Source of the DNA: Candidatus Hydrothermarchaeum profundi
Lineage (GTDB): Archaea > Hydrothermarchaeota > Hydrothermarchaeia > Hydrothermarchaeales > Hydrothermarchaeaceae
Assembly: GCA_002011125.2 (NCBI GenBank)
Contig: MTMF02000009.1
Coordinates: 904,989 to 968,988 of the forward strand
Length of the DNA: 64,000 nucleotides
Direction of reading: 5' to 3'
Shown: positions 1 to 64,000 of the stretch, piece by piece
Numbering within the stretch: position 1 is the stretch's first letter
How the letters are laid out: every line of letters begins with the position of its first letter
Notes under the pieces: generated by a model
The model's database searches: none
What the model was told of the DNA's origin: nothing
What the model saw: only the letters and a program-made list of their open reading frames with translations
Position numbers and translations under genes: made by a program

Positions 1-302
1 AAGATAAAATAGAGAGCATCGGAAAAGATCTACCCCCTCACAAGTCAGACGGCGAGTACATAGGCATTGCAAGGGTAGATAAGAATTTTGCTCACATATT
101 CTATGAAGTCCTCTCTGAAGTTATAGCAGATGAGGGTAAAGGGGTTTTTTATGAGGAAGTTTTTAAGAGATTGATCGACATGGGCTATGAAGTAAACTAT
201 ACCACTACTGGCGGGTTACCATGGATAGAGATTGATACTCCCCGGGATCTTAAAACCGCCGAGGCAGATATTGCACCCGATATAGAGGGTCATATCAGCT
301 AA
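1..302 (+). CDS. 3' end of an NTP transferase (phosphocholine cytidylyltransferase-like); partial, not in the ORF track
   Basis: Frame from nt 3 reads DKIESIGKDL..GEYIGIA..FYEEVF..GLPWIEIDTPRDL..* (TAA 300-302); GEYIG and W.EIDT..D are typical of this family. Confidence 0.75.
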   Translation, partial: DKIESIGKDLPPHKSDGEYIGIARVDKNFAHIFYEVLSEVIADEGKGVFYEEVFKRLIDMGYEVNYTTTGGLPWIEIDTPRDLKTAEADIAPDIEGHIS

Positions 303-345
303 AAAAACATATTCTTTTCTTGTAGTCATTAAAACCTAGTTTTGT

Positions 346-1869
346 ATGCTTGAGAGAAATGTGGTATTCAAAGATTTTCGGGATAAAATACGGGTTGCAT
401 TGGTCTATCCTAATAGCTATACTATTGGAATGGCTAATCTGGGGTTTAGGATTTTATATGACTTACTAAACTCTATGGAAAATGTTTACGCAGAGAGATT
501 TTTCCTTGATTTTAACAAAAGTTTAGAAACAAAGTCTGAACTTAAGGAATTTGAAATCATCGCATTTACCTGGCAGTTTGAGCTAGACGCTCTTAACATA
601 CTTGATATCTTATATAGGAATAAAATCCCTCTCAGGCGAGATAGGAGAAAGCAAGTGGTTATCGTAGGAGGTCCTTGTGCAGTAAACCCCTACCCGCTGA
701 AAAAATTTGTAGACTTCTTTTTCATCGGTGAGGCAGAAGAGAATCTTGTATCTTTTATAAACGATTTCTCTCGGGGGGGTGATATTTATTCTCTATCAAA
801 AATTGAAGGAGTCTACTCCTCTGAGTTGGATAATTATACGAGGAAGGTTTACGTAAGTGACTTGGATAGATATCATCCAATAAAGCAAATAATGTCTCCT
901 GAGGCCGCATTGGGAGAAAGTTTCTTACTAGAGGTTTCTAGGGGCTGTGGCAGAGGCTGTAGATTTTGTATGAGTGGATACACTTTTAGACCTCAAAGGG
1001 AGAGAAGTTTTGAAAGGTTGCAGGAAATAGCTGATCGAGGTATTGAAGCGTGCGCGTCAAGGAAAATTTCATTAATAGGTGCCAGTGCCTCGGATTACCC
1101 CCGGATAGAAGATCTTTGTGAGTATCTTTCGGCTAGGGGCGTAGGGCTATCAATACCCTCATTAAGAGCGGATTCTCTCACAGAGCCAATAGTTGAGGCG
1201 CTTGTTAAGACAGGACAGCGAAGCCTTACTCTCGCTCCAGAATCTAACTGGAGGTTGAGGACTCTAGTAAACAAGCCTATCGAAGATGAGGATATACTCA
1301 GAGCTTATAAGATGTCAATTGATAGGGGCATAAAGAATATAAAGCTATATCTGATGGTAGGCATACCTACTGAGACTTCCGAGGATTTAAATGAGCTTGT
1401 TGGCTTGATAAAGGAACTTAAGAAAATATCTGGTAGAGTAAGACTTAGCGTTAATCCACTTATACCTAAGCCTCATACGCCTTTCCAGTGGCTTGGTTTA
1501 GAAAAATTGAGCGATTTAAGAGAAAAAATAGAGGTACTAAAGAAAGCCCGGGTACAGATGGAGGTCGAGGACTTAAAAATGGCACATATTCAAGCTACTA
1601 TATCCCTAGGGGACGAAGGACTCTCGGATATCCTTGAAAAAGCTTACTTCTATGGAAAGGGCTTAGGAGCTTTTAGGAGAGCTTTCAAAGAAGAAGGCGT
1701 AGAGTTTGACTATTATATTAGGGGAAGAGATACATCTGAGATTCTCCCTTGGGAAAAGATTGATGTCGGAGTAAAGAAAAGTTTTTTAATTAGGGAGTTT
1801 AAGAAATCTTTTAAAGGAGAGGTAACGAGCATTTGCAGAGAAGGTTGCAGGGTCTGCGGTGTCTGCTAA
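346..1869 (+). CDS. Radical SAM protein (B12-binding-like N-terminus, YgiQ/TIGR03960-like)
   Basis: YPNSY.IGMANLG N-terminus, EVSRGCGRGCRFC CxxxCxxC motif, PKPHTPFQW, C-terminal CxxxCxxCxxC. Confidence 0.85.
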   Translation: MLERNVVFKDFRDKIRVALVYPNSYTIGMANLGFRILYDLLNSMENVYAERFFLDFNKSLETKSELKEFEIIAFTWQFELDALNILDILYRNKIPLRRDRRKQVVIVGGPCAVNPYPLKKFVDFFFIGEAEENLVSFINDFSRGGDIYSLSKIEGVYSSELDNYTRKVYVSDLDRYHPIKQIMSPEAALGESFLLEVSRGCGRGCRFCMSGYTFRPQRERSFERLQEIADRGIEACASRKISLIGASASDYPRIEDLCEYLSARGVGLSIPSLRADSLTEPIVEALVKTGQRSLTLAPESNWRLRTLVNKPIEDEDILRAYKMSIDRGIKNIKLYLMVGIPTETSEDLNELVGLIKELKKISGRVRLSVNPLIPKPHTPFQWLGLEKLSDLREKIEVLKKARVQMEVEDLKMAHIQATISLGDEGLSDILEKAYFYGKGLGAFRRAFKEEGVEFDYYIRGRDTSEILPWEKIDVGVKKSFLIREFKKSFKGEVTSICREGCRVCGVC

Positions 1870-1904
1870 GCCTTCCTTTACCTCTTGTTATAGTGTGGTT
1901 AGAA

Positions 1905-2219
1905 ATGAGAATTAGTTGGAGCGACTTCAAAAAAATGTTTCCGCACCTTGCTAAGGAATTAGAGGGGGAATGGATGCAGATAGAAGCCGTTAGGACGGAT
2001 TCATTAGAGGCTGAGAAAGCATATAGGGATGGACTTGAGGGCTATGATCCTACTGTTATAGATTTTCTTAGGAGATGTGATACTGAAGAGCAGGGATTAG
2101 AGATTATAGACTATATGAAGGAGAGGAAGGAGATATCTGAGAAATATGCCACGGAGTTGAAGGTTCAACTCCTTAGGAATGGTATAAGGAGCTTTGGTCC
2201 AAAAAGAGAGAGTTACTGA
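1905..2219 (+). CDS. DUF2095 family archaeal protein
   Basis: FKKMFPHLAKEL...GYDPTVIDFLRRCDTEE..LEIIDY..G.RSFG; start moved to ATG 1905. Confidence 0.75.
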   Translation: MRISWSDFKKMFPHLAKELEGEWMQIEAVRTDSLEAEKAYRDGLEGYDPTVIDFLRRCDTEEQGLEIIDYMKERKEISEKYATELKVQLLRNGIRSFGPKRESY

Positions 2220-2770
2220 GTGAGATATTCTATTAGTCCAGGGGTTATGAGTACTTTTTCATTGAAGACAACATATCCATAAGGCAGGACAATTGACTCG
2301 TTTTCGTTACTCTTTATCTCCACTTCTGAGGTTATCTCTATCTCTTCTAGTTTCATTCCAAGGTAAATCATCTTTGATACTAATACAGCTGAATCTATGG
2401 AGAGTTGGATTTTACCTAGGTTCCTCGCTCTGCTCCCTTTTGATTTTGTGGTAATTAGTTTTTTTGTCCTTCCCTTAGGTTTAAAGTATCCCAGTATGCC
2501 TCCTACCACTAGGGCTTTTGCCGAGGCAAAGTCCTCCGTGCATAGTTCTCTATCAGCTAGGGGGTCAAGTATGATTAGCTCACTGGGTTTAAATAATTCA
2601 TAAAAAGAGGATTTTTCGACCCTTCCAATTTTTGAGAGGATTTCCTTGTCTTTTTGAGATTTGACTCCGGTGAAAATCAAATTATCCCATATCTCAGATG
2701 TATTCTTGTATTCTAAATATAGCCACTCTGATACTGCAGGTTCGCAATGTTCTATAATCATAACTACCAT
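2213..2770 (-). CDS. SFM1-like SPOUT SAM-dependent methyltransferase (DUF431)
   Basis: IIEH.EP..SEW..LEY, LDP.A..EL, VGGILG, RNLG..QLSIDSA, LPYGY motifs. Confidence 0.75.
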   Translation of the reverse strand: MVVMIIEHCEPAVSEWLYLEYKNTSEIWDNLIFTGVKSQKDKEILSKIGRVEKSSFYELFKPSELIILDPLADRELCTEDFASAKALVVGGILGYFKPKGRTKKLITTKSKGSRARNLGKIQLSIDSAVLVSKMIYLGMKLEEIEITSEVEIKSNENESIVLPYGYVVFNEKVLITPGLIEYLTQ

Positions 2771-2868
2771 AACAAAAAATTAGAAATATATAAGAAATTA
2801 AAATGTTTTTTGTGTAACCAAAATTTATATATGCCATCCGCTGTTGTTAGAAGAAATAAGGTGTCCTA

Positions 2869-3501
2869 ATGTTTGACGGCTTTGGAAAACGGTTCTGGAA
2901 AAAGCTTTTGAGATTATTTAAAAGAAAGAAAATAATACAGCTAGGCTTTTATGGACCAGTAAACGCCGGAAAAACCACCCTTGCAAATCGAATATCTCTT
3001 GACTGGCTTGGAACAGAGGTGGGCACAGTTTCTGAGATTCCGCATGAGACCAGGCATGTCCAAAAGGTTGAGAACGTGAGAGTGGCTACCGACAATGGGG
3101 AGCTAAGAATGAATATAATTGATATGCCTGGAATAGCCACGCAAGTTGATTTTAAGAGCTTCCAAGAGTACGGTATGAGCGAGGAGGATGCTAAGGAAAG
3201 GGCAAAAGAAGCTACGAAGGGAGTGATAGAAGCTATAAAATGGTTAGATGATGTTGATGCAGTACTTATTGTGATGGACTCAACGGAGGATCCATATACC
3301 CAGGTGAATGTTACGATTATTGGAAATCTAGAGGCGAGGGGGATACCTGCTATAATTGTAGCCAATAAGATAGACGACGAAAGAGCATCGCCTTCAAGCA
3401 TAGAAAATGCGTTTCCACAGCATGTTGTCATTCCTATATCTGCGCGGACTGGTGAGAATCTAGACAAGCTTTATCAAGCTATTCAAGAGCATCTTACGTA
3501 G
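2869..3501 (+). CDS. oapA: Era-like GTPase, origin-associated protein A
   Basis: GPVNAGKTTLANRI, IPHETR, DMPG, ANKID; EATKGV.EAIKWL..DPY.QVN signature; followed by oapB and oapC. Confidence 0.9.
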   Translation: MFDGFGKRFWKKLLRLFKRKKIIQLGFYGPVNAGKTTLANRISLDWLGTEVGTVSEIPHETRHVQKVENVRVATDNGELRMNIIDMPGIATQVDFKSFQEYGMSEEDAKERAKEATKGVIEAIKWLDDVDAVLIVMDSTEDPYTQVNVTIIGNLEARGIPAIIVANKIDDERASPSSIENAFPQHVVIPISARTGENLDKLYQAIQEHLT

Positions 3502-3512
3502 TGGTGGTTAAG

Positions 3513-3923
3513 ATGGGAATTCAAGTTGACTTCATATCTTCAGAATCGCTGCGAAGTAAAGGCTCTGTAGAAAAAATAAACATGATCTTGGAGAAGATAA
3601 AAAATAATGTTATTGTGGTGCTTGAAGACGGGCTCACTCCAGTTGAAGAAACAGAACTGATTGAGGCAACTATGCGGGAGATAGATACAGAAGATTTTCA
3701 TGGGATAGAATTCTACAGAATGGATCATAAAACTACTAGGTTGCGGGACAAAATCGCGGACTATATTTCAGGTAGGAAGTCCGGGCTAACTATAGTGGGC
3801 TCTGCTAGGATTGTTGAAGCAATAAGAAAAGAACCAGATTATATATCTATGCTCGCTAAGCTTGAAGAGGAGAGCTCTGAGAAGAAAAAGAAGAGAAAAT
3901 CTAAGAAAAAAGGTGTAAAATAA
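3513..3923 (+). CDS. oapB: DUF2073 protein, origin-associated protein B
   Basis: EKI..IL..I..N.IVVLE.GLTP.EE..LIE.TM..I..EDF.GIE; synteny between oapA and oapC; alternative GTG start at 3501. Confidence 0.85.
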   Translation: MGIQVDFISSESLRSKGSVEKINMILEKIKNNVIVVLEDGLTPVEETELIEATMREIDTEDFHGIEFYRMDHKTTRLRDKIADYISGRKSGLTIVGSARIVEAIRKEPDYISMLAKLEEESSEKKKKRKSKKKGVK

Positions 3924-4264
3924 TGCCTCACAGATGTACTAGGTGTGGCAAGACCTATGAAGAAGGCTCTGAGGCATTGTTAAAAGGTTGCAGCTGTGGG
4001 AATAGATATTTTTTGTATTACCGGAGAATAACTGATAAGGAAGCTGAAGAATTTAAGACCAAGGAGCAAATTAAAGAAATAACTGGTAAGGACATCTGGA
4101 ATATTAAGGTCAAGAATGGTGTCTACGAAATAGACATAGCTTCTCTTATGAAACAGGAGCCAATAATTGTGGCAGGTGAGGAGGGGAGATATCTTCTGAG
4201 CCTTTCATCAGTTTTTAAAGAAAAAAAGAAGAAAATTAAGTATCCTGAAAGGATTAAGAAGTAA
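3923..4264 (+). CDS. oapC: Zn-ribbon DUF2072 protein, origin-associated protein C
   Basis: MPHRCTRCG..Y..GS..LL.GC.CG..F.Y; G.YEIDI..L. Confidence 0.85.
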   Translation: MPHRCTRCGKTYEEGSEALLKGCSCGNRYFLYYRRITDKEAEEFKTKEQIKEITGKDIWNIKVKNGVYEIDIASLMKQEPIIVAGEEGRYLLSLSSVFKEKKKKIKYPERIKK

Positions 4265-5162
4265 GATATTCTAGTAACTCACGTATACCATTCTCTAATC
4301 CTATTTCTGGTCTCCATCCAAGTTTTTTCTTGGCTTTTTTTATATCCAAGCATATACGATACACCTCCCCTTTTATAGGAGGCCCGTATATAGGCGTAAT
4401 ATTTTTTCCTAGTATAGAGCGGATAGTATTAAAAATCTCGTTAACAGAGGTTTCCCTGCCTGTTCCGATATTAAAAGCTTGGCTTGACACCTTTTTTTCA
4501 ATTGCCATGAGATTTGCTTTCGCAACATCTTTAACATAAACGAAATCTCTGGTTTGATTTCCGTCTCCGTTGATTTTAGGCCTATTTCCGTCAAGCATCC
4601 TTTTAGCAAATATTGCGACAACGCCTGCCTCGCCATAAGGGTCTTGCCTCGGTCCATACACATTTCCATATCTCAGCGACACATATTTCAGACCATATGT
4701 TTTACTAAAAGAGTGTAAGTAATTCTCTACCGCAAATTTAGATACTCCATAGGGCGACAGTGGTTTAACCGGGTGTTCTTCGTCCACAGGTAGATATTCA
4801 GGTTCTCCATATATGGCCCCTCCGGATGAGGCATATACAAACTTTTCTACGTCAAGGCAGTTTTCTATTAGATTTATCGACCCCAATATGTTTACCTGAG
4901 AGTCGAATACAGGATCCTCAAGCGACTTTCTTACTTGGACTTGGGCCCCCATATGTAATACGCAGTCGATTTCCTCTTTTTTTATTATGTCGTTTAACTC
5001 ATCTAAGATGCTAGCCCTATAGAAGATTGCCTCTCTATTTATGTACTCTTTTTTTCCTGTAGAGAGGTCGTCGATTACTACTACCTCATAACCTTCAGAT
5101 ATCAAAAGGTCCACAGTATTCGAACCTATAAAGCCTGCCCCGCCTGTTACTAGTACTTTCAT
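4254..5162 (-). CDS. galE: UDP-glucose 4-epimerase family SDR
   Basis: TGGAGFIG, ASSGGAIYG, YGVSK, RYGNVYGPRQ; ATG 5162 overlaps the upstream TGA (ATGA). Confidence 0.8.
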   Translation of the reverse strand: MKVLVTGGAGFIGSNTVDLLISEGYEVVVIDDLSTGKKEYINREAIFYRASILDELNDIIKKEEIDCVLHMGAQVQVRKSLEDPVFDSQVNILGSINLIENCLDVEKFVYASSGGAIYGEPEYLPVDEEHPVKPLSPYGVSKFAVENYLHSFSKTYGLKYVSLRYGNVYGPRQDPYGEAGVVAIFAKRMLDGNRPKINGDGNQTRDFVYVKDVAKANLMAIEKKVSSQAFNIGTGRETSVNEIFNTIRSILGKNITPIYGPPIKGEVYRICLDIKKAKKKLGWRPEIGLENGIRELLEYLTS

Positions 5163-6175
5163 CTTGCCCCCGTGAACCATTTTATCGTCTTCTTTATCCC
5201 TTCTTCTAAGGATACTTTAGGTTTCCACTTGAGGAGGCGTTTAGCCTTAGAGATATCCGGGCATCTCCTTTTTGGGTCGTCTTTTGGGAGGGGATAAAAG
5301 GTGATTTTTGATTGAGAACCGGTCAGTCTTTTAACCAGTTCAGCTAATTCAAGTATAGATGTTTCCTTATCGTTGCCAATGTTGACAACCTCTCCTTTAG
5401 CATCCATTGAGGTCAATCTTAGAATACCTTCTATCTGGTCTGTGATGTATGTGAAACTCCTAGTCTGTGAGCCGTCTCCGAACACTGTTATTGGTTCTCC
5501 TTTTAGCGCTTGGTCTATGAATCTCGGCACTACACGACCATATATGTCTCCTGTTCGCATACGAGGTCCGTAGCTATTGAAAATTCTAACTATCCGTGTG
5601 TCAAGACCGTGTTGAAGCTCATAGGCCTTCACAAAGGCCTCGCCTGCCCGCTTTGATTCATCATAGCAACTTCTTGGACCAATTGGGTTCACATTTCCGT
5701 TATAAGTCTCAGGTGTAGGTATGAAGCTTTCATCAGGATCTCCGTATACCTCGCTGGTTGATGTATAGAGGAACCTTGCATTGTGCTCTTTGGCTATTCC
5801 TAGTGCCACCCATATCCCCATTGTGTTAGCTTTAAGAATTTGGATCGGGAACTTATCGAACTCGAAGGGAGAAGCTCTGCTAGCCATGTGCATTACTATA
5901 TCAAATTTCTCTTTGAAATATATGGGTTTAGAAATATCGTGTTCAATGAAATTTAGGTTCTCGTTATTCAGCAGATGTTCTATATTGGACATTTGGCCGC
6001 TGACTAGACTATCTATGCATGTAACTCTGGCCCCCATCTCTATGAGTACGTCACATGTCCAAGAACCTATAAAGCCTGCCCCGCCTGTAATGAGGATATG
6101 TAAATCAGAAAAACTTATCCCCTCTTCTTTCAATGAAGATACGATCTCTCTGACTCCTTCATTGATGACGTTCAA
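5159..6175 (-). CDS. UDP-glucuronate decarboxylase (UDP-xylose synthase)
   Basis: TGGAGFIG, ASP, STSEVYGDP, GNVNPIGPRSCYDESKR, RIFNSYGPRM, DDP.RR.PDI. Confidence 0.88.
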   Translation of the reverse strand: MNVINEGVREIVSSLKEEGISFSDLHILITGGAGFIGSWTCDVLIEMGARVTCIDSLVSGQMSNIEHLLNNENLNFIEHDISKPIYFKEKFDIVMHMASRASPFEFDKFPIQILKANTMGIWVALGIAKEHNARFLYTSTSEVYGDPDESFIPTPETYNGNVNPIGPRSCYDESKRAGEAFVKAYELQHGLDTRIVRIFNSYGPRMRTGDIYGRVVPRFIDQALKGEPITVFGDGSQTRSFTYITDQIEGILRLTSMDAKGEVVNIGNDKETSILELAELVKRLTGSQSKITFYPLPKDDPKRRCPDISKAKRLLKWKPKVSLEEGIKKTIKWFTGAR

Positions 6176-6179
6176 TTGT

Positions 6180-7043
6180 CTACACCTTGTTTAAAAGTTC
6201 TTTGAGATACTTTTTAAGCTCAGGACCGTTTTCCTCGCTATTCAAGGCTATTTCTATCGTACTCTTAAGCCAATCAATCTTTGTTCCTATGTCATACCTT
6301 CTTCCTTGGAAGTTATATGCATAGACAGCTTGGATATCTTTCAGTAGCCGTATAGCATCGGTTAGCTGTATTTCCCCACCAACTCCCGGCTTAGTTTTCC
6401 TAATGCACTCAAAGATTTCAGGAGTAAGAACATATCTGCCGATTATTCCTAAATCAGATGGGGCTTCCTCGGGGCTAGGTTTTTCAACTAGGTCTTCTAT
6501 GCGATAAACGTCATTAATAGGGGTCACCTTAACTATCCCATAGCTCGAGATCTTTTCTTTGTTGACCTTTTCAACCGCTATGATTGAAGCTTTATACTCC
6601 TCATATTTTTTGATTAGCTGCTTTGTGCAGGGAGTCTCGCTAATTGTTATTGTATCCCCTAATAATACAGCAAAGGGCTCATTGCCTACGAACTTTCTAG
6701 CACAGAATATAGCATCTCCTAAGCCCTTCTGTTCTTTCTGCCGAATATAGTGGATATCCGCCATATTAGCACTGGCTTCAAGTTCTTCTATAAGGTCAAA
6801 CTTTTCTCCTTTTATTAGAGTATTCTCCAGCTCAAAAGACCTATCGAAGTGATCTTCTATCGCCCTCTTTCCTCTGCCTGTTATTATTAATATGTTATCT
6901 ATACCTGAATCAACGGCCTCCTTTACAACATACTCTATGGTAGGCCTATCATAAACTGGAAGCATCTCTTTTGGCTGGGCTTTTGTAATTGGAAAAAACC
7001 TTGTTCCTAGTCCTGCGGCAGGGATAACAGCCTTCACCAACAT
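6180..7043 (-). CDS. galU: UTP-glucose-1-phosphate uridylyltransferase
   Basis: KAVIPAAGLGTRF.P.TKA.PKEMLP, GLGDA, VEKP, GEIQLTDA. Confidence 0.92.
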   Translation of the reverse strand: MLVKAVIPAAGLGTRFFPITKAQPKEMLPVYDRPTIEYVVKEAVDSGIDNILIITGRGKRAIEDHFDRSFELENTLIKGEKFDLIEELEASANMADIHYIRQKEQKGLGDAIFCARKFVGNEPFAVLLGDTITISETPCTKQLIKKYEEYKASIIAVEKVNKEKISSYGIVKVTPINDVYRIEDLVEKPSPEEAPSDLGIIGRYVLTPEIFECIRKTKPGVGGEIQLTDAIRLLKDIQAVYAYNFQGRRYDIGTKIDWLKSTIEIALNSEENGPELKKYLKELLNKV

Positions 7044-8320
7044 ACCCCCTCATAATAATCTGCTACCCTCGCTTCGTCAATTCTTCTCCCATCTATAACT
7101 ATCTTACCTCTGTAGAGGTCCTCTTTTTTATATTCATCCCATTCGGTCACTATGAGCACATATCTACATTTCTTTAGGGCGTCCTCTGCCGTAGTATAAA
7201 ATTTCAGCCGTTCATGTTTTCCAAAAATCTTCTTAGCTTCGTTAATGGCCTTGGGATCAGTAGCGTGGACGACAGCGCCCTTAGAAAGCAAGTTATGTAT
7301 CACTTTAATAGAGGGGGCTTCCCTCATATCATCTGTTCCCGGTTTAAATGCGAGTCCTAGGACCGCCACGTCTACGTCCTTTAGCGAGCCTATTTTTCTC
7401 TCTAAAAGCTCTACGAGTCTCAAGGGTTGCGATTCATTCAATTCGAGGGCTGCATTAAGCACAATTGGCCGATAGTATACCTCCTTGGCTTTCCCCACTA
7501 ATGCTTTTACATCTTTTGGAAAGCAGCTTCCTCCGAAACCGATTCCAGCGTTTAAGAATTTCGGAGAAATCCTAGAGTCCATACTTAGACCCTTAGCTAC
7601 TTGGTATACATCTATCCCAAGGGACTTGCATATGTTCCCTATCTCGTTAATGAAACTTATCTTAGTAACCAAGAATGAGTTGGTAGCATATTTTATCATC
7701 TCTGCAGTCTTAGGATTAGTTAACAATATAGGGCAGTGGAAGTCAAGATATAAGTCGAGTAGATAGTAGTTAGACCGCCGGTCTATCCCCCCTATTACTA
7801 TCCTATCAGGGTTCATGAAGTCCTCAATGGCGTTACCCTCCCTCAGGAACTCCGGATTCATTGCTACACCAAAGTCCGGTCCTGCTTTTTTAACTGAGTA
7901 TCTCTCAAGCAGAGGTATTACAGAGTGCTCGGTCGTACCCGGAACTACAGTACTTTTTACTACCACGAGATGATATCCGTTCTTGTTTTTTAGAGCTTTT
8001 CCAATCCCCTTGCTAACCTCTTCGATATATTTTAAGTCAATATAATCTAAAAGACCAGAGGGAGTTCCAACACAGATAAAGGATATATCAGTTTTTCTTA
8101 CAGAATCTGCGAGGTTTTTAGTTGCCCTAAGCCTACCTTCGTTAACGTTTCTCTCTAGAAGCTCTTCTAGTCCCTTCTCGTAAATAGGAGGTATACGTTG
8201 GTTGATTTTTCTAATTCTTTCTTCATCAACATCAACGCATATAACATTGTGCCCGAGGTCTGCGAAACAAGCGCCTGTGACAAGTCCCACATATCCCGTG
8301 CCTACAATAGAAATATTCAA
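7034..8320 (-). CDS. ugd: UDP-glucose 6-dehydrogenase
   Basis: GTGYVGL, VGTP, KSTV.PGT, NPEFLREG.A, GFGGSCFPKD, LAFKPGTDD.RE; TTG start. Confidence 0.92.
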   Translation of the reverse strand: MNISIVGTGYVGLVTGACFADLGHNVICVDVDEERIRKINQRIPPIYEKGLEELLERNVNEGRLRATKNLADSVRKTDISFICVGTPSGLLDYIDLKYIEEVSKGIGKALKNKNGYHLVVVKSTVVPGTTEHSVIPLLERYSVKKAGPDFGVAMNPEFLREGNAIEDFMNPDRIVIGGIDRRSNYYLLDLYLDFHCPILLTNPKTAEMIKYATNSFLVTKISFINEIGNICKSLGIDVYQVAKGLSMDSRISPKFLNAGIGFGGSCFPKDVKALVGKAKEVYYRPIVLNAALELNESQPLRLVELLERKIGSLKDVDVAVLGLAFKPGTDDMREAPSIKVIHNLLSKGAVVHATDPKAINEAKKIFGKHERLKFYTTAEDALKKCRYVLIVTEWDEYKKEDLYRGKIVIDGRRIDEARVADYYEGVCW

Positions 8321-8448
8321 TTCATCACACTCCTCGCATCGAGAGAACCACAGCTCAGCTGTTTATGAGAACAAACATTAATAACTCCGTAGTATCCATT
8401 TTCATCCTCACATTATAACTTCTATAAAGGCAAATAGTAGGGATTGTT

Positions 8449-10011
8449 TTAAATTATTTTCCCCATATAAGGACCTACTCTTTTGTAGCCAAATCTTCTA
8501 TAATACTCCCGAGTACCTATCGCGCTTGTTATCAATATTTTATTGAAGTTCTTTTCCTTAGAGATCTCTTCTGCCTTCTTAAGGAGGAGTTCTCCCCATC
8601 CTTTATGTTGGGATGCTTTCTCTATTCTCTTACCCAAAGGCACAGAGGTTCCCAAAACTCTCAGCTCTCTGACGATGGATGCTCCTCTAACTTCCTCTCT
8701 ATGAGCTTTTTGAGATGGAAATCGCAGTCTTAGGTAGGCTATAAGAGCGTCATTCTCTTCATCTTCTATTGAAATAAAGTTTTCAATCCCCTGAGATGCG
8801 CTATATGTCTCTACCTCCAATTTCACGTCTCCGCTGAACTCTATCCCTTCGCGATAAGAAAGGTGCCCTATATCCCTACACCTTATACATCTACATTTCA
8901 TACCTTCTTCTTTAAGCCGTCTGTATACAAGTTCACCTAGATCTCCTTTCTTCACTCCCGCCTCTATAAGGTATTTTGGGATATCCCTCTGAATGCGCAT
9001 AGTCCTGACCCATCTTGGCATTATCTTTTTAATCTCACAAATCAACGGCAAGGCATCTTTATCTGAATATGGAGTATACTCCCCTCTTTTCCACAGCTCA
9101 TAAAGCTCTGTGCCCTTAACTACGAGGGTAGGGTATATCTTAATAAAGTCTGGCTTAAATCCGTCTTCACTAAAAATTCTACGAAACATCTCTAAGTCAG
9201 TTTTAAAGTCTGAAAAAAGTCCCGGCATCATGTGATAGCCAACCTTTAGCCCGGAGTCTCTAATTATCCTTGTTGCTTCAATTACATCACTAACCCCATG
9301 TCTCCGCTTCACCTTATCGTACACATGGTCGTAGATGGTCTGGACCCCAAGCTCAACCCGGGTGACTCCCCTGTTCAGCATCATGTCTACATGACGTTCC
9401 TTGGCGAAATCAGGCCGTGTCTCGATGGTGATGCCTACATTTCTAACACGTGACCTCTCATTCTCCTCTTCCACGCTCTCCCAATTCTGCGGTCTATCAT
9501 TCTTTTTCTCTTTATAATCGTTCATGGACTCCAGGCATCTTTTTAAGAACCATTCTTGGTAGGCATCTGGCTGAGCCAGAAAGGTACCTCCCATTACTAT
9601 CAGCTCTACCTTATCTATCGAATGTCCAATCTGTTCTAACTGCCGTAGACGATTTTCAACTTGCTTATACGGGTCATAATTTGCCATCTTAGCTCTTAAG
9701 GCAGCAGGCTCTTCTCCTGTATAGCTCTGGGGAGCATTTTCACCTCTAGGGCAGTATATACACTCTCCAGGGCAAGGATAAGGCTTGGCCATTACAGCGA
9801 CCACAGCTATTCCGGAGATGGTTCTAACAGGCTTACGCATTAATAGCGGAAGTAGAATTTGGATATCCGCTTCTTGTGCGTTGGCTAGGATCTCAGAGTT
9901 GCTAGGTATTTTACTTAATCTATATTTCCTAGCGATTTTCATCTTTAATCTCTGTAAATCTTGCTCAGGATTTCTCTTAATCTCTTTTATGATCTCTTTT
10001 ACTGCCTGCAT
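8449..10011 (-). CDS. elp3: tRNA uridine(34) acetyltransferase Elp3
   Basis: KPVRTISG.AVVAVM, CP.GECIYCP, QSYTG.EP, ETRPD, R.QRDIP, VREL.V.G, QH.G.G; probable start ATG 10011. Confidence 0.92.
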   Translation of the reverse strand: MQAVKEIIKEIKRNPEQDLQRLKMKIARKYRLSKIPSNSEILANAQEADIQILLPLLMRKPVRTISGIAVVAVMAKPYPCPGECIYCPRGENAPQSYTGEEPAALRAKMANYDPYKQVENRLRQLEQIGHSIDKVELIVMGGTFLAQPDAYQEWFLKRCLESMNDYKEKKNDRPQNWESVEEENERSRVRNVGITIETRPDFAKERHVDMMLNRGVTRVELGVQTIYDHVYDKVKRRHGVSDVIEATRIIRDSGLKVGYHMMPGLFSDFKTDLEMFRRIFSEDGFKPDFIKIYPTLVVKGTELYELWKRGEYTPYSDKDALPLICEIKKIMPRWVRTMRIQRDIPKYLIEAGVKKGDLGELVYRRLKEEGMKCRCIRCRDIGHLSYREGIEFSGDVKLEVETYSASQGIENFISIEDEENDALIAYLRLRFPSQKAHREEVRGASIVRELRVLGTSVPLGKRIEKASQHKGWGELLLKKAEEISKEKNFNKILITSAIGTREYYRRFGYKRVGPYMGKII

Positions 10012-10061
10012 TAGTTGATGTAGAAAATCTTGACTTCGACAAATTTTTCCCTCCAAAGTAT

Positions 10062-10223
10062 ATGACTAAACTTCAAAGAACAAGTAAGGACCAGTACTTT
10101 TTGATAATACCAAGAGATCTGATTAGGTTAGTCGGATGGAAAGAAGGAGATGAGATAGATATACGCTCCGGCTCGGAGGTTAGTCCAGGGAAAAAGGATC
10201 TGGTCTTAAGAAAAGTCTCATAA
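10062..10223 (+). CDS. Small AbrB/MazE/SpoVT-type DNA-binding protein (53 aa; not in the ORF track)
   Basis: MTKLQRTSKDQYFLIIPRDLIRLVGWKEGDEIDIR.. matches the Q.x.ITIP..+...GW..GD.+.+ AbrB pattern. Confidence 0.75.
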   Translation: MTKLQRTSKDQYFLIIPRDLIRLVGWKEGDEIDIRSGSEVSPGKKDLVLRKVS

Positions 10224-10286
10224 AAAATTACTCTACGCTGGTCTAAGTAGAAAACTCGAATTAATAAGATTAGCACTAACATAAGA

Positions 10287-10294
10287 TATATATA
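10287..10294 (+). promoter_or_regulatory. Putative archaeal TATA box upstream of a structured element
   Basis: TATATATA about 25-30 nt upstream of the stem starting at 10316. Confidence 0.4.
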
Positions 10295-10311
10295 CATAAA
10301 ACTTATAGCAA

Positions 10312-10390
10312 TACTTTAGGGTGGTAGGGTCCTTCTTGAAACCCGCTTGAGGGATAGTAGTAAGGAGAGGAGTTGCCACCCTAATAGGTA
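10312..10390 (+). ncRNA. Putative structured RNA or 5' leader hairpin of unknown family
   Basis: TTAGGGTGGTAG (10316-10327) pairs with TTGCCACCCTAA (10373-10384) with two G-U pairs; inner TCCTTCTT/AAGGAGAGGA and CCC/GGG stems; GC-rich island in an AT-rich spacer. Confidence 0.4.
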
Positions 10391-10483
10391 TGAGGCCGTC
10401 CAATGAAGGAGAGGAGCAATTTATTAGGCATTTGGACAATTTCACCAAGAGCTTTTAAGGAATTCTATTCAAACCTCCTAGAG

Positions 10484-10499
10484 TATATATGCATATATA
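10484..10499. promoter_or_regulatory. Perfect 16-bp palindrome, candidate operator or TATA element of the cytochrome operon
   Basis: TATATATGCATATATA is its own reverse complement and lies 57 nt before ATG 10556. Confidence 0.35.
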
Positions 10500-10555
10500 G
10501 AATATTTCCCGAATCTATAAGCCCATGTAGGAACTTAGTATACTATGGAGAGCGA

Positions 10556-11476
10556 ATGATAATAAGAAGGGCGGTAGAATTTATAGTATTATCCATATTT
10601 ATTTTATCCTCAGTAAACATAGTTTTCGCTGATGTCTTCATAGAGTCTCAGGGTCCAGGAGGCTACGGCTGGCAGCAGCTTTTCTATAATACTACTTCTC
10701 CATATAACTTTTACAGGCTGACAGCTTCTGCAGATAGACAATACTACGATTATGGTTATAAGAGCATACAGATATATGCTCGCCAAGAAGACTATTGGTC
10801 TCAGGATAGCGGGTGGTGGTATGTTACAAACCCTACTATTAGTTCCATTAAAATATACGATAATGGATCTGGATTGGTATATTCAAAGACCAGCGGATTT
10901 ACTGTGACAAATGCAACGGTTTACATAACTTATAACTGGGGGACAAATATCAGCGGAACAGAGAAGCCTGGTACTTGGACGGTTAATGTTAGTGACGGCA
11001 CACAGACAGCGACTTTTTACATTTTCGTGAGAGGGCAATTGAATGTCACATCCATAACAACCAGCGCTAGTCCTACGGCTAATAGCCCCGTGACAGTATA
11101 TGCTACAATAAAGGATGCAAGAAGCGGCATTGAAGTGACAAGCGGGATTACCCCAGTGCTCTATGTTACAGGTGGTACAGGATACACTTATAGTACAACG
11201 ATGTCCTACAGTGGGGGGTATTGGAACGCACAGTTTACTCCGCCTTCCCCGGGAGACTATAAGATTATAGTTAAGGCCTCTGACGGTCATAATAAGTGGG
11301 TGGATGGGAGGGGAAGTAAGGACATCTCGGTTGGAGGTGCATTCCCTGCTAGCATGATTGGAGGTAACTCGCTACTCAGGTTAGCGATTTTAATTGCTTT
11401 GATTTTAGGATTTGGAGTGAATAATAGCGTAAGAAGGAGGTTTCTCTACCTATTGAAGGAAAGGAGAGGTAAATGA
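10556..11476 (+). CDS. Secreted Ig-like protein with C-terminal TM anchor; partner of the giant cytochrome
   Basis: GGAG SD before ATG 10556; signal peptide (..VNIVFA), beta-rich domains, TM LAILIALILGFGV plus basic tail; paralogous to the N-terminus of 31636..37743. Confidence 0.8.
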   Translation: MIIRRAVEFIVLSIFILSSVNIVFADVFIESQGPGGYGWQQLFYNTTSPYNFYRLTASADRQYYDYGYKSIQIYARQEDYWSQDSGWWYVTNPTISSIKIYDNGSGLVYSKTSGFTVTNATVYITYNWGTNISGTEKPGTWTVNVSDGTQTATFYIFVRGQLNVTSITTSASPTANSPVTVYATIKDARSGIEVTSGITPVLYVTGGTGYTYSTTMSYSGGYWNAQFTPPSPGDYKIIVKASDGHNKWVDGRGSKDISVGGAFPASMIGGNSLLRLAILIALILGFGVNNSVRRRFLYLLKERRGK

Positions 11477-14400
11477 AGGGCTGCAGTTCAACAAGACTAT
11501 GCATTGCAGTGCTAGTAGGTATCTTGGCATTATTAGTACTCTCGCCTACAGCAACCGCTTCGGTAGCGACTTCAGGAAGGTACAATCTTTCTAGACCCAC
11601 TAATCTTGAGATAGAACCAAATCCTACTCCTAGTTGCTCTCAAGGTAATGGCGTGTCTGCTACATGTCACTTGCTTAATGCGACTTTCCCGGCGAGCAAA
11701 GCAGGAACTGCTAGAGATGGCTCCATAACAAGTACTTGGGATCATAAAACTTGGTTCAATCTCGGCGATGGGGCTACCCGAGGGGATACTTCTATTGCGC
11801 ATCCTGGTGCCGAGCGGGGGCCTGCTTCAATGTTTCCTCTATGGGTACACCAGCAACATGGTTTGGGTAATTGGCCTACGTGGAATCTGAATCCTAATTA
11901 TCCTGTTAACTACACAGTTGACCCTAATTGGATTAATTCGTCATTATATTCTGCAAGTGCAGCCCCTGGCAAAAGAGATCAAGACGTAGGAGACAATATA
12001 GGTAATGACCAGGGGAATAGGAGATTTCCAGCGCAAGCTGAAAATAACGTGGGACCATATTGGGGGAAGAAAATAAAGGGCGATTCCATAATAATGTCTG
12101 GTGAGGACCCAAATCAAATCTTAGCATTAGCTTTCATAGCTTATCCAACTGCTGACAAAGACCGTACTCCAGCAGGCCTACCTTCCTGTACCTACGGGAG
12201 TCAGGGGAATTCTTATGAAAACACAACCGATACCGTTGGATGTCACGGGATCTATGAGCCTTACAAGGCGAAAGCGGACAATTATCGCTCAGACGAGCCA
12301 GCTTGTACGAAGTGTCATACCACGATAACGTCTGGCGCAGTAACCAGCACTAACAGCAAGCATGGATCAGCTACTAATGCCCAGTTCTGTAGGGACTGTC
12401 ATAAGAATGCCTCTCAATCTCCAACAGCGGATAAGCTTGCAGATAATACCGTTACTGGTACAACAGGGTTTATACCCATGGTCAGAGAATGTTGGGAATG
12501 CCACTCAGGTACAAAACTTGGGGCTTCTGGAGTTAATACAACTTTCGCCCACTCTGGTAAAGACTGCCGCTATTGTCATGGTCACGGACATAACATAACA
12601 AGGCAACTTAACTGGAACACAACTTGTGGAAATAACGATGACATTTGCCATGGTAGCGGATCTACAAAGCCTCAGACTACTTTAGTTACCCACAATAAAA
12701 CCGGTAGCTCTACGCCTAGCCCAACTTGCTTTAATTGTCATGGGTCATCCACCGCCCATAATATAACGATACCGGGGTGCAATAAATGTCATAACTCTAC
12801 CTCAACATGGGGCGCAGCTAGAATAAATGGAACAGGTGCAATACCGGCCTGGGATTCTTCGAATGCTATTTATCATGGGGGGGCAGATAAAAAGTGTAGT
12901 GACTGTCATCAAAGCTCTCCCCACTCTAGGCCGGTGAAAAGAGAGTCATGCGGGATTGATAATAGTAGTTGTCATGGTAGCGGTGCAACCAAGGTTATAA
13001 CTCAGACGCATTCTAATCTTAGTTGTACAGATTGCCACAACAATAACACGATAAAGAGCTATTCCGGAAATCTACAAACCATTAACACTAATTTCCACGC
13101 TACTGAGCGTAGCACATCTGGAGCTAATATGACTCCTTTCAATATCTCTTCACCAATTCAAAAATCTGACTGTACTAAGTGTCATGATAATAGCAGCTAT
13201 ATAGACCCAAGCCTAAGTTGTGATAGTTGTCATACAGATACATCTCAAGGCAAGTTCACTGTCCACAGCAGCGACATGGAGGTGGCTTCTAGAGAACAGG
13301 GCAAGTTGGGTGATGGGAGACATGATGCAGGGGGACCTAATTGTACGCAGTGTCATTGGACGGGCAGCAATGAGAATAGGCCAGATGTTAACATCACAGT
13401 CTTTAACCAGTCTATACATCGATGGATAAACAACGCTAGCGAGCCAGGAATAGATGAGAACGAATCCATCAATAGGGCTTGTAGAGGATGTCACGTTACA
13501 AATGGAGAAGCAAGTCATCACAACAGGTATACTTACTGTTGGGATTGCCACAATGGTACTGCAATGTATAGTAATGTCAGTAATGCCCCAGCTGTGAGAG
13601 AGCACTATAATAACGCTTCAGAACTTAATATCTCCCTATTAAGCGGTGATATAAATTCTTCATGTGTAACATGCCATAATAAAACGGAAATGCTTCTCGA
13701 CTTCTGGGAAAATGCTACGACCACTAAAGGTAGGAATACCTCCTTTTATAATGTCTCGCATTATGGAAAGAAGAGGACCGACTTGAGGTATATCGAGAAC
13801 GGTAAAAATGTCACTTACTGTATATATTGCCATCAGAACTCCAGTACTGCATTTTCAGATGTCATGCAGAATACAGAGCATATCTCTATGTCTAATCACT
13901 CACCAAGGATGGGGGCTCCAACATGTTCTAATGAAACCTGCCATAATCAAGGTAGAATCCACGATGTCTCTCTAACCAAGCCTCAATTTAATGCCACCCT
14001 ATGTAGAACCTGCCATACAGACAGATATAATCATAGTGGCTCTAAACCAACTGGAGGTGTTAATTGTACTGAATGCCACACCAACACCTCTAAGGGAGGA
14101 TGGGATATTCACGGTATTAATGGCACCTATCTTCAGAACACAGGTAATACATATGGTCCTAATACTACCGCTGTTAACTGCTCCACCTGTCATCAGACCG
14201 ATACTCCTCCATCATTAATTAATACGCCACCGAGGATTCCTTCACCTTTGAATCACTCTAATAATGAGTCTGCTGGGCAGCTTTGGGGTGACTACTGGAA
14301 TGATACAGACTCTGTATTGAGTAATGACTCGTGCTATTATTGTCATGGAGATACCAAGCATAATGCCACTGGACTTGGAAATGTTTCCATAATCACAGGC

Positions 14401-17400
14401 ACAGTTAATGGGAGCATAAACTCTACCTCGCAGTGGTGTCGTTCTTGCCATTATAATGATAGCACCTCTATTTATAAAGGAAATAACTTCTCGCCACGTC
14501 CTCCTGAGATAACAAACGACACAGGCGAATTCTACAATAAGGCCCCATCCAAATATTATAATCACTCATTCACAGACACTTATAATGATACTAAATGCGA
14601 TGACTGTCATGCGCCATCTCCTACGCCTACAAATATTACTGCCTTCATGCATAATGTGCAGATCGGGGTGGCAGGAGGACGGAATTGCACAAACTGTCAT
14701 GATATAGGAGGCTCAGCTCCCAAACACATTAATGTATCCGCTTTCAACAGGAGCATCCATGCCAATCTAAACAACAATACTGATCCGGGTTCAGGGATTC
14801 CCAATGTAACTACCGCATGTTGGGCGTGCCATGGAGACGGCACAGATCCTGGAAACAGTCATCCAAGCAACTATAAGAATCCATATACCTGCTCTGATTG
14901 CCATGTACAAGGAGGAGCAAATTATGGGAAGTATCCGAACGCTAAGAACGTATCAGAGCATTATAATAATGGAGCAGATGTCAACGTTTCTAAGTTAACA
15001 GGAGATGTAGACTCCTCCTGTGCCTATTGCCATTATGGGAAGTCAGAGATGCTTCTATCAGCCAGCGAAATAAATGATCCAGATACCGTATCATGGTCCA
15101 TTTACTCAGGCTATAATGGTGGCAATAATAGTGCATCACATTATGGAAAGAAAAGATTCGTGAGCGGAGACGGGCTTTATACGGCGGGCGGATACACTAA
15201 CTGCTCATATTGTCATCAAAATACTGCGACCAACTTCGCAGACGCTATGGAAAACCTCAATAATATTAACCTTTATAACCACACCAATAGGACGGGGGGA
15301 CCATATTGCACGAACTCTACTTGTCATGGTTCCGGTAGGATACATGATGCTATCCTAACAAAACCCTACCTCAACTCTACTCATCAGTCTGGCGGCATGT
15401 ATAATAGTACTCTCTGTATCAGCTGTCACGCTAACAGAAGAGTGCATGCGGATGCTGGAGATATAAATGCTAATACGCTGGAGTGTGCATCTTGTCATGC
15501 TAATCCCACCGCCTACTCTGCGTCAGGCGGTGGAGCAGGGTATTTCAGTATTTCATATGATAGGGTGGTCATGAGAGATACTGATGGTTCGTATAGTGGT
15601 AACGGCTCGCCCTCAGAAGCTATGGTCGGTGACCCTGCAAGTGCCAAAATATCATCTAATATTGAGCCAACTGTTAAAACAGGAGGTTTATTAGATAAAA
15701 TAGGTAAATGGTTCTCTTCGGGCATCAACTCAGCTAAAGCTCTATTAGATAACATTGAGAAAGAGCTATTCAAACCATCAATAGAAATAGTAAACCCTGA
15801 ATCAAGACCTCGATTAGGTGGCGAGTGGGAGGTCTATTTCAAGACTAAGGGTTCAGGGGTGCTAGAAATACGAGATCATTCTTTCCCAGAGGAAGTGGGC
15901 TTCATAGCCCTGCTCTATAAGAAAATAGGAGATCAATGGATACCCGTGCCAATTGAAATATCTGGCGACCTTATTAGAGCCCAATGGAATCACGGTGAAG
16001 GTAAAGCCATCTTCAAGCCCCTCACCACAGGCAAGCACACGGTTGAGTTAAAATTTGGGAATTACGCCTATGCATATAACTATGTAGAACCTGAAGTAAA
16101 CTTTGATAGGCGCTTAGAAGGCCTGAAGACAGGGCAGCATAAAGTGCCACCTACTACTGAAATAGAAATTACAATAACAGCGACAGTTTCCAGCACGGTA
16201 GAAAATGCAATTCTTAGAGACTATGTGCCAAAAGACTTCACTATTATAAAGACTTATGGAGGCACGATAAAGGAGTATAATTCTGAGTACAATGTCATAG
16301 AATGGGAGGTTGGCACGGTAAATAAAAGCATTTCTAAGAAATATACTGTATACTCTCCTGAGAGAACTATACCTCCAACTAAGTACTATTTCTACTCTGA
16401 GCTGAGTCACGACGGGGGGAGCAGGACTAGTGATAAGTGGAGAGTAACTGTGGCTGATCCTAACACTTTGATTATAAGACCAAATGCAGATGGAACGTTA
16501 AACGACTGGAGTATAGGAGGCACTTCACCACCAGCAAACAGGTGGGAGGCCGTAGATGAAACAACACAAAATGATGACACCGACTATGTCTATGCGACAT
16601 CTCAGAATCTTGATCAGTTCTTCAATCTTCAGGATCACACTACAGAAACCGGAACTATAGACAATGTAACCGTGTATATTTACGCCAAACAAACGACTGG
16701 TAATGAGTACCTCCAGGTATGTATATGGGATAATACATACTGTCAGAATACTCCTACAATATCCACTTCTTATACTCTCTATAGCTATAGTTGGACGACT
16801 GATCCTTCAGATAGCCTAGCATGGACTTGGAGTGATATAGATGCTCTAGAAGCAGGGGTGAGGAGTAAAAATTCTGGAGGCTGGGGTGGAGAAATAAGGG
16901 TTACTCAACTCTATGTGGAGATATCATATACTCCTGCTGCCGCAGACAATCCACCCACATGGAGAAACCAGATGCAAAATGTTTCAACTATAAATGTCAG
17001 TGGCGCGGTTAATCTCTCGGCCCAAGGAAATGATGATAATGGCTTGTGGCAAGCTTATCTCGAAACAAATGAATCAGGAGGAACATGGGCTAACATAACC
17101 GATGGCACCTATGGTTCTCCGATTACTCTTAATAATGTAACAAGCTGGACTTGGACTAACTTTACATGGAGCAATTCTTCAATAGGACCCGGTACGAGTA
17201 TTGGCTGGAGGATATGGTATAAGGATAATGCTACTACGCCGCAGTGGAATGTCACAGATATTATGACTTTTGATGTTGTTGATGAGGTTCCGCCAGTGAT
17301 AACGTCCAAGTCTATAAACGAGAGCGGATCAGTAACTGTTGACACCTATGTGTGCATTAACACCACGGTTACAGATAACTGGCAATTAGATAAGGTCTGG

Positions 17401-20400
17401 TCTGTTTTAACTTATCCCAACGGAACAACAGAAAACGTAAGCTTAGCTAATACAGGAGTGCCATGCGCAAGCGGAGATACCTATGGTGCGGAAGTAAATG
17501 TGGGTTCAACTCAAGGGACCTTCTACTTTAATGCCAGTTATGCGAATGATACCTCAGGTAACATCGGGAGTAATACCACCGTACAGAGCTTAACAGTGAC
17601 TTCAGTTGATAATACTCCACCTTATAACATCTCCTTCATACCCCCCACACCTGATAATGCTACAACGTTACCCTCTACTCAAAATTGGACGACTATTAAC
17701 GTAACGGTTGAGGATGCCTCTAGCAGCATTGACACATGCCTGCTCGAATGGAATGGAACCAACGAGTCTATGACGATAGATGGCAGCGGCCTCTCCGTAT
17801 ACTGCTGGAGTAATAAAACCGACCTCTCAAATGGTGTCTATGGCTACCGTGTTTACGCTAATGACTCCTCCGGAAATATAAACGTTAGCGAGTACCGTGA
17901 GGTCACTATAGCTTACACTCCTACCTATAAGCAGATATACCGTTACTATGTCAAATTTGATATCTCAAGCATACCCCAAGGCGCCACCGTTAACGCAGCA
18001 AATCTCACAGTCAATGTCACTAGAGCAGCATCTGGGGCGATAGGTGTTGTAAATAGAACCACAGGGGACTACGACAGTACATCAGGGAACGACACGGTAT
18101 GGGCTGATAGCTCAGGAACAAAGAGCAGTGGAGGAACATTCGATGCAAGTACCACGGGTCTCAAAAACATCACAATCACTGAGGCAGTTCAGGCCGCTGT
18201 AAATGAGGGCGAAGGTTTCGTGGCTTTTGTGATAACAGAACTAAACGAAGACGCAGATCAAAACTTCACCATTGCTGGAAGCCAGAGCGGTTGGCCAAAA
18301 CTCTACATAAACTACTCAACTAATCCTCAAAAGCAAATCCACGGTATAAGATACATAAGAAAAGATGGCACCTATTCTACTCCCTATGACAGTTCCAATG
18401 TAGCCAACTGTACTTCTTGCCATCAAGGAAACATAGCAAGTGTAAATGGAACAAGTACGCCGCAGATTCCCTCTTCTATTACCCATAGTAATGGAAGCAA
18501 GTGGAATACTTCTCCAGGATACTGGGATGCAACCAACAATCTCTCAGCATGCCTCTACTGCCACGGGAATACGACTCATAACGATACAGCCCTAGGCAAC
18601 GCTAGTCAGGGCCTAGTTGATACTAATTATGTCAATGGAAGCATAAATACAACCAGCTACTGGTGCTCTGGCTGCCATAGAGAAGATTATGCTAACTATT
18701 ACGGCGATACTCTCTATCCAATCCCGCCCACCATAAATGCTTCAGGAAATTACTATCCGTCATCAGGAAGCCCAATAGATCACACAGGCTTCATTGCATC
18801 AGATAGCTCGGATTCAAAGTGCTTTGAATGTCATAAAGGCTCTTTGACTGGGGACCCGAAAATAGATGTCTTTTTGCACAAGGTCTCGGAAGGCAGGGCT
18901 GGAGGAGAGAACTGCACAACCTGCCACGATCTAGGGGGATCTGCTCCTAGCTTGCTAAACATATCAGCATTTAGAGAAGGAGTTCACGCTGGACTTAATA
19001 ATTATTCCAGCGATCTCGGTCCAAACAGTGGTTCTTCAGCAGATACCATCAACTATGCCTGCTGGGCCTGCCATGGTAATGGCTCGTCTCCTGGAAGCCA
19101 GCATCCGTCGAACTATAAGAGCCCATATAACTGCACCTCCTGTCACCTCGAGTCAGGGAGCAGGGCAGGTGTCTTCTATGGAGCTAGAAATGTCACTGAG
19201 CATTTCAAGGAAGGTGAAGACATACAAGCAGCAACATCTTATCCAAACAATATTACCTCTTGCCTATCATGCCACAACAAATCAGAGATGATATTATACA
19301 ATGGTAACGTAGGTGACCCTGATTTTGGAGGATTTAGTGATACAGATGGGGATGGAGTAGTAGGCGGAAACTACAGCTTCTATCACTACGGAAAGAACAG
19401 AACCTCTGACTTGGTGGTTAATGGCTACACAAACTGCTCGTATTGTCATCAAGATGCGAGCGATAGCTTTGGAGCGCCTGACGTTACAGAACATACTGAA
19501 GTGGGAGTGAACGTTTCAGTAACTAAAACCTGCGTCAACTCTGACTGCCACAATAGCGGCAGGATTCATGATGCTACGTTAAAGATTAGAACGGATATTG
19601 CACCCTGGACATCCGGCGCAAACGACAGGTGCGCTCCCTGTCATAACTCTACTGGTCCAGGTTCTTCCATTGTAATTTATAATCATACGTCCTCTGTTTC
19701 AGGCATCACCGATTGCTCCTATTGCCATGACAGTAACGCTAAGGGCAGTGGAGGATCGTATCTCATACTTCACAACTCTAGCCTACAGCAACCCTACGAT
19801 TCTAGCTCTTACCAGTGTAGCAACTGCCATCAAAACGCCGAAGACGATTATAACGCAAGAGATATATATGCTCACTCAAATAGCAGCTCTTCCACGCTGA
19901 ATGTAAACGGCTCAGACTGTGGGCGTTGCCATAAGACCGATTATTCTGCATTTACAGCGGGGGATAATCTCCATAACTCTACCCTAATAAAGCCTTCAGA
20001 GACCCAATGCACAGAATGTCATCAGAGTGCTAGTGACAGCGTATCAGCGGTAGATGTATATGAGCATACTACAGCGGCAGCTGCTAATGGACGTGATATT
20101 AACATAAGTAGAGAATGTACTGATAGTGGTTGTCATTGGAATGGCACAGGCAGTACGCCTACAATGCTTCACAACGACACTCTCGAGGTAAAGACAATAT
20201 ACGAGTTTAATCCATCTAATAGCGACGTAGACAGATGTGCTCCTTGCCATAACTCTTCAAGCAGCTGGTCTACGATAAATGTTACAGATCATACCCCAAG
20301 GGCAACGGGTCCAAGCTGCGTTAACTCAACATGCCACAGTGGTCAAAAGTTGCATACAGATTCCATTAAAAAACCGGCTACTATGTTCAATGATAGCCTA

Positions 20401-23247
20401 TGCTTAGAGTGCCACTCAGATCGGCAGCAACACGCCTCTTATGATCTTCCTGAGGTAGCAGATTCAAATAACCTTAACTGTACAGATTGCCATGCAAACT
20501 GGCAAAGCAGCGAGAAGCAGATTCATGGAATCAACAATAGTTACTTACAACAAGATCTTGCTTCATACGGAGCCAATACGACTGCGGTAAATTGCACTTC
20601 ATGTCACACTAATTCTACAGCAGTGATTAATGGCACTTCAGCTCCCTATATAGGAAGTAGCCTGAGACACAGCAATAATGAGTCTGCTGGGCAGCTTTGG
20701 GGTGACTACTGGAATGATACAGACTCTGTGTTGAGTAATGACTCGTGCTATTATTGTCATGGAGATACCAAGCATAATGCTACTGCCCTTGGCTATGTAT
20801 CTATCCTCAACGTAGATAATAATTATGTAAATGGTTCTGTAAATGGTACTTCTCAATGGTGTCGTTCCTGTCATTATAATGATAGCACCTCTATTTATAA
20901 AGGAAATAACTTCTCGCCACGTCCTCCTGAGATAACAAACGACACAGGCGAATTCTACAACCGTAACCCAAGCGGCTATGAATTACACACAGGTTCTAGT
21001 TATCTCGGAAATGACTCCACTTGTTCCAACTGTCATAAGGCAAGTAGTGAAGATGATCCTGGTATGGACAGGTTTGTACACAATGTAAAAATTGGTGTAG
21101 CTGGAGGTCGAAACTGTACTTCGTGCCATTATCTAGGCAGTAGCAACGCTCCTAAACATTTGAATCTCTCTGCAATGAATATCTCAGATAACGCCCACTA
21201 CATGCTTAATAATCGCTCTGGTGATCCTGGAACTACTGATACATCAGGCTCTGACTGGAATAACCGCAGGTGCTGGGCATGCCACAGTAATGGCACTAAT
21301 CCTGCAGACAGTCATAACAAAACCAAGTATAAGTCACCATGGACATGCCCTGACTGCCATCTCTCGAGTGGAGCAATGAACAGCGTATTCAACTGGAGCG
21401 CTGCAGGTCTAAGCAATGTCTCAGAGCATTATAGGAGCGGATCAGATATTCAAGCAACAGCGTTTGAGGCATCAGACCTAGAATCCTGTCTAAATTGCCA
21501 TGAGTATCGCGATGATATATCGCAGCCCATGTCAGAGATGCTTATACCAAATGTTAATGACCCAGATTACGGTAGCTTTACTGGAGATGGTGTAAGACCA
21601 AGTGAGACTGGTGGGAATTACAGTTTCTATCACTACGGAAAGAAAAGGTTTAAGAGTGGAGACGGGCTTTATACGGCGGGCGGATACACTAACTGCTCAT
21701 ATTGTCATCAGAATTCCTCAACAGGCTTCGATTTCACAGATACCAAAAGTTATCTGAAGAGTATAGAACAACATACTACACGACAACAAATCAATTGCAC
21801 TAATTCAACCTGCCACAACTCGGGCAGAATTCATGACTCCACATTGCAAAAGCCGACTTTAAGTATATCTAATGATACGATCTGCGTTACTTGTCATGGT
21901 AGTAGAGAGAGGCATGCTGGAAGCGTTAATTGCACTCAATGCCACACAAACACCTCAAAGGATATAGATATTCATCCAATCAAATATCTACTGCAAAACA
22001 ACACTTTCTCAACTTCAAACTCCTCTGCCGTTAATTGCACCACTTGCCATACAACATCAGCTATAACCGGAACTAACAATTTAGATCCACCGAGAGTACC
22101 TCAGTTAAACCATTCTAACGGCTCAAAATGGAGTTCCACCCCGTATTGGAATGACAGTGCCGGAAGCATGCAAAACTCATCCTGTTATTACTGTCACGGA
22201 GACACAAAACACAACTCTACCGCCCTTGGAAAAAGCTCAGGAGCCCAACAGGCTTGGGACTATATAAATGGTACCATAAATACCACTTCAACATGGTGCC
22301 AGGACTGCCACTATAATGGCAGCTCGAATTATATCGGCAGCTTGTTCTCTCCAGCTCCGCCGGAAATAACTAACGCCACTGGGCTCCTGGGCTCTGTCTC
22401 CGGATACTTTAACCATAGCTTGGGAAGCTATAATGACTCAGCCTGCTTCTCTTGCCATGGAAATAATACGTTAGGGGATAAGTTGGATGAATTCATGCAT
22501 AATATCTCTATTGGTAAGGCCTCAGGAAGCAATCCGAAAAATTGCACCTCATGTCATGCTTTACCCGAAGAAGGAGGAAGCGGAGCTGCTCCAAAAACGA
22601 TTAACAGAACCGCTTTTAACTCCACATATTCGATACATAGGCTATTAAATAGGACTGAAAGTGGAGATGAAAATACACCATGTTGGGCATGCCATGGTAA
22701 TGGCACGGCACCGTCGAGTGATATGAATCATTCTACATGGCCCAATCTGAAGAATCCTAAAGCATGTCCAGCGTGTCACGATCAGGGTAACTTTTCAGCG
22801 CCAGTTGTCTATAAGCATTCTCCAACCAGTTCGGCCGTTACTACAACTGCGGAATGCGAGTCCTGCCATAACAATAGCATGATCACCAATACTGGAGACA
22901 CAGCTACCAACTGGACTGCATTAGTTTCTCATTATGGCACTAACCAAAGTCTTAAGCCTGGAGGAACCTATAATACTACTAAGTGCATTAACTGCCATAA
23001 GAAGACTCTTGCCGAGGATCCTGTAGACGGATGCGCAGAAGCATCTAGTGCAACTGAGAGAGCAAAGTGGGGTAACCCGCCGATCGTTACCATGGGTCAG
23101 TGCGATGAGACACTTTGCTGGACATGCCATATGAGTGCAAACGAGAACAAAAAACCTGGAGAAAGTATCGAGACTCCAGATAATTTCCATAGCGCAACTA
23201 TAGTTGACATGATGTGGAACTGTCAGAGATGTCATGTAATAGACTAA
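11473..23247 (+). CDS. Giant secreted multiheme cytochrome c (3924 aa) with a central non-heme insert
   Basis: Signal peptide; 67 CxxCH (hand count) plus 6 CX4CH, 2 CX6CH, CX9CH and CX17CH; repeating 12-heme module; dense NxS/T sequons; no C-terminal TM. Confidence 0.93.
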   Translation: MKGCSSTRLCIAVLVGILALLVLSPTATASVATSGRYNLSRPTNLEIEPNPTPSCSQGNGVSATCHLLNATFPASKAGTARDGSITSTWDHKTWFNLGDGATRGDTSIAHPGAERGPASMFPLWVHQQHGLGNWPTWNLNPNYPVNYTVDPNWINSSLYSASAAPGKRDQDVGDNIGNDQGNRRFPAQAENNVGPYWGKKIKGDSIIMSGEDPNQILALAFIAYPTADKDRTPAGLPSCTYGSQGNSYENTTDTVGCHGIYEPYKAKADNYRSDEPACTKCHTTITSGAVTSTNSKHGSATNAQFCRDCHKNASQSPTADKLADNTVTGTTGFIPMVRECWECHSGTKLGASGVNTTFAHSGKDCRYCHGHGHNITRQLNWNTTCGNNDDICHGSGSTKPQTTLVTHNKTGSSTPSPTCFNCHGSSTAHNITIPGCNKCHNSTSTWGAARINGTGAIPAWDSSNAIYHGGADKKCSDCHQSSPHSRPVKRESCGIDNSSCHGSGATKVITQTHSNLSCTDCHNNNTIKSYSGNLQTINTNFHATERSTSGANMTPFNISSPIQKSDCTKCHDNSSYIDPSLSCDSCHTDTSQGKFTVHSSDMEVASREQGKLGDGRHDAGGPNCTQCHWTGSNENRPDVNITVFNQSIHRWINNASEPGIDENESINRACRGCHVTNGEASHHNRYTYCWDCHNGTAMYSNVSNAPAVREHYNNASELNISLLSGDINSSCVTCHNKTEMLLDFWENATTTKGRNTSFYNVSHYGKKRTDLRYIENGKNVTYCIYCHQNSSTAFSDVMQNTEHISMSNHSPRMGAPTCSNETCHNQGRIHDVSLTKPQFNATLCRTCHTDRYNHSGSKPTGGVNCTECHTNTSKGGWDIHGINGTYLQNTGNTYGPNTTAVNCSTCHQTDTPPSLINTPPRIPSPLNHSNNESAGQLWGDYWNDTDSVLSNDSCYYCHGDTKHNATGLGNVSIITGTVNGSINSTSQWCRSCHYNDSTSIYKGNNFSPRPPEITNDTGEFYNKAPSKYYNHSFTDTYNDTKCDDCHAPSPTPTNITAFMHNVQIGVAGGRNCTNCHDIGGSAPKHINVSAFNRSIHANLNNNTDPGSGIPNVTTACWACHGDGTDPGNSHPSNYKNPYTCSDCHVQGGANYGKYPNAKNVSEHYNNGADVNVSKLTGDVDSSCAYCHYGKSEMLLSASEINDPDTVSWSIYSGYNGGNNSASHYGKKRFVSGDGLYTAGGYTNCSYCHQNTATNFADAMENLNNINLYNHTNRTGGPYCTNSTCHGSGRIHDAILTKPYLNSTHQSGGMYNSTLCISCHANRRVHADAGDINANTLECASCHANPTAYSASGGGAGYFSISYDRVVMRDTDGSYSGNGSPSEAMVGDPASAKISSNIEPTVKTGGLLDKIGKWFSSGINSAKALLDNIEKELFKPSIEIVNPESRPRLGGEWEVYFKTKGSGVLEIRDHSFPEEVGFIALLYKKIGDQWIPVPIEISGDLIRAQWNHGEGKAIFKPLTTGKHTVELKFGNYAYAYNYVEPEVNFDRRLEGLKTGQHKVPPTTEIEITITATVSSTVENAILRDYVPKDFTIIKTYGGTIKEYNSEYNVIEWEVGTVNKSISKKYTVYSPERTIPPTKYYFYSELSHDGGSRTSDKWRVTVADPNTLIIRPNADGTLNDWSIGGTSPPANRWEAVDETTQNDDTDYVYATSQNLDQFFNLQDHTTETGTIDNVTVYIYAKQTTGNEYLQVCIWDNTYCQNTPTISTSYTLYSYSWTTDPSDSLAWTWSDIDALEAGVRSKNSGGWGGEIRVTQLYVEISYTPAAADNPPTWRNQMQNVSTINVSGAVNLSAQGNDDNGLWQAYLETNESGGTWANITDGTYGSPITLNNVTSWTWTNFTWSNSSIGPGTSIGWRIWYKDNATTPQWNVTDIMTFDVVDEVPPVITSKSINESGSVTVDTYVCINTTVTDNWQLDKVWSVLTYPNGTTENVSLANTGVPCASGDTYGAEVNVGSTQGTFYFNASYANDTSGNIGSNTTVQSLTVTSVDNTPPYNISFIPPTPDNATTLPSTQNWTTINVTVEDASSSIDTCLLEWNGTNESMTIDGSGLSVYCWSNKTDLSNGVYGYRVYANDSSGNINVSEYREVTIAYTPTYKQIYRYYVKFDISSIPQGATVNAANLTVNVTRAASGAIGVVNRTTGDYDSTSGNDTVWADSSGTKSSGGTFDASTTGLKNITITEAVQAAVNEGEGFVAFVITELNEDADQNFTIAGSQSGWPKLYINYSTNPQKQIHGIRYIRKDGTYSTPYDSSNVANCTSCHQGNIASVNGTSTPQIPSSITHSNGSKWNTSPGYWDATNNLSACLYCHGNTTHNDTALGNASQGLVDTNYVNGSINTTSYWCSGCHREDYANYYGDTLYPIPPTINASGNYYPSSGSPIDHTGFIASDSSDSKCFECHKGSLTGDPKIDVFLHKVSEGRAGGENCTTCHDLGGSAPSLLNISAFREGVHAGLNNYSSDLGPNSGSSADTINYACWACHGNGSSPGSQHPSNYKSPYNCTSCHLESGSRAGVFYGARNVTEHFKEGEDIQAATSYPNNITSCLSCHNKSEMILYNGNVGDPDFGGFSDTDGDGVVGGNYSFYHYGKNRTSDLVVNGYTNCSYCHQDASDSFGAPDVTEHTEVGVNVSVTKTCVNSDCHNSGRIHDATLKIRTDIAPWTSGANDRCAPCHNSTGPGSSIVIYNHTSSVSGITDCSYCHDSNAKGSGGSYLILHNSSLQQPYDSSSYQCSNCHQNAEDDYNARDIYAHSNSSSSTLNVNGSDCGRCHKTDYSAFTAGDNLHNSTLIKPSETQCTECHQSASDSVSAVDVYEHTTAAAANGRDINISRECTDSGCHWNGTGSTPTMLHNDTLEVKTIYEFNPSNSDVDRCAPCHNSSSSWSTINVTDHTPRATGPSCVNSTCHSGQKLHTDSIKKPATMFNDSLCLECHSDRQQHASYDLPEVADSNNLNCTDCHANWQSSEKQIHGINNSYLQQDLASYGANTTAVNCTSCHTNSTAVINGTSAPYIGSSLRHSNNESAGQLWGDYWNDTDSVLSNDSCYYCHGDTKHNATALGYVSILNVDNNYVNGSVNGTSQWCRSCHYNDSTSIYKGNNFSPRPPEITNDTGEFYNRNPSGYELHTGSSYLGNDSTCSNCHKASSEDDPGMDRFVHNVKIGVAGGRNCTSCHYLGSSNAPKHLNLSAMNISDNAHYMLNNRSGDPGTTDTSGSDWNNRRCWACHSNGTNPADSHNKTKYKSPWTCPDCHLSSGAMNSVFNWSAAGLSNVSEHYRSGSDIQATAFEASDLESCLNCHEYRDDISQPMSEMLIPNVNDPDYGSFTGDGVRPSETGGNYSFYHYGKKRFKSGDGLYTAGGYTNCSYCHQNSSTGFDFTDTKSYLKSIEQHTTRQQINCTNSTCHNSGRIHDSTLQKPTLSISNDTICVTCHGSRERHAGSVNCTQCHTNTSKDIDIHPIKYLLQNNTFSTSNSSAVNCTTCHTTSAITGTNNLDPPRVPQLNHSNGSKWSSTPYWNDSAGSMQNSSCYYCHGDTKHNSTALGKSSGAQQAWDYINGTINTTSTWCQDCHYNGSSNYIGSLFSPAPPEITNATGLLGSVSGYFNHSLGSYNDSACFSCHGNNTLGDKLDEFMHNISIGKASGSNPKNCTSCHALPEEGGSGAAPKTINRTAFNSTYSIHRLLNRTESGDENTPCWACHGNGTAPSSDMNHSTWPNLKNPKACPACHDQGNFSAPVVYKHSPTSSAVTTTAECESCHNNSMITNTGDTATNWTALVSHYGTNQSLKPGGTYNTTKCINCHKKTLAEDPVDGCAEASSATERAKWGNPPIVTMGQCDETLCWTCHMSANENKKPGESIETPDNFHSATIVDMMWNCQRCHVID
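14260..14537 (+). repeat. Near-identical patches shared with 20674-20960 (intragenic)
   Basis: 14260-14366 matches 20674-20780 (1 mismatch seen); 14434-14537 approximately matches 20857-20960. Confidence 0.85.
15166..15218 (+). repeat. 53-bp identical patch shared with 21658-21710
   Basis: GGAGACGGGCTTTATACGGCGGGCGGATACACTAACTGCTCATATTGTCATCA at both sites. Confidence 0.85.
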
Positions 23248-26200
23248 AAGCTATAAAATATCTCATAGCGATAATCTGCTTAATCTATCTTTACCCCAGT
23301 GTATATGCTTTAGGAAACCAGACGGGATGGCCTTATTATGTGGGGAATAGTCTTAGTTCTCCGATAATAGTAAATCTTGATGGCAATTTGTCTACTGGCC
23401 TTGAGATAGTACTCTCAAGAGGCCCAGGAATCCACCAGGGCAGAGGGAGGGTATATGCTTTCTACTATACCAACGAGACTTTATTCCCCTCCGGCTATCT
23501 TGAGGTATCTACCGATGGAGAAAGTATCGGTCCACCAGCAGTAGGAGACTTAATGGGCGATGGTAAACTATCTGTTGTTGTGGGTTCCAGCTTAGGAAAA
23601 ATCTATGCATGGTATTACAATGGTTCTGGAGTTTTAAATCAAAGCGGGCTTTTCACTGTCACTGGTAACAATATTCAGTCCTCTCCTGTTTTAGTAGACT
23701 TAGATAGTAATATTTCTAATGGGCTCGAAATACTTGTAGGTCTAGAAAATGGCAGTTTACAGGCTTGGTATAGTAATGGAAGCCTAATGTGGTCTAAATC
23801 TGTCGGTGGAGCTATATACTCAATTTCGGTTGCTGATTTAGATGGCGATAGTGCGATAGAAATAGTTGCAGGTTCTGGTGATAGTAAAGTTTATGCATTA
23901 CATTGGGATGGAGCCCCTGTTAGTGGATGGCCTGTTGATACGGGCGGGCCCGTGGTAGCATCCCCTGCTACCTGCGACCTAGATAGAGACGGCTATCCAG
24001 AGATAATAACGGGCTCAGAGGACTTTAAAGTATATGCATGGCGGCATGATGGAACTGCTCTAGCAGGTTGGCCTGTTACAACATATAATTATGTAGAGTC
24101 TTCTCCCTCTTGCGGTGATTTGAATGGGGATGGATACTTAGAGGTAGTTGTAGGTAGTAGAGACCACAGTGTATATGTCTGGAATTATAATGGTACCTTA
24201 TTAGATGGCTGGCCAAAATCGACCGAAGGTAATGTGGATTCATCCCCTGCTCTAGGTGACGTGGATGGTGACGGAAGTGTGGATGTAGTAGTAGGTTCAT
24301 CTGACGGTAAAGTGTATGCCTGGAGTTTTAATGGGTCTAATATTGAAGGTTGGCCGATTCAGGTTGATAGTCAAGTTGGATCATCTCCTGCGATAGGGGA
24401 TACAGACTTGGATAATAAAACGGAAGTCATTGTTACCACTCAGGGGGCTTGGATATATGTTTGGGAGACAGGAGTTTATAATAAGTCAAAGGTTCTCTGG
24501 CCAATGTTTCGGCAAAACCCAGCGCAGACAGCTTCAGTCCATCCTATTGTTAAAATAATCTCTCCTCAGGTTATTGGATGGTTTGGGGCATATGAGGACT
24601 CCCTTTTTTCCCTCAATCTTTCCAGTATTACTTTCCCCTATCACAGTGCTGTAACTTTTAATGGTTCTGCTTTTTATCCGAATGGAGAAATTTTAGCTTA
24701 TCACTGGAGTTCCGATATTAATGGAAGCATAGGAAACTCTTCAGACTTTATAATTGAAACCTTAAAAAGAGGATATCATAGAATTACTTTAACGATATCT
24801 ACTGACGATGGCTCATCAGGAAGTGCTACTGGAGACCTGTTTATTTACAATGGCCAGGTGAACTTCTCTGATAACACCTCCCTCTTTGAAATAAACTCTT
24901 CTACAGGGTACATCAGCTTTATTCCAGATAACTGGCAAGTAGGAGACTATGGGATAAATATAACAGTTAGTGATAGCGAAGGTGTTCTAGGATCTAAGAC
25001 ATTTTACCTGACAATTTTTAACACCAATGATCCACCACTAATTAATACCACTTCTCCCCAGACAATAGTTAATGAAGACACCATTTGGAGTTATGATTTC
25101 AATGCCACAGATGATGATGTAGATGCAGGTTATGGGGATACCCTTACATGGTATGTAAACAACACAAAAATCAGCATAGACCCTTCCACTGGATTTGCTA
25201 CATGGATACCAGGTAATAGCGAGGTAGGATATACCACTATAAACATAACAGTTGAAGATAGTGAAGGCGAAAGCGATACCCTCATATTCGATGTCTACGT
25301 GAATAACACTAATGATCCCCCAGTATTAGAGCATATTGGACCCCAAACTGCAATTACTAACCACACTTTTTATCTGAAAATTAATGCGTCCGATATAGAT
25401 AAAGGAGACAATGATACCTTAATATTTTCGGATGATACTCCTCTGTTCGACATTAACTCTACCACAGGAGAAATAAACTTCACTCCCACGTTATCTCAGG
25501 CAGGAAATACCTATTTCGTGAACATCTCGGTCAGAGATAGCAGTGGGGCAGTAGATTATGAGATAGTCCAGTTTTTCATAGATTATGAAATAAAAGAGCT
25601 TGATGTATCATGCTCACTAAATAAGGAGAATTACTATGTCAATGAAAATGTAACTCTAGAATGTACGGTTACTAATTACTATGGGCAAAACGCAACTGCC
25701 GACATAGTACAGGCTATAATAACCACTCCTTGTGGAGAAGTTTGGAAAAATCTTACTAGAGTCGGTGACAACATCTATAAAGCCATAATAGACGATTCTT
25801 TCATCCAAGGAAACTACACCCTAACTATATACGCAAATAAGTCGAACTATACCTCAGGTGAAGCGACGTTAAGCTTTGAGGCACTCCCGCCGGCTACATG
25901 GCACTATTATAAGAACGTAACTGTAAATTCAGGTACGAGTGAAAGGGAGAATGCACCCATTAAGCTGGAATTAAACTTTACTTATGAAATATCTAGTGTA
26001 GGTGGCTCTGGGACGTTCGACAATAACTCCATAAGGATATATGAGGTAGACTCACAAGGAAATGAAGTAGCAGAAGTAGAGTATTTATTTGAAAAGTCTA
26101 CAGGGGAACCTGGGGCAACTAATATAGCGTTAGGTAAAACGGCAACCGCTAGCTCTAGCTATGGGGGAGGCTATGAGCCTTGGAGAGCTGTTGATGGAAA

Positions 26201-29200
26201 TAAAAATACTATGTGGGGAACTGACTGTGGAAGCTGTGGCTGTGAAAACTGGCTAAAAATAGATTTAGGTGAAAAGAGAGATTTGTCTAGCGTAAAAATC
26301 ATAGGATGGGAGGGATATTCTCATCCTAAGGACTATACTATACAAGTTAGTGAGGATGATATCACATATACAACAGTGATTACCGTTGTAGGAAGCTCAA
26401 CTTATTCATCAACACATCAATTTCCGCCTGGCGTGTCTGGTAGGTGGGTCAAAATAAGTATAACTGATAATGGGGGCGCATATGGGTGGTGCTCGGAAAC
26501 CTACGTAGAGGAGCTTGAAGTATATCCTCTTATTAACGCCTATAATGCCTCTACAAATGCGATAGGAAATCTCACATGGATATTAAAAAATATAACTCCA
26601 CCAAACTCTGATAGATTCTACCAAATACGTTTTGATACTATTGAAAATGGCGAGAAAAAGGCCCCTGGCTACCAAGTTAATTATAGTGGATTGCAACCGG
26701 CAGAGGGCTTGAATATTTATGAGTATTCAACATATTTCAACCAGCCTCCTATTGCGTTAATAGAAGCCAATAACTCCACTCTTAGAAATAGGCCATTAAC
26801 CCTAAATGGATCTGGCTCTTATGATCCGGAAGGAGATGAGCTACAGTATATTTGGAATTTAGGCGACTGTAGCAGAGGGTTAGGAGAGTATATAGTACAT
26901 ACTTTCACAGCTAACACATCTTCTGATCTTGGTGTTAAAAATGTAACTCTATCTGTCTATGATAAAGAGGGAGGGGCAGGTATAGGCTCCTTTTTAGTTG
27001 AAGTTAGTAACGAGCCTCCAACGTTATATTTAGGCAACATGACCTTTATAGAAGACAACTTTTCTGTATTCTATGTAAATGCGAGTGATATAGACCAGCT
27101 TAGCTTCAGCGCTACTATAATCCCAAACCTCACAAAATTTAATATCAATGCTACTGGCGCTATATCCTTCACGCCAGACAATTGGGATGTGGGGAATTAT
27201 ACTGTTAACGTTTCAGTATCGGATGGCCTAGTAACGGTCTCGGATACAGCTAGCTTAGAAATAGTAAACGTAAATGATCCCCCTGCGCTCGAGGAGATTG
27301 GAAAGCTAAATGCAACTCAAGATGAACCTTTTTACTATGATGTGAATGCGTCAGACGATGATATCATACATGGTGATGTACTATCCTTCTATGATAATAC
27401 TACTCTTTTTGATATTAATGAATCAACAGGAGTAATATCATTCACACCCAATAATAGTGATGTGGGGATATATTCAATAAATATCTCAGTTACAGATGGC
27501 GAAGAATGGGATTTCGAAGAGATACTATTTAGAGTTGCAAACATCAATGATCCTCCTAACATAACTCAGCATTATCCACAATATAATCCAACTATCAATG
27601 AAACCCAGAATTTCACTTTTAATGTAACGGCAATAGATCCTGATGGAGACCCCTTATTCTATACCTGGTACCTAGATGGCTCGAAGGTCGCTGATGCATC
27701 CGGAAGCTCTTGGACATATCAATCCGATTACAATAGTAGTGGCGTACATGAGGTAAAGGCAATTGTAGATGACATTTCACTGGCAGCACATGTTTCCTGG
27801 AATATTACGGTTTTAAATGTGAACCGTCCCCCAATTATCACGATCCTTTCTCCTACGAATCATTCTTATTACATTGAGAGTCAGAAAATAGAAATAGTGT
27901 CTTCAGCCCAAGACCCTGATGGAGACCAGTTGAATTATAGTATAATGCTAGACGGGGTTGAGATTTCAAATGACTCAAACTATAGCTATACTTGGAGCTA
28001 TGAAAGTGCCGGAAACCATACTATAAATATAACAGTCACAGACAGTAATGGAGCTTCTGCTAGCGAGAGTATTGTGGTTTTTGTAACCGAACCGGACATT
28101 TCTTTGAATTCTTCAGAGGTATACTTCTCTGATTCTCTCGTAGATGGACGTAGAGTATTGATAACAGCCACCGTAAGCAACTTGGGAAATGCAAGTACTT
28201 CTCAACTCTACCTCTTCTTCTATGATGGAAACATCACTAGTGGAGGGTATATCGGTAAGCAGGTTTTCACTCTTCAGCCATATTCAGTAACCAATGTATC
28301 TGTATATTGGACCCCAAGCTATGGAAACCATACCATCACTCTCTATGCCGATCCAAACCAAGTGGCGCCCAATTACGAAACAAGTAGTGAGAACAATCTT
28401 GCTACAAAGGAGGTGTATGTTAAAGCTAAGCCTGACCTTGCAATATACCCGGAGAACATAATTATTAAAGATTCTAATCTCGTGGAGGGGGATAATATAA
28501 GCATAGAGGCAACCATAATAAATGAAAACGAGACTGATGTCAGCTCTTTCATCGCCGAGTTAAGAGTAGATAACATAGTTAAAGCTACAAAAGAGTTATC
28601 TGTATCTGGAAATTCAAATACTACAACAAGCTTCAGTTGGATTGTTCTAGAGGGAGAACAAGAAATATCAATAGTCATAGATCCAGAAGATGTAATTGAT
28701 GAGGGGAATGAATCAAACAATCAAGCATCTGTTAAAATCACAGGAACGAGGGGATCAATAGACTTAACACCGCCTGTTATAAGAGTTTTTAATCCTTCTA
28801 ATGGCTCAAGTATTAATATCTTTAACAACACGGTAAAGGGAGAAGTTAGCGATAGAAGCGGAATTGATAATATAACCCTCAAACTCAATGGGGATATGGT
28901 AGATTCTTGGAACACGCCAGGCACTTTCCTTGAGAAGGTAAGCTATTCCCTAGGAAAAAACATTATAGAAATAATTGCAACCGACGCTTTAGGCCACTCA
29001 TCTACAAAGGAGGTAGAAGTTGAAGTACTGGCGCCGTATGCGAGTTTTCTAAAAAATGCTAGTGAAAAGGAATTCCTCGAAGTGGATGTTAGAAACCTCA
29101 CGAGTACTCTAATAGAGTTTATGCCGGAGACTGATTCCCTATTAAATATAACAATAGAAGCTGGAAGAGAGCCTTCGGACCTCTCAGCAAGACCGATGAC

Positions 29201-29966
29201 ATCCGCATATGGGTTAGAATCTCAGTACTCTCTCAACAAGTTTGTCAAAGTAGATATAACCAAGACTAACGACGGCTCTGGAGCTAATGTCTCATGGGCC
29301 CTTCTAAAGATATATTACAGCGAGGAAGATTTGGATAGAACAGGGGATGGTGAAGGAGGGCAATCTGGGGATATCAGTGAAGATTCTCTCCGGCTATACT
29401 GGTATTCTGAAAGCGAAGAAAAATGGATACCGCTAAGTCAGGAGGTAGGGCTAGTTGAGAAAGGAGCTCCCGATGTTTACAGCAGTGGTATTAATAAAGC
29501 TGAAAACTATATCTGGGCAAACTTGTCTCATTTTTCTGTTTACGGGGTAGCAGGGGATCCGATAACAGAGGGGTACAATAGCGGTAGTGGATATTCACGT
29601 CCACCAGTAGTGTTTCTCGCAAATTCTATTGACGGAAATATCTCCAAGAGCTTCATTTCATTTTTAGAAAAAAATGGAGTAAAAATAATACACGTAGATG
29701 CATCCAATTTCTCGGAATTCAAAAAAAGGAGGTATATCCTTATATTAGGAGGGCCAGATGCATACGAAGGAGTGGGAGACATTGTTAGCGGAATTCTAAC
29801 AGAAAATGAGAAGGAAGCCATTAGAAAAGGAGAAAAAAAGCTGTATATAAGTGATAACGTTTGGGAAGACTTCCAAACAGTAATACTTCTCGCGGGCAGA
29901 GATCGGTGGGCAACAAGAGAAGTTTGTGAAGAAAATAAATATGAGGTCCTAAGAAAAATAAGGTAG
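23229..29966 (+). CDS. Large cell-surface adhesin/S-layer-associated protein (FG-GAP propeller, cadherin/Ig-like repeats, F5/8C discoidin, PKD, CARDB, C-terminal S-layer-like domain)
   Basis: Signal peptide; repeated SSPA.GD.DGDG..E+VVGS; N.NDPP Ig linkers; NIALGK.ATASS..RAVDGN..W; LNGSGSYDPEGD; KPDL..E.NESNN; LANSID..ILGGPDAYEGVG..AGRDR..T tail; ATG 23229 (GTG 23214 alternative). Confidence 0.85.
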   Translation: MSCNRLKAIKYLIAIICLIYLYPSVYALGNQTGWPYYVGNSLSSPIIVNLDGNLSTGLEIVLSRGPGIHQGRGRVYAFYYTNETLFPSGYLEVSTDGESIGPPAVGDLMGDGKLSVVVGSSLGKIYAWYYNGSGVLNQSGLFTVTGNNIQSSPVLVDLDSNISNGLEILVGLENGSLQAWYSNGSLMWSKSVGGAIYSISVADLDGDSAIEIVAGSGDSKVYALHWDGAPVSGWPVDTGGPVVASPATCDLDRDGYPEIITGSEDFKVYAWRHDGTALAGWPVTTYNYVESSPSCGDLNGDGYLEVVVGSRDHSVYVWNYNGTLLDGWPKSTEGNVDSSPALGDVDGDGSVDVVVGSSDGKVYAWSFNGSNIEGWPIQVDSQVGSSPAIGDTDLDNKTEVIVTTQGAWIYVWETGVYNKSKVLWPMFRQNPAQTASVHPIVKIISPQVIGWFGAYEDSLFSLNLSSITFPYHSAVTFNGSAFYPNGEILAYHWSSDINGSIGNSSDFIIETLKRGYHRITLTISTDDGSSGSATGDLFIYNGQVNFSDNTSLFEINSSTGYISFIPDNWQVGDYGINITVSDSEGVLGSKTFYLTIFNTNDPPLINTTSPQTIVNEDTIWSYDFNATDDDVDAGYGDTLTWYVNNTKISIDPSTGFATWIPGNSEVGYTTINITVEDSEGESDTLIFDVYVNNTNDPPVLEHIGPQTAITNHTFYLKINASDIDKGDNDTLIFSDDTPLFDINSTTGEINFTPTLSQAGNTYFVNISVRDSSGAVDYEIVQFFIDYEIKELDVSCSLNKENYYVNENVTLECTVTNYYGQNATADIVQAIITTPCGEVWKNLTRVGDNIYKAIIDDSFIQGNYTLTIYANKSNYTSGEATLSFEALPPATWHYYKNVTVNSGTSERENAPIKLELNFTYEISSVGGSGTFDNNSIRIYEVDSQGNEVAEVEYLFEKSTGEPGATNIALGKTATASSSYGGGYEPWRAVDGNKNTMWGTDCGSCGCENWLKIDLGEKRDLSSVKIIGWEGYSHPKDYTIQVSEDDITYTTVITVVGSSTYSSTHQFPPGVSGRWVKISITDNGGAYGWCSETYVEELEVYPLINAYNASTNAIGNLTWILKNITPPNSDRFYQIRFDTIENGEKKAPGYQVNYSGLQPAEGLNIYEYSTYFNQPPIALIEANNSTLRNRPLTLNGSGSYDPEGDELQYIWNLGDCSRGLGEYIVHTFTANTSSDLGVKNVTLSVYDKEGGAGIGSFLVEVSNEPPTLYLGNMTFIEDNFSVFYVNASDIDQLSFSATIIPNLTKFNINATGAISFTPDNWDVGNYTVNVSVSDGLVTVSDTASLEIVNVNDPPALEEIGKLNATQDEPFYYDVNASDDDIIHGDVLSFYDNTTLFDINESTGVISFTPNNSDVGIYSINISVTDGEEWDFEEILFRVANINDPPNITQHYPQYNPTINETQNFTFNVTAIDPDGDPLFYTWYLDGSKVADASGSSWTYQSDYNSSGVHEVKAIVDDISLAAHVSWNITVLNVNRPPIITILSPTNHSYYIESQKIEIVSSAQDPDGDQLNYSIMLDGVEISNDSNYSYTWSYESAGNHTINITVTDSNGASASESIVVFVTEPDISLNSSEVYFSDSLVDGRRVLITATVSNLGNASTSQLYLFFYDGNITSGGYIGKQVFTLQPYSVTNVSVYWTPSYGNHTITLYADPNQVAPNYETSSENNLATKEVYVKAKPDLAIYPENIIIKDSNLVEGDNISIEATIINENETDVSSFIAELRVDNIVKATKELSVSGNSNTTTSFSWIVLEGEQEISIVIDPEDVIDEGNESNNQASVKITGTRGSIDLTPPVIRVFNPSNGSSINIFNNTVKGEVSDRSGIDNITLKLNGDMVDSWNTPGTFLEKVSYSLGKNIIEIIATDALGHSSTKEVEVEVLAPYASFLKNASEKEFLEVDVRNLTSTLIEFMPETDSLLNITIEAGREPSDLSARPMTSAYGLESQYSLNKFVKVDITKTNDGSGANVSWALLKIYYSEEDLDRTGDGEGGQSGDISEDSLRLYWYSESEEKWIPLSQEVGLVEKGAPDVYSSGINKAENYIWANLSHFSVYGVAGDPITEGYNSGSGYSRPPVVFLANSIDGNISKSFISFLEKNGVKIIHVDASNFSEFKKRRYILILGGPDAYEGVGDIVSGILTENEKEAIRKGEKKLYISDNVWEDFQTVILLAGRDRWATREVCEENKYEVLRKIR

Positions 29967-29975
29967 GTGTTGTGA

Positions 29976-31484
29976 GTGAAGAGTAATATTTTTCTCCCTA
30001 TTCTTATCCTCACTCTTACTTTTTCCGGAGTTAGTGCAGCAAGTTGGGTGCATTTAGATTATGACTGGGAGGGTGATGGTAATGATACAAGCACTATTGG
30101 AGTTGACCCTCCTCAGAAATGGGAAGGCTGTTTCGCATGTCATGAAAACGGAATATGGCCTGGTAAAACACGGATATGCGAAGACTGCCATTTAGAAGGC
30201 GGATTAGGGCCCTTTAATAGTACTGGGACAGGGGAACACTTCCAGTATAGGCTCAGAGAGGATTATAATGCTAGAAAAGTTTACCAGCATTATTTTGGTG
30301 CACCGGTAGGTGTTCCATCTCAAAGGATAAGCGGTGCAGCCGTAACTTCTTCAACATGTTTTGGATACAACAATAATACCGGCGAGGGTAGATGTCATGG
30401 CATATCAAGTGCGCATCCTATTGATGGATATTATTCTTTTGACACCAGTAAAACCCTTAATCAAAGTGACCCCTATACCTTTACTGTAAAAGAGCATCTC
30501 CCAGATACTAATAACTGCTTATACTGTCACAGGCAGGAAAATGAAACCATAAGAATAGCGTGGGGGAATGCGAGTTTTCTAGGAGATCATTATAATTCCA
30601 CGGATAACACAGACTGTTATAGTTGTCATGTTGAGAGGGGGGTTAAGCCTATTTCATTTCACAGAGTTATAGTTAAACTGGCAGAAGGTCAGTCCGAAGA
30701 GACCTCACTACCTATCATAGGAGGAGGGGGATCACCAGCTACCGTTGAATCTGATCCCTTTAAAAGCGGAGTTAGCATCCTAACTACGGAACTTCTAAGG
30801 CAGATTATTATAGAAAAAAACCTAAGGTATGCAGATACTTTTGATGGGCCAAAAACCCTGGTTGGTCCCCTTATATTACTTGGAATGTATCCAAATCCTG
30901 AGGATCCTGGAGCATTAAGGGCTATGGCAAAAACCTCAGAAAAAATTCGAGAAGATGTATACAACATATCTGCCTATAGAGTCCTACAAAAATTCGATTC
31001 AACTGACTCACTAATTTTAGCGAGAGGAGACCTAGAAGTTGACTCTATGGCTGCTATCGCATACGCTAAGTCTGCGGGAATCCCGATATTACTAACTCGT
31101 CCAACCGATTTGCCTCGAAGTACCCTTAGTGCGATATCAAAGTTAAATCCAAAAAAGATCATAATAGTAGGGGGCCCAGTTGCTGTTTCTAAGGAAGTTG
31201 AAACAGCACTAGCGTCTATCGCTAAAGTAGAAAGAATCCAAGGGAAGAACCGTGTTGAAACGTCAATCGAGATTGCAAAGAGATCTTCTTCCAGTATTAT
31301 AGTTATTACTAGCGCTGCTTTCCCGAGCACAGACGCAGCCTTTATATCCTATATCTATGGAGCTCCGATTATATACGTCGATCCCACTGGCCCTTCTAAC
31401 GCTGTGAAAGAATACTTTTCCTCGCTTAGAGGGGTGAAAGTAGTATTAGTGGGCGTGGATACCGAATTACTTAAAGAACTATAG
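29976..31484 (+). CDS. Multiheme cytochrome c fused to cell-wall-binding repeat 2 (CWB2)-like domains
   Basis: Signal peptide; 4 CxxCH plus CX11CH; ARGD..VDS+AA..YA....PILLT..LP, IIIVGGPVAVS, ERI.G.NR.ETS. Confidence 0.82.
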   Translation: MKSNIFLPILILTLTFSGVSAASWVHLDYDWEGDGNDTSTIGVDPPQKWEGCFACHENGIWPGKTRICEDCHLEGGLGPFNSTGTGEHFQYRLREDYNARKVYQHYFGAPVGVPSQRISGAAVTSSTCFGYNNNTGEGRCHGISSAHPIDGYYSFDTSKTLNQSDPYTFTVKEHLPDTNNCLYCHRQENETIRIAWGNASFLGDHYNSTDNTDCYSCHVERGVKPISFHRVIVKLAEGQSEETSLPIIGGGGSPATVESDPFKSGVSILTTELLRQIIIEKNLRYADTFDGPKTLVGPLILLGMYPNPEDPGALRAMAKTSEKIREDVYNISAYRVLQKFDSTDSLILARGDLEVDSMAAIAYAKSAGIPILLTRPTDLPRSTLSAISKLNPKKIIIVGGPVAVSKEVETALASIAKVERIQGKNRVETSIEIAKRSSSSIIVITSAAFPSTDAAFISYIYGAPIIYVDPTGPSNAVKEYFSSLRGVKVVLVGVDTELLKEL

Positions 31485-31635
31485 AGTAACATGCATATTC
31501 TGCCACACAAGATCTAATATAAGCACTACGGTTTCTAAAAATTTAGCAACATACAAAACAAGCTTATTGTTCGTTTTTACAAATTCTTAAAAGAAACTCT
31601 TATATTTAGAATAAGAGACTATACTTGGAGGAAGG

Positions 31636-34600
31636 ATGTCTATAATCAAAATAGCCGCAATATTAGTTATCCTTGCTTTGCTGTTATCGGCTGGAGATGC
31701 GTATGCAGCTCAGATTAATGAATCTACCGGTCCAGGAGGCTATGGCTGGCAGCAGGTATATGATGTCCCTCCAGGTGCCAAAACAACTGCGGTAACTGCT
31801 ACCAGAATAACAGGTTCTGCAGATAGGAAGTACTACGACTATGGATACAAAAAGATTCAGATCTCAGGGAGATATGAAAACTATTGGTCAACCGACTCTG
31901 GATGGTGGTATGTAAGTGGAACATCTCCAAACATCTATATAACAATATATGATAATGCTAGCAATGTTGTTGTTGGTCCTGATCTAGGCGTTTCTACTAC
32001 AAGAGGCTTGGGCACATACAATTATACGTGGGGATCAAGCTCTAACGAAACGCCTGGAGAGTGGACAGTACTAGTTAGAAACCAATCATCGCCAACGGGG
32101 TCTATAGTAGCTCAGTTCAAAATATTTGTGCGTGGGCAGTTGAATGTTACTGCGATATCAGTAAACTCCACATCTCCCAGAGTTGGAGATACATTGCTAA
32201 TCAATGCAACCCTTAAAGATCATACAAACGCTCTTGTAGGGAGCACCTCTCTTGGTTCTGGGCAGGTTACAGCGTATATTGTTGGGCCAGGAGAAAATTC
32301 TGAGGTTGCCCTTTCGGATGCAGATGATGATGGTTACTGGACCGGAGAGTTCACCCCAAATACCTATGGAGATTATATCATTGTCGTCAAAGCAACAGAT
32401 GGCCATAATAAGTGGATTGATGGCAGAGGAAGCCAGAAAATAGCAGTCACAGGTAGTTTTCCATCTTCATTTTTCGGGTCACTCTTTAGGGGAATAATAG
32501 GATTATTTATCGTTTTTTGGCTGTTGAGGAGTTCTACAAAAAAAAAGTTTAGTATCTTTTTTATTATAGCGTTGCTGATTCTCGTCGGAGGGGTAAGTGC
32601 TATAGATACCGGGAGATATAACATATCTAAGCCTAATTTAGAGATAGAAGGCTCTACTACTGCAAATCAACTTGACTCAACAGCGCGGGGATGCATCACT
32701 AGTGTAGATAATTCTTCATGCCATCTTAGGGACAATAATTTTGGTACAGGAGACTATCAACAAAGAGGGACAACAGATTTGAGTGGGGTAACTCATCCAG
32801 GTGCTAATAGAGATGTAGCAGGTTTTTTTCCAGACTGGGTGCATATGCATCATGGCGGTAGCAATTGGCCGCAGTGGTATTGGGATATAACAGGGACGAC
32901 CGGTAACGATGCTAGTGGACTGGCCAATATAACGTCTCCAAGGGTAAGTAGTTTGGCGAAAGGTAATGGCGATGCGCAGATAGGATCTGGCTTTGACGCG
33001 GCATTTAATAGAACGCATTATGATGCAGATAGAGACGCATATGAATCCTTGCCTTTTCTAGGTCAGCCCTACGATATTGGAGGAAATAATCCTCAAATGC
33101 CAAAAAGCTGTACGTATGGCGCACAACCAGCGTTGGGAGGTGTTGCAGAGCCTTTCCCCGATCAAGAATCTCTAGGATGTCACGGTACTAGAGAGTTAGG
33201 AGATACTCTAGCTAGAGATTACCCGAGAAGCGATAATGTGAACTGTACTGATTGTCATGGCTCTATAACCGTTCAAAGCACCAATACGAAGCATGGTAGT
33301 GTTGCAGGTGCAAATTGCACATCATGCCATAATGCATACTATAATAGTAGTGTTTCCAAATACCAGTTAGATGGTTCTACTAATATAACAGTATATTATT
33401 GTGCAAACTCGACTTGCCATCAATCTTCTGTAATTACTCCATTAAACACTTCATATCTACATGCTGGAAGAGACTGCCGCTATTGTCATGGTCATGGCCA
33501 TAATATAACAAGCACACCAAAAAGCACTCCCTCTCTGTGGTGGAATACTACCTGCGGGAGTCAAGACGATACGTGCCATGGTAGCGGGGCGCCTTCTCCG
33601 AGAAATGTAGGTGTAGTGCAACATAATGTGACAAACCCCTTCTCGTCACCGCCCAATTGTACCGATTGCCATTCTTATACTTCGTCTGCTCATAACGTAT
33701 CCTCTATACCAGCATGTAGCAAATGTCACAACACTACTTCTACTTGGGGAAAAGCAAGAGCAAATCAGAGTGTACCCAACTGGATAAGCTCACAGACAAA
33801 TAACATGACTCATGGCGACCTTGGTAGAGGAAATAGAAGCAATCTCTCCTGCAACTTCTGTCATAATGATACTAGCTATCATTTTCCTGGATATAGAAAT
33901 ACCAACTATGAGACACAGGGATGTAATAATACTTTATGTCATGGTAATGCAAGTAGTTCTCTCATGGCAAGCAATCTGACTCAGATAAACCGTAGTCATT
34001 CTAATCTAAATTGCAAAGCATGTCACAACAACCAGACTATTTATAGCGAGTCTAGTAATAAGACTTTGGGACCTATAACTATAGATACGAATATACATGC
34101 AAGTAATTCATCTTGGCTAATACCCTTCAATGTTACTACTAGAGGATATGTTACGAACACAACATGCCTGAACTGCCATAACAACAGAACCTATATAGAT
34201 CAAAGTCTAAATTGCACTGGGTGTCATGGGATAAATGGCAAGTTAAATGTCCATACAGATCTTAATGTTGAAGCAACTGTTGGAGACGGCATCCACAATA
34301 CTGGAGACTGTGGCGCATGCCACGCTGATCCATCAAGAGATATTTTCGTTAATTTTTCTGCGGTGAATGAGAGTGTTCATCGTAACTTGAATGTGAATGC
34401 CTCGAATTCTACGCCTTTGTCTTGGGGTAATGTTACTAAGGCGTGTTGGGCTTGTCATGGTAATGGCTCGCAGCCTAGTGGGCATCCGAGTAATTATAAG
34501 ACGCCTTGGAACTGTACTTATTGTCATACCCGTAATGCCTCTGGTCTGGGTAATTTTTCTGCTCCCTTGGTGTATGAGCATTTTGATAATGAGAGTACGC

Positions 34601-37600
34601 TGGTGAATATTGATATTAATGTCTCGGTTGGCTGTGTGGATTGTCATAATAATAGTGTTGTGGATGCTAATGACACCTTGTATAGGTCTATTGTTCAGAC
34701 TGGGAGGTCTAATGTCTCGCATTATGGTTCTAGTAGTGGTCTTTTGCCTGGTGGTCAGCCTTCTCGTAATTGTACGGCTTGTCATAGGAATCAGACTACC
34801 GCGAAGACTTGGGGGATCCGGGATAGGTATCCTTTCACTAATAATATCTTTGGTAATCGTACTATTAGGCATTCTGGGAATGAGACTAACTCTGATGATT
34901 CCACGTATTGTGTGAAGTGTCATAATACTTCTACGTCTTCTTCTGGCTTTTTTGACGGTAGCCCGGATGTGAGCTTGCTTGTTAATCTGCATTCTGAGCA
35001 GCTTTTTGGGGCTACGCCTCCGGGTAAGGTTGCTAGCGTGCACTTTTATTTTGACTGGGAGGGTGATGATTCTGCTGAGTATCCTCCTGGTAATGGTAGC
35101 GTGGAGAATAAGGCTTATGAGAGTTGTCCGGCTTGTCATAATAATACTGGTCTTACTGGTGAGGGTGCGGATGCTGCTAATGCGAAGGTTTGTGAGGATT
35201 GTCACGTGATTAATGAGTCTCTCGGTAAGCCTAATGGCCCTTATCCTGGCCCTGTTGGGCCTTCGGGTCCCTTGGTGAATAAGTTTGTGTTGAGGTCTGA
35301 TTATGATAATGCCTCTGTTCCTGTGGTGAAGGAGCATATTAACGCTACAGACTACTACACTGGAACCGAGATAAATGTCACTACTAATCTTTCTGAGATA
35401 TTTGGCAGTACCTTGAAGCGTTCTACTTCTTGTGTCGGCTATAATGCTACCTCTGGCGAGGGAAGCTGTCATGGCGTCTCATGGGAGTTTAGGGGTAGTG
35501 CTGGAAGCTTTTTCGCTTTTAATAGGAATAGGAGCGTGAATGAGTCTAATGCTACTTATCATTATCAGCTTATCGTTGACTATTTGCCTGACACCCGGAA
35601 CTGTACCTTCTGCCATCTTAGCACGGATGAGAACCTTAGAAAAGCCTGGGGAAACGCCACATATATACCAAATAGTACTGTTAGGGCTCACAATGAAACA
35701 AGTAATTCTCAGTGCTATGATTGTCATGCAGGTGGAACAGCTCCATATAATTTCCATACTACTTCAGTTAATCCTGGAATAGGTGGGGCAGACTGTGGAT
35801 CAGCAGGGTGCCATGCGGATTCTTCGAAAAATATCTGGGTTAATTTTTCTGCGGTGAATGAGAGTGTTCATCGTAACTTGAATGTGAATGCCTCGAATTC
35901 TACGCCTTTGTCTTGGGGTAATGTTACTAAGGCGTGTTGGGCTTGTCATGGTAATGGCTCGCAGCCTAGTGGGCATCCGAGTAATTATAAGACGCCTTGG
36001 AACTGTACTTATTGTCATACCCGTAATGCCTCTGGTCTGGGTAATTTTTCTGCTCCCTTGGTGTATGAGCATTTTGATAATGAGAGTACGCTGGTGAATA
36101 TTGATATTAATGTCTCGGTTGGCTGTGTGGATTGTCATAATAATAGTGTTGTGGATGCTAATGACACCTTGTATAGGTCTATTGTTCAGACTGGGAGGTC
36201 TAATGTCTCGCATTATGGTTCTAGTAGTGGTCTTTTGCCTGGTGGTCAGCCTTCTCGTAATTGTACGGCTTGTCATAGGAATCAGACTACCGCGAAGACT
36301 TGGGGGATCCGGGATAGGTATCCTTTCACTAATAATATCTTTGGTAATCGTACTATTAGGCATTCTGGGAATGAGACTAACTCTGATGATTCCACGTATT
36401 GTGTGAAGTGTCATAATACTTCTACGTCTTCTTCTGGCTTTTTTGACGGTAGCCCGGATGTGAGCTTGCTTGTTAATCTGCATTCTGAGCAGCTTTTTGG
36501 GGCTACGCCTCCGGGTAAGGTTGCTAGCGTGCACTTTTATTTTGACTGGGAGGGTGATGATTCTGCTGAGTATCCTCCTGGTAATGGTAGCGTGGAGAAT
36601 AAGGCTTATGAGAGTTGTCCGGCTTGTCATAATAATACTGGTCTTACTGGTGAGGGTGCGGATGCTGCTAATGCGAAGGTTTGTGAGGATTGTCACGTGA
36701 TTAATGAGTCTCTCGGTAAGCCTAATGGCCCTTATCCTGGCCCTGTTGGGCCTTCGGGTCCCTTGGTGAATAAGTTTGTGTTGAGGTCTGATTATGATAA
36801 TGCCTCTGTTCCTGTGGTGAAGGAGCATATTAACGCTACAGACTACTACACTGGAACCGAGATAAATGTCACTACTAATCTTTCTGAGATATTTGGCAGT
36901 ACCTTGAAGCGTTCTACTTCTTGTGTCGGCTATAATGCTACCTCTGGCGAGGGAAGCTGTCATGGCGTCTCATGGGAGTTTAGGGGTAGTGCTGGAAGCT
37001 TTTTCGCTTTTAATAGGAATAGGAGCGTGAATGAGTCTAATGCTACTTATCATTATCAGCTTATCGTTGACTATTTGCCTGACACCCGGAACTGTACCTT
37101 CTGCCATCTTAGCACGGATGAGAACCTTAGAAAAGCCTGGGGAAACGCCACATATATACCAAATAGTACTAAGCAGTCACATTCAACATCTCTAACTAAC
37201 ACAGAGTGTTATGGCTGTCATACCGAGGATAATCAAGCCCCATACAATTTCCATAGCGCTACACTAGCAACCACTAATTGTAGAGGATGTCATTTTAGTT
37301 GGACAACCATGAATAATACGAAGAACGCACCTACTAAATACGTCAATCAGACTCTTTTCAATACGAGCGTGCACGGTAATAGTTCTGTGATAGATTGTCA
37401 AGACTGTCATACAGGAAGCCATGGGACCTTTGAATCTGGTGGTGGTCCAGAAGAGTACACCTGGAAGTGGTGTGAATGTTGTCATACGGTTATGCCTACC
37501 TATGCAAATAAAACTCCAATAATTTCAACTGGGATAGGATTGAGACACAATTTGACGCGAAAGCCCCAATACCTCTATTATAATATATCAGGCACACTTC

Positions 37601-37743
37601 AAACTCCTCTAGAGATAACGACTTGTACGACTTGTCATGATTCGACGCTTTATAACAACGCTAAGGCTAATTTCAACCGTTCTGCCTCAAAGGATTGTAC
37701 CTACTGCCATCCTTTCCCAGATAAACTGCCAGGAGGGGACTAA
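31636..37743 (+). CDS. Large multiheme cytochrome c (2035 aa) fused behind an Ig-like/TM module
   Basis: GGAGG SD; 33 CxxCH (hand count) plus 3 CX4CH, CX6CH, CX8CH, 2 CX11CH and CX22CH; two internal hydrophobic segments near aa 280-325. Confidence 0.92.
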   Translation: MSIIKIAAILVILALLLSAGDAYAAQINESTGPGGYGWQQVYDVPPGAKTTAVTATRITGSADRKYYDYGYKKIQISGRYENYWSTDSGWWYVSGTSPNIYITIYDNASNVVVGPDLGVSTTRGLGTYNYTWGSSSNETPGEWTVLVRNQSSPTGSIVAQFKIFVRGQLNVTAISVNSTSPRVGDTLLINATLKDHTNALVGSTSLGSGQVTAYIVGPGENSEVALSDADDDGYWTGEFTPNTYGDYIIVVKATDGHNKWIDGRGSQKIAVTGSFPSSFFGSLFRGIIGLFIVFWLLRSSTKKKFSIFFIIALLILVGGVSAIDTGRYNISKPNLEIEGSTTANQLDSTARGCITSVDNSSCHLRDNNFGTGDYQQRGTTDLSGVTHPGANRDVAGFFPDWVHMHHGGSNWPQWYWDITGTTGNDASGLANITSPRVSSLAKGNGDAQIGSGFDAAFNRTHYDADRDAYESLPFLGQPYDIGGNNPQMPKSCTYGAQPALGGVAEPFPDQESLGCHGTRELGDTLARDYPRSDNVNCTDCHGSITVQSTNTKHGSVAGANCTSCHNAYYNSSVSKYQLDGSTNITVYYCANSTCHQSSVITPLNTSYLHAGRDCRYCHGHGHNITSTPKSTPSLWWNTTCGSQDDTCHGSGAPSPRNVGVVQHNVTNPFSSPPNCTDCHSYTSSAHNVSSIPACSKCHNTTSTWGKARANQSVPNWISSQTNNMTHGDLGRGNRSNLSCNFCHNDTSYHFPGYRNTNYETQGCNNTLCHGNASSSLMASNLTQINRSHSNLNCKACHNNQTIYSESSNKTLGPITIDTNIHASNSSWLIPFNVTTRGYVTNTTCLNCHNNRTYIDQSLNCTGCHGINGKLNVHTDLNVEATVGDGIHNTGDCGACHADPSRDIFVNFSAVNESVHRNLNVNASNSTPLSWGNVTKACWACHGNGSQPSGHPSNYKTPWNCTYCHTRNASGLGNFSAPLVYEHFDNESTLVNIDINVSVGCVDCHNNSVVDANDTLYRSIVQTGRSNVSHYGSSSGLLPGGQPSRNCTACHRNQTTAKTWGIRDRYPFTNNIFGNRTIRHSGNETNSDDSTYCVKCHNTSTSSSGFFDGSPDVSLLVNLHSEQLFGATPPGKVASVHFYFDWEGDDSAEYPPGNGSVENKAYESCPACHNNTGLTGEGADAANAKVCEDCHVINESLGKPNGPYPGPVGPSGPLVNKFVLRSDYDNASVPVVKEHINATDYYTGTEINVTTNLSEIFGSTLKRSTSCVGYNATSGEGSCHGVSWEFRGSAGSFFAFNRNRSVNESNATYHYQLIVDYLPDTRNCTFCHLSTDENLRKAWGNATYIPNSTVRAHNETSNSQCYDCHAGGTAPYNFHTTSVNPGIGGADCGSAGCHADSSKNIWVNFSAVNESVHRNLNVNASNSTPLSWGNVTKACWACHGNGSQPSGHPSNYKTPWNCTYCHTRNASGLGNFSAPLVYEHFDNESTLVNIDINVSVGCVDCHNNSVVDANDTLYRSIVQTGRSNVSHYGSSSGLLPGGQPSRNCTACHRNQTTAKTWGIRDRYPFTNNIFGNRTIRHSGNETNSDDSTYCVKCHNTSTSSSGFFDGSPDVSLLVNLHSEQLFGATPPGKVASVHFYFDWEGDDSAEYPPGNGSVENKAYESCPACHNNTGLTGEGADAANAKVCEDCHVINESLGKPNGPYPGPVGPSGPLVNKFVLRSDYDNASVPVVKEHINATDYYTGTEINVTTNLSEIFGSTLKRSTSCVGYNATSGEGSCHGVSWEFRGSAGSFFAFNRNRSVNESNATYHYQLIVDYLPDTRNCTFCHLSTDENLRKAWGNATYIPNSTKQSHSTSLTNTECYGCHTEDNQAPYNFHSATLATTNCRGCHFSWTTMNNTKNAPTKYVNQTLFNTSVHGNSSVIDCQDCHTGSHGTFESGGGPEEYTWKWCECCHTVMPTYANKTPIISTGIGLRHNLTRKPQYLYYNISGTLQTPLEITTCTTCHDSTLYNNAKANFNRSASKDCTYCHPFPDKLPGGD
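34348..35679 (+). repeat. Direct repeat copy 1 (1332 bp, period 1491 bp)
   Basis: Appears identical to 35839-37170; 159-bp unique spacer; in frame. Confidence 0.93.
35839..37170 (+). repeat. Direct repeat copy 2 (1332 bp)
   Basis: Appears identical to 34348-35679. Confidence 0.93.
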
Positions 37744-37744
37744 A

Positions 37745-38269
37745 ATGCAAGCAAGAACGACTTGGTCTATGGTATTATCGGCGATTCTCCTAGTCGTTAT
37801 AGCAGTAATGGCTATTTATCCTGGAAAAACCACTTTCGCAGGAAGTCATACCATTCATTCTATCCGCAATAGCACAGATTATGGTGATGCTCAATTCTGC
37901 TGGAAGTGTCATCCGAGCCAGGTGGTGAATGTCACATCATCTGGAAATTATACGGCTCATAACTCAACTGCATGTATATGTCATGGTTACCTTCCAAATT
38001 ATACCCAGCTTAGCGGACCTTTTGGATACTATACTCCAAGGACTATAAATCTAGAGCATAATCTAACGATGAACATCTACTGTACCAATTGTCATACTAA
38101 TTATAATGAGAGTGAAACAGTTGGGGCGATAATTATATACTCTGACGGTACTAAAACCGAGAACCAATCTGCCCATTATATCTACTTTAACGGTAGTAGT
38201 TCTTCATCTATTGAGGAGACTTATAATAGAAGCTGGAGTTATTTCAACAGAAGCTTCGGTAGTCCTTAA
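37745..38269 (+). CDS. Small secreted multiheme cytochrome c (174 aa)
   Basis: GGAGGGG SD then ATG 37745; hydrophobic N-terminus, P...FAGSH, CWKCH, CICH, CTNCH. Confidence 0.8.
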   Translation: MQARTTWSMVLSAILLVVIAVMAIYPGKTTFAGSHTIHSIRNSTDYGDAQFCWKCHPSQVVNVTSSGNYTAHNSTACICHGYLPNYTQLSGPFGYYTPRTINLEHNLTMNIYCTNCHTNYNESETVGAIIIYSDGTKTENQSAHYIYFNGSSSSSIEETYNRSWSYFNRSFGSP

Positions 38270-38362
38270 ACGATGTGTAAGAAAATAAACCTCACTTATA
38301 AATTAAATTTCTGGAATATTTTCAATTGTTAGAAGCTTTTTCTTCTGAAAGAGGTTAAAGGA

Positions 38363-38686
38363 ATGGTAAAAGTAACTAAAAAAGCAGCAGAGGAAATTAA
38401 GAATATTTTAGAAAAAGAAAATAAGCTTGGGTACGGTCTAAGGATATTCATCGCAGGTGCGAGCTGTGGAGGGCCACATTACGGCCTTGCCTTGGAAGAG
38501 AAGCCCGGGGAAGGAGATAAAGTAATAGAGAGCAACGATGTCAAGATATTTTTAGACGAGAAGACCGCTTATTATCTTGAAGATGTGGAGCTGGATTACA
38601 TCGAGACTCCAGAGGGTTCTTGGTTCTCATTAAGCAATCCAAACGTAGACTCAGCTTGTGGTAGCGGGTGTAATTCTTGCTATTAA
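38363..38686 (+). CDS. HesB/IscA A-type Fe-S carrier
   Basis: VT.KAA, LRI...G.SCGG..Y.L.L, LDY, F...NPN...CG.GC. Confidence 0.88.
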   Translation: MVKVTKKAAEEIKNILEKENKLGYGLRIFIAGASCGGPHYGLALEEKPGEGDKVIESNDVKIFLDEKTAYYLEDVELDYIETPEGSWFSLSNPNVDSACGSGCNSCY

Positions 38687-39465
38687 CCTAATAGCATTAT
38701 TTTAAAGGTATCTCTCAATCCAGGGGAATATCCTAACAAGAAAATTGCATAATACCACAGTGAGTTCTCATCTATTTTTTCCAGTAAGGAAATTGCTATT
38801 ATAAGAATGAGTATCTTAAGGGGATATAAAACTAGAGCTGTATTTGCTAAATGTATAAGATAGTTCTCAAAGACATGCTCTTCCCAGTAGCCGTAAAACT
38901 GGATGGCTATAAAAGTAGCGCTCGCATCAAGCATATGGGAGGAGTAGATAAGAGAGATTACTTTACTCTTGATTTTAAATGCTCTCAAGAAGAAGAGAAT
39001 AAAAAGAGAGGATACTACAGTTACAGCGATTATCTGGAGTAAGGGAACCCAAAAGCGAATATTTTGTAATAGCAATGCTAGAGGGTATGCTAGAAATCCT
39101 AGCCCAAAACCAAAAAAGGACTTATGGTACTCTATCCCCTTTTTATTTTCTAATATCAGCGCTATACCTAGGCTGAAGAAGGTTAATAGGAAGATTGTTA
39201 GGAAAATCCCGGGAGTTATAAAGAAAAATGATGTTGGCAAGATGTGAGCGTCCGTTAAAGCGCGTAATATTGATGCTAATGTTAAGAAGGGGATAGTAGC
39301 AAAGTAAAACTCTCTATTAATCGAGATTCTTAGCTTTTTAAGCATCTTGTCCGCTAAAATAATGCCTATTCCAAGTAGAAGGCCATAAATTATAGTATTG
39401 TAAATATTATAGCCTGTACCTTTATAGATGGGTTTTATGAAATGTTCTGATATAAAGTCAATCAT
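38683..39465 (-). CDS. DUF63 family membrane protein
   Basis: FI.PI..G.GYN.YNT..Y, R.L.D, F.ITPG, H.LD.SAT, Y.E.H, LG..PG.RD; multiple TM segments. Confidence 0.8.
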   Translation of the reverse strand: MIDFISEHFIKPIYKGTGYNIYNTIIYGLLLGIGIILADKMLKKLRISINREFYFATIPFLTLASILRALTDAHILPTSFFFITPGIFLTIFLLTFFSLGIALILENKKGIEYHKSFFGFGLGFLAYPLALLLQNIRFWVPLLQIIAVTVVSSLFILFFLRAFKIKSKVISLIYSSHMLDASATFIAIQFYGYWEEHVFENYLIHLANTALVLYPLKILILIIAISLLEKIDENSLWYYAIFLLGYSPGLRDTFKIMLLG

Positions 39466-39499
39466 ATTTATATAGCTCGTTTACAGATTGAAATTCTAT

Positions 39500-39781
39500 A
39501 TGATGTCTAATCTAAGGAGGGAAATCGACCTCATCCATAGGCATGTTTTCATATTGAAACTTGTATTAGAAAATGAGCCTATTGGGATTTTAAAGCTTTC
39601 CGATCTTAGCCACCTCCCACAGCATAAGGTTAGATATTCTCTAAGAGTTTTAGAGCAGATGGGTTTGATAAGACCTTCCCTGCATGGTGCGGTCTCTACT
39701 AAGGCTGCTAAAAACTTTCTCAAAACTCTGCCTGAGGAAGTAGAGGAGCTTATAGCTAAGCTGGAGATCTTAAGGACCTAG
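39500..39781 (+). CDS. Small winged-helix archaeal transcriptional regulator
   Basis: RH+.+L.+V...EPIGI.KLS.....P.HKVRYSLR.LE..GLI.PS..GA. Confidence 0.75.
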   Translation: MMSNLRREIDLIHRHVFILKLVLENEPIGILKLSDLSHLPQHKVRYSLRVLEQMGLIRPSLHGAVSTKAAKNFLKTLPEEVEELIAKLEILRT

Positions 39782-40213
39782 TTTATAATGGTCTTTATCA
39801 ACGGAAGCTGTTTTAATGACTTTCTCCGATACATATACTGGGGAGTTCGTTCTTACTGCTAGCGCTAGACTATCACTCGGTCTAGCATCAAATTCGAATT
39901 CATCACCGTTCTTCTCCACTATTAATCTAGCGAAGAAAACTCCGTCATTAAGGTCGTCTATTATGACTTTTTTTATCCTAGAATTCAGACCCTCCAATAT
40001 AGAAAGTAAAAGGTCGTGGGTTAGAGGTCGTGGGTAAGGTAGTTTCTCCAAAGCGGTCTGTATAGAAAATGCTTCAGCCGCTCCGATATAGATAGGCAGT
40101 ACCTTCTCTTCGTCATTTTCAAGGAAAACTATTGGCGTTGACCCCTCTGGGGAGCTTGCCATATAAACGCCTGCTACTTTTACCTGCTGATATCCTGTTT
40201 CTGTGTCTACCAT
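39770..40213 (-). CDS. Bifunctional nuclease family protein (DUF151)
   Basis: LPIYIG..EA..I, PRPLTHDL, G.F.A.L, DARPSD.+ALAVR. Confidence 0.88.
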   Translation of the reverse strand: MVDTETGYQQVKVAGVYMASSPEGSTPIVFLENDEEKVLPIYIGAAEAFSIQTALEKLPYPRPLTHDLLLSILEGLNSRIKKVIIDDLNDGVFFARLIVEKNGDEFEFDARPSDSLALAVRTNSPVYVSEKVIKTASVDKDHYKLGP

Positions 40214-40316
40214 ACTACTACTTCACCCTCATTGCATAAAATTGTTTTCTATAACGTTGTTATTCAATGCTGTAATGGAAAGGTTTTTGAATTCTTTCTA
40301 ATTGACAGTAAGACGG

Positions 40317-41585
40317 ATGTATAATGGAATGACTATTGCTGAAAAAATTCTGGCTAAGAAATCTGGTAAAAAGAAAGTCGAGCCAGGAGAAATAATTGAA
40401 GCTGAGGTAGACTATATAATGGTTAACGATGTCACGGGGCTTCCAGCCTTTGAGGTGTTTGAGAATTTTAACGTTGCGCCATTGAGAGATAAAATCGTAT
40501 TAATACCCGATCATTATGTCCCAAACAAGGATGTTCCTTCTGCAGAGCAAGCTAAAGCTATGCGAATCTTCGCTAAAAAATATAATCTACCCTATTATTA
40601 TGAAGTGGGAAGTAGTGGCGTATGCCATCAGCACATGATAGAAAAGGGATTTGCTGCTCCTGGCAGATTGATAGTGGGAGCAGATTCGCATACATGTTCC
40701 TACGGAGCTCTGGGGGCTTTCTCAACAGGTATAGGCTCTACAGAGGCTGCTTGTGCAATGGCTCTGGGTAACTTATGGTTCCGTGTTCCAGAATCCCAGA
40801 AATTCATTATAGAAGGAAAAACAAGGAAATATGTTATGGGGAAAGACGTGATACTTCATATAATTGGGGATATAGGGGTAGATGGAGCGTTATATAAATC
40901 TATGGAATTCTATGGTTCCACAGTTGAATCATTCCCATTAGCGGATAGAATTTCTATAGCTAATATGACCGTAGAGGCTGGAGCTAAGGCAGGTATTATC
41001 CCTCCAGATAATACAGTATACGAATACTTGAAGGGCAGGGTTATCGGGGAGTATGAACCAGTATTCGCTGATTCAACTGCTGAATATATTGAAACTTTCT
41101 CTTACGATGCCATCGAGATTCCATGTACAGTAGCTAAGCCTTATCTACCGTCTAATATTGCCCCTGCTTCTGAGCTTGGAGACATAACAATCGATCAGGC
41201 ATATCTGGGATCATGCACTAACGGGAGAATAGAGGATCTTAGAATAGCTGCTAAAATTTTGAAGGGGAAAAAAATACACCCAAATGTTAGAATGATAGTA
41301 GTGCCAGCGAGTAAGGAAGTATACGAGCAAGCCTTGGAGGAGGGAATCATTAAAGTTTTCCTAGACGCTAATGCATATGTCTCTGGCCCTACATGTGGCG
41401 CGTGCCTTGGCGGTTATATGGGCGTATTAGCGAGGGGAGAGAGGTGCATTTCTTCGACAAATCGGAATTTTATTGGCAGGATGGGTCATAAAGAAAGCGA
41501 GGTGTATCTCGCTAATCCTGCAGTAGTTGCCGCTAGCGCTATAACAGGTAGGATTACTGATCCCGGAGAGGTTGAGCATGGATAA
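40317..41585 (+). CDS. leuC: 3-isopropylmalate dehydratase large subunit
   Basis: T+AEKILA, DH, GVCH, DSHTC.YGA, GSCTNGR, CGAC.G, STNRNF.GRMG. Confidence 0.88.
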   Translation: MYNGMTIAEKILAKKSGKKKVEPGEIIEAEVDYIMVNDVTGLPAFEVFENFNVAPLRDKIVLIPDHYVPNKDVPSAEQAKAMRIFAKKYNLPYYYEVGSSGVCHQHMIEKGFAAPGRLIVGADSHTCSYGALGAFSTGIGSTEAACAMALGNLWFRVPESQKFIIEGKTRKYVMGKDVILHIIGDIGVDGALYKSMEFYGSTVESFPLADRISIANMTVEAGAKAGIIPPDNTVYEYLKGRVIGEYEPVFADSTAEYIETFSYDAIEIPCTVAKPYLPSNIAPASELGDITIDQAYLGSCTNGRIEDLRIAAKILKGKKIHPNVRMIVVPASKEVYEQALEEGIIKVFLDANAYVSGPTCGACLGGYMGVLARGERCISSTNRNFIGRMGHKESEVYLANPAVVAASAITGRITDPGEVEHG

Positions 41586-42069
41586 GATAAGAGGACGTGT
41601 ATGGAAATTTGGGTCTAATGTTGACACTGATCAGATAATACCCGCAGAATACCTTGTTACAGGAGACCCTAAAAAACTTGCAGGACATGCTTTTGAAAAA
41701 GTTAGACCAGACTTCGCTAAAAAAGTAAAAAAAGGGGATATAATAGTTGGAGAAGAAAACTTTGGTTGTGGATCAAGCAGAGAGCATGCTCCGCGGGCTT
41801 TGATTGGATGCGGCATTTCCTGTGTTATTGCTAACTCATTTGCTAGGATATTTTTCAGAAATTCTATAAATATCGGCTTGCCTTTAATTGAGTGCGCCGT
41901 AGAGGCTACTGAGGGGGATATACTTGAGATTGATTTCGAAAACGGCAGGATATTGAATACGAACTCTGGTAGAGAATATCGCTTTAAGCCCTTACCGGAT
42001 TTCTTACTAGATCTTTTAAAGGCCGGAGGGATAGTAGAGTATACTAAAAGAAAATTAGCTAGTAACTAA
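41578..42069 (+). CDS. leuD: 3-isopropylmalate dehydratase small subunit
   Basis: NVDTDQIIPA.YLVT, NFGCGSSREHA, FARIFFRN..N.G. Confidence 0.88.
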   Translation: MDKIRGRVWKFGSNVDTDQIIPAEYLVTGDPKKLAGHAFEKVRPDFAKKVKKGDIIVGEENFGCGSSREHAPRALIGCGISCVIANSFARIFFRNSINIGLPLIECAVEATEGDILEIDFENGRILNTNSGREYRFKPLPDFLLDLLKAGGIVEYTKRKLASN

Positions 42070-42528
42070 CTCAGTATACAATCTCGGTTCTATATTTTCC
42101 TCTGTGTAGCCGAGTGTCTTGATAAATCTAATTAAATCTCTTTTCCTGTGTTTCTCCGTACTTATGATTTCAAAATCAGCAAAACAGCCTGCCCCCTCTA
42201 CTTCATTCAATTCGATAGTTATATCCCCGTAGCGGTAAATTTTTCTTGTTTTTCTTACTACTACAAGCTCTTCAAATCCCAGTTTTTTTAAAATAGCTAA
42301 GAGTCCAACTTTTTCTCCTACCTCCACCTCTATTTCTCTAAAAAGAGTGTTTTCTCTGTCTATAATCTCTTTATACCCAAGAAAATATCTCCCCTCTACC
42401 TCTCTAATCCTAAGAAGCTTTCGATCAGGCATTTTAAAATAGGTGTCAATTTGCCTCTCTGACCTGATAAACGTGGCAAAAGATATTTTCTTTTCTAGTT
42501 CTTCTATACTTCGAAGCCTTATTTTCAC
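42055..42528 (-). CDS. cyaB: CYTH-domain protein (class IV adenylate cyclase-like)
   Basis: Q.DTYF, LRIR, YK, REIE, V.K.R..Y, FEI, Y.EL; N-terminal ExExK only partly present. Confidence 0.7.
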   Translation of the reverse strand: MKIRLRSIEELEKKISFATFIRSERQIDTYFKMPDRKLLRIREVEGRYFLGYKEIIDRENTLFREIEVEVGEKVGLLAILKKLGFEELVVVRKTRKIYRYGDITIELNEVEGAGCFADFEIISTEKHRKRDLIRFIKTLGYTEENIEPRLYTELVTS

Positions 42529-43589
42529 TTCAATCTCGATTGGATCGCCTTTATGAATTCCTCTACCTCCTCTTTCGTATTATAAAAATGGGGAGATACT
42601 CGAACATAATCATCTTTTTTTGTTACCACGAATTTTTTTGGAATTTTAAAGTCATACTTAAATGAAAAAATTCCAGAGGTATTCTCAGGGGTTAATCTAT
42701 TTTCTAAGTTCTCATGAAAGATTTGCGTCAAGGATAAGACTCTTTTCTTGATCTTTTTAATTCCTATGGAAAATAGATATTCCAAAGCAGCCTTATAACC
42801 AAAAATACTGGCATGACAAGGAGTCCCAATTTCGAATTTTTTAGCGCCTTCAGCGGGCTCATATTCTAATTTGAAGTCAAAGGGATTTCTAGCGGATTTC
42901 CATCCGATATACGGAGGCTCAAACATATCTGTTAGCTCTTTCCGGATATAAAGCACACCAACTCCAGATGGACCAAGTTGCCATTTATAGGCTCCAGATG
43001 ATAAAAAATCTATTTTGGCTTTTTTTACATCCACCTCTAGGACTCCCATAGATTGGATAGCATCTACGAAAAAATAGATGTCTTTCTCTTCGCATAGCTC
43101 ACCCAAAGCTTCAATATCATGGGCGAAACCATTTTTATAGGAAACATGACTCACAGACAAAACCTTAGTGTTTTCGTTAATCTCTTTCTCGAAATCTTCT
43201 AAATCTATCCTCCCCTTCTTTGATCTTACAACTTTATACCTAAACTTCATCCAAGGATAAGTATTAGATGGAAACTCCAAGTCATTAAGTAATACCTCTC
43301 CTTTGCCTTTTAATCCAAGCATATTTGCTACTATATTTATTCCTTCTGATGTGCTGCCCACTAACGCTATCTCGCTGACATCAGCATTCAAAAGTCTTGC
43401 AATCAATTTTTTTGTTTTTCGTGCAACTTCATGCCAGCGCTTGTAGTAGAGGCCGCCATATTTTCTGGTTTCATAGTATTCTTGAACTGCTTCTATAACA
43501 GGCAAGGGTAATGGAGACGTAGCAGCGTTATTTAGGTAAACGTATTCCTTTGTAACAGGAAAATCTTCTCTTATCTTCTCAATATCCAT
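42525..43589 (-). CDS. Class V PLP-dependent aminotransferase (cysteine desulfurase-like fold)
   Basis: YLNNAATSP, EFPSN, VDAIQS.G, SG.YKW.LGP.G.G, FE.GT, RVSPHFYN. Confidence 0.85.
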   Translation of the reverse strand: MDIEKIREDFPVTKEYVYLNNAATSPLPLPVIEAVQEYYETRKYGGLYYKRWHEVARKTKKLIARLLNADVSEIALVGSTSEGINIVANMLGLKGKGEVLLNDLEFPSNTYPWMKFRYKVVRSKKGRIDLEDFEKEINENTKVLSVSHVSYKNGFAHDIEALGELCEEKDIYFFVDAIQSMGVLEVDVKKAKIDFLSSGAYKWQLGPSGVGVLYIRKELTDMFEPPYIGWKSARNPFDFKLEYEPAEGAKKFEIGTPCHASIFGYKAALEYLFSIGIKKIKKRVLSLTQIFHENLENRLTPENTSGIFSFKYDFKIPKKFVVTKKDDYVRVSPHFYNTKEEVEEFIKAIQSRLK

Positions 43590-43683
43590 TTAACCACATT
43601 TTCTTTATTTCTTGCACCGGTTAGAGTAATATATATAAGTAAGAGCAATATAATATCTTTCGGAAATATTTGGAGGCAAAATT

Positions 43684-44823
43684 ATGAAAGTTCTTGTCTT
43701 AGGATTAGGTCAAGCTGGCGGTAAAATAGCCGACCTGTTTTTAATGGATGACCGGAAAAGTCATGTCCCTCATACTTTCGAGGCTATCGCCGTTAACACA
43801 GCGATTTCGGATTTAATGGGTCTACAATATATACCCCAAGAGGATAGGATATTGCTTGGGGAAACAGCTGTAAAGGGTCATGGCGTGGGGGCAGATAATA
43901 AAAAAGGAGCTGAGATAGCCGAGGATGAGGCGGAGATTGTCTTAAACAGAATTTCTAAAACTAATGTTAGCAACATAGATGCTTTTTTTATAATTGCAGG
44001 CCTAGGAGGAGGTACAGGTAGCGGAGCGATATCAGTTATAACAAAACATCTCAAGAAGGTATATGACGAGCCAGTATATGCTATAGGCATTCTTCCAGCT
44101 GAAAATGAAGGCGACATTTATACACTCAACTCAGCGAGAAGTTTGAAGGCGCTTCTCCCGGTAGCAGATGCTACGATTCTCGTTGATAATGGGGCGTTCC
44201 TTAGGTCAGGTGAAAGTGTTAGAGAAGCCTATGATAGAATAAATGCAGAAATTGTTAAGAGGATAGGAATTCTGTGCAGGTCAGGAGAAATTAGGTCCCG
44301 AAAACAGGTAGGGGAGATGGTAGTTGACGCTGCTGAGGTTATAAATACATTCAGAGCGGGGGGAATATGTAGTATTGGATATGCGTCAGAGATGGTCAAA
44401 CGTGAAGGACTTTTCACAAGGATGTTCAAAAAGAAGCAGTATGAGATAGGCAAAGCTTCTAGGATACTATCTGTTACGAAAAGGGCAGTAAAAGGAAGGT
44501 TGCTTCTACCATGCGATTATAAAACAGCTAACAAGGCGTTGATAATCATAGCCGGGCCTCCCAGCCAGTTAGATAGAAAAGGAATCGAAAAAGCTAGAGA
44601 ATGGCTAGAGAACACTATAGCAGGTTCTGAAGTACGGGGAGGAGACTACCCACTTCCTAAGAGTAATTACGTTGGTTGTGTTGTACTGCTAGCTGGAGTA
44701 GCTAATGCTCCACGAGTTAAATCAATGCTAGAGAAGGCAAGATATGTCCAAGAGAAAATAGGAGAGGAGCCTGAGCGAGAAAAAGACCTGGACTATCTCT
44801 TAGGTGAGATAGACAATCTCTAG
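43684..44823 (+). CDS. cetZ: CetZ-like tubulin/FtsZ family protein
   Basis: G.GQAGGKI.D, AVNTA..DL, KGHGVGAD, GLGGGTGSG, DN, VVD.AE+INT, EVRGGDYP. Confidence 0.88.
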   Translation: MKVLVLGLGQAGGKIADLFLMDDRKSHVPHTFEAIAVNTAISDLMGLQYIPQEDRILLGETAVKGHGVGADNKKGAEIAEDEAEIVLNRISKTNVSNIDAFFIIAGLGGGTGSGAISVITKHLKKVYDEPVYAIGILPAENEGDIYTLNSARSLKALLPVADATILVDNGAFLRSGESVREAYDRINAEIVKRIGILCRSGEIRSRKQVGEMVVDAAEVINTFRAGGICSIGYASEMVKREGLFTRMFKKKQYEIGKASRILSVTKRAVKGRLLLPCDYKTANKALIIIAGPPSQLDRKGIEKAREWLENTIAGSEVRGGDYPLPKSNYVGCVVLLAGVANAPRVKSMLEKARYVQEKIGEEPEREKDLDYLLGEIDNL

Positions 44824-44824
44824 G

Positions 44825-45838
44825 GTGTATGGAATGCTCTCTTTGGTAGGAGTGGGAGGCGCCGGATGTAATATAATCGAGGCCTTCTACAGAAAAGACC
44901 TTATCAGCACTATCATTAGTAAAATTGGCGGAGAGGGATATGTCAGAGGGGTTGCTATCGACACTTCAGAGAGCATCGCTAATCTAAATTCTATTCCAAC
45001 TCAAAATCGAGTACTAATAGGAAGTAGTCGCGCAAAGGGTCATGGCACTGGGGGGAGCGTTGAATTAGGTAGAAAGATAATGAGCGAAGAATCAGAGCTG
45101 GCGATGAGTGCTATACGCAGGGCCAACGTAGAAAAGCCGGAGATATTCTTCATAGTAGCGGGCTTAGGTGGGGGAACAGGCACCGGAGGATTGCCAATTC
45201 TAATTGAAAGGATAAAGGTCACTTATCATGTGCCAATTATAGGCGTGCTGATTCTCCCTTCTAGGAGTGAGGGCACCTTATACATGAAGAATGCTTTCCA
45301 AAACTTTGATGCCATAAGCAATGCACTCGATGGAACGATAGTGTTAGATAATAATGTTCTCACTAATAGAGGAGAGGATATCCTTAACTGCTACAAGATA
45401 GTTAATGATGCTATTTTTAATTTTCTAAGCGTGATAGACCCTGTGTATATCCTAAGGGCTACTAGAGAAAAAATATCTACGATAGGGTTTATGAGGACTA
45501 AAGTGGCTAGAATTTCCATTAAAGAGTTGCTGGATAAAATGTTGAGAGACTACGTCTATTTCTCTATAGAAGATAAAAAAATAGATGAGATGCATCTAAT
45601 ACTAAACGGGGATATGGGTAAAGTGTATGGCCAGAGTTTTGCGCAGAAGTGGGTGAAAGAAAATTTTGACGTAGATGTGAATCTAGCTTTAAAGGATGAG
45701 CCGAATTCTAAATATTTAAATACTGGGTTGATTATTACAGGATTAAAGGATATTACCCAAGGTTTTAAAGTGGAAGAAGAAAAGAAAATCCCATCAGAAC
45801 TGGAAGACTTGTTGGGCGACATTAAGCCATTATTCTAG
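44825..45838 (+). CDS. Divergent tubulin/FtsZ family protein
   Basis: GVGGAGCNI, IDT, KGHGTGG, GLGGGTGTG, LP...EG, DN; degenerate T7 loop. Confidence 0.82.
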   Translation: MYGMLSLVGVGGAGCNIIEAFYRKDLISTIISKIGGEGYVRGVAIDTSESIANLNSIPTQNRVLIGSSRAKGHGTGGSVELGRKIMSEESELAMSAIRRANVEKPEIFFIVAGLGGGTGTGGLPILIERIKVTYHVPIIGVLILPSRSEGTLYMKNAFQNFDAISNALDGTIVLDNNVLTNRGEDILNCYKIVNDAIFNFLSVIDPVYILRATREKISTIGFMRTKVARISIKELLDKMLRDYVYFSIEDKKIDEMHLILNGDMGKVYGQSFAQKWVKENFDVDVNLALKDEPNSKYLNTGLIITGLKDITQGFKVEEEKKIPSELEDLLGDIKPLF

Positions 45839-45846
45839 GAGGTAGG

Positions 45847-46662
45847 ATGATGAAGAAGATTTTGATATTCCTATTACTCGCTTCCCTTGCTCTAAGTACT
45901 GTAAGTGCTCAGATCCCAGACTACCTTAGAGCAGTTTCTTCAGATGTTTCTCCTTCTGTTCAAGCCCGGATGGGGCAACCTGTAGCGGCTTCTATGATAC
46001 TCAAAAGAGTTGGGATAGTTCCAGATGAGGCTAAATTAAATGTAACGGTAGACCTTGTTGCTCCTAGAGTAGAAGTTAGAATTGACCAGAATTACGAGGT
46101 ATTTGGCATTAATCAATTTGAAGTTCCTCTCCCGCCTGATGGTGTGGATGAAGTGGAAATAAGAGTTAGTGGATACGCGCCTTCAGTTGAGAAGGAGTCA
46201 AAGATTAGAGCGTTAGAAGTTAAAACATATGTTAAATATAAGGGTGAGGAAGGGGTATACCAGGACGATGGAAGCCTAACATTAACGGTGACAACGAAGG
46301 AAATAAAAGAAACACTCTTGGTGTTAGAGGACGCTAAAACTCTCCTTGCTCAGGCAGAGTCAAAGATAAATGATCTTAAACAAAAGGGAGTTAATACCGC
46401 AGAGTTGGAAGCCGATTTAATTAATGCTAAGGAGCAGATATCTAGGTCAGAGGCAGAGCATGAAAAAGGTGATATAGATAATGCTAAGTTTTTAGCAGAG
46501 CAGGCCAAAAAAGATCTGCAGGATATTATAAGTAGAGCGGAGGAAATGGGGGCAGGACCCGCTCCAGTGGACATAAAAAGGTATTTGACGATTGGTGCAG
46601 CGATCGTTGTCATACTAATAATAGCGTTTTACATTAGAGGTAGAAGAGAAGAGCTTGGATAA
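45847..46662 (+). CDS. Membrane protein: signal peptide, beta domain, coiled coil, C-terminal TM
   Basis: GGAGGT SD; ..STVSA signal; heptad-rich aa about 150-235; TM IGAAIVVILIIAFYI followed by RGRREELG. Confidence 0.75.
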   Translation: MMKKILIFLLLASLALSTVSAQIPDYLRAVSSDVSPSVQARMGQPVAASMILKRVGIVPDEAKLNVTVDLVAPRVEVRIDQNYEVFGINQFEVPLPPDGVDEVEIRVSGYAPSVEKESKIRALEVKTYVKYKGEEGVYQDDGSLTLTVTTKEIKETLLVLEDAKTLLAQAESKINDLKQKGVNTAELEADLINAKEQISRSEAEHEKGDIDNAKFLAEQAKKDLQDIISRAEEMGAGPAPVDIKRYLTIGAAIVVILIIAFYIRGRREELG

Positions 46663-46819
46663 CTTTTGAGTATCATTCAATTTTTAATCTCAGCAGCTTT
46701 CCAAAGAACTGTAATTGCCTTTTTTCACTTATTACCTAGGTGATAGCATAATTTTAAGAAAAGCTTGATTAGTATATATTACTTGTTTGTAAAATATTCA
46801 AACCTAAATGGTTTTAGCT

Positions 46820-47527
46820 ATGGGACAACCAGTCCTCTCCCTTATAATCCCCCTCTATAATGAGGAAAAAAGAATAAAAAATGTCCTTGAAAGATATGTT
46901 AAGTTTTTGGACAAAGAATTTGATAACTACGAGGTAATCGGGGTTTGCAATGGATGTACTGATAGTACTCCTAGTATAGTAAGGGAGTTTGGTAGACGGA
47001 ATAGTAGAGTTAAATGCCTACAATTTAAAGACAAGCTTGGCAAGGGAGGGGCAATATTAGAAGGTTTTAAGCTAGCCAAGGGAGAATATATTGGTTTTAT
47101 AGACGCTGATGATAGTGTCGCCCCTACTGAATTTAAAAAATTGATATCGGCATTAACTAATGCAGATGGGGCTATTGCTTCAAGAAGAATAAAAGGGTCC
47201 ATAATTCAAATTAGACAATCCCTGGTAAGAAGGATTTCAAGTAAAATCTTTAATATTCTTGTTAGACTTATTTTCAGACTTAATTTTATGGATACTCAAT
47301 GTGGAGCCAAGGTATTTAAGAAAGAGGCGGTTTTGAGTATTCTCCCAACGATGGTGCTAAAAGGATTTGAGTTTGATGTCGAGCTATTATGGAGGATGGT
47401 TAATAAAGGTTATAGAATTAAGGAGATTCCCATTGTTTGGAAACAATCTCCAGGATCTAGGTTTAGTTTAAAATATGCTCCATCGATGTTTTTTAACCTA
47501 CTTAAGTTAAGACTAGGTGCATGGTAA
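46820..47527 (+). CDS. GT2 dolichyl-phosphate glycosyltransferase (Alg5-like)
   Basis: LSLIIP.YNEEKRI, GKGGA+..G, FIDAD, DTQCG.K.F, F.FDVELL. Confidence 0.85.
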   Translation: MGQPVLSLIIPLYNEEKRIKNVLERYVKFLDKEFDNYEVIGVCNGCTDSTPSIVREFGRRNSRVKCLQFKDKLGKGGAILEGFKLAKGEYIGFIDADDSVAPTEFKKLISALTNADGAIASRRIKGSIIQIRQSLVRRISSKIFNILVRLIFRLNFMDTQCGAKVFKKEAVLSILPTMVLKGFEFDVELLWRMVNKGYRIKEIPIVWKQSPGSRFSLKYAPSMFFNLLKLRLGAW

Positions 47528-47639
47528 AAAGGAAAGCATTATGGAGTTTAAGTCTAAATATTTAAATATCTCGGAATCCTAGAAAATTGCCGTTATCCTA
47601 ATTAAGGCACTGCTAAAGAAACTTAAGAGAGGAGTTTAA

Positions 47640-48794
47640 GTGAAACCATTCATAATTGGCATTGGAAGAGCAGGTTGTAGAATAGCGAACTTACTCCTAA
47701 CCAAGGGGTACAATGGTATCCTAGCAGATACAGAAAAGTCGGATTTACTCTTTTTTCCTTATAGATACAAAATCTTGTTAGGGGAAAAAATACTAGATGG
47801 AAATGGCACTGGCGGGGATATCGATATTGGAAGAGAAGTACTCGAATTAGAAAAATATAACATCATAGATCGTATCGACTCAATCAAAGATTCTATGGAT
47901 TGCATCTTTGTGATATCTGCGATGGGAGGTGGAACTGGAGGCGCGGTCGATATCCTCATAGATGAACTTAAGAAAAGTTATATGGAGCCTATTTATTATG
48001 CTGGAGTGCTTCCTTCCGTAGAGGACCCCTCTGAAATATTGGCTAATTTTTCAGATAATCTAAAGCGAATTGCGCCAATGAGCCATGGTTTTCTCCCGAT
48101 AGACAATGACCACATCAAGGGAAAAATGAGACTAAGAGGATGGTATAATCATATAAATAGCAAGATTTCAAGGTACCTACTCGACCTCTTCAAGGTTGGG
48201 GATTATAGATCTAGGGATGAGTTAGGTGAAAATGTTTTGGGAACAACAGATGTAATTAATACCTTTAAGGGTATCAGTAGTATTGGTATAGGACTTCATG
48301 AAGTTAAGGATGAGGGATTTGGATTCTTTAGACATACGAGTAGTGAAGATAAGCCTGAAATTGTTATCGCTTTAACAGAGAAGGCTGTAAGTAATACATT
48401 AATTTCGGTTGATATCTCTGAAACGAGAAAGGCTCTAGTCGTAGTTTATGGCCCGAGAAAGTACCTTGACTTTTTAGGAAGTATCCCCGCAAGATTATGG
48501 GTTGAAAAAAATATAGGTGGAGTAGAAGTGAGAGGAGGCGACATACCTTGGTCTGAGAAAAAAGACTTAGAGGTCATGGTACTACTCTCAGCTATCAAAA
48601 AAAATGATAGGCTTAAGTATCTCTACCAGCTGGGGAAGATTCAGAAAAATCGAGACGAATATATAGATAAAATAACCAAACTATACGATAAGCTCAAAAA
48701 CATGGAATCTAAGTTTATAGAGATTGAAGAGGATTTTAAGGAGATATATGAAGACTTAAAGAAAATAGAGGAACCGCGAGAAGAGTCATCTTAA
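47640..48794 (+). CDS. Third tubulin/FtsZ (CetZ-like) paralogue with C-terminal coiled coil
   Basis: G.GRAG..IA, G.GTGGD, MGGGTGG, DN, D+INT, EVRGGD.P; acidic heptad tail. Confidence 0.8.
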   Translation: MKPFIIGIGRAGCRIANLLLTKGYNGILADTEKSDLLFFPYRYKILLGEKILDGNGTGGDIDIGREVLELEKYNIIDRIDSIKDSMDCIFVISAMGGGTGGAVDILIDELKKSYMEPIYYAGVLPSVEDPSEILANFSDNLKRIAPMSHGFLPIDNDHIKGKMRLRGWYNHINSKISRYLLDLFKVGDYRSRDELGENVLGTTDVINTFKGISSIGIGLHEVKDEGFGFFRHTSSEDKPEIVIALTEKAVSNTLISVDISETRKALVVVYGPRKYLDFLGSIPARLWVEKNIGGVEVRGGDIPWSEKKDLEVMVLLSAIKKNDRLKYLYQLGKIQKNRDEYIDKITKLYDKLKNMESKFIEIEEDFKEIYEDLKKIEEPREESS

Positions 48795-49232
48795 TTTCAT
48801 CAACATTTCGGTGATGTTATCAAGAGTCTGTATCAAGTCATCTATGTAGTGGGGAAGCACATCCCGGATTGTAACAATACCTACAAGCCTGCTCCCCTCT
48901 ACAACAGGCAGTCTTCTTATACCTTTTTTTATCATTAGAGCCGCAGCATCACCTAAATCGGAGTTTTTATCGATAGAGATAATAGGCGTGGTCATTATAC
49001 TTGTAATACTGTCGTTTAAATCCCTCTGTCTAGCGATAACTTTTTTTAGAAAATCTTTTTCGGTTACAATGCCTACCGGAGAGTTATCTTCTATGATAAT
49101 GATACACCCAATATCATTTTCATCCATTTTCTTAGCGGCTTCGAGTAAAGAGGCGTGGCTTGAAATAGTAACTACCTCTTTTACCATTATCTTCTCAATC
49201 GTTGAATTTTTGACAAGCAATTCAGTATTCAT
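48786..49232 (-). CDS. CBS-domain protein
   Basis: Two CBS repeats (IM...V.TI, GIVTE.D, IRRLPVV, GIVT.RD). Confidence 0.88.
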   Translation of the reverse strand: MNTELLVKNSTIEKIMVKEVVTISSHASLLEAAKKMDENDIGCIIIIEDNSPVGIVTEKDFLKKVIARQRDLNDSITSIMTTPIISIDKNSDLGDAAALMIKKGIRRLPVVEGSRLVGIVTIRDVLPHYIDDLIQTLDNITEMLMKLR

Positions 49233-49368
49233 ATCATCAGTAAGCTAAGGTATTAACTGCTCCATGATATAAACTTTTTGAGAAGAATCTAACTCAACTA
49301 AATTACTCTAGTTACTATTCAGGTACTTAGTAAACTCATTTTAATATTTTTATATTTTTTCAGAAATC

Positions 49369-49402
49369 TTTATAAGGTTAAAAGGAATTCCCTCAAAGGA
49401 GG
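49369..49402 (+). promoter_or_regulatory. TATA box plus SD of the leuA leader
   Basis: TTTATAAG at 49369 and GGAGG at 49398; same 29-nt offset as in the cimA leader. Confidence 0.7.
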
Positions 49403-49409
49403 AAAAAAT

Positions 49410-49442
49410 ATGAAAGGACGGGATTACGTTCTACATGATTAA
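49410..49442 (+). other. Leader ORF MKGRDYVLHD* upstream of leuA (leuA in +1 frame)
   Basis: GGAGG-7nt-ATG; leuA frame open from 49414; Leu codon CTA at 49431. Confidence 0.65.
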
Positions 49443-50967
49443 CAAGTCTAGGAAGGGTATGAATCTCCCAAAATCTGTTAAGATTTTTGATACTACGTTG
49501 AGGGATGGGGAACAGACGCCCAGTGTGGCATTAACGGTTGGAGAAAAAGTTACGATTGCTAGACAGCTTGATAAGCTTGGAGTAGATATAATAGAAGCAG
49601 GTTTTCCTATCTCTTCAAAGGGAGAAAAAAAAGCTGTTTCGAAAATAGCTGAAGAAGGATTGACTTCAAAGGTATGTGGCTTATCTAGAGTGTTAACCAA
49701 TGATATAGACGCTTGCTTAGACTGCGATGTTGACATGGTTCATACGTTTGTATCTACCTCAGATATTCAACTTGAGCACACACTGAAGAAAAGCAAAGAA
49801 GAAGTTCTGCAGATGGCTGTAAACGCCGTTTCCTATATCAAAGATCATGGAGTAGAATGTCTTTTCTCCGCAATGGATGCGACTAGAACTGATGTAGATT
49901 ATTTGATTAAAATTTATAAAGCTGTGGAAGAGGCTGGGGCGGACATAATAAACATACCTGATACAGTGGGAGTCATGATTCCTCCAGCTATGAGACTTTT
50001 GACTAGTGAGGTATATAACGCAGTAAAAATACCGATTGATGTACATTGCCATAATGATTTTGGCCTTGCTGTGGCTAATAGTCTAGCAGCGGTTGAAGCT
50101 GGGGCTAGTGAGGTGCAGTGTACCATTAATGGTTTAGGTGAAAGGGCAGGAAACGCGGACTTAGAGGAGATTGTAATGAGCCTTACCTCAATTTATGGAG
50201 TAAAGACAAATATTAAGACCCAGTATCTGTTTGAGACTTCCAAGCTTGTAGAAAGACTTACGGGTGTAAAGATGCCTCCTAACTTCCCTATAGTAGGGGA
50301 AAACGCATTTTCTCATGAATCAGGTATCCATACACATGGAGTGATTTCCAAAGCAGAAACGTTTGAGCCGGGGCTTATGACCCCTGAGATGGTAGGCCAT
50401 AAGCGAAGAATAGTTTCAGGAAAACATGCAGGAACGCATGGAGTGTTAGCAATGCTAGAAGAAATGGGGGTCAAAGTGAATGAAGAAATGCTCAGAGAAA
50501 TTACAATGAGAGTGAAGGACTTAGGTGACAAGGGTAAGCGTGTTACTGACGCTGATCTCAAAGCTATAGCTGAAGCGGTTATGGGAGAAGTCGAAAAAGA
50601 AAAGAAAATAGTTGACTTGAAGGAGTTAGCGGTGATGACGGGGAATATGGTACTTCCTACTGCTAGTGTGAAATTGAGATTTAAAGACAAAGAGTTAGTT
50701 GGTGCGGATATTGGAGTTGGACCCGTGGATGCAGCTCTTAATGCAGTAAGAAGAGTTGTAAAAGGTGTTGAGGATATTAAACTTACAGAATATAATCTAG
50801 AGGCTATAACTGGGGGGTCAGATGCTCTTGCGGAAGTCCTAGTGAAATTGGAAGATAGCAAGGGAAATGTTGTAACTGGTAGAGCAGCTAGAGAGGATAT
50901 CGTAATGGCGTCTGTAGAGGCAATGATATCCGGGATAAATAGGATTTTCTTATTAAGAGAAAAATAG
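49435..50967 (+). CDS. leuA: 2-isopropylmalate synthase (archaeal LeuA type); true N-terminus uncertain
   Basis: DTTLRDGEQTP, IEAGFP, AGADIINIPDTVGVMIP, HCHNDFG, GERAGN, HESGIH, C-terminal regulatory domain. Confidence 0.82.
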   Translation: MINKSRKGMNLPKSVKIFDTTLRDGEQTPSVALTVGEKVTIARQLDKLGVDIIEAGFPISSKGEKKAVSKIAEEGLTSKVCGLSRVLTNDIDACLDCDVDMVHTFVSTSDIQLEHTLKKSKEEVLQMAVNAVSYIKDHGVECLFSAMDATRTDVDYLIKIYKAVEEAGADIINIPDTVGVMIPPAMRLLTSEVYNAVKIPIDVHCHNDFGLAVANSLAAVEAGASEVQCTINGLGERAGNADLEEIVMSLTSIYGVKTNIKTQYLFETSKLVERLTGVKMPPNFPIVGENAFSHESGIHTHGVISKAETFEPGLMTPEMVGHKRRIVSGKHAGTHGVLAMLEEMGVKVNEEMLREITMRVKDLGDKGKRVTDADLKAIAEAVMGEVEKEKKIVDLKELAVMTGNMVLPTASVKLRFKDKELVGADIGVGPVDAALNAVRRVVKGVEDIKLTEYNLEAITGGSDALAEVLVKLEDSKGNVVTGRAAREDIVMASVEAMISGINRIFLLREK

Positions 50968-50994
50968 TTTTCAAATGTTAATCTGAGCCATAGG

Positions 50995-51028
50995 TTTATA
51001 TATTCTAGTCGATTTAATCTTCAGGAGG
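50995..51028 (+). promoter_or_regulatory. TATA box plus SD of the cimA leader
   Basis: TTTATATA at 50995 and GGAGG at 51024. Confidence 0.7.
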
Positions 51029-51036
51029 AGAAAAAA

Positions 51037-51072
51037 ATGAAAGAACTAAAAGTGGGGGATCGCTTTATTTGA
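51037..51072 (+). other. Leader [14 protein letters not shown] upstream of cimA (cimA in +1 frame)
   Basis: GGAGG-8nt-ATG; cimA frame open from 51050; Ile codon ATT at 51067. Confidence 0.65.
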
Positions 51073-51082
51073 TCCTAAGGAA

Positions 51083-52642
51083 ATGCCTAAGGAAGTCAAA
51101 ATCTACGATACCACTCTTAGAGATGGGGCGCAATCAGAGAATATATCTTTTTCATTAGAGGACAAGTTGCGCATAGCCAAGAAACTAGATGATCTTGGCA
51201 TACATTATATTGAGGGGGGGTGGCCTGGATCAAATCCAAAAGATATGGAGTTTTTTAGAAAGGTTAAGAAATTAAATCTCAAAGCTAAAATTGTCCCATT
51301 CGGTAGTACGAAAAGGGCAGACAGCAGCGTTGAAAAAGATCGAAACCTGAGAGCCCTTCTAGAGACCAATATGAAGACTGTTTGTATATTCGGTAAGACT
51401 TGGGACCTTCATGTAAGACATGTCCTCGGTACCGGACTTGACAAAAACTTGAAGATGATTGAGGAGTCGATAGAATACCTTAAGTCGAAAGACCTTGAGG
51501 TAATATTTGATGCAGAGCACTTTTTTGATGCCTATATTAGCAATTCTTTATATGCGATTGAAGCTTTGAAGGCTGCTAGAGAAGCGAATTGTATCGTGCT
51601 TTGTGATACTAATGGTGGAAGTATCCCCTTTGAGATCCAGCGGATAATAAGGGAGGTAAAAAAGCACATTAAGACACCGTTGGGAATTCATGCCCATAAT
51701 GATTCTGATATGGCGGTTGCAAATAGTATAATCGCAGTTCGCACGGGCGTAATTCAAGTCCAGGGAACAATTAATGGCTTTGGTGAACGTTGTGGTAATG
51801 CGAATCTATGTTCTATAATTCCAAATTTGAAGTTAAAGTTGGGAATAAACTGCATAACAGATGAGCAGCTTAAAAAATTAACTAGCGTCTCTAGGTTCGT
51901 AAGCGAGATTGCGAATGTGAGTTTGCCCACTAATATGCCGTATGTAGGGGAAAGTGCTTTTGCACATAAGGGAGGCGTACATGTTGACGCTGTACTAAAG
52001 AAGGCGGAGACTTATGAACATGTTAAGCCCGAATTGGTGGGGAACTATAGAAGAATCTTAGTTTCAGAACTTGCTGGAAAAAGCACCATATTAGTCAAGG
52101 CTAGGGAATACGGTTTAGATTTAAAGAAGGATACCCCTGAAACTAGAAAAATATTAGAGAAACTAAAAGAAATGGAGAATCAAGGATATCAGTTCGAAGG
52201 GGCAGAAGCTAGCTTTGAGTTGCTAATGAAAAAGGCGTTAGGGACGTATAAAAGTTTTTTTGAGATGAAAGGTTTTAAAGTGATAGTGGATGCTAGAGAT
52301 GGGGAGCTAATCGCAGAAGCAACGGTTAAAGTAAGAGTAGATGGAAAGGAAGAACACACAGCGGCAGAAGGAAATGGTCCAGTAAATGCTTTGGATAATG
52401 CATTGAGGAAAGCCTTAGAAAAATTCTATCCGGTGTTAAAGGAAGTCCGTTTATCTGATTATAAAGTTAGGGTATTGGACGAAAAGAGGGGAACAGGCGC
52501 CAAGGTTAGGGTACTGATCCAGTCTAGGGATGATAAGTCTTCTTGGGGAACTGTAGGTGTTTCCGAGAACATAATAGAGGCGAGTTGGATTGCTCTCTCT
52601 GATAGCATAGATTATAAGCTAATGAAAGAATTATCTCCGTAA
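51083..52642 (+). CDS. cimA: Citramalate synthase (bacterial TIGR00977-type); true N-terminus uncertain
   Basis: [51 protein letters not shown]. Confidence 0.85.
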
Positions 52643-52704
52643 GATTTATAACATTTGCAGGGTTTACCTTCTAAATCAAATCAATTCTAAAGGGTTGTTC
52701 TAAT

Positions 52705-54384
52705 ATGAAAATGAAAGGTGCAGAAGCCATTGTCAAAGCATTGGAGAAAGAAGGAGTAGAAGTCATGTTCGGGATACCTGGGGGAGCCTCTATACCAATA
52801 TACGATGTACTCTACGATTCAAGCATCCGGCACATTCTAACGAGACATGAGCAGGCGGCTGCTCATGCTGCTGATGGGTATGCCAGAGTAAGCGGTAAAG
52901 TTGGTGTTTGCTCCGCTACTTCTGGTCCAGGAGCTACGAATCTTACTACTGGCTTAGTTAATGCATATATGGATTCATATCCTGTGGTTGCTATAACTGG
53001 GCAAGTAGCAACCATTTTCATAGGGAAGGACGCTTTTCAGGAAGCAGATACTATTGGAATTACAATGTCAGCTACTAAGCATAACTTTCAGCTTAGATCG
53101 GTAGAAGAGATTCCGACTGTAGTAAAAAATGCTTTCACGATAGCTAGCACAGGTAGACCTGGTCCAGTATTAATAGATGTTCCAAAAGATATACAGGAAA
53201 AAGAGGGGGATATTAAATTTCCAAAAAAAGCAGAGATTATAGGCTATAAACCAACCTTGAAAGGTCATCCTAGACAAATTAAAAAAGCAGCTGAACTACT
53301 TTTGAATGCTGAAAGACCGATTATACTCGCTGGAGGAGGCGTAATATTATCTGGCGCGACAGATGAATTGCGTAGGTTGTCTGACCTTTTAGGTATTCCT
53401 GTTGCTACAACTCTAATGGGTAAGGGTTCATTCCCTGAGGACCATCCACTGGCTTTAGGTATGGTAGGGATGCATGGTAGAAAAGCTGCTAATTATGCTA
53501 TAAATGATGCCGACGTACTATTAGCCATTGGATGCAGATTTTCCGATAGGACTACAGGTCTAGTAAGCTGTTTTGCTCCTGAAGCGTATATTATCCATGT
53601 AGACATAGATCCGGCTGAAATAGGGAAAAACGTCAATGTGCACCTACCGATTGTAGGCGATGCCAAGCAGGTATTAAAAGATTTACTGAAATTTTTGAGA
53701 GAGAAAATAAGGAAAGGACATGAGACTGAGTGGATGCGTAAGGTTATGGAATACAAAAAAGAGTTCCAGCCTAAAATGGACTATAAGGATGTACCGTTAA
53801 AGCCTCAGAAGGTCGTAAAAGAGATAATGGACACTATTGGGGAAGACGATATTGTGGTTACAGAAGTAGGTCAATGTCAAATGTGGGCCGCTCATTATCT
53901 AGCTAGGACTAAACCCAAAACTTTTATTTCCTCGGGTGGCCTTGGGACGATGGGCTTCGGTTTTCCTGCGTCAATGGGAGCTAAGATAGCTAAGCCGGAT
54001 GTTAATGTCATAGATATAGCTGGAGATGGAAGTTTCTTGATGAACTGTCAGGAATTAGCGACGGTTGTTGAAAATGATATTCCTGTTGTCGTAGCAGTAT
54101 TGGATAACCACTATTTGGGAATGGTGCGTCAGTGGCAGGAGCTATTTTACAATAGGAGATATTCGGCCGTTGACTTAGGTAATACGCCTGACTTTGTAAA
54201 ACTTGCTGAGGCATTTGGGGCCAAAGGTATCCGAGTTGAAAATCCTGAGGAAATCGGGCCTGCGGTAAAAGATGCTTTTGAATCTGGGAGGCCTACTGTA
54301 TTAGATATAATAGTGAATCCGGAGGAGAACATATTCCCAATGGTTCCTCCTGGAAGGTGTTTAAAGGATATTATTGAGGGGTGA
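52705..54384 (+). CDS. ilvB: Acetolactate synthase large subunit
   Basis: RHEQ.A.H.ADGYAR, TSGPGATN, GMHG, SGGLGTMG, GDGSF.MN, GMVRQWQ. Confidence 0.93.
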   Translation: MKMKGAEAIVKALEKEGVEVMFGIPGGASIPIYDVLYDSSIRHILTRHEQAAAHAADGYARVSGKVGVCSATSGPGATNLTTGLVNAYMDSYPVVAITGQVATIFIGKDAFQEADTIGITMSATKHNFQLRSVEEIPTVVKNAFTIASTGRPGPVLIDVPKDIQEKEGDIKFPKKAEIIGYKPTLKGHPRQIKKAAELLLNAERPIILAGGGVILSGATDELRRLSDLLGIPVATTLMGKGSFPEDHPLALGMVGMHGRKAANYAINDADVLLAIGCRFSDRTTGLVSCFAPEAYIIHVDIDPAEIGKNVNVHLPIVGDAKQVLKDLLKFLREKIRKGHETEWMRKVMEYKKEFQPKMDYKDVPLKPQKVVKEIMDTIGEDDIVVTEVGQCQMWAAHYLARTKPKTFISSGGLGTMGFGFPASMGAKIAKPDVNVIDIAGDGSFLMNCQELATVVENDIPVVVAVLDNHYLGMVRQWQELFYNRRYSAVDLGNTPDFVKLAEAFGAKGIRVENPEEIGPAVKDAFESGRPTVLDIIVNPEENIFPMVPPGRCLKDIIEG

Positions 54385-54387
54385 AGA

Positions 54388-54879
54388 ATGATGGAGGAAT
54401 CTCATATTCTAACTGCTCTGGTGGAAGATAGACCCGGTGTTATGCAAAGAGTTTCCGGTCTTTTCAGAAAGAGAAATTTCAATATAGATAGCATCTCTGT
54501 CGGGCATTCAGAAAAGAAAGGAGTTTCCAGAATGACCCTTACGGTTACAGGGGATGATAAAGTATTAGAACAGGTGATAAAACAGCTTAATAAGCTAGTG
54601 GAAGTTATAAAGGTATCTAAGATTGATAAGAGCGACTGTGTTGCCCGTGAACTTGCTTTGGTCAAGGTTGTAACTAAGAGTGAGAATATACGAGCTGAGA
54701 TCGTTCAGTATGCTAACATTTTTCGGGGAAGGATAGTAGATGTTAGGAAAGACTCCTTAATTGTTGAAATCACTGGAGATAGTGCTAAAATCGATGCTTT
54801 TGAAAAGCTAATGGAGTCTTATGGAATAAAGGAGTTGGCTAGAACCGGTATAACTGCGATGACCAGGAGTTCGAAATAA
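54388..54879 (+). CDS. ilvH: Acetolactate synthase small subunit
   Basis: ACT domain, GLFR.R.FNI.S+, KQL.KL+.V, REL.L+KV, E+ARTG. Confidence 0.92.
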   Translation: MMEESHILTALVEDRPGVMQRVSGLFRKRNFNIDSISVGHSEKKGVSRMTLTVTGDDKVLEQVIKQLNKLVEVIKVSKIDKSDCVARELALVKVVTKSENIRAEIVQYANIFRGRIVDVRKDSLIVEITGDSAKIDAFEKLMESYGIKELARTGITAMTRSSK

Positions 54880-54891
54880 GGAGGAAATAAA

Positions 54892-55869
54892 ATGATCTAT
54901 TATGATAAGGATGTGAAATTAGATATTCTTAAAGATAAAACTATAGCAGTTATTGGTTATGGCATTCAAGGGGCGGCCCAGTCACAATGTATGCAGGACT
55001 CAGGGCTAGATGTTGTAGTTGGTCTCAGAGAGGGTGGCCCCTCTTGGAAAAGAGCAGTTAAGGATGGGATGAGGGCTCTACCGATATCTGATGCTGCTAA
55101 GAGGGGAGATGTAGTTCATATCCTCATTCCAGACGAGATACAATCCAAAGTATACTACGAGCATATCCATGAAAATTTAGAAGAAGGTAACGCCTTAAGT
55201 TTCTCGCATGGATTTAATATTAGGTTTAACCAGATAGTTCCCCCAGAAAATGTGGATGTTATCATGGTGGCTCCTAAGGGTCCTGGGGCTATGGTCAGGA
55301 GGGAATATTTGTCTGGATCTGGCGTTCCCGCTTTGATCGCTGTTGAGCAGGATTACACGAAAAATGCTAAAGAAAAAGCTCTAGCTATGGCAAAGGCGAT
55401 CGGGGCAACTAGAGTTGGTGTTCTGGAGACTACTTTTGCTGAGGAGACCGAAACAGACTTATTTGGTGAGCAAGTTGATCTATGCGGTGGTTCTGCGGAG
55501 CTTGTGAAGGCTGCTTTCGAAACACTTGTGGAGGCAGGATATCAGCCGGAGATTGCATATTTTGAGTGCATGCATGAGTTAAAATTGATTGTTGATTTAT
55601 ACTATAAACAAGGTATTGAAGGAATGTGGAGGAATGTCTCTAACACAGCAGAATATGGTGGGAGAACGAGAGGCCCCAGAATAATTTCGCCTGAAGTGAA
55701 AAAGAATATGAAGGCTATATTGCGAGATATTCAGTCAGGAGCTTTTGCAAAGGAATGGGTCCTTGAAAACCAGGCTGGAGCTCCAATTTTGAATAGCCTA
55801 CGTAAAAGAGGAAAAGAGCATCCTATCGAAAAAGTCGGCAAAAAACTTAGAAAAATGATGAACCTGTAA
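54892..55869 (+). CDS. ilvC: Ketol-acid reductoisomerase
   Basis: [44 protein letters not shown]. Confidence 0.94.
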
Positions 55870-55957
55870 TTCTTTTAATCTTCTTACTTTGGAGAAAGCT
55901 ACCTTCCTTTTATGGCATGACATATGATTATATATCGCTAGTAGCAACTCTTATAAT

Positions 55958-58315
55958 ATGAAGGGCCTTTTGCTAGACATTGACTATAAAACTAGAGATG
56001 AGAAAGCAGTAGTTAGACTTTTTTTCAAAGGCGAGAAAGAGAACTTTATTGCTGAAGACGATACTTTTTATCCATACCTATATGTTTTGCCGACTACAGA
56101 TGACTTAGACTTACTTAAGGAGAATATAAAGAGATTAGAACAAGTCGTGGATGTTAGTGAGGAGCATAAGATTAATGGAAGAGAGATTCTAGTGTTAAAG
56201 GTTGTTGCCAAGCATCCTCAGGAAGTACCGAGATTACGTGCGATTTTAAAAGAAATTATTGGGCCTAACGCAGTATATGAACATGATATCCCGTTTGTTA
56301 GGCGGTATCTTATTGATAAAAAATTAATTCCTCTCACGTGGGTGGAAATTGAAGGCGATACCGTTGATGGAGTACTAAAAATAAGAAACTTCAAGCCTAT
56401 TGGAGGAAAATTTAACCCAGTTGTACTAGTCTTCGATATCGAAGTATATAATCCTAAAGGAGCTCCTAGGGCAGATAAAGATCCTATCATAATGATAAGT
56501 TTAGCGTCCACTACAGGCCTGAGGAAAGTTTTGACTTGGAGGAAACTAGAGAGCGATATGGATTATGTGGAAGTTCTAGAAGATGAGAAAGCTATACTAA
56601 AAAGATTCGAGGAAATAGTACGGGAAGAGAATCCTGATGTAATTGTAGGTTATAATACGGATAACTTTGACTTTCCATATATAAAGGAAAGGATTAAAAA
56701 ACTAAATACGGAGTTAGGTTTGGGGTGGGATAATTCCGAAGCTATTGTAACTAAGAGGAGAGGTCTATATGAGGCTAAAGTTAAGGGGAGGCCCCATATA
56801 GATATATACCCTATTGTAAGGAGGTCTATAAAGCTAACAAGCTATGTACTGGAAGATGTTGTAAGAGAGGTTTTAGAGGTAGATAAAGAGAAAATATCTA
56901 GCGATAAGCTTTGGCAATACTGGGATCATGGAGGAAAAGAACTTCAAGAGTTAATAAAATACTCGCTGGAGGATGCCGATTTCACATTGCAACTATGTGA
57001 AAAGTTCTTACCTCTTTATATTGAACTTTCTAGACTCGTGGGACAGACGCTACATGATGTAAGTAGGATGACTGCTGGCCAATTGGTTGAATGGTTGTTG
57101 ATGAAAGAGGCTGCTAGTAGGGGAAGTCTTATTCCTAATAGAGCTGGTGGAGAAGAGTTTCACCGTAGGAGGGAGGAGACATATGTAGGTGGGTATGTAA
57201 AGGAACCTAAAAAAGGGCTTTCAGAGAACATAGCGGTTTTTGATTTTAGAAGCCTATATCCTAGCGTTATAGTAACTCATAATATAGACCCGTTTACCTT
57301 TAACACGGAGGGGAAAGGAGATAAAGCTCCCGAATTTGAATACTGGTTTGATAAAGAGAAAAAAGGGTTTATACCTGCTATATTAGAGAATCTGATTGAA
57401 AATAGGTTGAATATTAAAAAGAGGATGAAAAAAGAAGTAGATCCAGTAAAGAGGAGAATATTGGATGTAGAGCAAAGGGCTTTAAAAATACTTGCCAATA
57501 GTTTTTACGGATACATGGGGTATCCTAGGGCAAGGTGGTACAAGAAAGAATGTGCGGAGAGTGTAACATCCTTCGCTAGGATGTATATTAAAAAAGTCAT
57601 GAGTATAGCTGAAGAAAAATTCGGCTTAGAGGTTGTCTATGGTGATACGGATTCCCTTTTCGTCGTAGTTCCTGAAGGGAAAAAAGAGAAGGTATTTGAA
57701 TTTTTAGATTTAGTTAATAAGGAACTGCCTGGTATAATTGAACTCGAGTTTGAAGACTTTTATCCGCGAGGGCTATTTGTTACTAAAAAGAGGTACGCCC
57801 TGATAAATGAGGAGGGAAAAGTCATTGTTAAAGGCTTAGAATTCGTGCGTAGGGATTGGGCTCCTATTGCCAAGAAAACCCAAGAAAGAGTACTCCACGC
57901 TCTGTTAAAGGATGCTTCTCCAGAGAAAGCTGCACGGATAGTTAGGAAGGTCGTTGAGGACATAAGAAACAGGAGAGTATCACTAGAGGACATAACGATT
58001 TATACACAGCTTACTAAGAAGATTTCCTCATATAAGAATATTGAGCCCCATGTAGAAGTCGCTAAAAAACTTCAGGAAAGGGGAGTCGAGATTACTCCTG
58101 GCATGACCTTAGGGTATGTTATTGTAAAAGGTACTAAACTAATTTCGAAGAGAGCTGAGCCCGTTGAATTTGTTACCCTAGAGGATTATGACCCAGAATA
58201 TTACATAGAGAATCAAATAATGCCAGCTGTTTTGAGGATATTTGAGGCAACGGGATATTCGAAGGATTATCTTAAATTTGGTGTTACTCAGGAGAGTATT
58301 GAAAAATGGTTTTGA
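55958..58315 (+). CDS. polB: Family B DNA polymerase (intein-free)
   Basis: FDIE ExoI, YN.D.FD, DFRSLYPS, K+LANSFYG, YGDTDS, KKRY; uracil-pocket residues (DY, VP, EHDIP) present. Confidence 0.95.
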   Translation: MKGLLLDIDYKTRDEKAVVRLFFKGEKENFIAEDDTFYPYLYVLPTTDDLDLLKENIKRLEQVVDVSEEHKINGREILVLKVVAKHPQEVPRLRAILKEIIGPNAVYEHDIPFVRRYLIDKKLIPLTWVEIEGDTVDGVLKIRNFKPIGGKFNPVVLVFDIEVYNPKGAPRADKDPIIMISLASTTGLRKVLTWRKLESDMDYVEVLEDEKAILKRFEEIVREENPDVIVGYNTDNFDFPYIKERIKKLNTELGLGWDNSEAIVTKRRGLYEAKVKGRPHIDIYPIVRRSIKLTSYVLEDVVREVLEVDKEKISSDKLWQYWDHGGKELQELIKYSLEDADFTLQLCEKFLPLYIELSRLVGQTLHDVSRMTAGQLVEWLLMKEAASRGSLIPNRAGGEEFHRRREETYVGGYVKEPKKGLSENIAVFDFRSLYPSVIVTHNIDPFTFNTEGKGDKAPEFEYWFDKEKKGFIPAILENLIENRLNIKKRMKKEVDPVKRRILDVEQRALKILANSFYGYMGYPRARWYKKECAESVTSFARMYIKKVMSIAEEKFGLEVVYGDTDSLFVVVPEGKKEKVFEFLDLVNKELPGIIELEFEDFYPRGLFVTKKRYALINEEGKVIVKGLEFVRRDWAPIAKKTQERVLHALLKDASPEKAARIVRKVVEDIRNRRVSLEDITIYTQLTKKISSYKNIEPHVEVAKKLQERGVEITPGMTLGYVIVKGTKLISKRAEPVEFVTLEDYDPEYYIENQIMPAVLRIFEATGYSKDYLKFGVTQESIEKWF

Positions 58316-58995
58316 AAGCGATTTTTTTCGACATAGATGATACTTTATATGACAGTAGCAAGCTAACAGCAATGGCTAGGATGAATTCTATTAAAGCTAT
58401 GATTGATTCAGGTCTACCCGAAAAAGACGAGAATAAAGTATATAAAATACTGGAGGGTATCATAGCAAAGTTTGGTCCGAACTATGGTAAGCATTACGAT
58501 GAGCTTCTGAGAGAGTTAGGGCTAAAATGGGATCCTAAGATAATTGCCGCCGGCGTTGTCGCATATGAGCATACTAAAGTTGGCTACCTGAAGCCGTTTC
58601 CCGGGGTTATCCCCACCTTATTAGAGCTGAAAAAGAATTATAAGATAGGCGTTATATCTAACGGCCTTGCGGTTAAACAGTGGGAAAAGCTTATTGGATT
58701 AGGTATTCATCATTTTATGGATATAGTGGTAACTTCAGAGGAAGTGGGTGTAGAAAAGCCCGATAAGAAAATTTTTGAGCATGCTATTAATGAGCTTGGA
58801 TTACTCCCAACTGAGTGTGTTATGGTGGGTGATAGGCTCGATACCGATATCGCAGGAGGCAAAGGGGTTGGAATGTACACTGTTCGTATAAAGAAAGGTA
58901 AGAGGGCAGCCGAGAAGTCAGGTATAGAGAATCTCCCAGATTATGAGACTAGCGATTTTAGCGAATTGCCAGGAATCTTGGAAAAAATAGAATAA
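58306..58995 (+). CDS. HAD-family hydrolase (TIGR02253-like)
   Basis: FFDIDDTL, QWEKL, EKP, MVGDRLDTDI. Confidence 0.88.
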   Translation: MVLKAIFFDIDDTLYDSSKLTAMARMNSIKAMIDSGLPEKDENKVYKILEGIIAKFGPNYGKHYDELLRELGLKWDPKIIAAGVVAYEHTKVGYLKPFPGVIPTLLELKKNYKIGVISNGLAVKQWEKLIGLGIHHFMDIVVTSEEVGVEKPDKKIFEHAINELGLLPTECVMVGDRLDTDIAGGKGVGMYTVRIKKGKRAAEKSGIENLPDYETSDFSELPGILEKIE

Positions 58996-58999
58996 TGAT

Positions 59000-59266
59000 A
59001 TGACTGGAAAAAAAGACTATTTAATTTACTTTGTAGCAATAGTAGTAGGCATAGTGGTTGAGATTTTGGGTATTAGGTTTGAGGGAGTGATGATGAGAAT
59101 GAATCTCTCAGCTAGAGTAGGATTTTTGATCTCTCTTTTTCTACTTATATTTAGCCCCTTTTTTACAACGGGAGTAATTGTTTACAAGCTCACTGGGGAA
59201 CTTATGAAAGGAGTAGTTCTCTCAGCATTAGTTTTTGCGCTTTCGCTGATTATTCTCTTGATATAA
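59000..59266 (+). CDS. Small three-TM membrane protein, function unknown
   Basis: 88 aa, three hydrophobic segments, directly after the HAD gene. Confidence 0.55.
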   Translation: MTGKKDYLIYFVAIVVGIVVEILGIRFEGVMMRMNLSARVGFLISLFLLIFSPFFTTGVIVYKLTGELMKGVVLSALVFALSLIILLI

Positions 59267-59346
59267 ATAAATCTTCATTAAGTTTTTATTAGTCATGGAA
59301 TTATAATGGAAAACGATTCTTAAACATAAAAGCGAGCTGATGGTAG

Positions 59347-60234
59347 ATGAAAGAAAAAGAAAAATATCTAGAGGCTGGAAGGATAGCAGCAGAGGTAATG
59401 GATGAAGGGTACAGAGAGATAAAAGAAGGCGTAAAGCTATTAGATCTCGCTAATTATGTTGAAAAATTGATATATGAAAAGGGAGCTAAACCTGCGTTTC
59501 CGTGTAATATCTCGGTTAACTCGGTTGCTGCTCATTACTCGCCAGATGCATGGGATGAAACGGTGATTAAAAAGAGCGATCTGGTTAAGCTTGACTTAGG
59601 AGTGCATGTTAACGGATACATAGCTGACATCGCAAGATCGAAAATAGTTGGAGGAAATAAAAGCGATCTAATAAAGGCCGCGGAAGAAGCATTAGAAAAC
59701 GTGATTGAGGCAATAAAACCTGGTGTAACTACAAGCGAGCTTGGAGAAGCTGTTGAAAAGACCATCGAAAGCTACGGTTATAGGCCTATAGTAAATCTTA
59801 CTGGACACATGTTAACGAGGTGGAATTTACACGGCGGAATAACGATACCAAATATTAAAACCACTTCAGGAGAAACATTGAAAGAGGGCCAGGTTTTCGC
59901 TATCGAGCCCTTTGCTACGGATGGGGAAGGGAGGGTAGTGGATGAACCAAATGCCATAATTTTTAGATATCTGCAAGACCGCCCACTACGGATAAAAGAG
60001 GCGAGAGAGATATTAAAATACGTTAAAGATAATTATAATACCTTACCTTTTGCGGAAAGATGGATAGCCCATTTAGTCCCACGATTTAAACTTAACCAAG
60101 CTCTACGGCAACTCGTATTTACAAAAGCGATATATGCATATCATATTCTGAGAGAAAAAAAGAGGGGTCTTGTGTCACAGGCAGAACATACAGTAATAGT
60201 TACAAAGAATGGCTGTGAAGTCACGACTCTATGA
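59347..60234 (+). CDS. map: Type II methionine aminopeptidase
   Basis: AFP.NIS.N..AAHY, KLD.GVH..GYIAD, NL.GH, AIEPF, QAEHT. Confidence 0.93.
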   Translation: MKEKEKYLEAGRIAAEVMDEGYREIKEGVKLLDLANYVEKLIYEKGAKPAFPCNISVNSVAAHYSPDAWDETVIKKSDLVKLDLGVHVNGYIADIARSKIVGGNKSDLIKAAEEALENVIEAIKPGVTTSELGEAVEKTIESYGYRPIVNLTGHMLTRWNLHGGITIPNIKTTSGETLKEGQVFAIEPFATDGEGRVVDEPNAIIFRYLQDRPLRIKEAREILKYVKDNYNTLPFAERWIAHLVPRFKLNQALRQLVFTKAIYAYHILREKKRGLVSQAEHTVIVTKNGCEVTTL

Positions 60235-61597
60235 TGCCTTCTTTTTCCAATATTCCTCTTGCAGCCATGACCCCTGTTGCGGAAGCAATTATCAGTCCTC
60301 TAGAGACGCCTACACCATCTCCTGCTACAAATAGGTTAGGGATACTAGTTTCCATATTTTTGCCGACTTCAACTTGCATAGCATAAAACTTTATTTCTGG
60401 GGCATAAAGGAGAGTGGAGTCTGATGCAACCCCGGGTATGACTTTATCGAGTCCATCTAGGCCTTCTAAGATATTCGTTACGACTCTATGAGGCATAACC
60501 ATAGCTATATCCCCTGGAGTAGCGCCTAAGAAAGTAGGTTTTACGATACCGCTTTTAATCCTCTTCCAAGTAGACCTTCTGCCCCTTCTTAAATCTCCCA
60601 GTCTTTGGATCAGTGGTTCTCCCCCACCCAAAGTTGTGGCCGTTCTCGCTATTGATTCTCCATAGTCAGTCGTATTTTCTACCGGCTCAGTAAGCTCGAT
60701 TCGCGTTAAAAAAGCAAAATTAGTATTTTCTGACTCTTTATCTCTCAGAGAGTGACCGTTTACTCCGACATAACCTCTATAGACTTCTTTTACTACAAAT
60801 CCCCTATGATTTACACAGAAAGTTCTAACGAAGTCGTCATAAGTCTTAGTTATAATATGGAATTTTGGATCTCTATTAATCCGGCATACTGGGTCCATAA
60901 CAATTCCAGGAACTTCAACTCTTACTCCGACATCTATTGGCCCATGTCTCATATCAATTCCAAGTTTTTTTGCTTGCTCTACTATCCACGAAGCTCCAGC
61001 TCGACCAGGAGCGGCTATAATGTATTTAGCTTTAATTTTTTTTCCATTTTCTAATTCCACGCCATTTTTGATTATATTCCTGACCTGAGTCTTAAGGAGA
61101 AATTTCACTCCTCTATCTTTAAGAGTCTTTTCAATAGATGCTATTACTTCTGGAGTATGATCGCTCCCAATATGTCTCTGAGGTATCTGGACGAATTCTA
61201 TACCAGCTGAAGCAGCCTTCCTAGATAATTCTTCTTCCTCTAATGGGGTAGCTTGATAAAGTTTATCAGGTGCGCCGTGGGCTACATAAATACCATCGAC
61301 ATATTTTACCAATTCCCATGCTTCTCTCTCATTTAAGAATCTGTATAGATCTCCACCTATATCAGGTCTTATATTTAGGGTACCATCAGATAGTCCTCCT
61401 GCTCCCCCAACCCCACTCATAACATTACATGGATCGCACCCGATACAAATGCCCGTTTTTTCCATCGGGCACTTTCTCTGTGAAACGGTCTTACCCATGT
61501 CGATTATCAATATTTTAAGCTTACTTCGCTCTGACAGCTCAAGACCTGCAAAAAGACCTGCTGGTCCTGCTCCGATAATCACCACATCATACTCCAT
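60221..61597 (-). CDS. FAD-dependent oxidoreductase (COG2509-like)
   Basis: GAGPAG, C..C.PC, G.GGAG..SDG, HIGSD, D+GVRVE, RTFC, VNGHS, APEIKFY, GDG.G.SRG. Confidence 0.82.
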   Translation of the reverse strand: MEYDVVIIGAGPAGLFAGLELSERSKLKILIIDMGKTVSQRKCPMEKTGICIGCDPCNVMSGVGGAGGLSDGTLNIRPDIGGDLYRFLNEREAWELVKYVDGIYVAHGAPDKLYQATPLEEEELSRKAASAGIEFVQIPQRHIGSDHTPEVIASIEKTLKDRGVKFLLKTQVRNIIKNGVELENGKKIKAKYIIAAPGRAGASWIVEQAKKLGIDMRHGPIDVGVRVEVPGIVMDPVCRINRDPKFHIITKTYDDFVRTFCVNHRGFVVKEVYRGYVGVNGHSLRDKESENTNFAFLTRIELTEPVENTTDYGESIARTATTLGGGEPLIQRLGDLRRGRRSTWKRIKSGIVKPTFLGATPGDIAMVMPHRVVTNILEGLDGLDKVIPGVASDSTLLYAPEIKFYAMQVEVGKNMETSIPNLFVAGDGVGVSRGLIIASATGVMAARGILEKEGIIES

Positions 61598-61725
61598 TTT
61601 TTAGCCCCATGAGTTTGCGTAGGTTCGACTATTTTAACCTTACGCAGATTATAGGCTAACGATTTGAAAAAATTTCCTAAAAAAGTTAGTAAGAAATATA
61701 TCCTATAAGCCTTTAATTGCACTTT

Positions 61726-62238
61726 ATGAAAATAGTGGCGGTAATAGGGGCTGGAAGGAAATCTGGTAAAACAACAACTATTGAGGCTCTTGTTAAAGAA
61801 CTTTCTGCTAGGAATTTTGAAGTTGGCACTATAAAACAAATACATGAGGAGGATTTTTCTATAGATAAGCCGTATAAGGATACTTGGAGACATGCCGAGG
61901 CTGGTGCGAAAATTGTAGTATCCGCAGCTCCTAACGAAGTGGCAGCTATTAAAAGGCTAAGGGACGGTGATAGGTTTTCTGAGGCTATGGGTTTCTTGGA
62001 AAAAGAGGATTTAGATTTTGTTATTATAGAGGGGAATCCTGGGGTGAGCGTAGATAAAATCCTTGCTATTAGAGATGCAACTTCAGCAGCCGATATCTTG
62101 ATGAAAGTGAAGAGAATATTGTTTATATCTACCTTATCACAGAATTTTGATAGTTCTAAATTTAATGTTCCCGTTTTTAATCCCTTAAAGGATCAGATTA
62201 AAATGATCGACTTTTTCCTAAATTCTTTGGATAAGTGA
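61726..62238 (+). CDS. mobB: Molybdopterin-guanine dinucleotide biosynthesis protein B
   Basis: KSGKTT P-loop, +K.IH, D...KDTWRH..AGA, D+V++EG. Confidence 0.85.
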   Translation: MKIVAVIGAGRKSGKTTTIEALVKELSARNFEVGTIKQIHEEDFSIDKPYKDTWRHAEAGAKIVVSAAPNEVAAIKRLRDGDRFSEAMGFLEKEDLDFVIIEGNPGVSVDKILAIRDATSAADILMKVKRILFISTLSQNFDSSKFNVPVFNPLKDQIKMIDFFLNSLDK

Positions 62239-62357
62239 CTTAGATTAATTCTATTAAAATCATCAAATTATTTTTAAATCCATGGTAACTTGTATGGCAC
62301 TGCGAGTTCTCCTATACGATTTTTTTCGTTAATAACTCACAAGAGAGATGAGGAACA

Positions 62358-63032
62358 ATGAAAAGCATAGTAGAACTATTTGCCAAGTCTCCTTTTAAGC
62401 CATTAGAACTGCATGTTGAAAAAGTAAAGCTCTGTTCAGATATGTTTAGGGAATGTGTAATTGCATATTGTAAAAGCGATTTTGAAAAAGCCGAGACTTT
62501 AGCTGTAGAGATTTCAAGAATAGAGCACGAAGCAGATAAAATTAAAAATTTTATTCGTGAACATCTTCCCAAAGGAATTTTTATGCCGGTGGATAGAGGA
62601 GACCTTCTCAATTATTTATCTGAACAAGACAAAGTCGCAGATTATATTGAGGAAACTGCTCTTACTCTTGCTCTTAGAAGAACTATGCTATCAGAAGACC
62701 TAAGAGAGGACTTTCTAGATCTCGCCAAAAAAACGTGCGACGTTGTAGATTTAATTCCTCTTACAGTTAAGAGCATGAGCGGGCTTTTAGAGACCTCTTA
62801 TCTAAAAAAAGGCGAGGGGAAGATAATGGAATACATAAGATTAATGAAAGAAAAAGAGGAACTTACAGATCAACTTGACTTAAAGATTAGGAAAGAACTC
62901 TTCGACAAAGAAGATGAATTTACACATGGTGAGTTTTTTCATTTAATGAGGACAATTAAGCTTCTTTCTAGGATTGCTGATCATGCAGAAAACTGTGGTG
63001 ATCGGATGCTTATTATGATAGCTAAGGTTTAA
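62358..63032 (+). CDS. DUF47/TIGR00153 PhoU-like phosphate transport regulator
   Basis: LF.KSPF.PL..H, EHEAD.IK..IR.HLP..+F+PVDR.D, QD.+AD, IAD.AE. Confidence 0.85.
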   Translation: MKSIVELFAKSPFKPLELHVEKVKLCSDMFRECVIAYCKSDFEKAETLAVEISRIEHEADKIKNFIREHLPKGIFMPVDRGDLLNYLSEQDKVADYIEETALTLALRRTMLSEDLREDFLDLAKKTCDVVDLIPLTVKSMSGLLETSYLKKGEGKIMEYIRLMKEKEELTDQLDLKIRKELFDKEDEFTHGEFFHLMRTIKLLSRIADHAENCGDRMLIMIAKV

Positions 63033-63045
63033 GGAGGTAGATTAT

Positions 63046-63339
63046 GTGATTGAACCTAAGACTGAGATAATAATGGTGGGGCATATACTGGAAAAAGGAA
63101 TAGTATTCAAGCTCTATGAGGCGATAAAGGATATAGATGTAGATGTAAAGCACTGTGAAATATCATTTACAACACTTAAGGACGGTATAGAGGAGAAGAA
63201 ACCTTCTACCATGAGGTTCTATTTAATAGGGCCAAAAGAGGAAAGAGATAAGGCACTTAAGAAAATAGAGGAGCTGGCACAAGAAACTGGGTGCGGTGTT
63301 CAGAGAGTGGATTATGATAAACTTTGGGTTAAAACCTGA
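63046..63339 (+). CDS. Small ACT-like protein resembling the N-terminal domain of TIGR00300/LOR-SDH proteins
   Basis: GGAGG SD, GTG start; E+.+.GHI+..G+...I..; ferredoxin-like alternation of strands and helices. Confidence 0.55.
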   Translation: MIEPKTEIIMVGHILEKGIVFKLYEAIKDIDVDVKHCEISFTTLKDGIEEKKPSTMRFYLIGPKEERDKALKKIEELAQETGCGVQRVDYDKLWVKT

Positions 63340-63966
63340 TTACTCAGATTTCTTAAAAGTTCTACAGAATACCGGCCCGTTTGGCTTTTCCTCGGAGAAT
63401 ATCACGCCTTTAAACCGATATACTTTCGTATTGATGTCAAACCAAGAGTCTGGGAGGAGCCCAGCTTTCATGCAGGTGTGAGATAGGAACTCTTCGGTGT
63501 CCCATCCAAATTCAACAGGGACTTGCGGTAATAAAAGCCCTCTATTTAAGCCTTTTTCAACTATTAAACCATCTTCCCCAATTTTTATAGTATCTAGATA
63601 ATCCTTTGGCGATTTAACTCTAATTAGTTCTGGTGGGGTAAGAATACTTACCTCTAAGATAATATGCTCAAGTTCATACTTAGTAAGATGAGGAAAGCGA
63701 GGGTCTTGGGTAGCTGCAGCTATCGCAGACTTTATAGTAGCATCTACTAGCGGCATAATTGGTTCTGGATAGCCTATGCATCCTCTAAGTTCCTTAGAAG
63801 GATAGGTCTCAATAGTTACAAAGACTCCTGCATTTTGTGATAATTTTTTAGGATATTCTTTTGGCGGGTCAATGACCCTACCCTCGCGTATATATTCAGT
63901 AATAGCTTTCCTAGCTAGTTTGACTAGAAATTCACCATCTTCTATAGAGTATTCTACTGGTTTCAT
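63340..63966 (-). CDS. AMMECR1-domain protein (TIGR00296)
   Basis: GVFVT, LRGCIG, AA..DPRF, EVSILT, GLLLPQV, C.KAGL. Confidence 0.9.
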   Translation of the reverse strand: MKPVEYSIEDGEFLVKLARKAITEYIREGRVIDPPKEYPKKLSQNAGVFVTIETYPSKELRGCIGYPEPIMPLVDATIKSAIAAATQDPRFPHLTKYELEHIILEVSILTPPELIRVKSPKDYLDTIKIGEDGLIVEKGLNRGLLLPQVPVEFGWDTEEFLSHTCMKAGLLPDSWFDINTKVYRFKGVIFSEEKPNGPVFCRTFKKSE

Positions 63967-64000
63967 TTCGTGTAAAAAATATATCTTTTTGGGGCTAAAT

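Follow-up and report, generated by a model that had tools for sequence, protein, structure and literature searches.

GC-biased gene conversion (gBGC) acts as a neutral drive only where heteroduplex forms, and pushes silent sites to an extreme composition in sharp compositional islands. In these respects it resembles what was found in Candidatus Hydrothermarchaeum profundi, where a tract within a cytochrome gene proved to be one of about a dozen "keto-dialect islands" of 0.2–2 kb in the chromosome. gBGC favours G and C on both strands, whereas these islands favour T and G on one strand, which is set by replication. Since their third codon positions hold.10–.12 C and.50–.62 T and mirror tracts lie on the other strand, gBGC in the sense of a strand-symmetric enrichment of G and C was rejected.

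Concerted evolution of paralogues by gene conversion has reportedly been described in prokaryotes in one study, and another is reported to treat conversion among the genome copies of a polyploid archaeon. The islands share with prokaryotic concerted evolution the 100% identical central tracts, the diverged paralogous flanks and the presence of both tandem and dispersed pairs, but ordinary conversion copies the codon usage of the donor, whereas the present tracts carry a dialect absent from the rest of either gene. Fungal repeat-induced point mutation, which turns C into T on both strands and destroys genes, is likewise a directional base change linked to duplicated DNA; here, in contrast, the change is strand-specific and adenine-centred, and the proteins are intact. 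The template repeats of diversity-generating retroelements are adenine-specific, with A concentrated at codon positions 1 and 2, and both properties recur in the islands. These differ in being 10 times longer, in having neither a reverse transcriptase nor a template/variable pair that differs at A, and in the existence of mirror tracts.

The remaining parallel is the mutational asymmetry of replication. In a NucS-dependent bacterium the wild-type leading strand is reported to show A>G 48 against T>C 13, and C>T 67 against G>A 40, and the published account attributes this to the asymmetry of EndoMS (PMC6159521). As in the islands, the leading strand is enriched in T and G at the expense of A and C, and the A>G skew exceeds that of C>T (PMC6159521). 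Known replication skews extend over whole genomes and are a few percent in size, whereas in the islands A falls from.31–.33 to 0–.02 over 0.2–2 kb, and the sharp edges of the islands match those of the identity tracts between paralogues. An ordinary replication strand skew, modest and genome-wide, was therefore set aside for the islands (A about 0).

The cytochrome gene and its adenine-free repeat

The window analysed is a 64,000-nucleotide stretch of the genome. The gene at 31636–37743 (+ strand) specifies a multiheme c-type cytochrome of 2035 aa with 33 CxxCH motifs, 115 N-glycosylation sequons (NxS/T) and cytochrome domains, namely the MtrC/MtrF domain II/IV (Mtrc-MtrF_II-IV_dom; E 4.5e-21) and Cytochrome_C7 (E 1e-19 and 3e-21), all above cut-offs. 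It holds an exact tandem repeat of 1332 nt with a period of 1491, copy 1 at 34348–35679 and copy 2 at 35839–37170 (both + strand). The diverged junction between the units (35680–35838, + strand) has ordinary codon usage (frequency of A at third positions, A3,.28 over 35680–35829), and its last 30 nt (35809–35838) are a diverged homologue of 34318–34347.

The earlier note had reported 333 consecutive codons without NNA at 34348–35346 and in the copy at 35839–36837. This was confirmed, and three codons were added upstream, giving 336 codons with 0 NNA at 34339–35346 and 35830–36837 (+ strand), in which third positions are T.62, G.28 and C.10. With the same protein sequence and the codon usage of the whole genome, such a tract should hold 81 NNA codons (P for no NNA = 10^-45.6). 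In the rest of the gene third positions are A.23–.27, T.40, C.18 and G.15–.17. The codon choices and the retention of A at positions 1 and 2 (.29 and.33) were also as described: Lys is AAG in 10/10, Glu GAG in 13/13 and Gln CAG in 5/5 cases, and four-fold sites hold 96 T, 46 G, 17 C and 0 A. The loss of A3 begins 9 nt before the identity boundary, in keeping with the claimed onset at the left edge of the repeat. The claimed fading over the last 330 bp needs refinement, the tail being a mosaic: the adenine-poor continuation of copy 1 (35347–35637, + strand; 7 NNA in 97 codons) has all 7 NNA in its first 53 codons and then 44 codons without any (35506–35637), and is followed by 6 NNA in the final 14 codons of the repeat. 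The adenine-poor tract thus spans 34339 to about 35637 (7 NNA in 433 codons) and so has nearly the same extent as the identity tract; in copy 2 this state extends to about 37128.

Two long antisense ORFs, of 379 aa over copy 1 (34333–35472, − strand) and 387 aa over copy 2 (35800–36963, − strand), are by-products of the loss of A3, because without A at the sense third position the in-register antisense frame cannot hold a stop codon. No Pfam family was found in the 379-aa ORF.

An assembly or polishing artefact, or the chimeric join for which the earlier note had allowed, can be virtually dismissed as the source of the tract, even though the genome is assembled in multiple contigs and repeats are prone to error. 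Such an error cannot respect codon phase while keeping the CxxCH motifs, and the same dialect is carried by a second genome (G019). Independent de Bruijn contigs from two public runs of different studies (X1 and X2) moreover reproduce the sequence, the joints and the two-fold depth. In X1 the repeat lies on one 1332-nt unitig of its own (depth 129 against 54–69 in the flanks), and in X2 on two unitig pieces (189 and 184 against 91–93). The junction unitig (35650–35868) is at about single depth (85 in X1, 95 in X2), and flank unitigs in both runs cross the joint between normal codon usage and the dialect. A repeat at twice the flank depth in contigs from two runs is not a chimera.

A 20-nt patch at 35363–35382 (+ strand) is polymorphic, with 10 differences in X1 that remove both NNA codons of the patch and cause 5 amino-acid changes; in X2 the unitigs end at the corresponding position of copy 2. 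The genome contains no donor for the patch as it stands in the reference when up to 6 mismatches in 27 nt are allowed. A relative in a further run (X4; about 85–90% identical) shows 13 third-position differences in the tract, only 1 of them a change to A.

Recurrence in the chromosome and in relatives

Open runs of at least 80 codons without A3 number 14 genome-wide, against 4 without C3, 1 without G3 and 2 without T3. Dialect tracts on contig C9 include two copies of a 5-heme cytochrome (1841–1844k), an S-layer-like internal duplication (1824–1826k), the C-terminal modules of a giant protein and of its neighbour (1125k and 1127k), a pair at 1028k, PAS modules (1532k, 1742k and 568k) and the whole mtmC-mtmB operon (mtmCB; 1885.1–1887.2k; A3 about 1%). 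Mirror tracts were found in a cytochrome tandem repeat at 1632k (T3.02–.06) and in a GAF module pair at 373k and 1010k. The tract proteins are functionally unrelated to one another, and no gene family was common to the 10 tract neighbourhoods.

Eleven chromosomal identity tracts between paralogues were compared. Ten of them are no shorter than 120 nt and at least 97% identical, and the eleventh is a 269-nt core, exact in both members, of the pair at 1532k and 1742k. The dialect or its mirror is clear in 8, two lean that way (A3.16 and.09) and one does not. Where the dialect is clear, third positions rank T>G>C>A with 0–6% A, and in the mirror A>C>G>T; at four-fold sites the same ranks hold in 10/10 in-frame tracts (G019 included) and in 2/2 mirror tracts. 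In most clear pairs the dialect and identity tracts share their boundaries in both members, in the GAF pair only in part; in the window repeat the offsets are 9 and 42 nt. The dialect therefore coincides with tracts in which paralogues, whether tandem or dispersed, stay identical through concerted evolution by gene conversion, and the purge of the window repeat is shared by other identical repeats, a point the earlier note had proposed to check.

The dialect also persists through sequence divergence. The homologous module of G019, which belongs to another family, has 39% amino-acid identity and a local GC of 47%, with A3.01, T3.64 and G3.30 over 300 codons and ordinary usage thereafter. A directional process tied to repeats, as the earlier note had suggested, is to this extent supported in its general form. 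Its tie to repeats is looser than supposed: mtmCB, with 674 codons, and the 74-codon tract at 568k are single-copy and have no identical partner in the genome. Repeats are thus not strictly required, which agrees in part with the refuting condition of the earlier note. In mtmCB the dialect runs from about the start codon to about 10 codons before the stop, and the mtmC-mtmB spacer is 76% G+T by manual count, several A being kept in its first half. The 568k tract and a normal-dialect paralogue differ at 8/43 and 13/60 protein residues, equally inside and outside the tract (manual count), and the silent differences mostly take the form A>G, A>T or C>T; from this comparison the dialect of 568k would seem to have arisen in situ.

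A reverse-transcription step had been raised in the earlier note, with a suggestion to look for the gene. A DGR-like adenine-specific reverse transcriptase that copies the module via RNA would fit the adenine-specific effect, its place on the coding strand in most tracts and the retention of A at positions 1 and 2. No PF00078 match was obtained in the 97.65% complete genome, whereas the control gave matches in 3/14 genomes. The copies are identical over 1332 nt rather than different at A sites, the tracts reach 2 kb, C is depleted as well in the order T>G>C, and mirror tracts occur on the coding strand. This step is already largely refuted and very improbable, and a diversity-generating retroelement proper was rejected for want of a reverse transcriptase gene and of template/variable repeats differing at adenines.

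The purged strand carries the leading-strand sequence

Cumulative GC and keto skew, the latter a check proposed in the earlier note, have a minimum near 470–480 kb and a maximum near 1550 kb on contig C9, which is not a closed chromosome, and the orientation of the tracts follows them. A strong Orc1/Cdc6 gene (482.7 kb; E 3e-33) lies at the skew minimum. A second, weak Cdc6-like gene at 1871.8 kb, where there is no skew minimum, could mark a second origin. Although only 52% of genes are leading (864 against 806 lagging), the clear adenine-free units away from the terminus are on leading-strand genes in 8/8 cases (0.517^8 = 0.005), and the 1632k mirror tract and the 1010k copy are on lagging-strand genes. 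The purged strand is thus the leading-strand sequence, i.e. the template of lagging-strand synthesis, and genes on the other strand show the mirror order A>C>G>T. As in replication strand skew, the sign switches at origin and terminus, with one exception, the GAF mirror tract at 373k on the "wrong" replichore, which can be accounted for only if it was recently copied from the 1010k tract.

Four-fold sites are T.370, G.171, C.153 and A.306 in leading-strand genes, and T.335, G.145, C.182 and A.338 in lagging-strand genes. The island dialect is an extreme form of this weak skew of the genome itself, the background difference being 3–4 points, whereas A drops to about 0 within the sharply bounded islands.

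Selection on codon choice, in which avoidance of NNA frees translation from U34 tRNAs or slows it deliberately, would explain why the purge is essentially confined to silent sites, replacement-site A not being lost (29 A losses against 37 A gains at MtmCB replacement sites relative to the nearest homologues), why it spans the coding regions of mtmCB, and why Arg AGG is kept (AGG:CGG 46:6 in tracts, 84:16 genome-wide), the silent A at Arg position 1 thus escaping. The tracts, however, cover parts of genes and stop abruptly at the limits of identity, the proteins have unrelated functions, and the mirror tracts follow the DNA strand and not the mRNA. Leu first positions are shifted as well (TTG:CTG 78:18 in tracts against 60:40 genome-wide; CTA+CTC in 9/10 Leu codons of mirror tracts), so the bias acts on nucleotides and not on wobble decoding. 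Codon selection is accordingly improbable. The translational bias of highly expressed genes was ruled out, since ribosomal-protein genes (cluster at 1406.9–1418.6 kb) and those of EF-2/EF-1alpha show the opposite preference (A3.30–.47).

The polarity bears equally on the proposal that the module came from a replicon with extreme G+T skew. Modules imported by homologous recombination from such a replicon or lineage, and then spread between paralogues, would account for the sharp boundaries within genes; the patch polymorphism with its amino-acid changes resembles exchange between diverged alleles, the single-copy mtmCB is in dialect over nearly its whole length, and the assembly contains a strongly skewed 37-kb one-strand contig (C18). 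That contig is C-poor and not A-poor (A3.20–.59). No A3 below.05 with T-rich third positions was found among 261 MtmB/MtmC matches in species-representative genomes or 86 in metagenome contigs, the nearest MtmB (83–84% amino-acid identity) having A3.27–.31, and no relatives of the module were found in viral contigs, plasmids or phages, the earlier note having suggested a search of extrachromosomal elements. Import does not predict an orientation that tracks host replication (p about 0.005), and the boundaries common to both members of most clear pairs and the equal divergence of the 568k protein inside and outside its tract also speak against it. A horizontally acquired island was rejected for lack of a donor or relatives of the same composition among the 261 and 86 homologues, and foreign origin in general is quite unlikely.

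A proposed role for mismatch correction and biased conversion

That a strand-specific adenine purge marks almost all recently homogenised duplicates of this genome speaks for a directional process, so far undescribed, that is linked to gene conversion and to the direction of replication. Our preferred explanation, held tentatively and slightly short of probable, is a replication-polarised biased conversion or mutation inside concertedly evolving tracts, filtered by protein selection; of the options in the earlier note, biased conversion and strand-specific mutagenesis remain. Inter-paralogue conversion cannot be the whole story, because mtmCB and the 568k tract have no identical partner.

EndoMS is reported to act strongly on G/T, G/G and T/T mismatches, moderately on T/C and poorly on A/G, whereas A/C, A/A and C/C escape it (PMC4838380). 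The genome encodes a NucS homologue (PF01939 match at C8:104791-105090, E 4e-23, in a 253-aa frame). The order T>G>C>A, in 10/10 tracts and mirrored in 2/2, matches the mismatch blind spots given for EndoMS/NucS (PMC4838380), the prediction having been derived post hoc. We infer a mechanistic link from EndoMS/NucS to the dialect, with the polarity of the heteroduplex assumed. Repeated recombination or fork template switching inside the tracts would form heteroduplex of fixed polarity, or error-prone synthesis would take place there. On correction by EndoMS/NucS, changes from A or C to G or T on the purged strand would escape and the reverse changes would be destroyed. Long repetition under protein selection would let this strand-specific biased conversion or mutation empty the silent sites of adenine, and the loss itself would serve no function. 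NucS occurs widely among archaea and actinobacteria, and we know of no report of anything like these islands there, so something else must make the effect extreme here.

Several observations run against the preferred explanation. The GAF mirror tract at 373k is on an unexpected replichore; Arg AGG is kept, though the model predicts A-to-C drift at Arg position 1; MtmCB replacement sites show no loss of A, where a very strong nucleotide pressure might leak into protein composition; and A persists in the first half of the mtmC-mtmB spacer.

Damage to single-stranded DNA, with no role for EndoMS, is an unlikely alternative. Under it the tracts would be places where forks often break or where break-induced replication or gap repair is common, and the leading-sequence strand, left exposed there, would suffer deamination and depurination, protein selection leaving silent changes only. 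Such damage agrees with a polarity that follows replication, with T as the sink, with the coincidence of the tracts with recombination tracts and with the genome-wide skew of the same sign. Cytosine deaminates far faster than adenine, and C would be expected to be purged before A (T>G>A>C), whereas C exceeds A in 10/10 tracts and A is near zero. Damage also meets the same mtmCB and Arg difficulties as biased conversion.

It is possible, though on balance doubtful, that a keto-favouring, strand-specific form of biased gene conversion operates in the archaea of this order, in which EndoMS/NucS blind spots on replication-polarised heteroduplex rewrite all silent sites of segments exchanged by paralogues as T>G>C>A and so remove adenine. 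If true, this would be a prokaryotic, strand-polarised counterpart of gBGC, a molecular drive that leaves the protein untouched, and the islands would be a readable genomic footprint of the location and direction of recombination.

The cytochrome gene and its repeat

The window specifies, at 31636–37743 on the forward strand, a 2035 amino acid multiheme cytochrome possessing 33 CxxCH motifs and 115 N-glycosylation sequons, which by Pfam belongs to the MtrC/MtrF-like and c7-type multiheme cytochromes. At 32480–32620 (approximately residues 283–325) a hydrophobic, anchor-like segment and the basic residues after it lead straight into a second segment, which resembles a signal peptide; the reading frame may comprise two genes read as one, or its real start may lie further downstream. 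The ORF immediately upstream (29976–31484; 502 amino acids) is paralogous to the repeat module's C-terminal half, at 36% identity.

Two copies of an exact repeat are present on the forward strand at 34348–35679 and 35839–37170. The sequence on both sides is homologous but diverged, which is the signature of a gene-conversion tract within an older tandem duplication. The associated adenine-free tract (34339–35346 and 35830–36837, forward strand) contains not one codon with A in third position (NNA); the 333-codon run described in the earlier note is real, and in-frame reading extends it to 336 codons per copy. Its third positions are T.62, G.28, C.10 and A 0, against A.23–.27 in the remainder of the gene, while A is normal at codon positions 1 and 2 (.29 and.33). 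Given the amino acid sequence and genome-wide codon usage, approximately 81 NNA codons are expected among the 336, and the probability of finding none is 10^-45.6. The bias does begin essentially at the left edge of the repeat, as had been claimed, but it does not fade over the last 330 bp: the last third is a mosaic, with seven NNA in 53 codons, then 0 in 44, then 6 in 14. The adenine-poor tract (34339 to approximately 35637) and the identity tract (34348–35679) therefore nearly coincide. An overlapping antisense gene was considered and rejected. None of the ORFs concerned, whether antisense or shifted (379, 433 and 108 amino acids), has a Pfam family, and they are judged a by-product, since an open frame requires the avoidance of merely three of the 16 NNA codons.

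The contigs of two public sequencing runs from different studies, X1 and X2, one of which may be the source of the assembly, were examined for this region. In both, the repeat lies on its own unitig or unitigs at about twice the depth of its flanks: a single 1332-nt unitig in X1 (depth 129 vs 54–69) and two pieces in X2 (189/184 vs 91–93). A 219-nt junction unitig is at about single depth (85 in X1, 95 in X2), and the joint of ordinary and adenine-free codons is spanned by flank unitigs. These contigs reproduce the repeat structure and reveal no chimeric join of the kind considered in the earlier note; the adenine-free repeat is no artefact. Among the runs listed for the sequence, none was of RNA. 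X1 differs from the window solely in a 20-nt patch (35363–35382) with 10 changes, through which both NNA codons of the patch are lost and five residues altered. No donor for the reference version of this patch was discovered in the genome.

Adenine-poor tracts elsewhere in the genome

When the 2.19-Mb assembly was scanned in all six frames, 14 open runs of 80 codons or more lacked A in third position, compared with 4, 1 and 2 lacking C, G and T, respectively. Apart from the two copies in the window, the same composition (third positions in the order T>G>C>A, with A near 0) is found in two copies of a 5-heme cytochrome, which are separated by 1639 nt and share 683 nt at 100% identity; the genes downstream of them are diverged and ordinary in codon usage. 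Runs without A in third position (A3) also occur in an S-layer-like protein with an internal duplication of 990 nt, in a 351-nt module found both at the C-terminal end of a giant protein and in the neighbor of that protein, and throughout the mtmC-mtmB operon, whose products are a corrinoid protein and, with an in-frame TAG in its gene, a monomethylamine methyltransferase. A relaxed filter added a pair at 1028k (kb position on contig C9, as below) and PAS modules at 568k and 1532k/1742k. It also gave two mirror images (A>C>G>T). One is a tandem repeat of 336 nt in a different cytochrome, with third positions A.44, C.40, G.10 and T.06; the other is a GAF module of 259 nt that two histidine kinases 636 kb apart have in common.

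The earlier note had proposed that other identical repeats be tested for the same purge. Eleven chromosomal identity tracts were compared, ten selected at ≥97% identity over ≥120 nt and the eleventh being the exact 269-nt core of the 1532k/1742k pair. Eight of the 11 clearly show the adenine-free or the mirror composition, two lean towards it (A3.16 and.09), and one does not. The exception is an exact 476-nt dispersed repeat (C9:1475556–1476031 and 1858437–1858912) containing a GC3-rich ORF of 148 amino acids. All-against-all blastp of 145 neighboring ORFs from 10 loci gave no gene family common to these loci.

Several genes at these loci deserve separate mention. The giant protein is a single ORF of approximately 10,835 amino acids (C9:1094345–1126852) with 560 NxS/T sequons in the surrounding frame, and its C-terminal module is an adenine-free identity tract. 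The mtmB gene has one TAG (C9:1885872–1885874, reverse strand; 1872–1874 of the locus) between parts of 203 and 257 amino acids, as expected for the pyrrolysine codon of a monomethylamine methyltransferase. A second mtmB-like gene (33–36% identity) lies at approximately 1059.7–1061.0 kb. Two TFIIB (TFB) paralogs (C9:494283–495236 and 557711–558631), 94% identical over 930 nt, show a third odd silent-site composition, with C3.35–.37, T3.10–.13 and stretches having T3.02 and A3.15.

Across the genome A3 per gene has a mean of.33 (sd.058), and the other low-A3 genes are exclusively GC3-rich integrases and the like. These GC3-rich genes were tried as a model of high expression and discarded, being integrases and other probably mobile genes that are unrelated. 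Translational optimisation was tested as the cause of the tracts, but the ribosomal protein and elongation factor genes have A3 of.30–.47, and the tracts take up portions of genes. Nor does wobble decoding alone account for them: the silent first position of leucine codons shifts too (TTG:CTG 78:18 in the tracts vs 60:40 genome-wide), CTA and CTC make up nine of the 10 leucine codons in the mirror tracts, and the mtmC-mtmB spacer is 76% G+T.

The origin of the module from a foreign replicon of extreme skew, one of the ideas in the earlier note, is not supported. No donor of such composition was found, and searches of viral contigs, plasmids and phages gave no relatives of the module. Of the MtmB/MtmC matches, 261 from species-representative genomes and 86 from metagenome contigs, none has both low A3 and T-rich third positions, and the nearest MtmB homologs (83–84% amino acid identity, in MAGs labelled Candidatus Hadarchaeota) have A3 of.27–.31. 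The skewed 37-kb contig C18 of this genome is C-poor, not A-poor. That contig (1–37034) has 37 of its 40 called genes on one strand, C.242 vs G.125 on the forward strand and some genes with C3 of.01–.08, and may be an extrachromosomal element or virus. The 568k tract and its ordinary paralog at 1903k show the same protein divergence inside and outside the tract (8/43 vs 13/60 residues), and most of the silent differences between them take the form A>G, A>T or C>T. A reverse-transcription step, also suggested earlier, is rejected: no PF00078 match was detected in a genome that is 97.65% complete, the copies are identical, and mirror tracts exist.

Replication polarity and a proposed link to EndoMS/NucS

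Cumulative GC and keto skew of contig C9, which is not a closed chromosome, gave a minimum at approximately 470–480 kb and a maximum at approximately 1550 kb. A strong Orc1/Cdc6 match lies at 482.7 kb, and together these positions indicate that the forward strand is the leading strand between minimum and maximum. Sliding keto skew on raw DNA was too noisy because purine-rich coding regions interfere. A weak second Cdc6-like match (E 9e-5; C9:1871820–1871993) is situated at 1871.8 kb, far from the skew minimum and with no minimum of its own; it may mark a gene for a second origin-binding protein.

Genes are divided nearly equally between the leading (864) and lagging (806) strands. All eight clear adenine-free units away from the terminus are on leading-strand genes (0.517^8 = 0.005): 568k, 939k, 1028k and 1125k on the forward strand and 1742k, 1824k, 1842k and 1886k on the reverse. 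The 1632k mirror tract and the 1010k GAF copy are on lagging-strand genes, so that in these two, as in the eight units, A is missing from the leading-strand sequence. The 373k GAF copy violates this rule, since a direct pair on opposite replichores must have one rule-breaking member. The tracts at 1532k and 1566k agree with it and were not counted, being too close to the terminus. The remaining genome shows the same bias weakly, the four-fold sites of leading-strand genes having T.370, G.171, C.153 and A.306, and those of lagging-strand genes T.335, G.145, C.182 and A.338.

At four-fold sites every one of the 10 in-frame tracts ranks T>G>C>A, and the two mirror tracts both rank A>C>G>T. The 1028k pair and the 1566k tandem, being out of frame, are left out of this count, and their composition was taken from the identity-tract comparison. 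The EndoMS/NucS of Thermococcus is reported to cleave G/T, G/G and T/T mismatches best and T/C moderately, with poor or no cleavage of A/G, A/A, A/C and C/C (PMC4838380). We infer that the tracts may be linked to this enzyme, a homolog of which is encoded in the genome. Mismatches in the tracts would always have the leading-sequence strand, as single-stranded lagging-strand template, on one side. On that strand, replacement of A or C by G or T would go via an invisible mismatch and the reverse changes via a well-cleaved one, while C>A and T>G would pass through the moderate T/C, and A>C and G>T through the poor A/G. On the assumed strand these specificities would give the hierarchy T>G>C>A, matching that observed, although the argument was derived post hoc with the data already seen. 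In wild-type mutation-accumulation lines of a NucS-dependent bacterium, leading-strand counts are given as 48 A>G vs 13 T>C and 67 C>T vs 40 G>A, which the authors credit to EndoMS asymmetry (PMC6159521). Pure single-strand damage is a possible model; it predicts that C is purged ahead of A, which is not seen.

Archaeal RadA prefers TGG-repeat DNA. RecA is described as having the same preference (PMC3763553). A preference of this kind could favor the G+T-rich strand as a substrate for recombination and thereby strengthen the tie to conversion.

Some observations count against an EndoMS/NucS drive. Neither the mtmCB operon nor the 568k tract has a partner in the genome, arginine AGG is not replaced by CGG (46:6), and there is no net loss of A at MtmCB replacement sites (29 lost, 37 gained). 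Furthermore, NucS is common, yet such islands are unreported. The directional, repeat-linked process envisaged in the earlier note finds support in the form of a replication-polarised, conversion-linked drive, which belongs as a variant with the known phenomena of biased gene conversion, replication skew and concerted evolution.

Relatives, age and significance

Close orthologs of the module were found in none of the species-representative genomes, metagenome contigs or viral contigs searched, the best match among 35 genomes of the order having 46% amino acid identity. In members of the same family the S-layer-like gene and the 5-heme gene have homologs of only 28–34% identity, and the query used brought up no MtmB there. 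Among the loci recovered by protein searches, the composition occurs outside this genome in one match, G019, a genome of another family in the same order. Its homologous C-terminal cytochrome module (39% amino acid identity; local GC 47%) lies at the start of a contig, the first 300 codons of which have A3.01, C3.05, G3.30 and T3.64, and it switches to ordinary usage at the position corresponding to the end of the window's repeat. A second copy of this tract was not assembled, just a 37-nt patch being found in a paralog. A small cytochrome gene of G019, akin to the 502-residue ORF upstream of the window's gene, shares a near-identical 37-nt patch with the adenine-free module of that genome. 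In a relative approximately 85–90% identical, seen in the sequencing run X4, only one of 13 third-position differences in the tract is to A. X4 is a marine metagenome in which short contigs, approximately 85–90% identical to parts of the module (window 35867–36384), reach depths of 1500–3500, indicating that a close relative is very abundant there. The adenine-poor state is old and maintained.

A silent-site composition so extreme and local falls outside standard codon-usage theory, and searches of open-access full texts gave no description of such tracts. The islands mimic horizontal transfer in compositional screens, yield long spurious antisense ORFs and break short-read assemblies; they could also mark replication direction and conversion tracts in metagenome-assembled genomes. 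If the reading of a replication-polarised, conversion-linked drive holds, the tracts would amount to a natural archive of repair coupled to recombination in an archaeal lineage that is uncultured. They would show that the specificity of mismatch repair can carry changes to fixation at hundreds of sites, that the replication fork gives the drive its orientation, and that nearly all recent duplications of a genome can bear its mark.

Follow-up and report, generated by a model that had tools for sequence, protein, structure and literature searches.

Leader ORFs offset by one frame from leuA and cimA resemble a conserved amino-acid-sensing +1 frameshift switch in Archaea

Introduction

How might an archaeon match the first steps of leucine and isoleucine synthesis to the supply of these amino acids? 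How archaea adjust amino-acid biosynthesis to supply is, to our knowledge, mostly an open question, and we know of no demonstration of leader-peptide attenuation in Archaea. The question is raised by a 64,000-nucleotide stretch of the Candidatus Hydrothermarchaeum profundi genome (hereafter the window), in which leuA and cimA each lie in the +1 frame of a short upstream leader ORF. On the sequence patterns described below, we give a probability of roughly 0.7 to each leader being a prfB-like programmed +1 frameshift cassette gated by the charged tRNA of the pathway end product. We infer from these patterns the occurrence of the slip, its efficiency and its control by amino-acid supply.

Anatomy of the leuA and cimA leaders

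At the leuA locus, a TATA-like promoter box (TTTATAAG, 49369..49376; all features are on the + strand) is followed by the Shine-Dalgarno (SD) sequence GGAGG (49398..49402), located 7 nt 5' of the ATG of the leader ORF MKGRDYVLHD* (49410..49442, ATG 49410 to TAA 49442). Archaeal transcription starts about 25-30 nt 3' of the TATA box, and by this geometry the leuA leader transcript would start near GGAGG, for which pairing with the 16S tail of this genome is predicted at -10.0 kcal/mol. Within the leader lies an SD-like element, GGACGGGATT (49416..49425, invariant core GGGAT at 49420-49424), with a predicted 16S-tail duplex of -9.3 kcal/mol and its 3' edge 2-3 nt 5' of the P-site codon. The proposed shift site (49428..49433) comprises GTT in the P site (49428-49430) and the sensor codon CTA (Leu) in the A site (49431-49433); a slip would place TAC (49432-49434) in the A site. 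The +1 frame is open from 49414, inside the leader, and encodes leuA (2-isopropylmalate synthase, 49432..50967), with in-frame ATGs at 49435 and 49459. Its identity as LeuA is above the curated NCBIfam cut-off across the full length (NF002085, 763.6 bits, cut-off 517; NF002086, 549.1 bits, cut-off 532).

The cimA locus repeats this plan. A TATA-like box (TTTATATA, 50995..51002) and GGAGG (51024..51028; predicted 16S-tail duplex -10.2 kcal/mol) precede a frame-0 leader ORF (51037..51072, ATG 51037 to TGA 51072) containing the SD-like element GTGGGGGATC (51052..51061, core GGGAT at 51056-51060; -10.6 kcal/mol). The proposed shift site (51064..51072) consists of TTT in the P site (51064-51066), the sensor ATT (Ile, 51067-51069) and the stop TGA (51070-51072), and a slip would bring TTT (51068-51070) into the A site. 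The cimA frame, open from 51050 inside the leader, encodes a TIGR00977-type citramalate synthase (51068..52642, in-frame ATG at 51083) that scores 806.8 bits against TIGR00977, above the curated equivalog cut-off of 450.

Every feature named in the preliminary description, namely both leaders, both enzymes, the TATA boxes and the GGAGG sequences, was found in the sequence where it had been placed. Both enzymes occupy the +1 frame of their own leader, as it had stated, and GGACGGGATT and GTGGGGGATC both begin 12 nt before the NTT codon. Its emphasis on an exact 29-nt distance from TATA box to GGAGG fared less well: the distance is the same at both loci, but the exact spacing is not conserved among relatives and seems, by this comparison, to be incidental and without meaning.

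Assembly error as the source of the frame offset was ruled out, because both leader regions occur with 0 differences and 0 gaps in an independent metagenome from another study (X2), and in a third metagenome (X3) the leuA leader differs by substitutions alone, with no indel. No RNA run was found to contain this sequence. A scan of the whole G000 genome for the layout (ATG, GGGAT, a leader stop at most 4 codons from the sensor, and no fewer than 300 open codons in the +1 frame) returned 9 matches, compared with 0-7 for eight control 5-mers; four of the seven matches other than the two leaders were inspected and were gene-internal or had their own start. The layout by itself is thus not rare by chance, and its significance comes from conservation.

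Conservation across archaeal lineages

The preliminary description had looked to related archaea for support, and four features are conserved there: the leader ORF, its +1 phase relative to the enzyme, the SD-like GGGAT within it and the fixed distance from GGGAT to the sensor codon. Within the window's own order, searched in 35 genomes, a +1 leader is present at 25 of 27 leuA 5' ends, and at one leuA (G017) the leader is 1 nt shorter and fused in frame with the enzyme. Outside the order, the leader was found at 54 of 64 further named loci, from Methanoperedens, ANME-2, Methanosarcina, Methanolobus, Methanomethylovorans, Methanothrix and some Methanocellales; the Methanosarcinaceae are likewise among the lineages that carry it. 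In an even sample of one class, leaders precede leuA at 61/61 loci and a LeuA-like paralog, presumed to be cimA, at 57/59. A strict DNA pattern matched 68 of 301 genomes of the phylum to which this class belongs, and its reversed control matched 0. Leaders of TIGR00977-type cimA occur at 13 of 29 cimA 5' ends of relatives and are absent from the closest relatives (genus g2) and from family f2.

The LeuA-like paralog with an Ile leader is present in Methanothrix, Methanosarcinaceae and others. In NCBIfam it matches only LeuA/LEU1_arch subfamily models, and its PDB matches are LeuA and homocitrate synthases. We presume that it is cimA, on the basis of two full-length paralogs per genome and of work on Methanocaldococcus.

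The +1 phase holds in every parsed leader, and the leader stop lies 0-3 codons past the sensor in 24/24, 51/54 and 13/13 unique leaders of three sets. A Methanosarcinaceae-like cimA-type group with ATT in the P site departs from this spacing, as 25 of its 27 loci have a stop only 10-13 codons past the sensor. A frame-0 ATG is lacking at 17 of 57 cimA-type loci in the class sample, 10 of which have GTG two codons before GAT, with CTG visible by eye in most others. At leuA loci outside Hydrothermarchaeota, a TATA-like box starts 33-38 nt upstream at 31/54, and only 4/54 have an SD-like motif no more than 20 nt from the nearest leader ATG. The leader ATG is the predicted first start on the transcript.

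A proposed sensor codon cognate to the pathway end product

Both kinds of leader share the layout ATG..NGG-GAT-NNN-NNN-sensor, with the enzyme in +1 and the leader stop soon after the sensor. The match between sensor and end product, first proposed from the two window loci, extends to all leaders of relatives: no leuA leader has any codon but Leu at this position, and no cimA-type leader any but Ile. Among strictly parsed unique leaders, 78/78 of leuA carry CTA, TTA or CTC, and Ile occupies this position in 13/13 of the TIGR00977 type (ATT or ATC) and 29/29 of the LeuA-like cimA type. The class sample gave TTA 30, CTA 29, CTC 1 and CTG 1 at leuA, and ATT or ATC in 57/57 LeuA-like cimA-type leaders. 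Neighbouring codons vary, and changes at the sensor are synonymous only (CTA/TTA/CTC; ATT/ATC), never non-synonymous. ATA is never a sensor, though it accounts for 48% of the window genome's Ile codons. Many leaders have tandem cognate codons (CTT-TTA; ATT-ATT). The two leaders of G008, MVGWDYLLC* and MARDYFIC*, both read GAT-TAT and then NTT, and the next codon is TTA (Leu) in one and ATC (Ile) in the other.

The sequence 5' of the sensor is also constrained. GAT is invariant in 120/120 strictly parsed unique leaders, the codon before it varies (CGG/AGG/TGG/GGG), and the GGGAT-N6-sensor spacing is fixed. The leuA P site is GTT, CTT or TTT in all 78 strictly parsed unique leaders, and TTT (41), CTT (19) or ATT (1) in the class sample. 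These codon counts are observed; by the pairing rules that we infer, CUU-Y and UUU-Y would re-pair well in the +1 frame, and GUU-Y, UUU-A, GAA-A, CAA-A and AUU-A would re-pair at only 2/3 positions. The 16S tail of the window genome reads ..GGATCACCTCCT. Predicted duplexes of the internal motif with UGGAUCACCUCCU range from -7 to -12 kcal/mol, which places them among the strongest 0.3-5% of background 12-mers (mean -3.0, 5th percentile -7.2), and real SDs give -10. In this model, the pairing of the internal motif with the 3' tail of 16S rRNA would be roughly as strong as that of real ribosome-binding sites.

These elements suggest the following mechanism. Ribosomes would initiate at the leader ATG, which follows either an SD or a very short 5' UTR. 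A few codons on, a weakly pairing codon would occupy the P site (NUU in leuA; UUU, GAA, CAA or AUU in cimA) and the sensor the A site (Leu YUA in leuA; Ile AUY in cimA), while the SD-like (G)AGG-GAUY, 2-3 nt 5' of the P codon, could pair with the 16S rRNA 3' tail. When Leu-tRNA or Ile-tRNA is plentiful, the sensor would be read in frame and a short peptide released at a stop that, in most leaders, lies 0-3 codons on. When charged tRNA runs low, the A site would be empty, and the peptidyl-tRNA would slip one base forward and reading continue in +1, producing LeuA or CimA with a leader-encoded N-terminus.

The same anatomy would equally serve a frameshift that is real but constitutive, that is, a fixed recoding to make the enzyme, unmodulated by amino-acid supply. 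Consistent with such recoding, the sensor codons are not rare in the window genome, where CTA accounts for 17.5% of Leu codons and ATT for 33.5% of Ile codons. Constitutive recoding nevertheless leaves unexplained both the tandem cognate codons and the rule of Leu at leuA and Ile at cimA, which spans two phyla and two unrelated cimA families, and we regard it as quite unlikely.

Coding constraint, start codons and single-frame forms

Past the sensor, third positions of the enzyme frame have entropies of 1.12-1.42, compared with 0.43-0.79 for first and second positions. This signal also covers, within the window's own order, the 9 codons 5' of the conventional ATG, where the enzyme frame has an amino-acid identity of 0.53 and each of the two remaining frames 0.32-0.33. 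At the E-site CGN codon, all four Arg codons are used in frame 0. Judged by these substitution patterns, the stretch past the sensor is evolving as +1-frame coding sequence, and the sensor marks the point at which constraint leaves frame 0 for the +1 frame. Single-frame forms of the protein are also found. In G017, MSKRDYRHTIDRAKEGM.. is read in a single frame; a second source contains the same protein, and the predicted leuA trans-frame N-terminus, MKGRDYVYMINKSRKGMNLPK..., aligns to it without gaps. The outgroup G038 encodes MSIEEVKYIDEVKNEMKLPKK.. in one frame; its alignment with the predicted trans-frame product has a single one-residue gap, in the leader-derived part.

A regulatory uORF could act without any frameshift if stalling or termination at or past the sensor governed initiation or reinitiation at a downstream enzyme-frame start. 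Such starts exist in the window genome, where ATGs at 49435, 49459 and 51083 (the first of which overlaps the end of the leader in ATGATTAA) mean that a frameshift is not strictly required; an ATG at +28 from the sensor is kept in 23/25 own-order leaders, and Methanosarcina-type loci have one at +13. Elsewhere, however, the enzyme frame often lacks any ATG, GTG or TTG between its last stop and DTT, the beginning of the catalytic DTTLRDG motif: this is the case at 34/54 and 36/61 leuA loci and at 2/13, 7/29 and 30/57 cimA-type loci, and the sets with 34/54, 36/61 and 30/57 count against a uORF. The enzyme-frame evolution of the codons 5' of the conventional ATG and the in-frame fusion of leader and enzyme in G017 argue in the same direction. 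Moreover, a hungry-codon stall would block rather than favour reinitiation, giving control of the wrong sign. We consider a uORF of this kind unlikely.

Two specific alternatives offered in the preliminary description also fit the data worse than a frameshift. One was stall-controlled reinitiation through the ATGATTAA overlap, where the enzyme-frame codon is ATG in only 2/25 and GTG in 10/25 leaders. The other was attenuation, for which no conserved RNA structure was detected: RNAalifold consensus energies were 0 to -0.65 on three leader sets, and Rfam gave no match at E<=1. Terminator or antiterminator hairpins were not found between leader and gene, and the overlap of the leader with the enzyme ORF leaves no space for a terminator.

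A last possibility is that the leader ORF is incidental and that the enzyme is made from a non-canonical start in its own frame, either the AUY of GGG-AUY or the second ATG of ATGNATG. An N-terminal G-I-x-(L/F) peptide would then be encoded by the conserved nucleotides. GGG-AUY is indeed always in the enzyme frame, gene-caller proteins read ..KWGIALS.., and 22/29 unique LeuA-like cimA leaders have a second, enzyme-frame ATG 17 nt before the sensor (ATGNATG), so that direct initiation is possible there. An incidental leader is nevertheless difficult to reconcile with the enzyme-frame stop directly 5' of GGG in many loci (TGA-GGG in Methanoperedens, TGA/TAA in the window), with E-site CGT/CGC/CGG/CGA codons that are synonymous in frame 0 but encode V/A/G/D in the enzyme frame, or with the conservation of the leader ATG and of its SD or promoter distance. 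It also offers no reason for the Leu/Ile rule, and we judge it highly improbable.

Comparison with known systems

The frameshift that we favour most closely resembles that of bacterial prfB, in which a short frame-0 ORF contains a slippery P-site codon, an internal SD-like element about 3 nt 5' of it and a slow A-site codon, all of which have putative counterparts in the leaders. In both systems the A-site decoding rate would report the product level and thereby provide negative feedback. Whereas the prfB signal is a stop codon read by its own product, the leaders present a sense codon read by an aminoacyl-tRNA. The leaders also differ in being archaeal, in controlling biosynthetic enzymes and in an SD-like element that would pair with the GAUCACCUCC tail, leaving a bulged A.

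Bacterial leu/ilv/trp/his attenuation likewise relies on a short leader ORF with end-product codons, at which ribosome speed sets enzyme expression, and the YUA preference of the leaders recalls the CUA-rich E. coli leu leader. Unlike these attenuators, the archaeal leaders lack a terminator/antiterminator structure, overlap the enzyme ORF and use one or two sensor codons instead of a run; their output would be a change of reading frame rather than transcription read-through.

As covered in the available text of two recoding reviews, +1 shifts at a slowly decoded A-site codon occur in Ty1/Ty3, at "hungry codons" and in antizyme, a metabolite sensor (PMC5009743, PMC8211752). The leaders would share this trigger; in the same text, these cases are eukaryotic or viral, respond to rare-tRNA or polyamine signals, and none links an amino-acid codon to the enzyme making that amino acid. 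Programmed frameshifting in Archaea is represented by the -1 frameshift of Saccharolobus fucA1, the only demonstrated case according to the available part of a 2021 review, and by suspected cases in Mg chelatase and virus HSTV-2 (PMC8211752). Compared with these, the leaders use a +1 shift, involve another gene family and other signals, are conserved far more widely and have a plausible regulatory logic. No description of these leaders was found in the literature, including the available text of both reviews (PMC5009743, PMC8211752), and the switch is apparently undescribed.

Taken together, the leaders look like a conserved archaeal switch at the first enzymes of leucine and isoleucine synthesis. 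We lean towards a joint reading of both leader families as an ancient, portable archaeal "frameshift attenuator" of about 20 nt, older than the Hydrothermarchaeota/Halobacteriota split, converted from Leu to Ile by one codon and moved onto a non-orthologous citramalate synthase. Such a module, in which the SD-like GGGAUY would act together with a slippery codon and a single cognate sense codon, would gauge one aminoacyl-tRNA directly and convert the outcome into enzyme synthesis through a +1 slip. If true, it would be a purely translational equivalent of attenuation needing neither RNA structure nor protein factor. It would then also be the first known frameshift to control amino-acid biosynthesis, and Archaea would gain their first conserved cellular +1 frameshift. 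As a sense-codon counterpart of prfB, it would offer a natural setting in which to study how +1 slippage of archaeal ribosomes is driven by SD-anti-SD pairing and an empty A site.

Methanosarcina is genetically tractable, and the presence of the module in Methanosarcina-type genomes makes it testable. The module is small enough for use as an amino-acid-responsive switch and bears on leucine/valine overproduction in methanogens. Both M. mazei and M. acetivorans have been profiled by Ribo-seq, according to the available text of two reports (PMC11456600, PMC13663744).

Annotation of gene starts

Gene callers give odd upstream extensions at leuA and cimA starts. These starts are probably mis-called in Methanoperedens, ANME-2, Methanolobus, Methanothrix and Hydrothermarchaeota.

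Paired leaders precede leuA and cimA

The leuA and cimA blocks of the window are identical in build, with each enzyme ORF placed in +1 relative to its own leader, a short frame-0 ORF. In the leuA block, a TATA-like box begins at 49369 and GGAGG occupies 49398-49402, followed by an A-rich spacer and the leader ORF MKGRDYVLHD* (49410-49442). The cimA block likewise contains a TATA-like box from 50995, GGAGG at 51024-51028, an A-rich spacer and an 11-letter leader ORF at 51037-51072. This layout had been described from sequence alone, and the window sequence agrees with it; the exact 29-nt spacing from TATA box to GGAGG, also part of that preliminary description, is not kept by relatives. Profile searches assigned the genes after the leaders to 2-isopropylmalate synthase and a TIGR00977-type citramalate synthase, both exceeding the curated cut-offs, and ilvB, ilvN and ilvC come after leuA and cimA in the window. 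The surrounding genome (G000; window at G000:C9:904989-968988) comprises 2.19 Mb at 39% G+C. Upstream, an ORF pair at 48786-49232 (-) and 47640-48794 (+) includes a CBS-domain protein gene that is divergent and directly adjoins the leuA promoter region; the ORF next to the CBS-domain gene matched the FtsZ family weakly, at 39 bits where the cut-off is 295.

Both leader regions were recovered with zero differences from an independent metagenome of a separate study, and a third metagenome spanning the leuA leader showed substitutions only. Because the regions recur in independent metagenomes, the frames are not an assembly artefact. We also observed in run X1 that the contig of a co-occurring relative meets the window sequence exactly within the leader, at 49415, and brings its own leader start (..ACCATGGC..), so that the motif is common to at least two populations of one sample.

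A whole-genome scan of G000 for the layout returned nine matches, with 0-7 for control 5-mers. Since the bare layout is statistically not unusual in this genome, the case rests on comparison with other genomes. The only credible leaders in G000 are those of leuA and cimA: the four inspected among the other seven matches were gene-internal or had their own start. A third paralog in G000 (C9:446472) starts in the ordinary way and is leaderless. When five further genomes were searched with the pattern ATG-N6-30-GGGATCGNNTT, the +1 arrangement occurred at leuA and the cimA-type paralog alone.

Conservation within the window's order

We searched 35 genomes of the order, 27 of which included the leuA 5' end. 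At 25 of these 27 ends there is a leader ATG-x-x-NGG-GAT-TAY-NTT-[Leu codon] with leuA in +1, and the leader-frame stop comes 0-3 codons past the Leu codon. One exception, G017, is 1 nt shorter, and its leader and enzyme form one frame (MSKRDYRHTIDRAKEGMRLPE..); here GAC replaces GAT and the NTT-YTA site is gone. The single-frame protein is also present in a second public source, and a protein search with its N-terminus for further in-frame forms returned only its own cluster and unrelated N-termini. In another genome of the order, G007, leuA has no leader and starts in frame as MVNIIKQSKKGMNLP, with the extension kept. Other orders of the class were represented by three genomes, one of which carries the leader.

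At cimA, a leader NGG-GAT-NNN-NNN-AT[TC], with cimA in +1, was found at 13 of 29 usable 5' ends, and is absent from the closest genus (g2) and from family f2. The two leaders of G008, MVGWDYLLC* and MARDYFIC*, both contain GAT-TAT followed by NTT; the next codon is TTA (Leu) in the former versus ATC (Ile) in the latter.

Distribution beyond Hydrothermarchaeota

Of 64 additional named leuA loci, 54 have ATG..(A/T)GG-GAT-CGN-NTT-YTA with leuA in +1. The lineages concerned are Methanoperedens, ANME-2, Methanosarcina, Methanolobus (including cultured M. vulcani), Methanomethylovorans, Methanothrix and some Methanocellales. In Hadarchaeota, an ANME group and other Methanocellales, leuA instead starts in frame in the ordinary way. 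These genomes are without a TIGR00977-type CimA and have a second full-length LeuA-family paralog instead, whose leader (for example MNAWDRFI) reads TGG-GAT-CGC-TTT-AT[CT]. NCBIfam and PDB searches do not separate CimA from LeuA for this Ile-leader paralog, which we infer to be CimA.

In a class sample of 61 evenly drawn genomes, the motif with a Leu codon at the proposed A site (the sensor) was present at all 61 leuA loci (TTA 30, CTA 29, CTC 1, CTG 1), and the motif with an Ile sensor at 57 of 59 paralog loci (ATT 45, ATC 12). Thirteen of the leuA leaders have GGGAAT for GGGAT, as in GTG-GGG-AAT-CGT-CTT-CTA (L269, L281, L285, L286, L288, L289, L291, L293, L294, L296, L298, L301 and L303); they keep the Leu sensor and the +1 phase, and their enzyme frame offers no canonical start. 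Phylum-wide, a strict pattern running from the leader core to the catalytic DTTLRDG matched 68 of 301 sampled genomes, a lower bound because the pattern misses variants; the reversed control matched none.

Paralog leaders vary in their starts. An ATGNATG double start occurs in 22 of 29 unique LeuA-like paralog leaders (L158-L180); its second ATG belongs to the enzyme frame and lies 17 nt ahead of the sensor. The Methanothrix paralog group has no ATGNATG and shows AAC where the others have AAT. A frame-0 ATG is missing from 17 of the 57 class-sample paralog loci with the motif. We noted a variant leader, NTG-AGG-GAT-NNN-ATT-ATT (N = A, G or C), with tandem Ile codons in the Methanosarcinaceae-like paralog (L214-L242). 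Its start is ambiguous, with ATG, GTG or CTG directly before AGG, and the leader frame continues for 10-13 codons beyond the sensor.

Proposed sensor codon and shift-site signals

The proposed role of the A-site codon as a sensor draws on its identity: without exception, this codon matches the end product of the enzyme, across two phyla and two unrelated citramalate synthase families. Changes in the sensor codon are synonymous only, while the flanking codons vary freely in amino acid. Many leaders have tandem cognate codons, CTT-TTA for Leu or ATT-ATT for Ile, the latter in the Methanosarcinaceae-like paralog. The idea that the sensors are simply rare codons was ruled out for G000, in which CTA and ATT are common; ATA is its commonest Ile codon (48%), yet is never the sensor.

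A strict parser accepted 120 unique leaders, every one of them with GAT. The codon before GAT encodes Arg (CGG, AGG), Trp (TGG) or Gly (GGG), which points to selection acting on the nucleotides GGGAT and not on the peptide. The 3' end of the G000 16S rRNA is ..GGAUCACCUCCU. Its gene is divided over two contig ends (C8:134282-135018 and the start of C9), with the 3' end ..GGATCACCTCCT on C9 (-), about 390 nt from one contig end. Predicted pairing of the motif and its flanks with the 16S tail amounts to -7 to -12 kcal/mol, against -10 for the two genuine SDs and a background mean of -3.0 (5th percentile -7.2). The predicted helix stops 2-3 nt ahead of the P-site codon; the prfB element lies 3 nt ahead of its CUU.

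Each of the 78 unique, strictly parsed leuA leaders has GTT, CTT or TTT in the P site, followed by a Y-initial Leu codon; the class-sample P-site counts at leuA are TTT 41, CTT 19 and ATT 1. Where an A-initial Ile codon follows, the P-site codon is TTT, GAA, CAA or ATT. This pattern would be compatible with partial re-pairing after a one-base slip. RNAalifold found no conserved RNA structure in three leader sets, and an Rfam scan of window positions 48500-52000 gave no match at E<=1.

Evidence for the proposed recoding

Several observations favour recoding over an ordinary upstream ORF. From the last upstream stop to DTTLRDG, the enzyme frame contains no ATG, GTG or TTG in 34 of 54 and 36 of 61 leuA loci, and none precedes DTTLRDG in 2 of 13, 7 of 29 and 30 of 57 cimA-type loci. 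Just downstream, however, G000 and most other members of the order have an in-frame ATG, and some enzyme there could therefore come from reinitiation. The second ATG of the ATGNATG paralog leaders and the ambiguous starts of the Methanosarcinaceae-like paralog group also qualify the recoding interpretation.

Substitution patterns bear on the recoding interpretation. Past the sensor, enzyme-frame entropy is 1.12-1.34 at third positions versus 0.43-0.79 at positions 1 and 2, and Leu and Arg codons there change synonymously. In the order to which the window belongs, the nine codons preceding the conventional ATG show the same periodicity (1.42 at third positions versus 0.72 and 0.72), with an amino-acid identity of 0.53 in the enzyme frame versus 0.32-0.33 in the other two. 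Ahead of the sensor, the second codon before it encodes Arg by all four CGN codons or Tyr by both codons. By these patterns, frame 0 is constrained ahead of the sensor, and the same changes would be radical in the enzyme frame. The predicted trans-frame product, MKGRDYVYMINKSRKGMNLPK.. (GTTC read as one step), aligns gap-free with the G017 single-frame protein. Against outgroup G038 (MSIEEVKYIDEVKNEMKLPKK..), likewise single-frame, only one gap arises, one residue long and within the leader-derived part.

At 31 of 54 leuA loci outside Hydrothermarchaeota, the start of a TATA-like box falls 33-38 nt upstream, and only four of the 54 have an SD-like motif no more than 20 nt from the nearest leader ATG. 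The TATA-box distance and the few SDs imply a very short 5' UTR, which would make the leader ATG the first start codon of the transcript. In Hydrothermarchaeota and Methanothrix-type leaders, GGAGG or GGTGAT is present instead. Two public LeuA-family gene calls (P0004 and P0005) extend upstream through ..KWGIALS.., which is the leader motif read in the enzyme frame and shows that gene callers misplace starts at these genes.

Relation to known systems

The preliminary description had proposed that a ribosome waiting for scarce end-product aminoacyl-tRNA slips by +1, and all available comparative tests were favourable to this interpretation. On this comparative sequence evidence, the +1 slip mechanism is plausible, and we file the module as a variant of programmed +1 frameshifting. 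It would resemble prfB in its working, except that the slow A-site signal is a sense codon. It would fill the role of bacterial leader-peptide attenuators but has no terminator.

The mechanism is very probably new. At the level of abstracts, we found no description of the module in the literature; the leader ORF or the frame transition may appear in supplementary tables of the two Methanosarcina Ribo-seq papers and of PMC3711429. Passages from the recoding reviews PMC5009743 and PMC8211752, and of the Methanosarcina Ribo-seq papers PMC11456600 and PMC13663744, do not describe it.

Other upstream elements

An SD-led small ORF in Methanoperedens, MNLRRDRLCRHRIR* (L191:1501-1545), resembles the leaders. 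It is without a +1 fusion, precedes a PstS-like gene by about 100 nt and is probably a chance look-alike. In family f2, the cimA upstream regions have a conserved element, approximately TTATTGTTTTGCTTGTAATTGTTAC, where the leader is missing (L039, L041, L044, L048, L049, L051, L055, L056 and L060-L062). Some of these genomes carry a similar element, TTTACATTGTTAAC, in their leuA promoters (L007, L008, L012, L013 and L020), and the two elements may represent a shared transcription-factor site.
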